Source: the human T2T-CHM13v2.0 reference genome, Homo sapiens. From it: 64,000 nucleotides of DNA. A program made the position numbers and the translations under genes. The stretch spans positions 6,432,001 through 6,496,000 of the forward strand of contig CP086569.2 of assembly GCA_009914755.4 (NCBI GenBank), read 5' to 3'. Below, piece after piece: positions 1 to 64,000 of this stretch. The stretch's first letter is position 1, and the number at the start of each line of letters is the position of its first letter. Below the pieces are notes generated by a model. The model saw only the letters and a program-made list of their open reading frames with translations. It was not told the origin of the DNA and searched no databases.

Positions 1-96
1 ATCATTATACATCCTATGCAATCAAGAAATCCACTTTCAGCACATGACCAGTAAGTACTCTTAAGGGAGGAGACAAGCCCTCATATTGTCTTATGC

Positions 97-517
97 CCAA
101 TTTCTGGCTCCAAAGAAAGAAGAAGTAAAAACTAAAAGGCAGAAATGAAATCCAAGGGCAGACAGCCTGGCACTGCACCCTGGGCCTGGTATTTAAAGAT
201 TGACCCCTGACCTAACTGGTTATGTTATCTATAGATTCCAGACATTGTATGGAAAAGCACTGTGAAAATCCCTGTCCTGTTCTGTTCTGATATGATTACC
301 AGTGCATGCAGCCCCCAGGCTCGTACCCCCTCTTGCTCAATCAATCACGATCCTCTCACATGGACGCTCTTAGAGTTGTGAGCCCTTAAAAGGGACAGGA
401 ATTGCTCACTTGGGGAGCTTGGCTCTTGAGACAGGAGTCTTGCCAATACTCCTAGCTGAATAAACCTCTTCCTTCTTTAACTCGGTGTCTGAGGAGTTTT
501 GTCTGCAGCTTGTCCTG
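97..517 (+). mobile_element. Retroviral LTR (ERV class I-like), solo or 3' LTR; a polypurine tract (ttaagggaggagacaag) lies immediately upstream at 70-95
   Basis: LTR-like organisation: it begins with TG and ends with gtcctgctac(t), a degenerate LTR terminus. An AATAAA signal (tgaataaacctcttcc) is followed by a U5-like ctcggtgtctgaggagttttgtctgc. The purine tract sits just 5' of the LTR start and no primer-binding site follows. The family is not identified. Confidence 0.4.
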
Positions 518-886
518 CTACTCTCTAGCACTATCCATGCAAAATAGTAAAGATAGTGTGAAGCAATGCAGGCATGTATGTGAAATTTGGCTTTACACTA
601 AATCCAACTTCATGCTTAACTATATTAAAAAAAGAATTGCCAAACTGCTGATGCATTTTTACAATACTTCTTATTTTACTTTAATCAAGACTAAGAGCTT
701 TAAGTATGAAAATGTTAATTAGTGAAATGTCTCCAATTCTTTATCTTGTGTTAAAGAACATTTTATTATTTAAACTGTTTCCACATCTTTCTCCCCTGCT
801 TAATGATTTATTACTACATTGTTTTTATAAATAACCTTTTCATATCTGTAATTTGAACTTTTAGATAACCTCTGAATTAGACAAAA

Positions 887-889
<3 letters not shown>

Positions 890-916
<27 letters not shown>
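890..916. repeat. Poly(T) mononucleotide tract (~27 T)
   Basis: Uninterrupted T run seen directly in the sequence. Confidence 0.95.
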
Positions 917-917
<1 letters not shown>

Positions 918-2767
918 CTAATAACATAACCCTTTCTGGCACAGTTTGTACACAGAATTACATATTAGTTAGAATTTTATACCTAGTAACATAAAAGTTT
1001 AGTGAAACCTTAAAAAGTAAGAAATCCTGAACTATCAGACCTGACATTTATAGATAAGAACAATTCCACACAATGTTAGAAACATGTTCCAGATCACAAC
1101 CGTTTCTTAATTGGAAATGACCCAGATACTAAATGAGCGTCAGAAATAACTTTAAGATTTTAATTTACACAAAAGGTTTACCTAAAACATTTTTCTAATT
1201 CACTGTAATTTTTACTTTTATCAAGGGAGACATGAAACATCAATTAACAAGTGTAAAATGAACATTGGTTTGGTCTGGAAAGGTGGGACAACTCAAGACA
1301 GGGAGGGGACTTGGGGTCTTTTAGATCATAGGCAGGAGAAAAGCGAATGTATTCTTTTGAGTTTCTGGTTGCCTTTCCAAAGGAAACAATCAGATATGCA
1401 TTTATCTCAGTGGGACTTTGAATAGAATGGGAGACAGATTCACCCCTAGCATCTCCCATCTTGAATTAACACTGACATTTAAAAATATCTAGCAAAGACA
1501 AACATAAAATTCAGACAAAATGTATGCTATTTGAAAGACATTTCTATTTTCACTCCACCAATAATTTTAAAGGTAGCTTGTTCAGTAAAATTATACTCAG
1601 GTCAAGTAAACTTGAAAACTGCTTAGACTTATTTACTTAATTTATGAGCGCTCTTTTACTTATAAAGGGGTCCAATAGCTTGGAACCTTCACCATGAGAT
1701 AGCAATATAACCTTGCCAGTTTTACTTTGCTCCAAGAGGTAATCCAAGGAAGGTTCTGAATGAAAATTTTGGGTAAAGGAGTCTCCATAGCAGTTTGATT
1801 TTTAAAGGCTAAACCTCCCCAGACTCCAAGGAGCACTGGGGCCAAAGAGTACCGAGTGTCCTCCTGTGGGGCCCAATCTTAGAGTATCAGATATCTCTGA
1901 CCTTAGGTTGGCAGCAGTGCCACTTTGCCTGCTTTCCCTCCAGAGCCTATTGTGCGCTTTCCTTTGGTACCTAGTTGTAATCCCCAACTTTTAGGATTTT
2001 TATAAATTGATAAGGCCACACTTTCCCATGCTTCCCATTCCATGAACTTTAATGATAGGATCTGGAGATTGCATGGGTTTCCTTTGCTCTTTCTCAGTTG
2101 AATAGGCAAAGGTAAGAATTTAGCATAAGAAAAGAAGATTTAAGTCATCAAAAACATCTGAGAGTTTGCTCCAAGCTACGTGGCATGTGGACGTCAGGGA
2201 CCATGCATGGAGAAGATTCTTAAAAAGTCCTTCCCACTTTGAGGAAGGACTATTTCCCTTTGTTCCTAGGCCTTCAGGCAGTAGCAGGGAGTGACCCCAG
2301 CCAATTGCCCTCACTCTTCAAGGAGCTACTAGGAAAGAGCCACTGAAAGACTGAAAAGGAAAGAGGGGGAAAACAAACAAACAAAAAAGACCCTGGTCCC
2401 TTAAGGAAATCAGCAGTGACAGTCAGGCTTCTCCACATGGAAACCCCTTAGTTTCACTATGTAAAAAGTAAGTAGAGGTTCCTCATGGGTGAAAAATTAA
2501 GACCCACCCAGTGTTACAAATAAATCCAGACTCTCAGCAATGCAAAGAAAAAAAAAAGAAAGAAAGAAACTGGCCAGCAACCTAGCTTAAAGGATCCTCA
2601 CATACTGCGGCAATAACTCTGTGCACAAAGTGAGAAAAAAGAAGCCGCAGGATTAGTCCCAACCACCAAGGAAAAAAAAAAGCTGTGGGACAGTAAAGCA
2701 TTCCTTGGTTAGGAGAGAAAAACTTCAGGTAATGTATTCCTTAGTCAGGTTGTCCTGGAGGTTAAAA

Positions 2768-2936
2768 AGAAGTGAGAAAATCCCCATAGAGCGAGGGCTG
2801 AACCTCAGAAAGAGATGAGAAATCCCTATGGGTGGTGTGGAACCTCAAAAAGTGGTGAAAAATCCCCCTGGTGGGAGGGTTGAACCTCAGAAAGAGGTGA
2901 GAAATCCCCATGGCAGGGGTTGAACCTCAAACAAAC
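2768..2936. repeat. Minisatellite, ~41-bp unit x4 (g-a/g-g-t-gagaaatcccc-N-ggg-N-gaacctcagaaa)
   Basis: Four consecutive degenerate copies are visible, for example gaggtgagaaatccccatggcaggggttgaacctcaaacaaa, with a partial copy upstream. Confidence 0.8.
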
Positions 2937-2989
2937 CTCCAGTAGCAAGAAAAATATTCAGAACCCCCCCTTTCCTTTCTTCTCAGGGG

Positions 2990-3620
2990 AAGAAAGAATA
3001 GCTCCACTCCTGCTGGTCTCTCTCCTAGTGGAAGGCGAAGGAGAGGGAAAAACAGCAGCATAGGTGGCTGGCAGAGACAAAAGAAAGATCAGCAGAAAAG
3101 AAAAAGAAAAACAAAACAAAACAAAAACTAGGAGAGGAAGTCAGAGGAACAAAAAGCAACAACAGCAAGCACAGAGCCAAACAACAGCCAGGCAGACAAT
3201 CCAAGGGTCTGTGTAAAAAAGAGGGTGAGGACCAGCACTGGGAGGAGAGCAGAGGAGGTGAAGGCATAATTCTTGCAATTTGCGGCAGGCATCTGCCAAG
3301 CCTCTGGGTCGGTGACTGCCTGGGGCCCAGACAGCAGCCATGCATATCCCACCCACCCAGCCAGAGAAACTAAGTGTAAAAACAAACGAAGAAAAGTAAA
3401 AAGGGAAATAGGGGGGAAAAAACCCAACAACAACAGGAGAAACAGACGGCCCTGCTCACAGCAGGAGCGGGAGAACTCTGGAAAGGAAAGGGAAACAGGA
3501 TGATAGAGAGAAAGATAGGAAGATAGAGTGCAAATGAGAGAGAGAGAAATAGAGGGAAAGAGTAAGAGAAAAACTGGAAGAGACATAAATCAAAGGAAGA
3601 CACAGAGGGTGAAACAAGAA
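2990..3620. repeat. GA-rich purine / polypyrimidine low-complexity tract (~600 bp)
   Basis: The plus strand is almost all A/G (gaaggcgaaggagagggaaaaacagcag...agagagagaaatagagggaaagag). Minus-strand ORFs here (3025-3603) are compositional artefacts. Confidence 0.85.
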
Positions 3621-6600
3621 AAAAGTGTAAAAGGAAGGCAGAAAGTTAAAACATCTTAACGATTGTCTGTAAAAGTCATAAGAAAAACTATAAAAGGGAA
3701 TTTATGCAAAAAATGTATAATTTAAAAGTAATTAGTCCTCCTGAATGTAAAAGTGTTTTAAAAAAACAGTTTATGTACAAGGTATGTAAGAAAAATATAA
3801 TGTACTTTTAATAACAGGATTGTAAGGAGGCATAAGAATATGGATTTTTACCTACATTAAAGGCTAAACATTTTTTTTGTTTGTTTTAAAGGTTTAAGCA
3901 AGTTTTAAAATGTTAATTGTAAAGAAAATTCTGTGTGTAAACATCCTGGCTAAAGTTAAAGGGGTATCATCCAGTTTATCTGTGAACTGCACATTAAAAT
4001 AAAAGCTCAATAAATTTTTCTTAAAGCACTAACCTGCTCTTTAACAAACATTGTAAGAAGTTAAAAAGAGTCTATAAAATTCTTACCTTATAGTCAGACA
4101 TTAAAATTGAATAAACAATGCCTATAAAATTTTATTAAAATTAAGTTTAACATTAATAGCACATTAATATAAAGGTAAAATTTAACTTATCTGGTATAAA
4201 GTCATACAAAAACATTGTCAAATATAAAATGGTGTTTAGTTTTCTTAGGCCTAAAGGTGGCCAGGTAAGTCACAAGGTCCCTCATCCCCAAGGCTATAGC
4301 ACGTAGGGGTGGTAAAGGCCACAGGAAAGCCAAACATTAAGAAGGGGCAGGGTCGCAGTGTCCCCTGGGTGGTGCTAAGTAGGAATAGCGCAACGGGCAT
4401 CACCATGATGCCTCAAGCCCCAGGATATGCATCAGAAATTATATATTAATTTATCTTCCACTTTCCCTTCCCTCAGAACTAAAAGTTCAGAACAAAAAGT
4501 GGCACAGGTACCACCCCTAGAATTTCCAGTACACCAGCACCAGCCTAAAAACCATGTTCTCATCAAAAGATAGAAAGAAAAAAAATGCAAGCTATCCTGG
4601 GAAGAACCCTATTTTATGCTGTTAACCACTAAGACTGCCATCCTCACAGATGAGTAAAAAATGGACCCACCATACAAAAGTCAAAAAAAACTTGCCTCAC
4701 AAAATCATGGGTTACTGTACTAAAATCAAGCCCTACTAAGTTAAAGTTAAAAAAAAAGTTTAATTTTCTTGTATCTTCTATATTGCTTCCTTTCCTTTCA
4801 TTATTGTCTTACAAGCTCCTTGGTTATTAATGTAACTAAGTCTGACTCACCTCAGATCATTGCCTTTAATCTTTGCTCTGTCATACCTTGTGGAAATGTA
4901 AAAGATCAACAACAGCTAGGCTTTTCACACAAATACTTATGTTCCAGCCCTCTAATTGACACAGTTACCCCAAGCACTTGTTGTAATGACCTGCAGCCAA
5001 GATGCTGATTTCCTGCTCCTACAGCCTGGCAACCTTGTAGTGAATGGGACCACATCCCATAAACTACCGAGAAGCAAAGTTAGACTTCCATGAAAAAGGT
5101 TTGTGCAGATCTAAAACCCCTCATCTATTTCACTAAAAGGACTACCCCTTCTAACTGTCGACCTTATCAATGTAACCCTGTCCTTCTCTCTATCACCACC
5201 TCCACCTTAACTAACTCTAGACCTCCCCTTAGTCAATTCTGTTGTATGGGAATTAACATAAATGGAAAAGACCCCCTAGATATTTTTTAAATACCCATTT
5301 TTCTCCCATCTTCCCCTTCTTCAGTAGCCTCAGTTCTAAGTTCCACACCGGTTACTCCTACATCTAATAAAACTAGGATGTTTATTGTAAAAATAAAAAA
5401 TCAAGACAGACCTTAACCATCAAGACAAAATATCAGGATGCAAATGCCTGGCTGAAATGGATTAAATATTCCATTCTCACTTTAAATAAAAGCAATTATT
5501 GTGCTTGTATACACGGTAGGCCAGAGGCCCAGATTGTCCCCTTTCCACTCAGATGGTCTTCTCATCAACCAAATATGGACTGTACGGTGGCTCTTTTTCA
5601 AAATCCCACTGCTTGAAATAATCCGTCATACTGAGCTCTCTCTGCTGTTTCCTGAAATTCAACACCCTATGGGTCAGTCCCTGAGGGCAATCCAGCTTCC
5701 ACCTCTAAATGCCAATTTTGCTTTGTGCCTCACATGGGAGGAGGAAAATTTGGTATTCCTTGAAAGCATAAAAGAATACAAGAAGCACAAGCCCTTCCAA
5801 GAGCTTGCCCATCAGTCCATGCTTAGCCATCCCCAAGCAAATGTATAGTGGTACTGTAAAGGACCTTTACTAAACACTCTGACAAATAATTGAAGCAGTA
5901 CCTATGCTCTAAACGAATTGGCTATCCCCTTCACCCTGGCATTTCATCAGTCTAAAAAGGTAAAAACAAAACACCGCAGGCCAAAACAACTCTGAAGTCT
6001 TTTAATCCTCAGATTTATATAAATGTTATTAAGGTCCTATAAGAAGTGCCAAATAAGTTTAAAACACAAAATCAAATAGCTGTGAAATTTGAATCCATGT
6101 TGTTCTGGCAGGTAACTATAAATTAAAAAAAATTAACTTCAATTCTCACCTTGTTCACTCTTATTATTGGTGTACTTAGTCTTATAAATTGTTATATTAT
6201 TCCCTGACTTCAAAGTTTTATACAAAAACTTGTCTCTGCCACGCTTACAGAGTTAACTCCTAACTCTTCTCCACAGTATTAAAAAAAATTACTTCTCTTA
6301 AAAGAACAAAGAAAACAATTGTCAAAACATATTAAACAAGTTTAAAGGGAAATCATAAAATAATAAGAGGGGGAATATTGTAAAAAGTAAAGTAGAGTTT
6401 CCTCTTCAAAGACTTTCCTCCCCATCTAATTAGGAATAAATAGTAACTTCTCTTAGAAGCAAAATCTATTCAAAGACCTGTGCTCCTAAATATTTTCTCT
6501 GGCATGCTTATACTGGTCCAAGCAAGCATTAAGTCGTAGCCTGTTCCTCTTCCTTATTTAAATGCATTTTACCTTTCTCAGCATTCCACAAGTTACTTTC

Positions 6601-9600
6601 TCCTTCCTTTGTTCTCCTCTACCTTTGCCTCTTTTAAAAAGTTCTAAGTTGCTAGCCAATCAAAACAAATACAAAATTTGACATCCCATTCCAGCCAATG
6701 GAAACCCAACACAGCAGTGAGGTGGACACATCAGGTTATAAATGATTGTCTCCTTTGTTCAGTGTACTCTCATTTCAAAACTACCGGCGAGTGTACTCTT
6801 TCTGCAGGAAGTAAAAATGGCCTTTCTAAATAAATTAAATTTATGTTCAAGTGCTATTTCTTTACAGCACTGGGGAAACAAGCATTTCAAACAACTGGCA
6901 TGGCCAGAAACCTGCAGTTGCTTCCATGTTTAGGTGCTGCCAACCAAGGGTCATATCTTGGAAAGGAAAACAGAGAGGGAGACATTCCCCAGTATGGAGC
7001 AGAAAGGAAAAGGAGAAAGGAAAAGACTAAACCCCAAACTTTGGGCTTACCTTTTCCTCCTGGCTGGCTCACCAAAATATGTTAACAGTGGAATCTGTCC
7101 AGGTTCTTGGTATCTTGAAGAAAGAATTAGACAAGATGCACAAAAAAAGCAAGGAAGGAATGAAGGGATTTATTGAAAATGGAAGTATACTCCACAGTGT
7201 GGGAGTAGGCCTGAGCATAGAGGATCAAGGAGCTTGTTACAGAGTTTTTGTGAGTTTATAACACCCTTTACTTGGTGTATACCCTTTACTTGGTGTACAC
7301 CCTATGTAGATGGAGAGGATGAAGTAAAGTTACAAAGTCATTTACTCGGCATACACCCTATGGAGAGGATATTTCCTGTCATAGCTGAAGTGTGAATCGA
7401 CCTTATTATGTTCCCTGCCTCCAGATCCTATTTCCCTGCCTCAATTTCATTTGTTGATTACTGGACTTGCTTCCTCTTTGGCTATTGTGTGAATAATGCT
7501 GCTATGACATGAATGAACAAGTCCTGCACCCTGGTGTGGTGATATGAATGGGGATAAGTAGAGGGTATTCTCAAAAGAGTAGAAAGGGAGGGAGCTTCCA
7601 AGAAAGAACTTGTTTAAAACTTAGCAAAAGTTCTTAAAAATTTTAAAATATTTTGCATATTTAGTTAGAATTTGGGTGAAGAAAATTTTACCAGCAATTT
7701 TCTCCTATAAAGTCTCTTTTATTTTATTTTGGCTGCCAGCACCCTGCATAAATTTCTTAATGTGTCGTCAGTATAAAGGAGCCACTGTAGCCTGGAAAGG
7801 ATATAGCTAGTCATTTTTTACCTCACTTAGAGTGGCACTTTTATTGTTATCTCCAGTAGGTGACTGGTTGCAGTGAAGAAAGGCAGCCACATCTTTCTGT
7901 CATCTTGTTTGTTTCCCTACAGTGTGCTTTATTTAAGGATCTGATTTCAGGACTGTAGTCCTCTTGTCTATGGAGCAGATAGCTCTTCCTCCTCCTTCAG
8001 TTGACATATGGACTACCTTCTGTATTTAGACTAATTGAAAGGTCCTGAGAGTATAAAGATGACTGAGGCAGAGCCCCTGCCCTCTACAGTCCATAGTTTA
8101 GGTGGGAAACAGAAAAGATATAAAAACACGTGCCCAGTGTAAGCAGAAAAAGGGGCAGTCCACGTAAGCCGGATAGACGTGTGTGGCTAGACGATCAGAG
8201 AAGGCCTCAGAAAAGAAGTGCCTTTGCAACGTGTCTGGAAAGATGGCAGGCTTTCCTGTGACAGAAGAGGACTGAGTTAGCGTGGCAAAGGCACAGGGGA
8301 GCCAATCAGGCATCTTTGGGGACTTCACAGAAGTTCAGTTTGTAGGGGATGTTTTTGAGGAAAAGGACAGAAAATAGAGATGAAGCTGATGAGTGAGTTT
8401 CGGGACTCCTATATCAGGCTAAGGAGATTGGACTTTGTGCTTTCAAAGAGATTTCTGCTGAAAGCATTGCTGCCCAGTTAGGAAGATCACTTTAGAGAAG
8501 GCACTGAGGATGGGTTTTGGTGGGATGTGACAAGAAGCCCATGAGAATCTGTTTGAAGCAAAGGGACAGATACAGGGGGTGTCACCAGTCATTATGATAT
8601 TCAGGAGCAGGAACCTCCAGTTCTTCATGACCTACTGAATGTTTCAGGAGGGAGAAGAGTGAGATTCTGTGAGGATGAGTCCCAGGTTGCACTCCCAGGC
8701 TGGCTCTGCGTTTAGATCCAGATGATGCGGCTCCCCGTGACGGGAAGACAGGAGAAGCAGGAGTATGCTGTGTTGTGTTTGGTTTTGTTTTGCTTTTGAT
8801 GGGGAAAGGTGGTATGGAGAATGAGGGCTGCTTTTGATGGATGGCTGGGAATGACCTTGGCTCCATTCAGGTGGAGGTGCATCCAGGAGGCAGGCGGGAA
8901 TGAAAGATTGGAGCCAGGGAGACAGGCTGGAGCTGAAAGTAGGCACAGGCTCTTGGAGATCTGGACAGGGAAGAAGTAGGAGTGGACATGAGGGAAGCTA
9001 TGGTGGGAAGAGACAAGGATGCATGGTCTATTCTGGAAGTTGAAAGAGGAAGAGAGGCAACCAGGCCAGGGTGATAGAGTTTGTATCATCCCACGTGGAA
9101 TGAGTCAATGCAAAGAAGGTTTTAAACAGCTATTCAGCAATTAGAGTGACAGCTGTGAGCTCACTTGGCTCATCTCCTCCAACACTTAAAGTGAAATCCT
9201 TGTTGGTGAAAAAATTGTTTTATATGATCTTCCTCTTTACAATGCACTATTCCATATTTGTAGAGTTTTCTTCTCAACTCAACTATGTATATATAAACAG
9301 AAAATGTTCCACAGTTTTAAAAGTGTACAGACTCTTCCATAATGTGCATCCTGGTAATTAATTAGTTTTCACGTTGATGAGTGATTTCACTGCATGACTG
9401 TTGGTCAACCTAAGGATTTTACTTTAAAGTCATTTATGTTTTCACTTTTTAAATTTTAAAGCTTACTGATATTGAGGATCCAAGAGAATGGTGGAGGGAG
9501 AGCAAGAGCACAGGTTGAAGGAATATTTAACTGTAGCCCAGGAGGCTCTCAATGCCAAGAAAGAAATCTACCAGATTAAGCAGCTGCGGTTCTAGCTGGC

Positions 9601-10773
9601 CTAGAAGGAATACCAGCAGCTGCACAAAATGTGTGAGGATGACAGCCAGTCATATGTCAGCTGTGAGTTGATGTGTCTCCTTTGGTTAACATGAATGACT
9701 TTGAAAGCTGTCTGTCTGCTAGGTTATCTGCAAACACTGACCCTTTCTCAGGCAAGATGGCTTCCAAATGTTCTGATCTCATACGGGGTAATCAATATTT
9801 GGCACTGGAATCAGATCAGCATCCTGTAGCCCCTCCTGTGGCAAAGATTTTTTCAAGTTGTTACTTTGTGCCCAGGCACTTGGATATGGTGGTAACTAAG
9901 ACAGTAAATGTCCCTGCCCTTACGAAGCTCATGCTTAAGTAGGGAAAACAGAAAATGAACAAACAAATGCAATTTCTGGTACTGTGTGAAACAACCTTAT
10001 GCCTCATGTTTGTCAGTGTTGAAGAGGGCTGTTCTGGGAGAAGCCAAAGCATTTTGCTTTGAACACAGTCAGTCACATGTGAGCCAATTCCTTCCCAGCA
10101 GAGCTGTTGCCCTCTACAGTCTCCCCACAGTTATCCATGGACACAACTGACGTAGGCATCCATGAACTTGGAGAACATGGATGAAGTTGGTACCACTAGA
10201 TTGTATTTTATAAAACCCTAAGTCTATTTAAGACATGTGAGTCTTTCCTGTGATACCACTTATTTTGCCACGTTTTCGGTTTCAGTAAAAAAGATTTAAA
10301 CATTAAGGACATAGTCATAGCTTTATGCTGTGTTGCTAATCACATTGGAATTAAGATCAAAAGGCAATATTCTTTGGTTTTTGTTTGTTTGGATTTAAAC
10401 TGCAGTTATTGGTGAAGGCAAATAAGCCATACATGCTGTGGAGAATAATGGGATATTCCCCCTTAATACAAATTTAAGATGTCTCTGTAGTCATGAGCCT
10501 TAAGAGAATAGAGAGCACTGAAGCATACTGGCATGTCTTATTTTTTTTTTCTCTTACAGGTAAATAACAGTTTTTTAAGCCCTTATTCAGAATGATCATC
10601 TCAGTACAAATTTTTAGAGATTAGTTTCTCATTTCTATAGCTTTCTTTTCTTGCAATAGCTATCTAACTTTCTTATCAGAGTTATGCTGGACTTAAATAA
10701 TGAATTGTCAAGTATTCCCTTTTCTTTTCATTTCTGAAGACTTTGTGTAAGATTACCATTAATGCTTCCTGGG

Positions 10774-11070
10774 TTTTTTGTTTTTTGTTTTTGAGAAGGA
10801 GTCTCACTTTGTCACCAGGCTAGAGTGCAGTGGCTAGATCTTGGATCGCTGCAACCTCTGACTTCCTGGTTCAAGCAATTCTCCTGCCTCTGCCTCCCAA
10901 GTAGCTGGGACTAGAGGCACATGCTACAACGCCCAGCTGATTTTTCTATTTTTAGTAGAGACAGCATTTCACAATATTGACCAGAATGGCCTCCATCTCC
11001 TGACCTCGCGATCCACCCTCTTCAGCCTCCAAAAGTGCTGGGATTACAGGCGTGAGCTACCACACCCAGC
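10774..11070 (-). mobile_element. Alu SINE (full length, minus orientation)
   Basis: Poly-T leader, then gagtctcactttgtcaccaggctagagtgcagtgg ... gcctccaaaagtgctgggattacaggcgtgagctaccacacccagc, the antisense of the Alu consensus. Confidence 0.95.
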
Positions 11071-14000
11071 ACATTAATGCTTTCTTAAATATTTGCTACA
11101 ACTTACAGCAAAAGCCATATGGGCCTGAAATTTATAGTTTGTTTAAATATCACCTTTAATAGATGCAGAACTACTCAGATTTTTTCTCTCTTTTTTAGTC
11201 AGTTTTGGTATTTATGTTCTTTAAGGAAGTTGTCTGTTTCATCTAATCCAAAAATCTATAGACTTTTCCATAAAAGAATCAGATAGTAAATATTGTAAGA
11301 TTTTTGGACCATATTGTCTTATTTGCAACTATTTAACTTCATTACAGTACAAAAGCAGCTAGAGACAATATATAATAAATGTTGGTGAGGGTGTTCCAAT
11401 AAAATTATAACAACAGGCAACAACAGGATATCAATCTTGGGATATTTGCTGTTCATTGATCTAAGATGTCAGTTTTGTAATGCTCTAAGAATTCCCTTAT
11501 CCTTCTAATATCTGTAGACTCTGTAATGGTGTCCTTTCTTTTCTTTCTGATAATGAATAATTGTGTTTTCTATATTTTCTTAGTCAATGCAAAGGTTTAT
11601 CAGTTTTACTTATCCTTCCAATGGTCTTCCTGTTTATTGTACGTAATATTATTATTTTCTATTTTGTATTTTATTGATTTATATTCCTTATTGTTTTTCT
11701 TCCATTTAGTTTGTTGTTCACTTGTTACAGTTTTGTAAAGGGGCTGTATATCTAAAGCAGCCCCGAAATGCTGAAGAAGCTGAGAAACCAAAGAAGGATG
11801 CAAACAAATGCACTTTGTGAGTTTTGGATAATTTACTAAGAGAATTTGCAGACGGAAGTGTGGTCTTGGGTGGCCATAAGACAGTTAGATCTCTACACCA
11901 CAACTCCCCAGACCTTAGAATTGTATTCTGGGATAAAACATACGTGCTGTTAAAGAAATGTGTAGGTAGATATGAAAGTCACAGGTTATAATTTCTGCAA
12001 CAAGGATTATTTTGAAGGGAAGGTACAGTGAAAAGGTGTCCCTATAAAAACAGCAATGTATCAGCTAGACATTTTAGAGGTATGCCTGGCTCTGGTTTAG
12101 TCAAGAAGTTACATGGAAGAATAGCATTTAAAATAAAGTCCCTCTTGTTCTCCACAGGTATTTTCTGTTTTCTAGCTTACTAAGTTAGAAAGTTAAATCA
12201 CTGATTTCAGTCATTTCTTCTTTCTCATAGAACTTTCAAAATAATGCACTAGTCTTTTAAGCACATCTTTAACTACATCTCATGAATTTCAGCATGGTTT
12301 GTTTCCATATTTCTTAGCTTCAGAAGATTTTCTAATCTCCTTTGTAATTTATTTTTTAACCCACAGGTTATTTAGAAGTAAGTTGTTGGGACTTTACAGG
12401 ATTTTTTTTGTTGATTTTTACTTTGATTCCATTATGGAGAAAAAATATAATGTTTAGGAATTTGTTCTTTGGAAATCTTTTGAGATGACTTTTGTGGCCT
12501 AGTATAGGGTCTCTCTTAGTAATCTCATAGGAATGGAAGCCCATAGACATTTTGCTTTGAGCTAATACATAATAAACTACCTTGCAACTGGTTGTAAGAG
12601 CATGTAGTTACTGATTCTAGATTTTCAGGAAGGCTTTCTTTATTTGATTAAAGCTAGGCTGTTTCTTTAAGCTATTTCTTCATAGTTTTTCAGGACAGTT
12701 TTCTTTATTTAATTAAAGCTAGGCTAAACCATACAAAATGATCATTTTATAGGTAAAACATCACAGAATATTGGTAATTTCATATTATTCCACCTAATAG
12801 TATGTTTCCATCCAGTAGCCTTTAATTACATGGTAGGTTTGGTAATGTCTTTGATGAAAATGCTTAAGCAAGTCTTTCCAAGAATGGGGTTGAAGAATAA
12901 TATATCAGAAAAACTTGAGAAGAATTTTATTTCAAGTTTCTTGTCAAGTTTTAGCCATTCACAACAAAAATTTAGTCAACATAAGTTCGTATACTGTACT
13001 GGCAATTACTCTAGCAATTAGGGCTTCAGCTGCAGTGCAGTCTGAGCCCTTCAGTATATAAAACAGGTTTCTACACCTACTCTGAGGGGAAGCAAAGAAG
13101 GAATGCAACATGTGACCTGACATAGTTAGGATTCACTTAGAAATGGGACAATGCTGAGCCTATTGGTTAAGCAAATTTCATACTTGTGGTCACATGGGGC
13201 TGAGACATGTAACAGTTTCAGCTTTTATATTTCCTCTAATGTTTCACTCCCTTGATATTTAGATAAAAAGTGCATTACATTACATTTCTTTCTACACCCC
13301 ATGGAATTTGATTAATGGCTTGGTAAAAATATTAAAATGTTCTCTTTGAGCTGGCATATGTTTCTTTAGTGAGGAAGCTGACAACGACTCTGTGGTGAGA
13401 TTCTGACATGCTCATGATTTTACAATTTCAGACCTGCTAAAAGTGTTTGTGTAAATACAATTTCTGCTTCCACTTGTGTAGCTTGCCTTGAAAGCCAGAT
13501 AGCATCTGCCTCATCTTCAGCACCTTTCATAAACATGCTGAGGATGCTAGCAGATCTTGATGGCATGACTATGCATAGATTCCAGGACTTAATTCAAGTG
13601 GTTCATGAGGTTGCTGCTGTCCCTAGATCAAGACAGTGATCCTGTTTGCTTGAATTGTCAATATCTAACAGGTGTCCTGGATAGTCATACCAGAGGGGCT
13701 GGGCTCATGTCAGGAGCTGCTGATGATAGTATCTTACAAAAGGCCAGTTCATAGACATAGAAAATAAAACAGAGATTACTTTAGGCTAGCAGGAGGCAAG
13801 GAATAGGGAGTTATTGTTTAATGGGTGTAGGGTTTCACTTTTCAAGATGAAGTGAGTTCTGGAGATGTATGGTGGTGATTGTTCCACAACAATGTGTCTG
13901 AAAAGATTAACTAAAATATTAGACAATGATTTGAAGCTGTTGTAACAAAATTCTTTCTGTCTGTCCAATTTTATTAAGGAAATGAGTGAAACGACACTAA

Positions 14001-15204
14001 ATACGTAGAAGAGGTATAGTAATATTGCTTGTCATCTAGGCAACAACTTTCTCGCCATTTTAAGGGAGGTAAATTAAGACAGTGAGTGGGATTGGGATAG
14101 ACTTGTAGCCTCAAAAAGAATTCTGACATGGCTCATGAGGGCCCTCTTTTTGAGGCTACAAGTTAGTTAATCTTTTGGAACATGTTATCTTCTGCTATTT
14201 ATAGCAAAGATCCTAAGTGTAACTATTGTCATTTTCTTCTATATCTGCAAGTTGGTATGTTTACATACAGGTGAAAGAGCCTCTTTTCCATATAGTCTAG
14301 TCATAAGTAAAAGACCTTTTAGGCTTAGGTCTGGAAAACTTTTAAGTCCTAATAGTATGAGATTTTTTTTTTTAAGTTTAATTTTTTTATTTTTTCAAAC
14401 ATCACATTCCTGATAAGGCCAACTTACAAACTAAAACAGTCTTTGTAAATTCTTAAGCAGCTTTTTAAAATGAAGCAAATTGAATGTACAAGTTTAGTAA
14501 GCATTCAAGCACTGTTTATAATCCCCTTAATTATCTACATTCCCTAATGCATGTCAAATTTAAATCATAGTTATAATCAGCTATTTCTAATTAAAAATAC
14601 AAAACAAGTAATTAAATTCTCTAAAATATCAAAGATTCTCTAACATATCATCTTTTGAACATTTCGTATGCTACATATAAGAAACATAAATTATCATCAT
14701 GACTTAAAATATATCTCACATAAACTATCACAGTATTAATACTTTCTATATATGATGTCACTGTCTCTATATTACTTCTACAGCCTGATGGATTTGCAAA
14801 GTCATTTATCCAACTAATGAGTGAAAATCACTATCTTTAGCAGTGCCAAGATCTCCAGATAAAGATTCAAAACCAAGATCCTGCTACAGATCTAGGTTAA
14901 ACCATCTGATCTGAGGGACTGGAATTTGGGATCTGATCTGTGATCCTTTTCCAAGCCAGTAACACCATATCAACAGGGAAACTCAAACGCATGCTTTTTA
15001 GCTGCCATGCAGCTTTATAGTCCTTAAAATATATTCCTTCAGTAATTTTCCTTGTGGAAATTTCACCTTTATGCAAATTTTATTTTCAACTTTTTATTGT
15101 CTGATTTAGATAGATGGAATTCTGCACCCACCACAAGGAATCCAGCTAATTGCCTTCAATTAGAGTTAATTGAATTATGTACTGCTTTGATTGTGATAGC
15201 ATCC

Positions 15205-18770
<3,566 letters not shown>

Positions 18771-18885
18771 AGTATCACTGGTATGTGTGACAGTGGTATG
18801 TATACTAGCGACACTATAAACAAAATTAAAAGAATTTTTTTTTACTTTGGTTTTTAACTTGTATTCATTTATTTTGAACTGACAA

Positions 18886-19085
18886 GCAAAGCCTGGCTAC
18901 AGAGCCTTATGCTTGTAATCCCGGAATTTTGGGAGCTCAAGCTTCTGGGCCTAAGAGAGGTGAGAGAATTGTTTGGGCCCAGGAATTTGATGCTTCAGTG
19001 AGCTGTAATAATTTCACTGGAATCTATCCTGGGTGACAGAGTGAAACCCTGTTTTCCTGGCCAAAAAAATAAATATATAAATAAA
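18886..19085 (+). mobile_element. Alu-derived element, internally deleted (~200 bp), with an A-rich tail
   Basis: An Alu 5' end (gcctggctacagagccttatgcttgtaatcccggaattttgggag) joins an Alu 3' end (gcttcagtgagctgtaat...ctgggtgacagagtgaaaccctgtt), followed by aaaaaaataaatatataaataaa. Confidence 0.6.
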
Positions 19086-19517
19086 TGTCACATTAACCAT
19101 AGCTGCAGATCTCAGTTTATGGTATATATTAAGCAGTTCACCTTTATCTTTTAATGTGACTTTTCTCTTCCTCTTGGGAGCACTTTTAAAATTACTAGTG
19201 GCATTTCATATAATTTCCATGGCATTTTTCATGATTTACAGCATTGCATTAAATATGATGAAAAATATTGGACCTGAGAAACAGAAGGTATTTCTTTTTT
19301 ACTGATACAATGCAGTTTACTGGAGAGAAGAATTTCTCCTATGGAGATAATTGTTAGTGTCCCATGACTTTTTAGACATATACTCACAACAGCTGATCTC
19401 ACTGCAATATCAACAGCAGGTGGTATGAAATTATTACAGTAGTGCAGCATGTGCTATAATCAATCTTCTTCCTTCCTTTCCCCTTCCCTTTACCTTTCCC
19501 ATACCGTTTCCTTGTAT

Positions 19518-19833
19518 CTTTCTTTCTTTCCTTTCTTTCTTCTTTCTTTATTTTCACAGGGTCTCATGCTCTTGCCCTGGCTGGAGTGCAGCACTGCAAT
19601 CATGACCCACTGCAGCCTTGATCTCCTAGGGCTCAGACGATTCTCCCATCTCAGCTTCCCCAGTTGCTGGGATTACAAGCATGCCCCATCATGCTCAGCT
19701 AATTTTTGTATTTTTTGTAGAAATGGATTTTGCCATGTTGCTCAGGCTGGTGTTGAACTCCTGAGCTCAAGCAGTCCTCCCATCTTGGCCTTCTGTAGTG
19801 CTGGGATTATAGGGGTGAGCTACTGCACGTAGC
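19518..19833 (-). mobile_element. Alu SINE (older, AluJ-like), minus orientation, with a TTTC-rich tail complement
   Basis: A (tttc)n leader at 19518-19556, then gggtctcatgctcttgccctggctggagtgcagc ... gtgctgggattataggggtgagctactgcac. Confidence 0.85.
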
Positions 19834-21019
19834 TTACTAAAGTTTAATCTTATGCTGTATGATTTCATACTATATCTTTACATTTGTTTACATTTTCCTT
19901 GACTGCAAGTGGCTCTGTGTACAGCTGTCATCTGTGCATGTTTTGATAAATTTTAATGTTTTATCACAGATTTATGTTCATTTTATAGTTGTCCATTTCA
20001 CAATAGAGTAGTATCTACATACATTCATGCATTCATGAAATCCCTACTTTTCTGTCAATTTTTTTCAATATTTCTATGCTGTGAAGCTGGTGAGCTTTTT
20101 TTTTACATTCTTGCAACTTTCTACCTCCAAAATGTCTAATATATTTCTTGCCAAAAAGTTTCCACATATAAGTGGATCCATGTAGTTGAAGCCTGTTTCC
20201 TTGTTTCAGGGACAACTATATTTGGATCAACGGTAAGAATACAGGAGGTGGTAATTTGGAATCAAGATAAAATAAAAGGAAGTACACAGAGGAAAAGTAG
20301 AACCATTATTGAAAGTTTAATACTTATTGCTGTTTGTGATATATTCTTGCAGTACAGATCTCACCTGTGTGTTTATTCAATAAGTATTTTTGACCCATAA
20401 CCTAGGTGCTAGAGATAAACAAAGAAGGCATGGTTTTACTCTGAGAGAGTCTATATAATGTTGGGAATTTACTTAAGCTGATTTCTTCATTGTTAGTCTA
20501 TAGCAGAGGACATGAAAAATTCTAACTTACTTGCATAAGATGGCCACAGAGAAAAGGAATTCATTCACCATAAAGAAGGAAACTTACAGAATTTTACTTT
20601 ATTTTATTTTCAACAAAATTTTCGTATGTCTCCCACCTTTTTATGAAGATTTGGGTTTTTACTGTTATTATTGCTTAATGTAATACTATGATCTTATCTG
20701 GAATGACTCTTATTTTTGTTTTAATCAGAATTGATCATAAAATGTCAAGTACTCACATGAACTGTAAACTGAGGCACAGGCTATAATGAGTGAGATTGGC
20801 ACTATCAAGAAAGCTATTTGTATGGGAGAGAAGGAGAGATGAGTCCTGATTCAAATAAGGCTTGGGTACCACTGCTGGGCAGGCCTCTTATTTATCCACC
20901 TGTCCAACTGTGCCTAATTTCCTTTTACTTAAAAAAGAAAAGTGTGTATATGTATATGCTTAGTCCTCCCATCTTGGCCTCCTATAGTGCTGCCTCATCT
21001 ATGTCTATCTATGCACGTT

Positions 21020-22120
21020 TTATTATTTTTAATTTATAATGGACAAATAACAATTGTACATATTTATAGGATACAAAGAGATATTTCAATGAATATATAC
21101 GTAGTACAATAATGAAATTGATGAAATAATTAGCATATTCATTAACCATTTGTTATTAACTTTAGTCATTTATCATTTCCTTGTGTTGACATTCTAACAT
21201 TACTCTGCCACGATCATGAAATATACAATACACTGCTTGTTGCTATAGTCACCCTACTGGGTAGATAGCACCAAATCTGATTTTTCATGTCTAATGCTAA
21301 CTTTGTACCTACTGACCAATCCGGTCTTTCTCAGTCCTCTACCTTGCTCATTCTCTGGTAACAACTATTCTACCCTGCTTCTGTATAAAATTCACTTAGG
21401 TTCTGCATATGAGTGACAACATGTGTTGTTTAATTTTCTGTGTGTGGCTTACTTCACTTATCATAATGTCTTCCAGCTTTTTCCATGTTTCAGCAAATGA
21501 AAGGATTTAATACTGTTTTATGGCTTAATAGTGTTTCATTGAATGTATATGCCATATTTTCTTTATCCATTAATCACTAGGCAATTAGGTTGATTCCCTA
21601 TCTTGGCTTTTGTGAATATTGCTGCAGTAAACATAGGTGTGCAGACGTGTTTCTGATATACTTCGTTTTTTTTTTACAGCTACATATACAGCAATTACTT
21701 TGCTGAGTCAGATGGTTATTGTAGTTTTAATTTTTAAAGTAAACTCCATACTATTTTTCATAGTGTTTATATTACTTTCCTTCACATCAACAGTGTGTTA
21801 GAATTGTCTTTTCTCTGTATTCTCATCTCATTAGTTATGTTTTGTCTTTTTAATAATATTAATTCTTATGAATATTATGTTATTCTTATTAATATTAGTT
21901 ATTAATCCTGATTAACATTAATTATTAATTTTATATTATTAATTCTTACTGGAGTAAGATGGTATCTCACTGTGGTTTTGACTTGCATTTTTCTGATTAT
22001 TAGTGATGTTAAGCATTTTTCATATATTTATTGGTCATACCTAAAAATCTATTAGGTATTTTTCCCATTTTTTAATTACATAATTTTTTCCTATTGCATG
22101 TATATTTTAATATTTATCAT
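21020..22120 (-). mobile_element. Old L1 (L1M-type) 3' region: 3'UTR plus antisense ORF2 C-terminus
   Basis: It matches the recalled L1M 3'-end consensus in antisense orientation: ...gctatagtcaccctactgg...ctggtaacaactattctaccctgcttctgt...ttttatggcttaatagtgtttcattgaatgtatatgccatattttctttatccattaatc ... ttactggagtaagatggtatctcactgtggttttgacttgcatttt. An AT-rich insertion is present. Confidence 0.55.
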
Positions 22121-22479
22121 ACATAATGTATAACTAATTTTACGGACTTAAAGTGTGTTTTGAAAATAGGGGAAAAAGTCACATTGTTTAGCAATCAAAA
22201 TAATTTTGAAGGAGTTCTGCTATCACCATTTCCCCTCCTATGGCAACTTTATTTGTTCATTATTTATTAGTTTATAGTTTTATTTATTAGTTTATTGTGT
22301 ATGCATCTAACGTTTATGCACACACATAAAAATATGAATGCATATGCAACTGCCCTCATAACAAATTTACTTAGTAAGCACACTTTTCTATACTAGCTTA
22401 CTAATATATTATCCTACATGTGTACACTAAGAACTTTTTTGTTTTGTTATAGTTGTGTAATATTTCAGAGTTTGGATGT

Positions 22480-22720
22480 TTCTTTTTTATTTTTATTTAT
22501 TCATTTTTTGGTCCCTATTCTGTAGCTTCTGTTATTTTTATTAAAAAAATTGAGCTTTTGAAGATGGGTGCATGATGGTTATTTTGCTTAATTTTCTCTG
22601 TATTCTCATCAGTATTAGTTACTTTTTGCTTTTTTTATAGTATTAATCCTTACTGGAGTAAGATGGTATCTCACTGTGGTTTTGCCTTGCATTTTGCTTA
22701 ATGTTTGAGTGTATTCAGTT
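22480..22720 (-). mobile_element. Second L1M ORF2-antisense fragment; its 22590-22700 part duplicates 21800-21990
   Basis: tttctctgtattctcatcagtattagttac...aatccttactggagtaagatggtatctcactgtggttttgccttgcatttt is a near copy of 21810-21990. Confidence 0.4.
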
Positions 22721-23330
22721 GTTTCTGTTTTTTTTTTTTGTTGTTGATTTAATCCTGTAAGTGAGCACCTAGCACTTTATAAACATTAGTCTAAATACCA
22801 TACAAGGTAAGACCTGCCGTATAAATGAAGTGAAGCTCAGACTCATAGGCAAAATGAGAGAAATATACAAATAACCATGTCTATTGTAGTGCTTTGTGAT
22901 GTCTCAGCTGTGGACAAATTGTCTAGTCTGAGTGATTATTAAAATGCAGATTATTGGGCCCCACCCTAGAACTACTGAAACGGAATCTATTTTTATGGGG
23001 CACAGAAATCTGTATTTATAAATGACCACTCAAGATTATAAAAAGGCAATGATGAATTATTAGATTTACTGAATATTGGTAAGAAGAGTGGGTACCACTT
23101 ACTGAGGACTCCGTGTATGCAGAATTGAACAAGTTGCTCTGCATATATTACCCATATAGTGCTATCCAAAACCCCAAATATGTAAAAAGTGTGAATTAGG
23201 TGGTATTTCATGACAGGCTTCCCTGCAGGAGGTCAGCCAGTGTTCGTGCTATGCCTTCTCTCATACTATAATATACAGCACTGGGGTTTGCCACCAAATT
23301 GCCTTCTTGGGTTCTCCCCAATGGCAAAAC

Positions 23331-24180
23331 AATATATTAATAATTATTAATAATATTAATATATTATGCATTGCAATATATTGATTAATTAATATATAAT
23401 ATATTATTAATATAATATTACATTAATATAATCATATTAATTGTATATTAATTATTTTAAAATATATTATTAATGTATTATATCAATTACATTATGAATC
23501 ATATATTAATTATATACTTACAATTATATATTTATATATAATTATATAAATAATTATATGTATTATTTATATTAGCAATAACATATTAACATATTATAAT
23601 TAATACATAATAATATAAGCTAAATATATAATATATGCTTAATAGATTATAATATATTAATAACATATAATGATTACTATATCACAATATAGTAATACTA
23701 ATATTAATATACTGTTAGTTATAATATATTAATAATTATATAATGTATGATATGTTAATTAGTATGTATCATGATATATTAATAAATATATAATTATTAA
23801 TAAATAATGTAAAATATATTAATAAATAATGTATCATCCTATATTAATAATTAATATATCATATTATATAGTTACTGCAGTATAATAATATTTAATATAG
23901 TGTGATATATTAATGATTAATATAGTGATATATTAATGATTAATATAGTATGATATATACTGTATTATATATCATACTCCCAAAAATGTTTGTCAATCTA
24001 TGCTCTAAAAAAAGTCTGTTAATAAACATTTAAATTAAATTAATATAGTATATTATACTATGTTATATATCATACTATATTAAGCATTAATATATCATAC
24101 TATATTATCATACTATATATCATACTATATTATATAATATACTATGTTAATTATTAATATATCATGATATATTAATACAT
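23331..24180. repeat. Long AT-rich low-complexity / degenerate (ATATTAAT)n-like tract (~850 bp)
   Basis: Almost no G or C. It is built from atattaat, tatataat and catactatat variants, with many short palindromes. Confidence 0.9.
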
Positions 24181-24574
24181 TTCTAGAAGAAGCTTGATGT
24201 CCTCACATCCTTTTTGAAGCCTCCATGGTCTCTAAAGTCCTCTTCCACTATATTCAAATAAGTTATTTTGTCTTTTTTATACTACTTAACAGTGTTGATC
24301 TCTTGCGAGAAGAAGCCTTTATCTGGAGCCAGCTCCATAATTTATTCTGTGTTGGATATTATGTTTCTTGAGTTGGAAGGTGAATATATTTAAAAATATA
24401 AAATAAATTATAGAAAAATATGATTTTTATTTAATTCATACACTTAGAGGTTCTATTTGCCAGAATACAAACTTTCTTTAATTTTTGGCAAATTAGCATT
24501 CCTATGAGATTACTTTGACCATATATAATTGTGATAAAAATAGCAAATTATAAAAAAAAACACAATGTCCAGAT

Positions 24575-25135
24575 AAGATGGCTCTTGCCTGTAACCTGGC
24601 ATTTTGGGAGGCTGAAGCAGGAGAATCACTTGAGGCCAGGAGTTCAAGAGCAGTGTGGGCAACATAGTGAGACCTCATTTCTATAAAAACTTTAAAAAAT
24701 TAGCTGGGCATGGTTTGTGTGCCTAGAGCCAGGTTCTCATAAGACTGCAGCGGAAAGATTGCTTGAGCCCAAGTGTTTGAGACTGACCTAGGCAACATAG
24801 TGAGACATTTTCTGTACAGAAAATAATTAGCTAGGCATGGAGATGTGTGTTCTTAACCCCAGCTAATCTAAAGGCTGAGGCAAGAGAAGCTCGTGAGGCC
24901 AGGAGTTTGAGACAAGCATGGCAACTGAGGAAGACCCTATTTCTACAAAAAACAGAAAATTACATGGGTGTGGTGGCATATGGCTGTTGTCCCACTTACT
25001 TGTGAGGCTGAGGCAAGAGTTTGTTTGAGTCTAGGACACTGATTCTGCCAGTGAGCCATGACTGTATCACAGCATTCCACCCTGTGTGACAAGAGCAAGA
25101 CCCAGTCTCTAAGAAAATAATAAAATAAAAATAAC
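24575..25135 (+). mobile_element. Tandem cluster of ~4 Alu monomer-like units (FLAM/FRAM-like) ending in an A-rich tail
   Basis: Repeated units of the form ggctcttgcctgtaacctggcattttgggaggctgaagcaggagaatcacttgaggccaggagttcaagag..., ttagctgggcatgg..., gcttgagcccaagtgtttgagactgacctaggcaacatagtgagac, and ...ccagtgagccatgactgtatcacagcattccaccctgtgtgacaagagcaagacccagtctc aaaataaaaataa. Confidence 0.7.
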
Positions 25136-25162
25136 AGGAATATGTCAGCAAAATGGCAGACT

Positions 25163-25325
25163 CGGTAGTTCCAAGCATTTGTATCTACACAAAAAGAAGT
25201 AGTAGTCTAAATCAACTTTGTAAGAGTTCTGGAAAACAGTCAAAGGTTTGTAGTAACCAAGGAAATGTACAGTCAAGGAAAGATGGCTGGGCATGGTGGC
25301 TTATTACCTTTATTCTTGTGATTCG
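25163..25325 (+). repeat. Left arm of a high-identity inverted repeat (partner at 26444-26606)
   Basis: The reverse complement of 26444-26606 aligns to this segment with 4 mismatches over ~163 bp (cggtagttccaagcatttgtatctacacaaaaagaagtag...ggctgggcatggtggcttattacctttattcttgtgattc). Confidence 0.85.
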
Positions 25326-25639
25326 GTTTCTCAAAAAATTGGCAAATCATTAACAGACACAATTTTTTTAGAGCATAGATTGGCAAACATTTTTGGTAGA
25401 GGGCCAGAAAGTAAGTATTTTAGGTTTTGCAGAATATACTCTGTTTCCAGTATTCAGCTCTGCAGAAAAGCAGCTATAGACAACAGGTGAACAAATAGAT
25501 GTGGCTGTGTCCCTTTAATAGTTTACTTATAGAACTAGTCCACCGATAAGACACGGTCTCTGGGCCACAGTTGGCCAATCCCTGGCCTAAAACAGTAGTT
25601 TCTGAAGACTTTATAGTTTTACTACTCTTGGCAATTTTG

Positions 25640-25795
25640 TTTTTCTTTTTCTTTTTCCCTTTTTAATTTTTTTATAGAGATAGTGCCTCACTGTGTTGCC
25701 CAGGCTGATCTTGAGCTTCTGTGCTGAAGCAATCCTCTTGCCTTGGCCACCCAAATTGTTGCGATTACAGACATGGGCTACCATATGTAGCCTGA
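25640..25795 (-). mobile_element. Alu fragment (partial, antisense) inside the inverted-repeat spacer
   Basis: agagatagtgcctcactgtgttgcccaggctgatcttgagcttctgtgctgaagcaatcctcttgccttggccacccaaattgttgcgattacagacatgggctaccat. Confidence 0.5.
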
Positions 25796-26443
25796 ACAGT
25801 TTCTTGTTCTTCTAAAACTATATCAGGAAATGGACCTGAATTAAAATAAATTTTATTTGAGATTTTGGAGAATTTTAAAATGCCCTTTGATAATTTATGA
25901 AGCCTTGAATTAGCCATAAAATCACAGTTGGTAATTGCTACTTGAAGCAGGATTGTGAATATTTTTAAATGCTACTTTTAATCTTATTAAATGAAACATT
26001 ATTAAATGGAAAGGCATTGGACTTTTGCATTTACTTAAGGCTTAAGATGAAATATCAGTGGAATGCAGAAGACATAAAAATATCAAAAGAAAGAAAAAGG
26101 GGAAAATATTAAAAAAAAAACAGAAATAATTAGCTACTATTTTGGAATTTTAGCAAATATTGCATAGTATAGTTAATAATGACAGTCCATGTTTTAGATT
26201 TTCCACAACAGCCTATGTGCACATACATATTTTTACCACTTGTATTCTTTGGTTTAAAGTATATGGTCAAACTCTTTATCACATAGAGAAGAATCTATAA
26301 CAAAAAAAGATTTTTTTCCCTAATGATTTTGTAGTGAGTATAAGAAAGAGACATGGGACCCACTGAATTTCTTTAATAATTTATTGCTTTTTATAATAAG
26401 ATTAGGAATAGAATTTAGATATTCTTAAACCAGTTTAAACTGA

Positions 26444-26606
26444 ATCACAAGAATAAAGGTAATAAGCCACCATGCCCAGCCATCTTTCCTTGACTGTACA
26501 TTTCCTTGGTTACTACAAACCTTTGACTGTTTTTCAGAACTCTTACAAAGTTGATTTAGACTGCTACTTCTTTTTGTGTAGATACAAATGCTTGGAGCTA
26601 CTGAAT
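26444..26606 (-). repeat. Right arm of the inverted repeat (partner at 25163-25325)
   Basis: gaatcacaagaataaaggtaataagccaccatgcccagccatctttccttgactgtacatttcc...tgtgtagatacaaatgcttggagctactg is the reverse complement of the left arm. Confidence 0.85.
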
Positions 26607-26741
26607 AGTTCTTTAATTACTTAGGTAGAATGTCCTAAAAATAGCAAGTAGGTTGCAGGCAAGTTATGCAGTTGTTATCCTTGTTTATGAGGCTGGCACT
26701 GGGCTGGCTGCTTCCCAGATATCATCTCATGGATGGAAGTA

Positions 26742-27042
<301 letters not shown>

Positions 27043-27227
27043 CCCCACATGAAAGTATTGTTGCATCCATGTTTGATGGGGAAACAGTTGTTAGTTTACT
27101 AAGGTCATGTAGCCAGGAGAGGCAGGTATGGGTTTAAATATTTCTGACTTCAAAACCATGTAAAATGTGTCAAAATATATATCAATAAATATATCAGATA
27201 TTCAAATATATTTTTTCAAGTGTTTCT

Positions 27228-27543
27228 TTTTGTTTGTTTCTTTATTTTTCTTTTGGTTGGGGGAAAGTGTCTTACTCTGTTGCCCTGGCTGGAGTACAGT
27301 GGCACAATCATGGCTCACTGCAGCCTCAAACTCCCAGGCTCAAGGGATCCTCCTGCCCCAACCTCCTAATTATCTGAGTCTGCAGGCATGCCCCTCCACG
27401 TCTTGCTAATTTTTAAATTTTTTTTGTATTTTCAGGACCTCCTTATGTTGCCCAGCCTGGTCTTGAAGTCCTGGTTTCCAGTAATTTGCCTGCCTCAGCC
27501 TCCCAAATTATTGGGATTACAGGTGTGAGCCACTGTGCCTGGA
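27228..27543 (-). mobile_element. Alu SINE (older subfamily, minus)
   Basis: gtcttactctgttgccctggctggagtacagtggcacaatcatggctcactgcagcctcaaactcc ... cctcccaaattattgggattacaggtgtgagccactgtgcctgg. Confidence 0.9.
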
Positions 27544-30500
27544 CTGTTTTCAAATATGCCTTGACATGAAGTTATTAGAAATAAAAAGACTTATTGGTTA
27601 TAACATGTGGTCTAGTAAAGTGAGATCTATAGTTGGAGCAGGTTTATTGAAAATTCAGTTGTATGACTTTTCCAGAAAGGGAGAAGTAGTCAAGTTGAGC
27701 TATAGTTACCTTACATATGAATCTTTTTGTTTTCTCTAACATTTTATTCAGTTCAGTATAATTGATAATAAAAATATTTAAGTACAATTATTGAGTTCAT
27801 AACACCGTATTTTAAATCATACTACCCTTAAAGTAATATTCCCTTATACCAAGCATTTTTGATACTTTGTTTACCTTTTGTTCTTTTATATGCCATGAGA
27901 TATTGGAAGGATTCCTTTATTCCATACAACACACGACTCATTGGTCTTCTTAAGGTCTTGAACTTCTTACTAAATATCACTAATTTCTATTTACAAAGTG
28001 ATTTCCTTCTAAGAAAGTTTTTTTAGAAACTTCATTTCTTCTCATTGTATAAATTTATAAAACTGATTAGTACACTTTCACTGTTAAAAAAAAAAAAGTT
28101 CAGCAGTTTTGGTAAAGCGAAAAAAAAAAAAGCCATTCCCAACTCTTGTGGTCAAACATTCCTTAGAATGCTATTTGATCTAGCATTTTCTTCAGACTTT
28201 TTTAATAATTGAAATTGTGGAAAGATTAAAACAATATTATAAATTGTTGCTGAATGTTTAAATGGATTTTCTCTGTTGAGAATATGTTTTCAATATTATT
28301 TCCTTTTCTTTTTTTCTGCTCCTGAAAGTTTGATTTTCATCGTAAAACAAAGTTGGTACACCAACTAGGACTTAGTTGGCAGTATGAAGAAGCAAGAAAG
28401 AGGTAAGACAGCCCATTTCAAAAATAATTCCTTCTGCTTACCTGCTTTTTCCAATAGAGAGAAATTTAACATAATTTATTTTGCTAGTGATATTAAAACT
28501 CTACCTGAAGATGGCTGTTTCCATGCCTTAACAGAAAATAACTTGTCATAAATTCTGCTTTTGCCCCTAAATAATCTTTATTTTTTAAAATCATATTATG
28601 TTTGTAGTGATCATCACTATGCTTCTTCCAGTTTTCTTTTGTAAACTTTCTCTTTTTGATTATATCTGTTTTTCCAAGGTATATTTAACAGAATAATAGA
28701 ACATTACCTCCCTAAAAACATAATTAATATAGTTGTCAATCTTGGTACTACTGACATTTGTAGTATATTTGTATTGTGGGGAACTGTTTCATGCACTATG
28801 GGATGTTTAGCAGTTACCCTGGTCTCTACATACTAAATGCCAGTAGCTTTCCTTCTCCCAAAAATGCATCCATGCATCGTCTCATGAAATGGGGCATAAA
28901 ATTGTTTCTAGTTGAGAACCATTGCTTTAAAACCATTTGATACGTTATTAGACATAATTATTTTTAATTATTTTTAAAATTTTGCCTTAACATTTTCTTA
29001 ATTACTCATCTATGTCTGACATTGTGAACATATTGCTACTATAAGGTTATATGTCAAATTTAATAACCTTAGCAAAGCACTCATAAAATGCATTAAAACA
29101 TCAATTTTTCAGGAGCTGTTGCTGAAACTCATACTGGTAGAATATACAAAAAAGCTCTTACAATAAAGACAGCTTTAAAAACCTTTGCCTGAACTTTAAA
29201 ACTTTTAAAAATGAAGTTTATTACTTTTGGAAAATTAAAAGTAGTAATACATATTCTTAGAATATTGGGGAAATCAGAAGCAAAAGAAAAAAATTGTAAA
29301 ATGTCACCTGCATTCTCAACAACCAAAAAGGCCATGGTTAATGTTTAGTGCATTTTTTCCCTCCTTTTAAGACTTAAAAATTACACTTCTCAGGCAATAT
29401 TCTGGTTTCTTTTTTCAATGCAGATCCCCAAGCATTCTTAGGTACGGTGAGTCTATTATCTTATGGCACTGGAACATTCCACTTGTGGAGAGTATGTTTA
29501 TAATTCATACTAAAAATCTACTATGTGTCAATACTGTCTTCGGGGCTGGAGTTCAGGGATGACAGTTTGCAGTCTCTTCTTCATAAGCTTTGTAAATCTA
29601 CAGTCTGTTGTTTCATTGCTGGCATTTTGGTAACCAATTAAGATTGCTGTTCCAAGCAGGCAGTGGATTCATTTTGTAGAGAGGTGCATCACTTTCTTGC
29701 TGGTTCTTTCATTCAACTGCCTTTGGCCTGTTTCTAAACTTTGTTTTACAAAGTGTGAAGCATTTATATTAAATCTTTTTTATAGAGTTTCAAACTGGCC
29801 ATGTATTTTGATAGTAAAACATATACATGCAGATGGATGTTTCCTCTTCTGAGGAGAACAATACTTTCCCTTTTGGAGTAGCAAGGGTTACAGCTCAGAT
29901 CTCCATTTCTGACCCTAGGTAAGTGGCAGACAGAACCTGATACACTGACATTTACTACATCTACTCATTCTTTCATTCATGTGTGTATTTGGCAAACACC
30001 TGTTTTATGTCCACTGAGTGCTTGTCATTGTCCAGCAGTGGGAGTGTACTGGTAAGCAACAAACAGTTCATTGAGCTAGTAGCTGTTAGCAGTAAGTTTA
30101 GAAGAGATATAACCTTATTTTTTATTGTAGCAAGTGGACAAAGTGTTCACTAAGTTGTATTTGGTTGTATAAAGGTTTAAATTAATTTGAGTAATCAGTT
30201 CCATTTTGGGGTTTGTTGCTTCATCCAAGCTTGACATTTATTGTGGTTATTGAAATAGAATTCCTGTTATATGTGAATTTTAGAGTCAGTCAGTCTATGA
30301 AACTGAGCCTAAAGTGTATGTTGACTGTCCCCTCTGATCTGCCATGTCTTCTTACCTTACCGCTTAAAAATTAAACCATCTTCATTTAAGAAAGACATAC
30401 ATGGTGTATATCATGCAGGATCTAACTTTGAAAACATGTTGCCTTCTGTATATGGCTGAATCACATCTCATTGGATATGGTAAAATTTAACTGACCTACA

Positions 30501-31389
30501 TAATATGCAGGTATTTGCCCAGCATGCTATCTGTTCCCCTGAACCAAAAGATTAAAATTCCAACATAAGGAATCTAATCTTGGAAAAATATCTTGATACT
30601 GATGAATTTAATTTACATACGACTTAAAGTAATTTGAGTTTCTAGCACTGCATTGAGCTGTATTTCTAATGAGTTTATGCTGACCCTCTTTGTATCACCT
30701 TTCCTCTGGAGACAGAAATAGTCTGGTTGTTAGTATAACAATGGTACTTTCCTTGAGAAATTCACAAAGACAGTCTAAGAAGGGGAAAATCCACCTTTTC
30801 TAGGCCTATTTCATTGGTTCCAATTGTCATATTTGAGATTAAGCTGCATTTCTATGCTGTTTGCCTGGGCTCATCATATTAATTTCTTGTTCCTTTCAAG
30901 ATTCATAATGCCATATGGGCCTGTTATAAGTTAGTGTGTAAAAAGAAAAACAATTTATTAAAGTCATTGGGCAGCTAAGTGACTTTCTTGTCATGTCAAC
31001 CTCCAGCCCATGATGAAGTAAAGGAACATAAGAAAACCAGAGTGGAGGACCCTGGGCTGTTTGGAGTCAAGCAGAGAAGCAGTGAATGTCCCCAAAGGGG
31101 CTATCTTGGTCTGGCCTATCTTGCCAGACTTTAAAGTAAAACTTATTCTTAAACTAAGAATGCTTTCCATTATTAAAATATTAGGACATTTCCATAAGCT
31201 TGGGGTCTTTATTTAGTTACTTAGCATCGTTAACTCAACCAGAAATATCTTATAACCTAGAGAGCCCATAGAATGTAAGCAGGCTTAGATTTATCCAGCT
31301 GTTAATCAAGATGGAGTCACTCTGGTTAGGATGCCTCTGACACTAAGAGATGTGATGACCCCATGCCATTATCTCCAACAAAATATCAA

Positions 31390-31750
31390 AGTCTGTTTCC
31401 ATGATTATAACAAAATACTACAGACTGGGTGGCTTTTGAACAACAGAAATGTATTTCTCATAGTTCTCCATACACTGGGAGTCCAAGATCAAGATACCAA
31501 CAGATTCTGTCTTATGATGACTTTTTTTTATCTGTTTTACAGATGGCACCTTCTTTCTGTGTATCCACATGGTAAACGGCAAATGATCACCCTGAGGCCT
31601 GTTTCATAAGGACAAGAATTCTATTAATGAGATCTTCACAGTCATGAACTAATTCCCTCCCATGGATCCCACCTCTCCATACCAATGCCTTGGAGTTGAG
31701 AGTTCCAATGTATGAAATTTGGGGGAAAAAACCATTCAGTCTATAGCACA
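31390..31750 (-). mobile_element. MaLR LTR, MLT1-type (solo LTR)
   Basis: Antisense of the MLT1 consensus: ataacaaaatactacagactgggtggcttttgaacaacagaaatgtatttctcatagttctccatacactgggagtccaagatcaagata ... atgtatgaaatttgggggaaaaaaccattcagtctatagca. Confidence 0.7.
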
Positions 31751-34177
31751 GCAATATATGTTTGCTTTGTTTTATTGTGAATCAGGAAACTAAAAATACA
31801 AAGAATACGCAATAGAGCCAAAGTCTGTAACATACTGTTACAAATATACATACTGTTTGTTTTGGTTTGGAGGCATGTCTGAAGATCACATGGAAGGAAG
31901 GGTTAGCTCAGTCACGGTAGCTTGAAACCAATATTGCCTGCCTATTTCTTCCTTCATAGCCTGTGCATGGGAGGTGAGTATGTTTGTGGACATTGTCATT
32001 GAATATAGTTTAGGCCTTTATTGAATCCAGAGGCTTAATTCTTTAATGTAGTTTTCATTTCCAGAGCCAGCAGAATCTAATTTAACCCAGTGATTCTCAA
32101 ATGAGGCAACACTAGGCAATGTCTGGAGGCAGTTTTTGATGTCACAATGGAATGTGGTGCTACCGACATCTAGTGGATAGAGGCCGAGGATGCCACTGAA
32201 CATCCTACAATTCAGAGTGGTCCCTGCAACAGATAATTATCTGGTCCCTAATGTCAATAATGCCGAAGATAATAAGCCCTGTGTTGGATGTTCATAAATA
32301 ACCAAATGAACAGTTCTATTTATTCTGCTTTATTTATGTCCTCCTGGTAACAGGGGAACAGGACACTGCAGGGGTTAAATTTGCAAATACACCAGTAAAA
32401 CTCCGAAGTATCAGGATCAGTGTTCTTCTAAACTCTGACTTCAGCTAGAGTGGTATCTTGAACATGGGAGGTGCAATAAATTGGGAACAAATAAACGTGT
32501 TTCTGTGTTTGAGGCTACCTTTCATTTCTGCTGGTTAGGTTTAAAGAAACTTGGTGGTTTCTCACACTTCAGCATGCAACAGAATTTCCCAGAGGATTAA
32601 ACTTCCAGGTTAAACCCAGTTTTCTGGGGCCTAATGCAGAGCTACTGATCCCTGAAGTATGGGATGTGACCCAAAAATGTGCATTTATAATAAGCTCCCA
32701 GGTGATGACACTGTTGCTGGCTTGGGAACTACAACTTGAGAACCACTGAAGTCAATTTATGCTTCAGTCTTGAGGAGATGGCATTAATGACATTGTGATC
32801 ATCCCTGCTTTCTAAGTGTATAGCTGTTTCCCCTTTCCTTTAAAATAGTAAGGCAGTATCAGTTTTTACTGAAATTTCCAGTTAATGCATACCTGTTCTT
32901 GGCAGGAAGGAGGGGCTCAGGTTCTGTTGATAACCAAACAGTAGAGAGTTCTTCAGCTTTAAATGCTCTCTGTTTTTTACTTAAAAGGTTAGACTGGAAT
33001 ATTTCCCCCTTCAAATAAAGCAATTCTGCCCTTAACACCCACTCACATCACAGAGCCCCCATGAGGTCTTCCTGTGAAGATCTGGGTGCTGAAATTGGCT
33101 CCAAATGTTCTTCAAGAAGTGAAATCACACATGCTCTCTTGCTCTACATCTTTTAAACAAACACAGATGCTGCTGCATTAGTTCTAGCAAGGGATCCCTT
33201 TCTGCAGAGCGTTTCATCTCCTTTGGCTTCCTGCCAGGGCAGATGCATCTTTGGCCAGCTCTCATGATTCATGTGCTCACTGGCCATGCACCTTCCCTGC
33301 TCAGGATGGTCACAAGCCTGAGCTCCACTCATTGGCCTGGATCAGCTGCAGCATTTCTCAGACCTAGGTTTCAAGTCCATCAGGAAACTGGACCAGGAAC
33401 CAGAATGCTGCAACCTAGAAGTCTCCAGTGGCTAATAATGAATTTGGGTGAGATTTTCCCTATGCAGTTTCTGTTCACAGGTAAAAGGAAAGGTGGGTAA
33501 GGGAGAAGGCATCAGATTTTTCCCAAGCCCTGCCAGGTGGTCCTCTAATAAGAGTCTGGACAGGGTAGCTTTTGCAGAAGGGCCCAGTTGCTTGAATTTA
33601 TAATTCACTGGATTCCCTTTAATTGCTACTCAAAGGGGCTGCAAGTTCAGACACTTCATTAAAAACATTATTTTTTTCAGTTTACATCACTAGAACCCTG
33701 CCAGATGAGAAGTTGACTTCTTCTGGGTTGATGTTTATCTGAGTTTTGTTATAATTACTGTCACAATTATTATGAAAATTATAATTATTATACACAATTC
33801 TTATTACAACCCAGGGCATAATATACAAACATATGGAAGGCAGCTTCAAATTTGTATTCCCACAGTGTGATCTTAACCAGTTTAATTTATAGATGTGCAG
33901 CCACAGAACTTCTAACAGAAAGAGATCAGGTCTATTTTAGGCAGTTACCTTATCTTGTGATACTTTCTCCAAGGTAAAAATAAGAAAGCAAAAACAGGAA
34001 GATTTTTTTGGCTGGGGGTAAAGGGTAAAGATGATGTTACGGTAGATTCATCCCTGTAGAAAACTTGCAATCTCTCTCTACATTTTTTTTCAAAACAATG
34101 TAGAAATGATCAACATGTAACTGAGAATCTAAATTGACTGACTAGAGAGGGTTAAAAAGGGAATCAACAGTGGTCCA

Positions 34178-36478
34178 TTCTAAGATGGCTGAATAGGAAT
34201 AGCTCCAGTCTGCAGCTCCCAGTGTGATCGATGCAGAAGATGGGTGATTTTGGCATTCCCAACAGAGGTACCTGGTTCATCTCCTTGGAACTGGTTGGAC
34301 AGTGGGTGCAGCTCACAGAGGGTGAGCCAAAGCAGGGCAAGGCATCATCTCATGTGGGAAGCACAGGGGTTGGGGGATTTCCCTTTCCTAGCCACAGGAA
34401 GCCATGACAGACTGTACCTGAAGAAACAGAACACTCCTGCCCAAATACTGCACTTTTCAATGGTTTTAGCAACTGGGAGACCAGGAGATTCCCTCCCATG
34501 CTTGGCTTGGTGGGTCCCACACCCAGGGAGCCTTGCTAACTGCTAGTGCAGCAGCCTGAGATTGACCTGCAAGGCTCCAGCCTGGCTGGGAGAGGGGCAT
34601 CTGCCATTGCTGAGGCTTAAGTAGGTAAACAAAGTGGCCAGGAAGCTTAAACTGAGTGGAGCCCACCGCAGCTCAGCAAGGCCTACTGCCTCTATAGATT
34701 CCACCTCTGTGGACAAGGCATAGCTGAACAAAATGCAGCAGAAACTTCTGCAGACTTAAACATCCCTCTCTGACAGCTTGAAGAGAGCAGTGGTTCTCCC
34801 AGCATGGCGTTTGAGCTCTGAGAACAAAGAGACTGCCTCCTCAAGGAGGTTCCTGAAACCCATATAGCCTAAATGGGAGACATCTCCCAGTAAGGGCCGA
34901 TGGACACCTCATACAGGTGGGTACCCCTCTGGGATAAAGCTTCCAGAGGAAGGATCAGCAATATTTGCTGTTCTGCAGCCTCTGATGGTGATACTGAGGC
35001 AAACAGGGTGTGGAGTGGACCTCCAGCAAACTCCAACAGACCTGCAGCTGAGGGACCTGATAGTTAAAAGAAAAACTAACAAACAGAAAGGAATAGCATC
35101 AACATCAACAAAAAGGACATCTACACCAAAACTCCATCTGTAGGTCACCAACATCAAAGACCAAAGATAGGTAAAACCACAAAGTTGGGCAGAAACCAGA
35201 GCAGAAAGGCTGAAAATTCTAAAAACCAGAGTGCCTCTTCTCCTCCAAAGGAACACGACTCCTCATCAGCAAGGGAACAAAGCTAAACAGAGAATGATTT
35301 TGACAAGTTGACAGAAGTAGGATTCAGAAGGTTGGTAATAACAACCTCTCCAAGCTAAAGGAGCATGTTCTAATCCATCACAAGGAAGCTAAAAACCCTG
35401 AAAAAAAGGTTAGATGAATGGCTAATGAGAATAAAAAGTGTAGAGAAGACCTTAAGTAACCTGATGGAGCTGAAAACTGGCATGAGAACTTCATGACACA
35501 TGCACAAGCTTCAACAGCAGATTCAATCAAGTGGAAGAAAGGGTATCAGTGATTGAAGATCAAATTAATGAAATAAAGCAAGAAGACAAGTTTACAGAAA
35601 AAAAAAAGAGTTGAAAAGAAGTGAACGGAGCCTCCAAGAATTATGGGACTATGTGAAAAGACCAAATCTGAATCTAATTGGTGTGTACATGAAACCGATG
35701 AAGAGAATGGAACCAAGTTGGAAAACACTCTTCAGGATATTATCCAGGAGAACTTCCCCAACCTGGCAATGCAGGCCAACATTCAAATTCAGGAAATGCA
35801 GAGAACACCACAAAGATTCTCCTCAAGAAGAGCAACCCCAAGACACATAATTGTCAGATTCACGAGGTTGAAATAAAGGAAAAAATGTTAAGTGCAGCCA
35901 GAGAGAGAGGTCAGGTAACCCACAAAGGGAAGCCCATCACACTAACAGTGGATCTCTTGGCAGAAACCCTACAAGCCAGAACAGAGTTGGGGCCAATATT
36001 CAACATCCTTAAAGAAAAGAATTTTTAACCCAGAATTTCATATCCAGCCAAACAAAACTTCATAAGCGAAGAAGCTATAACATCTTTTACAGACAAGCAA
36101 ATGCAGAGAGATTTTGTCATCACCAGGACTGCCTTACAAGAGCCCCTGAAGGAAGCACTAACTATGGAAAGGAACAACTGGTACCAGCCACTGCAAAAGC
36201 ATGGCAAATTGTAAAGACCATCAATGCTATGAAAAAACTGCAACAATTAAAGGGGCAAAATAACCAACTAACATCATAATGACAAGGTCAAATTCACACA
36301 TAACAATATTAATCTTAAATGTAAATGGGCTAAATGCCCCAATTAAAAGGCACAGATTGGCAAATTGGATAGAGTTAAGGCCCATCTGTGTGCTGTATTC
36401 AGGAGACCCATCTCACATGCAGAGACACACAAAGGCTCAAAATAAAGGCATGGAGGAAGATCTTAAAAGCAAATGGAA

Positions 36479-36519
<41 letters not shown>

Positions 36520-39500
36520 AAGGGATGCAATCCTAGTTTCTGATAAAACAGACTTTAAACCAACAAAGATCAAAAGAGACAAGGCCATTATATAATGTTA
36601 AAGGGATCAATTCAACAAGAAGAGCTAATTATCCTAAATATATATGCACCCAATACAGGAGCACCCAGATTCATAAAACAAGTCCTTAGAGACTTACAAA
36701 GAGAGTTAGACTCCCACACAATAGTAGTGGGAGACTTTAACACCCCACTGTCAATATTAGACAGATCAACGAGACAGTATGTTAACAAGGATATCCAGGA
36801 ATTGAACTCAGCTCTGCACCAAGTGGACCTAATAGAATCTACAGAACTCTCCACCCCAAATCTATACAATATACATTTTTAGCACCACATCATACTTATT
36901 TTAAAATTGACCACATAGTTGGAAGTAAAGCACTCCTCAGCAAATGTAAAAGAATAGAAATCACAACAAACTGTCTCCCATACCACAGTGCAATCAAATT
37001 AGAACTCAGGATTAAGAAACTCACTCAAAACCACACAACTACATGGAAACAAACAACCTGCTCCTGAGTAACTACTGGGTAAATAACGAAATGAGGGCAG
37101 AAATAAAGATGATCTTTGAAACCAATGAGAACAAAGACACAAGGTACCAGAATCTCTGGGACACATTTAAAGCATTGTGTAGACAGAAATTTATAGCATT
37201 AAATGCCCACAAGAGAAAGCAGAAAAGATCTAAAATTGATACCCTAACATCACAATTAAAAGAACTAAAGAAACATGAGTAAATAAATTCAAAAGCTAGC
37301 TGAAGACAAGATATAACTAAAATCAGAGCAGAACTGAAGGAGATAGAGACATAAAAAACCCTTCAAAAAAAATTAATGAATCCAGGAGCTGGTATTTTGG
37401 TTTTTTGAAAAGTTAAACAAAGTTGGTAGATCATTAGCAAGACTAATAATAAAGGAAAGAGAGAAGAATCAAATAGACGCAGTAAAAAATGATAAAGGGG
37501 ATAGGACCACTGTTCCCACAGAAATACAAACTACCATCAGAGGATACTATAAACACCTTTACGCAAATAAACTAGAAAATCTAGAAGAAATGGATAAATT
37601 CCTGGACACATAGACACTCCCAAGACTAAAACAGGAAGAAACTGAATCTCTGAATAGACCAACAACAGGCTCTGAAATTGAGGCAATAATTAATAGCCTA
37701 CCAACCAAAAAAAGTCCAGGACCAGATGGATTCACAGCTGAATTCTACCAGTGGTACTAAGAAGAACTGGTACCATTTTCTGAAAGTATTCCAATCTATA
37801 GAAAAAAAGAGAATTCTCCCTGACTGATTTTATGATGCCATAATCATCCTGATACCAAAGCCTGGCAAAGACACAACAAAAAAAAGAGAATTTTAGACTA
37901 ATATCCCTGATGAACATCAATGTGAAATACTCAATAAAATAGTTGCAAACCAAATCCAGCAGCACATCAAAAAGCTTATCCACCATGACCAATTCAGCTT
38001 CATCCCTGGGAGGCAAGGCTTGTTCAACATATGCAAATCAATAAACATAATCCAACACATAAAAAGAACCAACAACAAAAAACACATGATCATCTCAATA
38101 GATGCAGAAAAGGCCTTTGACAAAATTCAACAACACTTCATGCTAAAAACTCTCAATAAATTCTGTATTGATGGAACGTATCTCCAAATAATAAGAGCTA
38201 TCTATGACAAACCCACAGCCAATATCATACTGAATGGGCAAAAACTGGAAGCATTCCCTTTGAAAACTGGCACAAGACAGGGATGCCCTCTCTCACCAGT
38301 CCTATTCAACATAGTGTTGGAAGTTCTGGCCAGGGCAATCAGGCAGGAGAAGGAAATAAAGGGTATTCAATTAGAAAAAGAGGAAGTCAAATTGTCCCTC
38401 TTTGTAGATGACATGATTGTATATTTAGAAAACCCCATCATCTCAGCCCAAAATTGCCTTAAGCTGATAAGCAACTTCAGCAAAGTCTCAGGATACAAAA
38501 TTAATGTGCAAAACTCACAAGCATTCCTATGCACCAATAACAGACAAACAGAGAGCCAAATTATGAGTGAACTCCCAATCACAATTGCTTCAAACAGAAT
38601 AAAATACATAGGAATCCAACTTACAAGGATGTGAAAGACCTCTTCAAGGAGAACTACAAACCACTGTTCAGCAAAATAAACGAGGACACAAACAAATGGA
38701 AGAACATTCCATGCTCATGGATAGGAAGAATCAATATTGTGAAAATATTTATACTGCCCAAGGTAATTTATAGATCCAGTGTCATCTCCATCAAGCTACC
38801 AATGACTTTCTTCACAGAATTGGAAAAAAACTACTTTAAAGTCCATCCGGTGTCAAAAAAGAGCCTAGATAGCCAAGACAATCCTAAGCAAAAAGAACAA
38901 AGCTGGAGGCATCATGCTACCTGACTTCAATCTATACTAAAAGTCTACAGTTACCAAAACACCATGGTACTGGTACCAAACCAGATATATAGACCAAATG
39001 GAACAGAACAGAGGCCTCTGAAATAACACTATACATCTACAACCATCTGATCTTTGACAAACCCTACAAAAACAAGAAATGGGAAAGGATTCCCTCTTTA
39101 ATAAATGATGCTGGGAAAACTGGCTAGCCATATGTAGAAAGCTGAAACTGGACCCCTTCCTTACACCTTATACAAAAATTAATTCAAGATGGATTAAAGA
39201 CTTAAATGTTAGACCTAAAACCATTAAAACCCTAGAAGAAAACTTAGGCAATAACATTCAGGACATAGGCATGGGCAAGAACTTCATGACTAAAACACCG
39301 AAAGCAATGGCAACAAAAGCCACAATTGACAAATAAGATCTAATTAAACTAAAGAGCTTCTGCATGGCAAAAGAAACTACCATCAGAGTGAGCAGGCCAC
39401 CTACAGAATGGGAGAAAATTTTTGCAATATACCCATCTGACAAAGGGCTAATATCCAGAATCTACAAAGAACTTAAATAAATTTACGAGAAAAAAACAAA

Positions 39501-40370
39501 CAACACCATCAAAAAATGGGCAAAGGATATGAACAGACACTTCTCAAAAGAATACTTTATTGCAGCCAACAGACACATGAAAAAATGCTCATCATCACAG
39601 GTCATCGAGAAATGCAAATCAAAATCAAAATGAGATATGATCTCATGCCAGTTAGAATAGTGATCATTAAAAAGTCAGGAAACAACAGATACTGGAGAGG
39701 ATGTGGAGAAATAGGAACAGGGAGGGAGTGTAAATTAGTTCAACCATTGTATAAGACAGTGTGGCAATTCCTCAAGGATCTAAAACTAGAAATACCATTT
39801 GGCCCACTGATCCCAATACTGGGTATATATGCAAAGGATTATAAATTATGCCACTATAAAGACACATGCACATGTATATTTATTGCGGCACTATTCACAA
39901 TAGCAAAGACTTGGAACCAACCCAAATGTCCACCAATGATAGACTGGATTAAGAAAATGTGGCACATATACACCATGGAATACTATGCAGACTTAAAAAA
40001 GGATGAGTTCATGTCCTTTGTAGGGACATGGATGAAGTCGGAAACCATCATTCTCAGCGAACTATCACAAGGACGGAAAACCAAACACCACATGTTCTCA
40101 CTAATAGGTGGGAATTGAACAATGGCACAGGGTGGAGAACATCACACACTTGTGTCTGTCGGGAGGTGGGCACTAGTAGAGGGACAGCATTAGGTGAAAT
40201 ACGTAACGTAAATGATTAGTTGATGCATGCAGCAAACCAACGTGGCACATGTATACCTACATAACAAATCTTCACGTTGTGCACATGTACCCTAGAACTT
40301 AAAGTAAACATATAATATATATAAACATCAAAATATGTATATAAAATATATATATATATAACATATATAT
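34178..40370 (+). mobile_element. Near-full-length L1 LINE (L1PA-type; 5'UTR, ORF1, ORF2, 3'UTR), non-functional
   Basis: The 5' end agatggctgaataggaatagctccagtctgcagctcccagtgtgatcgatgcagaagatgg matches the L1PA 5'UTR start. ORF1 remnants lie at 35611-35876 (LQELWDYVKRPNL..., ENGTKLENTLQDIIQENFPNLA). ORF2 starts at 36279 (MTRSNSHITILILNVNGLNAPIKRHRLANWI) and runs through RT (ORF 38020-38634) to the C-terminus ending ...MFSLIGGN at 40118. Several stops and frameshifts are present, for example tagacactcc where tacactctcc is expected. The 3'UTR ends in a TA-rich tail. Confidence 0.92.
36482..36518 (+). repeat. (A)37 mononucleotide tract inside the L1 ORF2 endonuclease region
   Basis: A pure A run replaces the L1 segment encoding ...KQKKAGVAILVSDK (ggaaagcaaaaa...aaacaagggatgcaatcctag). 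Confidence 0.95.
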
Positions 40371-40375
40371 AAAAA

Positions 40376-41190
40376 CATCAAAAACTGGCCAAAGGATTTG
40401 AACAGACACTTCTCAAAAGAAGACATTTATGTGGCCAAGAAACAAATAAAAAAAAAAGCTCATCATCACTCGCCATTAGAGAAATGCAAATAAAACCACA
40501 ATGAGATATGATCTCATGCCAGTTACAATGGTTGGTGATCATTAAAAAGTCAGGAAACAACACATAGGAATGCTTTTACACTGTTGGGAAAGAGTAAATT
40601 AGTTCAGCCACTGTGGAAGACTGTGTGGCGATTCCTCAAGGATCTAGAATCTGAAATACCATTTGATCCAGCAATCCCATTACTGGGTATACAGCCAAAG
40701 AACTGTAAATCCTTGTACTATAAACAAACATGCACATGTATGTTGATTCATAATAACAAAGACTTGTAACTAACCCAAATGCCCTTTATGATAGACTGGT
40801 TAAAGAAATTGTAGTACATATACACCATGGAATACTATGCAGCCATAAAAAAGGATGAGTTCATGTCCTTTACAGTGACATGGATGCAGCTGGAAACCAT
40901 CGTTATCAGCAAACTCACACAGGAACAGAAAACCAAATACCACATGTTATTGCTCTTAAGTGGGAGTTGAGCAATAAGAACACATGGACACGGTGGGGGA
41001 ACATCAGACCCTGGGGCCTGTTGGAACTTGGGGGCATAGGGGAGGGATCCATTAAGAGAAATACCTAATGTAGATGATGGGTTGATGGGTGCAGCAAACC
41101 ACCATGTCACTTATATACCTATGTAACAAACCTGCACATTCTGCACATGTATCCCAGCACTTAAAGTATAATTTAAAAAAAAATGAATTT
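40376..41190 (+). mobile_element. 5'-truncated L1 3' fragment (ORF2 C-terminus plus 3'UTR), more diverged, directly abutting the preceding L1
   Basis: It starts at aactggccaaaggatttgaacagacacttctcaaaagaagacatttatg ([16 protein letters not shown]). ORF 40584-40769(+) reads KLVQPLWKTVWRFLKDLESEIPFDPAIPLLGI. It ends ...ctgcacatgtatcccagcacttaaagtataatttaaaaaaaaa. Confidence 0.8.
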
Positions 41191-41739
41191 TTGTGCCAAA
41201 AAAAAGGGGGGGACTAAACAAAATAAAGTGAAGGCCCTTGTTTTGTACTAGATATAGTCCAATTTAAGTGGCTTTACTTAAGTTAGACTTTCTAGCGGGG
41301 TCTGTGGTGGTCTAGTCTTTTAAGTAGAAAATGTGAAAGAGTGTTTTAAATGTAGGCACAGTCCAATATTTTCTTATCACTCACCCCGAGCCCTTTCATC
41401 TTATCAAGAATACCTAAGGATGTTTCACTTGTGTAGACTGAACTTACCCATTGAGGCTTCTCTTGAGATTACAAGCTTTTTTAGTGATACATCACTAACA
41501 CATATACATATATATATATAACATAGATACATAAATATAATGCTATCCCAATAACAATTCCTTTTGACTTAAAAAGACAATCAAAATCCAAACATATGCA
41601 ATGCTACTTTTAAAATTTATTAAAATTGTATGTATTTATAATGCCAACATGATATTTTCATGTATGTACATATTATGGAATGGTTAAGTCAGGCTCATGA
41701 CATTTGCATCACTTCACATGCTTATCATTTTCAGGGGAG

Positions 41740-48380
<6,641 letters not shown>

Positions 48381-48949
48381 CCTTCCATTCAAAGCCTTGG
48401 TGAAACAATGAGTTTTTTCAGTTGTGTCTTGTTGGAAAAGAAAATGGATTCCTTTTGTACTTTGTGAGATTAAAACAAACTCACTTAAAACTTTAAATAT
48501 TCCTTTGTTATAGCTAGTTCTACATGAAAGTATTGGGTCAATTTGTCCTTGTAGTCAAAATTAATCACAAATGAAATTCAAGTGTGGGCAGCATAGGCCC
48601 CATTTTCTCCCATCTCAGAGGCATCTGTCTTCCTGTCCAAATCCCATGCAGTTCTGCTTCATGCGGCTTGCACCAGATTGTATCATCTTACTTTCCCCCA
48701 GCTTCAATTTCTACACACTAAGTCATCTCATCATGTCAAAAGGCTTCCTTGAGCAAACATCTTCCAAAAGCCATCTCTCTTTTACACCTAAATCTCTCAT
48801 AAGAATAGTTTACACTCAAAGCTCATTCACATACTCATCTCTCTACTCCTGAACTCTGCCATCTGGCTTTCAGCCATCACTCTTTTTTTGAGACCTTTTT
48901 ACAAGGTTATAGGAGACATTCTTGCAAATTCAGGAGAGTGAGTCCTTAT

Positions 48950-49850
48950 TGCATGTTACCTTTGCAGCCTTTCAATTGAGCTGTGGGAAAACAGCCCTGT
49001 GCTAGACATGATGCTGGGTGGAAAATGTTGTACTTTCATTCCCAACAATACTGACCCAGGTGGGACCATCACGAAAGCTTTATAAGGACAAACAACTTTA
49101 GCTAATGAACTGGCAGAAAATGCTGGCATTAATGACCTGCTTACAGATTGGCTAGAAGGTTGGTTTGGAAAGTGGAAAGGCATGGTAGCTTCAATCTTTA
49201 CATCTTATAGTTGTGGCAGAAGTCTTAAAAGCAGTGGGATGTTGTATTATCCCTTGTATGAAGGTACTAGCACAGAGATTAATTGAAACAGCTATTTAAA
49301 AAAATGCCCATAACTTATGAACAAAATAACCCACTACTACTAGAAACCAAATTAAACTCACTCTCTTAGGAGGAGGAAAGTAAATGACTTCTAGAGCAAT
49401 TTAAGAACCAAAAGGGTTTAACTAAAAATAAGACCAAAGGAAGTAAATAGAAAAGAGGGAATTTGTGAAAAAACATTTTAAATGGTCCTTTTTCAAGGCA
49501 TGATAAATCTAACTACTGGCCGCCAGCCTGCAAATGTAACAAACTGCATGGCTCATGCACCTAGAAGTTTATAATAAGCAAACAAAATGTAGAGGACGGA
49601 TCAGGCCATAAAAGGGAAGAAAATTTTGTTATTGGGAAATCAAAACATAAGTGGGCAAGGGGACTGGGTTATAACCTGACAAGGGGGGTAATAAAATTTA
49701 TGCAACATCTGGGAAAATTTTAACCCAACCAGGGAGGAACTATTATATACCAGGAGATAAATTACCTGTCATGACTGTCCCAGGTGTGCCTGCCCACCAG
49801 ACACCCAGTCTTGCAAAATCATTATTAAAAAGTCTTATTTTTGCTGTTCT
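48950..49850 (+). mobile_element. Endogenous retrovirus class I (gamma-like) env transmembrane-subunit fragment, followed by probable LTR-derived sequence
   Basis: Plus-frame translation 48980-49260 reads ...LDMMLGGKCCTFIPNNTDPGGTITKAL*GQTTLANELAENAGINDLLTDWLEGWFGKWKGMVASIFTS. This resembles the gammaretroviral TM region ...[27 protein letters not shown]...GWFEGLFNRSPWFTTLIS (CC motif plus membrane-proximal W-rich segment). In-frame stops are present. Confidence 0.35.
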
Positions 49851-51097
49851 TTGTGCCTCTAGGTCCACTTTTTGGGTTTGGATGGGTGAGTATGTTTCTC
49901 ACAGAAATTGAAAGCAAAGATCACTTAGTGTAAACTGACTGTGCAGCCTCTCAGATATTGAGCATCTCCTGGAGAAAATACAATCCTCTTTAGTCCTGAA
50001 GGAAACATCACACAAGATACGGTTTCTTCAAAATTGTATGGGATATTTAAATATCAAATATCAATATCAAAGTTTTCTTCTTTTCACTGTGAAGACAAAC
50101 TGATGGTCATAAATAGTCACCATTTTATCCACAAAATGGTAATTTGTGAGTGTGCCTACCAGCCATTCTATAGTTTGTCATAGTTCTCTTTGACTATGGG
50201 GATCTAGCAGAGGATTGCAGTTCATTTAATTTGTGTTTACTACTTTTTCTATGGGCCGGACTCATGCGTCTATTAATGGTAGTAGGCAGCATAGTACCCC
50301 AATTTATGTTGAATGGCGTGGAGTGGAAAGATGTGTTCTGTATGCTAGCAAGTGTTGTTTTCCCATCTACCTTCCACAGTGAGAATGCCATGGACATTTT
50401 AGTTCCTGTTCTACATTTTTATCATCGCCTAATTGATTGGAATGATATTTCTATATAATAATGACTTTGAACACATATAAGCATTCTCAGGAAACATGAA
50501 CTGCAGTGGTTGTTCTACCACAGTTCAAGGGAAAGATGATTATGGTTGCCTTGGCAACCATAGCTCTGCACTGTCTATTTTTTACTGTTTTCCTATTTGA
50601 GAATCCTTTTGAGGAAAAACAAAAGAAAGAATATCAGTAAAGTCTCATTTTCAATTTATGAAGCTTCTGGGAATGATACAGTCTTATGTAGCTACAAAAA
50701 CATCTCCAGTTCCTAATATTTCCCCAAACATTGGAAAGTCCAGGCATATGAAATGAACTAAAAATAGGCTTTTACTTATGTCAAAACACAAACATCATCT
50801 TTATTCCCTATAGAGGTAATTATTTTGAAAGAACTGAAAGGAAAGTTTACTTTTCTGTTTCTCTGTAGCATACAGCTGTGACTTCTATTTTTCTAGAAAA
50901 AGGGAAAGGTTTTTGCCTATAAACTTCCATTAGTATTTTTACCTGTAATGGAGTTATTCAATTGCAAATAGGTATACAAATAAAATAGTCCTACTCTAGG
51001 AAATGGCTAGTTGAGAGACTGTGAAACAGTGATGTTGTAACAATGTGTTGAATTATTTATTGCCAACATATCCTCTTTACATTTCCTTTGTGGATGA

Positions 51098-51453
<356 letters not shown>

Positions 51454-51621
51454 AGACCACTAGTTTCTTTTAAAAGAGAAAAGGTGATAATATTTGGGTC
51501 TTTATAATTGTTTTTCTGTATTAAAGCAAAAATGTAGTATAAATGTATAGTACTGCATGACTAGAAAACTAGAAAAAGTAATTGAGAAACACTATATTTT
51601 ATTTTCTCCAGTCACTTGTTA

Positions 51622-51942
51622 CTCTTTCTTCCCCTCCCTCTTCTTTCTTTTTCTTTCTTTCTTTCTTCTCTTTCTTTCTTTCTTTTCTTTCTTTCTCTTT
51701 CTTTCTTTCTCTTTCTTTCTTTCTTTCTTCCTTCCTTCCTTCTTTTTTCTTTCCTTCCTTCCTTCCTTTTTTCTTTCTTTCTTTCTTTTCTTTTCTTTTC
51801 TTTCTTCTCTCCTCCCTCCCTCCCTGCCTCCCTCCTTCTCTCCCTCCTTCCCTCCCTCCCTTCCTCCCATCCTCCCTTCCCTTTTCTCACTTCCCTCCTT
51901 CCTTCCTTTCTTCCTGCCTCCCTCCCTGCCTCCCTTCTTTCA
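51622..51942. repeat. Compound polypyrimidine microsatellite, (TTTC)n/(TTCC)n/(TCCC)n, ~320 bp
   Basis: The plus strand is almost only C/T: tctttctttctttctt...ccttccttccttcc...ctccctccctccctgcctccc. The overlapping ORFs at 51557-52010 are artefacts of this tract. Confidence 0.9.
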
Positions 51943-52883
51943 TAACTTTTTTGTAGCCAGCCAGATGGTAAGCGTTTCCAGCTTTTGAGGCTATCCAGAT
52001 TTTGTCTCAACTACTCACCTCTGATGTTATAAGAAAGAAGCCATAGATAACATGCAAATGAATGGACTGGGCTGTGTTAAATTAATACTTCATTTACAGA
52101 AGCAGCCAGTGGACCACATTTGGCCCATGGGCTATAGATTTCCAACTCGTACTCTAAGAGAAAAATTGTTTTGCTTACTTACCTTTCCACACCCCACATG
52201 GAAGTGTAGTGCTTCAGGCAAATGCTTTTTTAAAAATTTATGCCTAAACTGCGCATGGGGTTGCTTGCCTGTAATCCTAGGTACTTGAGAGTCTGACATG
52301 GGAGGATTACTTGCATCCTACAACTTTGCATCCAGCCTTGAGAAACCCTTATCTCTTAAAAAATGTGCCTGAAAGTCCAATCTCTCACACTGCCTTTTGT
52401 GTAAAATATCCCTTTTGCTACCATATTGGTTCTATTAGAGAGAAAGGTAGGGGTTACACACTTTTGCAACTCATTAAGGAGGGTAGAAGCAGATATTGAT
52501 AATAGTTTCCTTAGTTTAAAAACTGTTAGAACATATTAAAAACCATCAGCTGCTAAGATTTCCTTACTCCCTGGCTGAGTTAGAATTTCTTTTGAATATC
52601 AGAAGCCTAATGGGCTCTCCCTGCATAAGCTGGCAATACAAACTGAGGTAGACACTGTGGGAATGGAGTCCACTGGCTGCCAGCTGGCCTCCCCATCCCC
52701 ATGGGGTCTCCACAGTCACCTGGCACCAAGAAGAACATGCTCTCTTCTTTATTTTCCATTGAGGTATTTTGTGGTGCCTTGTTTAAACTGATTTTAACAT
52801 CCTCTTTAAGTTTTAATCAGATACTTTGAAGAAAAATATAGAAAAACAAAAACAGAAATCTATGTGTTTGTTACTCAGATTTA

Positions 52884-53264
<381 letters not shown>

Positions 53265-55030
53265 TTACAGACCTAACTGAAACCCAAGATTTTTCCTCAT
53301 TCCAACCATTTCTGAAGAGGCTATTTCAAAATAATGTGAATTATTTCCTGCTTATTAAAATTGGTTATTGAGAGGCAGAAGAATAGAAACTATACTGATT
53401 TTATAGTATATGTTCAGAGCATCACTGTTGCATAGTATGACCGATTTGATCCAATTTGTATGGGTTTTCTGCCCATTAAAGACTGAATAATATGTTGACT
53501 CTACTCCCAAGAGAGACTTAGATAATGCATCACATCTCTTTTCTATTGGGAATCGTGCATTCATCTAATAGACAGTAAATATAAATCATTCTAATTCGTA
53601 ATAAAGAGCTAGATATAGTTTTCAATTTCAGTGGCAACTTTGAAAAGTGCATTATTATTTTTCTGCTACCTCTAACAGAGTTATTATCTTATGGTGCAAA
53701 TGCTTTCATAAATGCTCTCTCATCTCAACCTGTATAGTGGTTAGAAAAGACCGTGTTACAGCCCTCTCCAAGGTAAGGGCATCAATGCACTGGGACATTG
53801 TATAGTGCTTGGCAGTCATGGCGGGACTTTAATACCACCTACCAAGCTTTGCAAAGGTGAGAATCCTCATCCTATCCACAGAGATGTAATCCAACTAGGG
53901 TCAGGAAAGGCTTCCCTGAGCATTAAAGAATGAGAACATAGGAGAGGATATCAGGTTAAGGAAAGAACATGGATAAAAGGCAGTGTGGTAGGAGACCAGA
54001 GATTTTGGTTCTCAGATGCACTGTGATTCCAATTTAGAAGTCTATATGGGCATCCCAGTAGCATCTCAAGCACTTTAGGCAATTCACATTCCTTCAGCAA
54101 ATGTTTATGGAGAACCTGGAGTGTGCCTGAGATTCTTTCAGGTATTGGGAATTCAGCAATTAATGTGCAAAAGTTCTTTCCCTCCTGAAGCTTGTTTCTG
54201 GTAGGGCTGATTCAGGAAGTTCACAAATTTCAGGCACATCTTGAGAAGGACTGACTAAGAGCTGTTGGCCTGGAACAGAGCCATGAGGAGTGCCTGCATT
54301 TACAGCTCTAAAGGGGCAGAAGCAGTAGAAAAGAACCTAGAGCAAGTGGCTAATGAAGGAAAAAGAGGAAAGGGGTGCATATAGCAAAAGCTAGGGGAGG
54401 AAACTGATTCCAGTTGGCAAAGTGAATGAATGGCAAGGTGTAGTGGTGCTGAGGGGTCAGGTAGAATAAAAACAGAACAGTCCCCCTTCAGCTTTACAAC
54501 AAGGTGCATTCAGAATTTTTCCCAAACCAGTTTTATATGAATAATGGAAGTAGAAATCAGATTGAGTTGCTTTAGAGTGTCTGGGAAGTGAAAAATGGGA
54601 ATGTGAGAAGATGTTGGCAATTAGGAAATGAGAAATTGCGATGACTCCAGAGAAATTTGCCCTCAGTTCGGGACTTCATTATATCCCTGCAGGAAAGAGT
54701 CTTCTGGTAGTGGTGAGATTAATTAACTTATTTTTGCTTAACTTTTCCATCTAAAAGGATGCATTTTAAGCTTGCTGAAAATGAATTTAGGATAGTTTTT
54801 GCATGCAGTGGATACTCACTGAAAATAAGGGCTTTCTCTTATAGGGTTTTAGTTTACCAATCTCACTCTGCCTGACACAATATTTTCAGTAATCATCTTA
54901 TTAAATAGCAAGTAAGATTAGAAATTTATTATTAACTGAAGTACAAGGCAGGAAATAGGATAGGTTAAGCAAATTGCCCTAATCATGCTGCTTATAACTT
55001 ATGGCCCCCAGAGAATTTGAATGCATATTT

Positions 55031-55482
55031 GCTATGGTTTGGCTATGGTTTGTTTGTCCTCATCAAATCTCACATTAACATTTGATCCGTAGCATGGTGG
55101 TGTTGGAGATGTGGCATAGTGAGCGGTTTTGGGGACAGATCCTTCATGAATGACTTGCTACCTTTCTTATGACAATGAGGGCATTATTGGTCTCCTGAGA
55201 CTAGCCTGTTTCTCGTTGAATTGATTAATTCCTGCAAGAGTGGGTTGCTAGAACAGGACACCCCTGGGTTTCGTACGTGTTTGCATGTGTTTGTTTCCCC
55301 TTTGACTTCTCAGCTGTATTTTAATGCAGCACAAAAGCCTTTGCTGGAAGCTGAGCAGATGGTAGTGCCCTGCATCTTTAAAGCCAGCAGAACTTTGAGC
55401 CAAAATAAACCTGATATTTATAAACTACCCAACCTTAGCTATTCCTTTACAGCAACACAGAGTGGACTAAGACAACATCTTT
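55031..55482 (+). mobile_element. MaLR LTR (MST/THE1/MLT2-like), solo LTR
   Basis: It starts tgctatggtttggctatggtttgtttgtcctcatcaaatctcacattaacatttgatc and ends ...gagccaaaataaacctgatatttataaactacccaaccttagctattcctttacagcaacacagagtggactaagacaa. The ends match the MaLR LTR start and end motifs (tgatatggtttggctgtgtcc... / ...ataaattacccag...gactaatacag). Confidence 0.65.
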
Positions 55483-57129
55483 TAACTTGGTTTTATGCTG
55501 TTTGCTCCACTTGATCTTGGAATTGTATTCCCCTATAAGAATTGTACCTGCTTAAGTAGAGACTGAGTATTCATCTACTTTGTATCCCCTTACCACTATT
55601 GTATTTAGCCCAGCTCCTGGCACAGGCAGTTTTCAATTGTGAGTGGCACTGAAATTAAATTTCTTAGCCCTTGGCCCAACATTCTTGGGCTGCTTTTGTT
55701 TCTGAAGCCCCAGTTTATATTCAGGAGAAATGCTTTGGACTTAAGACCCTCAAACTAATTTATGTACACATATCATCTGTGGAGGAAGTGGGACACAGTG
55801 AAAGGTAGAGACAGATCTTGAACATGACAGTAGAAATGATATGTTAGTGGAAAATTAATATGTGCATATTTTATTTTACTGAAGAATAAATAATCTAACA
55901 TAAGGAAGTGAATAAAACTGACTGATCATTGATTGGTAGGTATCTTTATATATACATATAATATATAATGTGATATACCAGTAAAAATGCATATATATGT
56001 TGTATATAATGTAATTGTATATTATATTGAATATGATATTTAATATACATCTGTATATCTATAGATACCCACTCTAGTGCACTTTTTTCCTCCAAAATAA
56101 AATACTTGCAACATCAGGGAGTACTAAGTAGGAATATTCCCAAGAGGGTCAGAGATTGAGATGCAATCTCAGAACCCATTAAATATCCTGAAGATAGTTG
56201 GGCTGTAGGAGTCCTGTGGAAAACTTGAAAGCTGTCCATCACTTCTTGAAAGAAAGGGGTGTGAGGGATGAAGTAGACTGACCAGTGTACATCTCCCTGG
56301 GATCTTATTTACTCACTCTTAGGAATTACCTAGGACAAGCATGTATGGAATGTCCCAGAATCATGTTTGGTTGCATTATTTCCCTGCCGTGGCAAAAGTG
56401 GCCTACAGAAGCTGTACATTCTGGGTCATTGCTAGAACCCAAATGAGTGTTGCTTGGGAACTGGAGAAGGAAAATGGAAACAGAGCGCTCCCAAGTTCTT
56501 TCCCCAATCTCTTGGTTTGAAACATCTTAAACTGTCATTTTCCTATGTCCAAGATGGGCAAATATTAACCATTTCATGCAGCTCAATCAAAAAGTATGAT
56601 CCAGCTACTACAGACATGTTGACATTAGTAGGCCTTCTTGTTAAAGCTTGGTAAATTGGTGGATGCTTGGGCTTGAATATTAAGACCTCTTGATTTTGTG
56701 AGCCAGAGTGAAGGCATTCTTTTTCCTGCCTATATTTTAATAGCATCTTGGGTGAGAGAGGGCCAGCATCATCTGTTTATCATGCTTTGTGCTCAGTGAC
56801 TTTGTGAAAAGAATGAAAAAGAACTTTAAAGTTGGGGTGATTGTCTAGACAGTTCTAAAATAGCTGCTCCAGGTGAAAAGAAACCATCAAATGCAGACAA
56901 ACCAAGAAGCTCCTTTGGCAAGACACAGCGTTTGAATTCTCATAGGTTCTCTGTAAATTATGAAGTAGAAAATAATCAGGAGCCTAAATTCCAGTAATTA
57001 TAATTATTAGTTATTTTAAATTACCACCACTTGCTTCACACAGAGGCATTCTCTGTGTGATAAATTATATTTAAAATATTGTTTAAATAATTATTTGGAT
57101 AATTTGAGCTGAAATAGTCCAGGCTGAAC

Positions 57130-58720
<1,591 letters not shown>

Positions 58721-59384
58721 GAAGACCTAATTACAGGGGAAATTGTCCATTTTTATGCTTAAGTTCAACAATGTTTGGACAGCTGTGTAGTAATGTGATT
58801 GGGAAAAAAGGTCTGATTTAAATGCTAATGAACTGAGTGGAGAAACCCAGCAAGGCCCATCTGTCTAGATTCTTCTTGGCCTCTCTGAGAAACATTACTT
58901 CCTTCTAGGTGTGAAAGAGGACCCTGTCTGGAAGAGGAGTCTTAGGATCCACAGTCAAGCAAGATGGATCAGATCATTTCTTCATGGCCGGTTTTTATGT
59001 AGAATATTTTTAGGTTTTATGACTGACATTTGGGAAAAAAGGTTCTGATTTGTATGACCTATCTTGGGGAAAAGGGATTCTAGTTTCTATTTCTAGCCTC
59101 AGGGCAAAATAGAGTGAGAGCTGACATACAGGAGGACAGGAGAAGACCAGAGAGAAACTTTTGCTTCTAAAACTACTCAGCAGTATGTCTTCATTTTGAG
59201 GTAACTTTTTCTGAGTCCCAACAAAACTCTACCAGGCTGAACATGGACCAGGCATTATTCTAACTCCGAGAGAACAGAGACGAAGAAGAGAGGGATCCTG
59301 CAGTTTTCTTTTTGGGTGTCAAGATGGCGACACCATTTACTGAATGACTCCAAGTGATGAGCTAAATCTATTCTCTTGATTTTG

Positions 59385-59565
59385 ACTCTGCTGCTTTCTT
59401 GCTGTGGGTCTATGAGCAAGTTTACCCACCCTTCCATTAACTCTCTGTAAAGTGGGAACAGTGTTGGTGTTGTGATGATTAGATGAGTAAACACATTTGG
59501 AGCATAGAGCTCTGTGCCTGACACACAGGATGCCATAAGTTAATATTTGTGAGAATGTGTGAAAG
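59385..59565 (+). mobile_element. MIR SINE fragment
   Basis: tgctgtgggtctatgagcaagtttacccacccttccattaactctctgtaaagtgggaacagtgttggtgttgtgatgattagatgagtaaacacatttggagcatagagctctgtgcctgacacacaggatgccataagttaatatttgtgagaatg parallels the MIR core (...gtaaaatggggataataatagtacc...attaaatgag...agtgcctggcacatagtaag...aataaatgttagc). Confidence 0.5.
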
Positions 59566-59689
59566 ATTGTGTTTAACTGGTTTTCAATGTAAGTCCATCC
59601 TCTTCAGAGATGCCAAGGAGATAGTTGTGCGTTCTGGAGTTCTAAGACCTATATGCATCTCGTTAACCCTTGAGAAATCTAGTAGGCTC

Positions 59690-60100
59690 TCAAATTTTTA
59701 AAATTATATATTGAAAAATTATAATTGTGTTTATTCAGTAAAAAGTGATGCTATGATTTTTGAATACAATGTGTAATGATTAAATTGAGGTGATTAACAT
59801 ATCCATCATTCCAAATATTTAACCTTTTTTGTGATGAGAACATTTGAAATTTATTCTCAGTAATTATGAAATGTACAATACTCAGTTATTATCTATATTC
59901 ACCATGCTGTGCAGTAGGTCTCAAAACAACAACAGCAACAAGAAAAAAAAACACAAAACAAAACAAAAAATAAATGTCTTCCTCCTTTCTGAAGCTTTGC
60001 ACTTTTTGACCCCATTGCTGACAACCCCCAGCCTCACTCACTTGATGGAACACCATGAGATGTGCTTACAACAGTGGCTGGCATGTAGTCAGTGCTAAAA
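59690..60100 (-). mobile_element. Old L1 (L1M-type) 3'UTR fragment containing an internal A-rich simple repeat (59925-59972)
   Basis: ttgtgatgagaacatttgaaatttattctcagtaattatgaaatgtacaatactcagttattatctatattcaccatgctgtgcagtaggtctc ... cccattgctgacaacccccagcctc matches the recalled L1M 3'-end consensus in antisense orientation. Confidence 0.5.
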
Positions 60101-60171
60101 AATTGTTAGCTTTTGGTGTTGTTCATGTGGTTGTTGTTGTTATTGAAAAATGGTAGGTGGAATCTGCTTGT

Positions 60172-60635
60172 GAATATGCAGTCATGTGCCAAATAAGGAT
60201 GTTTCTGTCAACAACGGACCACACAGACAACAGTGATCTCATAAGATTATAATAACATACTGGTACTGTACCTTTTCTATGTTTAGATATGTTTAGATAC
60301 ACAAATTCTTACCATTATGTTACAGTTACCTATAGTATTCAGTACAGTAAAATGATGTATGGGTCTGCATTCTAGGAGCAATAGGCTGTACCATCCAGCC
60401 TAGGTGTGTAGTAGGTTTGTGTAAGTACATCTATCGTTTTCACTTCCTAGTGTACTACATCATTGGGAAGGCTTCCTGTACCTTTTTTTATATATCTTTC
60501 TGTGTGTCTCCCCCACAGAATGATAATGCTTAGGTGTTTGTGTAAATACACTCTATGATGCTCACAACAAAATCACGTCATGATGCTTTTCTCAGAATGT
60601 ATCCCCATCATTAAGTGAAACATGACTATACTTTA
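60172..60635. mobile_element. Internally deleted non-autonomous DNA transposon (cut-and-paste type with terminal inverted repeats; family not confidently named)
   Basis: The 5' terminus cagtcatgtgccaaataaggatgtttctgtcaacaacggaccacacagacaacagtgatctcataagattataat joins directly to 3'-terminal sequence tgtaccttttctatgtttagatatgtttagatacacaaat...gtgtgtagtaggtttgtgtaagtacatctat...ctctatgatgctcacaacaaaatcacgtcatgatgcttttctcagaatgtatccccatcattaagtgaaacatgacta. The two ends are inverted complements (cagtcatg / catgacta), matching a recalled human DNA-transposon consensus. Confidence 0.5.
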
Positions 60636-61149
60636 ACAGAGATGGCAATTCTTGAATGACTTGTTAGAAGGAGAACAGAAATAATGGTGGCCTCACGAAT
60701 TATTCAATTATTAAATTAATCAATTCATTAAAACAGCTGTTGTTAATTACCTAAACTCAGGCAGGTGAGGAAAACAATTGCTTCGTATTTTCTAATTTGT
60801 CACTCTTATGTGTTGCCACTGGCTAAGCAAACTGTGGTCGCTGCTGCAGCTAAGAGTGTCAAATTGTTGAATACCCAAGCCAGGCTTGTGAAATATTGAA
60901 AAATGACTTCTTCCATGTTGATCCATAAAATCTTTACCATCTTACAGAGAACTAATGAATCATCGCTCTAGCACCAGGTTCAAGAGCTTCCCATAATAAT
61001 CTCATAACTCTAGTGCCAACATTGCCCAAGCTTGTTAGCCTTCATGAACTTCATTATTAAAGTTTGATATTTGTACTTGTGTTGTGTAATAGGATTAGTT
61101 GAATTGAAAAGATGACGAAGCTGCCATTAAAAACTTCTTTCTAATACCT

Positions 61150-64000
61150 CTTCTTTTTTTAATTTTGATTATTTATTTTTATTATTATACTTTATGTTCT
61201 GGGGTACATGTGAGGAATGTGTAGGTTTGCTACATAGGTATACATGTACCATGGTGGTTTGCTGCACCCCTCAACCTGTCATCTATATTAGGTACTTCTC
61301 CTAATGCTCTCCCTGACCTGCCCGCTCAAACCCCTGACAGGCCCCAGTATGTGATGTTTCCCTCCCTGTGTTCATGTGTTCTAATTGTTCAACAACCACC
61401 TATGAGTGAGAAAATGTGGTGTTTGGTTTTCTGTCCTTGTGATAGTTTGCTTAGAATGATGGTTTCCAGCTTCATCCATGTCCCTGCAAAGGACATGAAC
61501 TCATTCTTTTTTATGGCTGCATAGTATTCCATGGTATATACGTGCCACAGTTTCTTATTCCAGTCTATCATTGATGGACATTTGGGTTGGTTCCAAGTCT
61601 TCACTATTGTGAACAGTGCTGCAATAAACATACGTGTGCATGTTTGTTTATAGTAGAATTGTTTATAATTCTTTGGGTATATATTCAGTAATGGGATTGT
61701 TGGGTCAAATGTTATTTCTAGTTCTAGATCTTTGAGGAATTGCCGCACTATCTTCCACAATAGCTGAACTAATTTACACTCCCAACAACAGTATAAAAGT
61801 GTTTCTATTTCTCCACATTCTCTCCAGCATCTGTTGTTTCCTGACTTTTTAATGATCACCATTCTAACTGGCATGAGATGGTATATCACTATGGATTTTG
61901 TTTGCATTTCTCTAACGACCAGGGATGATGAGCTTTTTTTCATGTTTGTTGGCTGCATAAATGTCTTCTTTTGAGAAGTGTCTTTCATATCCTTCACCCA
62001 GTTTTTGATAGAGTTGTTTTTGTCTTGCAAATTTGTTTAAGTTCTTTGTAGATTCTGGATATTAGCCCTTTGTCAGATGGATAGATTGCAAAAATTGTTC
62101 CCATTCTGTAGGTTGCCTGTTCACTCTGGTGAGAGTTTCTTTTGATGTGCAGAAACTCTTTGGTTTAATTAGATCCCATTTGTCAATTTTGGCTTTTTGT
62201 TGCAGTTGCTTTTGGTGTTTTAGTTATGAAGTCTTTGTACATGCCTATGTCCTGAATGGTATTGCCTAGGTTTTCTCCTAGGGTTTTTATGGTTTTAGGT
62301 CTTACAGTTAAGTCTTTAATCCATCTTGAGTTAATTTTTGTATAAGGTGTAAGGAAAGGGTTCAGTTTTAGTTTTCTGCATGTGGCTAGCCAGTTTTCCC
62401 AACACCATTTATTGAATAGGGTATCCTTTCCCCATTGCTTATTTCTGTCAGGTTTGTCAAAGATCAGATGGTTGTAGATGTGTTGTATTATTTCTGAGGC
62501 TGCTGTTCTGTTCCAGTTGTCTACATACCTGTTTTGGTACCAGTACCTTGCTGTTTTGGTACCAGTACTATGCTGTTTTGGTTTCCATAGCCTTGTAGTA
62601 TAGTTTGAAGTCAGGTAGCATGATGCCTCCAGCTTTGTTCTTTTTTGCTTAGGATTGTCTTAGCTATGCGGGCTCTTTTTTGGTTCCATATGAAACTTAA
62701 AGTAGTTTTTCTAATTCTGTGAAGAAAGTCATTGGTAGCTTGATGGGGATAGCATTGAATCTATAAATTACTTGGAGCAGTGTGGCCATTTTCAAAATAT
62801 TGATTCTTCCTATCCATGAGCATGGAACATTTTTCCATTTGTTTGTGTCCTCTCTTATTTCCTTGAGCAGTAGTTTGTAGTTCTCCTTGAAGAGGTCCTT
62901 TACATCTTTTATAAGTTGTATTCCTAGGTATTTTATTCTCTTTGTAGCAATTATGAATGTGAGTTTACTCATTATTTGGCTCTCTGTTTCTTTATTATTG
63001 GTGTATAGGAATGCTTGTGATTTTTGCACATTGATTTTGTATCCTGAGACTTTGCTGAAGTTGCTTATCAGCTTAAGGGGATTTTAGACCAAGACAATGG
63101 GGCTTTCTAAATATACAGCCATGTCATCTGCAAACGGAAACAGTTTGAATTCCCTTTATTTGCATACCCTTTATTTCTTGGTCTTGCCTGATTGCCCTGG
63201 CCAGAGCCTCCAATACTTTGTTGAAGTAGAGTGGTGACAGAGGGCATCCTTGTCTTGTGCTGGTTTTCAAAGGAAATGCTTCTAGCTTTTGCCCATTCAG
63301 TATGTTATTGGCTGTGGGTTTGTCATAAATAGCGCTTACAATTTTGAGATACATTCCATCAATACCTAGTTTATTGAGAGTTTTTAGAATGAATTTATGT
63401 TGAATTTTATGGAAGTTCTTTTCTCCATGTACTGAGGTAATCACGTGTTTTTTGTCATTTGTTCTGTTTACCTGATGGATTACATTTATTGATTTCTGTA
63501 TGTTGAACCAGCCTTGCAACCCAGGAATGAAGCCAACTTGATCATAGTGGATAAGCTTTTCAATGAGTTGCTGGACTTGTTTTGCCAGTATTTAGGATTT
63601 TCATGTAAATGTTCATCAGGGATATTGGCCTGAAATTTTATTTTCCTTTATTGTGTCTTTGCCAGGTTTTGGTATCAGGATGTTGCTGGTCTCATAAAAT
63701 GAGTTAGGGAGAAGTCCCTCTTTTTCTAATGTTTGGAATAGTTTCAGAACGAACGGTACCAGTTCCTTTTTGTACATCCGGTAGAATTCCACTATGAATC
63801 TGTCAGGTCTTGGGCATTTTTTGGTTGGTAGGCTATTAATTACTTTCTCAATTTCAGAACTTGTTATTTTTCTGTTCAGGGATTGGACTCCTTCCTGGTT
63901 TAGTCTTGGGAGGGTACATGTGTCTATGAATTTATCAATTTTTTCTAGATTTTCTAGTTTATTTGAGTAGAGGTGTTTATAGTATTCTCTGATGGTAGTA
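61150..64000 (-). mobile_element. L1 LINE (L1PA-type) 3' portion: 3'UTR plus antisense ORF2, continuing beyond the window end
   Basis: Poly-T tail complement at 61154-61200. Antisense 3'UTR: gggtacatgtgaggaatgtgtaggtttgctacataggtatacatgtaccatggtggtttgctgcacccctcaacc. A 213-aa ORF 61389-62030(-) is the ORF2 C-terminus ...NQPKCPSMIDWNKKLWHVYTMEYYAAIKKNEFMSFAGTWMKLETIILSKLSQGQKTKHHIFSLIGG. RT-domain ORFs lie at 62697-63029(-) and 63124-63519(-). There is a small internal 20-bp tandem duplication at 62540-62580. Confidence 0.9.

What the first reader, a model, noticed from the sequence alone, without database searches (positions are those of the whole stretch)
25163..26606. High-identity 163-bp inverted repeat pair flanking a 1.1-kb spacer
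Arms 25163-25325 (+) and 26444-26606 (-) differ at only 4 positions (~97.5 % identity). Nearby interspersed repeats of primate age diverge far more from their consensus, so this looks like a comparatively recent inverted duplication or palindrome, or arms homogenised by gene conversion. Each arm contains a 17-bp Alu-5'-like motif (ggctgggcatggtggct) but is not itself an Alu. The spacer carries a DNA-transposon-like segment (…gcagaatatactctgtttccagtattcagctctgcagaaaagcagctatagacaacaggtgaacaaatagatgtggctgtgtccc…) and an Alu fragment. The left arm immediately follows an Alu-monomer array. The arms could be long terminal inverted repeats of an uncharacterised DNA element, or a fold-back rearrangement; both are structurally interesting and potentially unstable.
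Basis: seen in the sequence. Interest (0 to 1): 0.55.

Follow-up and report, generated by a model that had tools for sequence, protein, structure and literature searches.

The report
Young 168-bp local inverted duplication
A 168-base stretch of ordinary primate non-coding DNA was copied backwards about 1.1 kb away some 10-30 million years ago; it is a real but ordinary small rearrangement scar, not a mobile element.

Summary
The inverted repeat is real. The arms are 25162-25329 (+) and 26437-26604 (-): 168 nt, ungapped, 163/168 identical (97.0%), with a 1107-nt spacer. All five differences are transitions and two are CpG decays. Homology stops abruptly at all four ends. It is the most similar repeat pair in the 64-kb window; Alu and L1 pairs are 70-85% identical.

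It is not a transposon. There is no target-site duplication, no third copy in the window and no Pfam domain in any frame. The spacer is made of much older repeats. The arms are not Alu or L1, apart from a shared 17-nt Alu-head stub.

A second inverted pair of the same apparent age lies nearby. A (25349-25401) matches A' (24023-23977, inside an AT-rich satellite) at 47/49 aligned bases. Its template starts only 19 bp from the left arm.

Best reading: local inverted templated copies made by replication or repair template switching. The main rival is a micro-inversion with a staggered break. No outgroup sequence could be obtained, so the exact mechanism stays inferred. Small inverted repeats of this size are common in human DNA. 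With a 1.1-kb spacer, strong instability is not expected. Interest is low.

The parts
25162..25329 (+). Left arm (B) of the inverted repeat, 168 nt. It keeps two CpGs (25163, 25324) that are CpA in the partner.
26437..26604 (-). Right arm (B'), the reverse complement of B, 163/168 identical.
25330..26436 (.). 1107-nt spacer: 19-nt linker, old MITE-like DNA transposon, antisense Alu left monomer, then AT-rich sequence with no other match in the window. No Pfam domain in any frame.
25285..25301 (+). 17-nt Alu 5'-head stub inside the left arm. Its mirror copy is at 26465-26481 (-). The stub predates the duplication.
25349..25401 (+). Segment A, template of a second short inverted copy. It begins 19 bp after the left arm and runs on without a break into the rest of the MITE-like element.
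23977..24023 (-). Segment A', an inverted copy of A (33/34 in the core; 47/49 aligned bases plus one 4-nt indel). It forms an island inside the AT-rich satellite.
25355..25603 (.). Old MITE-like DNA transposon (limits approximate). It is a nested passenger of the spacer, not the source of the arms.
   Evidence: sequence. The end symmetry is not above shuffles. Identification rests on my recollection of the consensus.
25660..25790 (-). Antisense Alu left monomer in the spacer, about 75% identical to other Alus in the window.
23331..24174 (.). AT-rich, partly palindromic satellite that hosts A'. It is a candidate trigger of fork stalling or breakage (inferred).

Best explanation
The two arms are a template and its copy, made by one local duplication event in a primate ancestor. 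A 168-nt stretch of non-coding DNA, already carrying a 17-nt Alu-head stub, was re-synthesised in reverse orientation about 1.1 kb away. The inferred mechanism is a transient template switch during replication or break repair (FoSTeS/MMBIR-type, or repair synthesis on the wrong strand). The same process, possibly the same event, placed a 49-nt inverted copy (A') of the sequence 19 bp beyond the left arm into the AT-rich satellite 1.3 kb upstream. The repeat is a neutral scar. It does not move, encodes nothing, and has decayed by five transitions since it formed.

Shown: the structure, the identities, the sharp limits, the lack of transposon features, and the second pair with an adjoining template. 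Inferred: the template-switch mechanism, which arm is the copy, the role of the satellite, and the age of roughly 9-30 Myr.
For: The arms are 163/168 identical, ungapped, with abrupt ends. The 100-bp flanks score no better than shuffles, and no direct flanking repeat exceeds 5 nt. The pair is the identity outlier of the window, and no third copy exists. The spacer repeats are far older, with the Alu monomer about 75% identical to other Alus, so the arms formed around pre-existing sequence.

The second inverted pair A/A' has the same identity level, 33/34 in the core and 47/49 aligned with one indel. A is continuous with the rest of its MITE, whereas A' is a 47-nt island inside a satellite. For that pair the direction template to inverted insertion is therefore clear. 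The two templates lie 19 bp apart. Undoing either pair as an inversion would leave the other pair as a dispersed direct repeat that needs a separate origin, so inversions explain the two pairs less economically than a shared copying process (my own block-order reasoning).

Inverted templated insertions close to their template are a documented germline and somatic mutation class (PMC8421209; PMC7954356, abstract listed). Divergence is 3.0% overall and 1.85% outside CpG.
Against: No outgroup or second haplotype could be obtained, so the pre-event state is unknown. Junction microhomology cannot be scored without it, and none is evident. Documented MMBIR-type templated insertions are mostly tens of bases long and lie within about 100 bp of the template. 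Here the copies are 49 and 168 nt long and lie 1.1-1.3 kb away. A one-sided staggered-break inversion would give the same B...B' picture. The satellite's hairpin potential is only modest (z = -2.2).
Confidence: 0.5

Rival explanations
1. Micro-inversion with a staggered break. The roughly 1.3-kb segment was inverted after two breaks, one of them staggered by 168 nt. Fill-in of the overhangs left the staggered stretch duplicated in inverted orientation at both ends of the inverted segment.
For: The architecture (arm, segment, inverted arm, sharp ends, no target-site duplication) is what the model predicts. In Drosophila, 17 of 29 fixed inversions carry such inverted duplications of 46 bp to 1.9 kb, median 321 bp, often at one breakpoint only (PMC1885836).
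Against: It does not explain A', an isolated 47-nt inverted island whose template adjoins the left arm. By my own block-order reasoning, two overlapping inversions would be needed, and undoing either leaves the other pair as a dispersed direct repeat. No old repeat is visibly split across the predicted new junctions, but no repeat library was available, so this test is weak.
Confidence: 0.25
2. An older inverted duplication whose arms have been kept similar by intrachromosomal gene conversion, as in sex-chromosome palindromes.
For: Arm-to-arm conversion is well documented for large palindromes (abstracts listed). The longest identical run (92 nt, positions 72-163) lies in the interior, with three of the five differences near the arm ends.
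Against: The arms are only 168 nt, near or below the homology length usually thought necessary for efficient conversion in mammals (my own knowledge). The documented cases have kilobase-scale arms at over 99% identity. No decayed homology lies outside the arms. The 49-nt A/A' pair, too short to be maintained by conversion, has the same identity, so about 3% looks like a true age. The clustering of differences is not significant (my rough estimate, P about 0.1).
Confidence: 0.08
3. Two independent insertions or fragments of one interspersed repeat family that happen to lie in opposite orientation.
For: I could not run RepeatMasker or Dfam, so family membership of the arm sequence is not formally excluded.
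Against: Both copies share exactly the same two end points and are 97% identical, which would need a very young family. The arms match none of the Alu or L1 sequence in the window, which includes near full-length L1. They contain a truncated 17-nt Alu head at the same position, the mark of a copied locus and not of a repeat consensus. No individual target-site duplications exist.
Confidence: 0.05
4. Terminal inverted repeats of an uncharacterised 1.44-kb DNA transposon.
For: The unit has the inverted-termini architecture, and the spacer contains a DNA-transposon-like segment.
Against: There is no target-site duplication, no other copy in 64 kb and no transposase or other Pfam domain in six frames. 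The transposon-like segment is a separate old MITE with its own ends. The interior also contains an old Alu monomer that is much more diverged than the arms. From my own knowledge, DNA transposons have been inactive in anthropoid primates for about 37 Myr or more, so 97% identical ends would not be expected.
Confidence: 0.03

Closest known systems
Long inverted repeats / inverted duplicates of mammalian genomes (IRF and Lirex catalogues)
   Same: Two reverse-complementary copies over 30 nt and over 85% identical within 2 kb. A demonstration 200-kb stretch of human chromosome 4 already contains a comparable case: 122-nt arms, 4.7% mismatch, 811-nt spacer (PMC5414712). IRF finds 4.3 million inverted duplicates in the human genome (PMC5398296).
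   Different: This one is at the long, high-identity end of that distribution. It comes with a second, same-age inverted copy drawn from an adjoining template.
MMBIR/FoSTeS templated insertions (MMB-TI) and short-range template switches
   Same: An insertion that is the reverse complement of nearby sequence. For A' it sits inside a repetitive, hairpin-prone tract.
   Different: Described events are mostly 10 nt to read length and lie within about 100 bp of the template, flanked by microhomology. Here the copies are 49 and 168 nt long and 1.1-1.3 kb away, and microhomology could not be assessed.
Inversion-associated inverted duplications (staggered-break model, Ranz et al. 2007)
   Same: Inverted duplicates of formerly unique sequence bound a segment, and the size lies within the reported range.
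   Different: Whether the spacer is inverted relative to the ancestor is unknown. The scale here is about 1 kb, not a chromosomal inversion. The second pair does not fit a single inversion.
Sex-chromosome palindromes maintained by gene conversion
   Same: Inverted arms with high identity around a unique spacer.
   Different: Arms there are kilobases to megabases long and over 99% identical, and they carry genes (abstracts). Here the arms are 168 nt of non-coding sequence at 97%.

Membership tests
Long inverted repeat (Lirex/IRF operational class) | Two reverse-complement copies of at least 30 nt and at least 85% identity within a 2-kb window | tested here: met
   168 nt, 97.0%, 1107-nt spacer. 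Criteria as given in PMC5414712.
Recombinogenic / unstable inverted repeat (Lobachev criteria) | Spacer under about 20 bp, or arm-to-spacer ratio above 16 | tested here: not met
   The spacer is 1107 nt and the ratio is 0.15. It passes only Lirex's much looser rule, ratio at least equal to the mismatch rate.
DNA transposon with terminal inverted repeats | Target-site duplication flanking the unit | tested here: not met
   The longest shared direct word in the 20-nt flanks is 3 nt.
DNA transposon with terminal inverted repeats | Multiple dispersed copies | tested here: inconclusive
   There is no other copy in the 64-kb window. An exact 34-mer gave no hit in metagenome, prokaryote-genome or viral contigs, but these are not primate genomes.
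DNA transposon with terminal inverted repeats | Transposase gene or remnant in the interior (autonomous copy) | tested here: not met
   Six-frame Pfam scan of 25100-26700 found 0 families. The longest ORFs are 66 aa or shorter.
Alu element | Similarity to the 7SL-derived monomer over its length | tested here: not met
   Only a 17-nt head is present. The arms have no Rfam SRP hit, whereas neighbouring Alus do. The arms give no blast match to the window's Alus.
Staggered-break inversion | Inverted duplicates of once-unique sequence at the ends of the segment | tested here: met
Staggered-break inversion | Segment orientation reversed relative to the ancestral state | not testable with these tools
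   No primate genomes are available. ORF look-ups and protein search returned nothing.
MMBIR-type templated insertion | Insertion is the reverse complement of a nearby template | tested here: met
   B/B' and A/A'. For A' the copy direction is clear.
MMBIR-type templated insertion | Microhomology at both junctions | tested here: inconclusive
   The junction sequences are listed. ATTAA at one A' junction matches the satellite motif, but the pre-insertion sequence is unknown.
MMBIR-type templated insertion | Template within about 100 bp (operational definition of MMBSearch) | tested here: not met
   The templates are 1107 and 1325 nt away.
Conversion-maintained palindrome | Arm-to-arm identity higher than orthologue identity across species | not testable with these tools
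   No outgroup sequence could be obtained.

The most novel reading that the evidence does not exclude
Both inverted copies (168 nt to the right, 49 nt to the left) were laid down in one multi-step template-switching event. The event would have been seeded by fork stalling or breakage at the AT-rich palindromic satellite and drew twice on one 240-nt stretch (25162-25401) as template. That would make this a fossil germline example of kilobase-range, bidirectional MMBIR-type copying, a range that current detection tools (100-bp search radius) do not cover. A weaker variant is that, if the locus is transcribed, the 168-bp near-perfect hairpin acts as a source of double-stranded RNA.
Probability: 0.15. 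Interest if true: 0.4.

Novelty: new member of a known kind. Interest (0 to 1): 0.2.

Why it matters
It matters little on its own. It is one more small inverted duplication in repeat-rich, gene-poor primate DNA. Its modest value is as a clean, datable example: two same-age inverted copies drawn from adjoining templates next to an AT-rich satellite. With primate assemblies it could show whether kilobase-range template switching or staggered-break micro-inversion creates such repeats. It also marks a site where a 1.1-kb inversion polymorphism by arm-to-arm recombination is conceivable, though not expected to be frequent.

Tried and rejected
1. Comparative data. Four ORFs spanning the arms and junctions were looked up for exact encoding contigs, all without a record. 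A homology search with the 66-aa ORF covering the left arm found nothing. An exact 34-mer shared by both arms gave 0 hits in metagenome, prokaryotic-genome and viral contigs. These collections are not primate genomes, so the negatives say nothing about copy number in the host genome.

2. Gene anchor. I looked for a coding exon in the window that could fetch an orthologous locus. Only L1 ORFs and a GOT2-like processed pseudogene were seen.

3. Longer, decayed inverted repeat. The near flanks score like shuffles. The 300-nt outer-flank signal comes only from two unrelated, old, oppositely oriented Alus.

4. Transposon test. No target-site duplication, no Pfam domain and no extra copy were found.

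5. RNA families. Rfam gave only weak Alu/SRP-type and sub-threshold miRNA hits outside the arms.

6. Junction palindrome. CAGTTT|AAACTG is centred on the right arm's inner junction. I considered it a possible snap-back signature but set it aside, because one of its bases is a CpG-decay difference between the arms. It was probably imperfect when the repeat formed, and the remaining 8-nt palindrome is not improbable in AT-rich DNA.

7. Single dupINVdup-type inversion explaining both pairs. The block order does not fit.

8. MITE end symmetry. The alignment was not above shuffles, so the MITE limits are approximate.

Full report
OBSERVATION

The inverted repeat exists. The repeat finder reports arms 25162-25329 and 26437-26604, 168 nt, 97% complementary, with 1107 nt between them. 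A blastn of the two regions gives 163/168 identities without gaps, E = 2e-64, and nothing else significant between the 300-nt neighbourhoods.
Its right arm is offset by about 2-3 nt, and the arms are 5 nt longer than stated.
- The five differences (25164/26602, 25169/26597, 25203/26563, 25232/26534, 25325/26441) are all transitions.
- Two differences are CpG in the left arm against CpA in the right arm, so non-CpG divergence is 3/164.
- In an all-against-all comparison of the 64-kb window this pair is the identity outlier. Alu-Alu and L1-L1 pairs lie between 70 and 85%.
- The 17-mer GGCTGGGCATGGTGGCT is present exactly once in each arm. The only other near-matches in the window are the heads of real Alus.

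CONTEXT

The window is AT-rich (37% G+C) primate-type sequence full of L1 and Alu. I saw no convincing coding exon, only a GOT2-like processed pseudogene near 58 kb.
- Left of the repeat lies an Alu-like array (24566-25130), with three left-monomer-like units spaced 133 and 130 nt, then a right monomer and an A-tail.
- Right of it, 132 nt away, lies an antisense Alu (26737-27043).
- The spacer contains a 19-nt linker, then a MITE-like old DNA transposon (about 25355-25603). I identified it from my recollection of the consensus, and its end symmetry is not statistically above shuffles.
- The spacer also contains an antisense Alu left monomer (25660-25790, about 75% identical to other Alus) and about 650 nt of AT-rich sequence with no other match in the window.
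- Because these spacer repeats are much more diverged than the arms, the arms formed around pre-existing sequence.

WHAT IT IS NOT

It is not a transposon.
- The 20-nt flanks of the unit share at most a 3-nt direct word, and those of each single arm at most 5 nt.
- There is no third copy of the arm or unit in 64 kb.
- Six-frame translation of 25100-26700 hits no Pfam family.
- The longest ORFs are 66 aa or shorter.

It is not a pair of Alu or L1 fragments. The arms match none of the window's Alus or its near full-length L1s and get no Rfam SRP hit, whereas the neighbouring Alus do.

It is not the conserved core of a longer decayed palindrome. The 100-nt flanks on both sides score like shuffled sequence. 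The only signal in the 300-nt outer flanks comes from the two unrelated old Alus in opposite orientation.

A SECOND, SAME-AGE INVERTED COPY

A second inverted pair lies nearby. Segment A starts 19 nt inside the left arm. Its core 25363-25396 matches 24013-23980 on the opposite strand at 33/34. With one 4-nt indel the match extends to 25349-25401 against 24023-23977, 47 of 49 aligned bases.
- The plus copy (A) continues without interruption into the rest of the MITE-like element.
- The minus copy (A') is a 47-nt island with AT-rich satellite on both sides (satellite 23331-24174).
- A is therefore the template and A' the displaced inverted copy.
- From my own knowledge of minimal homology requirements, a 49-nt repeat is too short to be kept similar by gene conversion. 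Its roughly 4% divergence therefore supports reading the arms' 3% as a true age, although the confidence interval on 2/49 is wide.

So one 240-nt stretch (25162-25401) served as template for two inverted copies: 168 nt placed 1.1 kb to the right and 49 nt placed 1.3 kb to the left.

MECHANISM

I tried to derive the block order A' - X - B - linker - A - S - B' from a single inversion with staggered breaks at both ends (dupINVdup). That model predicts P-Q'-M'-P'-Q with the duplicates adjacent at each junction. Here 1.1-1.3 kb of old sequence lies between them, so it does not fit. Two successive one-sided inversions would work only if the earlier pair had first arisen as a dispersed direct repeat, which is less economical.

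Two inverted templated insertions need only one kind of process. Inverted copying of nearby sequence by template switching is established: MMBIR-type templated insertions (PMC8421209) and short-range template switches in great apes (PMC7954356, abstract listed). I therefore favour template switching during replication or break repair. The hairpin-prone satellite is a plausible trigger, although its predicted hairpin stability is only modestly above shuffles (z = -2.2).

The reservations are real.
- Known events are shorter and closer to their templates.
- Microhomology cannot be scored without the ancestral sequence.
- For the B/B' pair alone, a one-sided staggered-break micro-inversion (Ranz et al. 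2007; duplicates of 46 bp to 1.9 kb) gives exactly the same picture.

AGE

Jukes-Cantor distance is 3.0% overall and 1.85% outside CpG. At 0.5-1.0e-9 substitutions per site per year per lineage, this is roughly 9-30 Myr. That assumes no conversion and neutral rates, and the host species is not known to me.

STABILITY AND FUNCTION

Folded as single-stranded DNA, the 1467-nt region pairs the two arms along their whole length, as it must. With a 1107-nt loop the arm-to-spacer ratio is 0.15. The inverted repeats shown to be labile have spacers under 20 bp or ratios above 16 (as quoted in PMC5414712). Human polymorphic inversions driven by inverted repeats that have been validated involve much longer repeats (PMC3961182). 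I see no evidence of function. A long hairpin RNA would form only if the locus is transcribed, which I cannot test.

HOW ORDINARY IT IS

IRF finds 4.3 million inverted duplicates in the human genome, most of them tiny (PMC5398296). The Lirex demonstration on 200 kb of chromosome 4 already lists a 122-nt pair with 4.7% mismatch and an 811-nt spacer. The present case is a clean, rather long and well-preserved member of that class.

LIMITS

No primate genome, repeat library or variant catalogue was available. All routes to related sequence failed. Three things rest on inference: which arm is the copy, whether the spacer is inverted relative to the ancestor, and whether the two copies arose in one event. 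The decisive comparison is spelled out in the next steps.

Noticed in passing
window 23977-24023 (-) and 25349-25401 (+): A second young inverted pair: 33/34 in the core, 47/49 aligned with one 4-nt indel. Its template starts 19 bp from the left arm, and its copy is an island inside an AT-rich satellite.
   Followed up: yes
window 23331-24174: About 840 nt of AT-rich (around 25% G+C), partly palindromic satellite with periods of roughly 11-25 and 65-74 nt. The part right of A' folds only modestly better than shuffles, z = -2.2.
   Followed up: partly
window 24566-25130: An Alu-like array with three left-monomer-like units (start spacing 133 and 130 nt) before a right monomer and A-tail. It is either an Alu with extra left monomers or free left monomers next to an old Alu.
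   Followed up: no
window 26431-26442: The perfect 12-nt palindrome CAGTTT|AAACTG is centred exactly on the inner boundary of the right arm. One base is a CpG-decay difference between the arms, so the palindrome was probably imperfect when the repeat formed.
   Followed up: partly
window 25049-25127 (+) and 26740-26818 (-): The repeat is bracketed by two old Alus in opposite orientation with their tails pointing inward, about 71% complementary. They are independent insertions, not part of the duplication.
   Followed up: partly
window about 57900-58700: ORF fragments on the + strand, such as ...[27 protein letters not shown]..., resemble mitochondrial aspartate aminotransferase (GOT2). They are broken by stops and frame changes, so this looks like a processed pseudogene. 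The identification is from my recollection of the protein.
   Followed up: no
window 21929-22001 and 22633-22705: A direct 73-nt pair, 90% identical (95% over 63 nt), 704 nt apart. The sequence (GATGGTATCTCACTGTGGTTTTG...) looks like the conserved L1 ORF2 3' region, so these are probably two old L1 fragments and not a fresh duplication.
   Followed up: partly
window 22930-23029: A weak Rfam mir-1289-like hit on both strands (32.6 and 28.7 bits against a gathering score of 66). It points to a palindromic hairpin-like segment, probably repeat-derived.
   Followed up: no
window about 3030-3700 and 51550-52010: Long purine- or pyrimidine-rich low-complexity tracts that give open reading frames in several frames on both strands, such as KKERKKEGRKE-type translations.
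   Followed up: no
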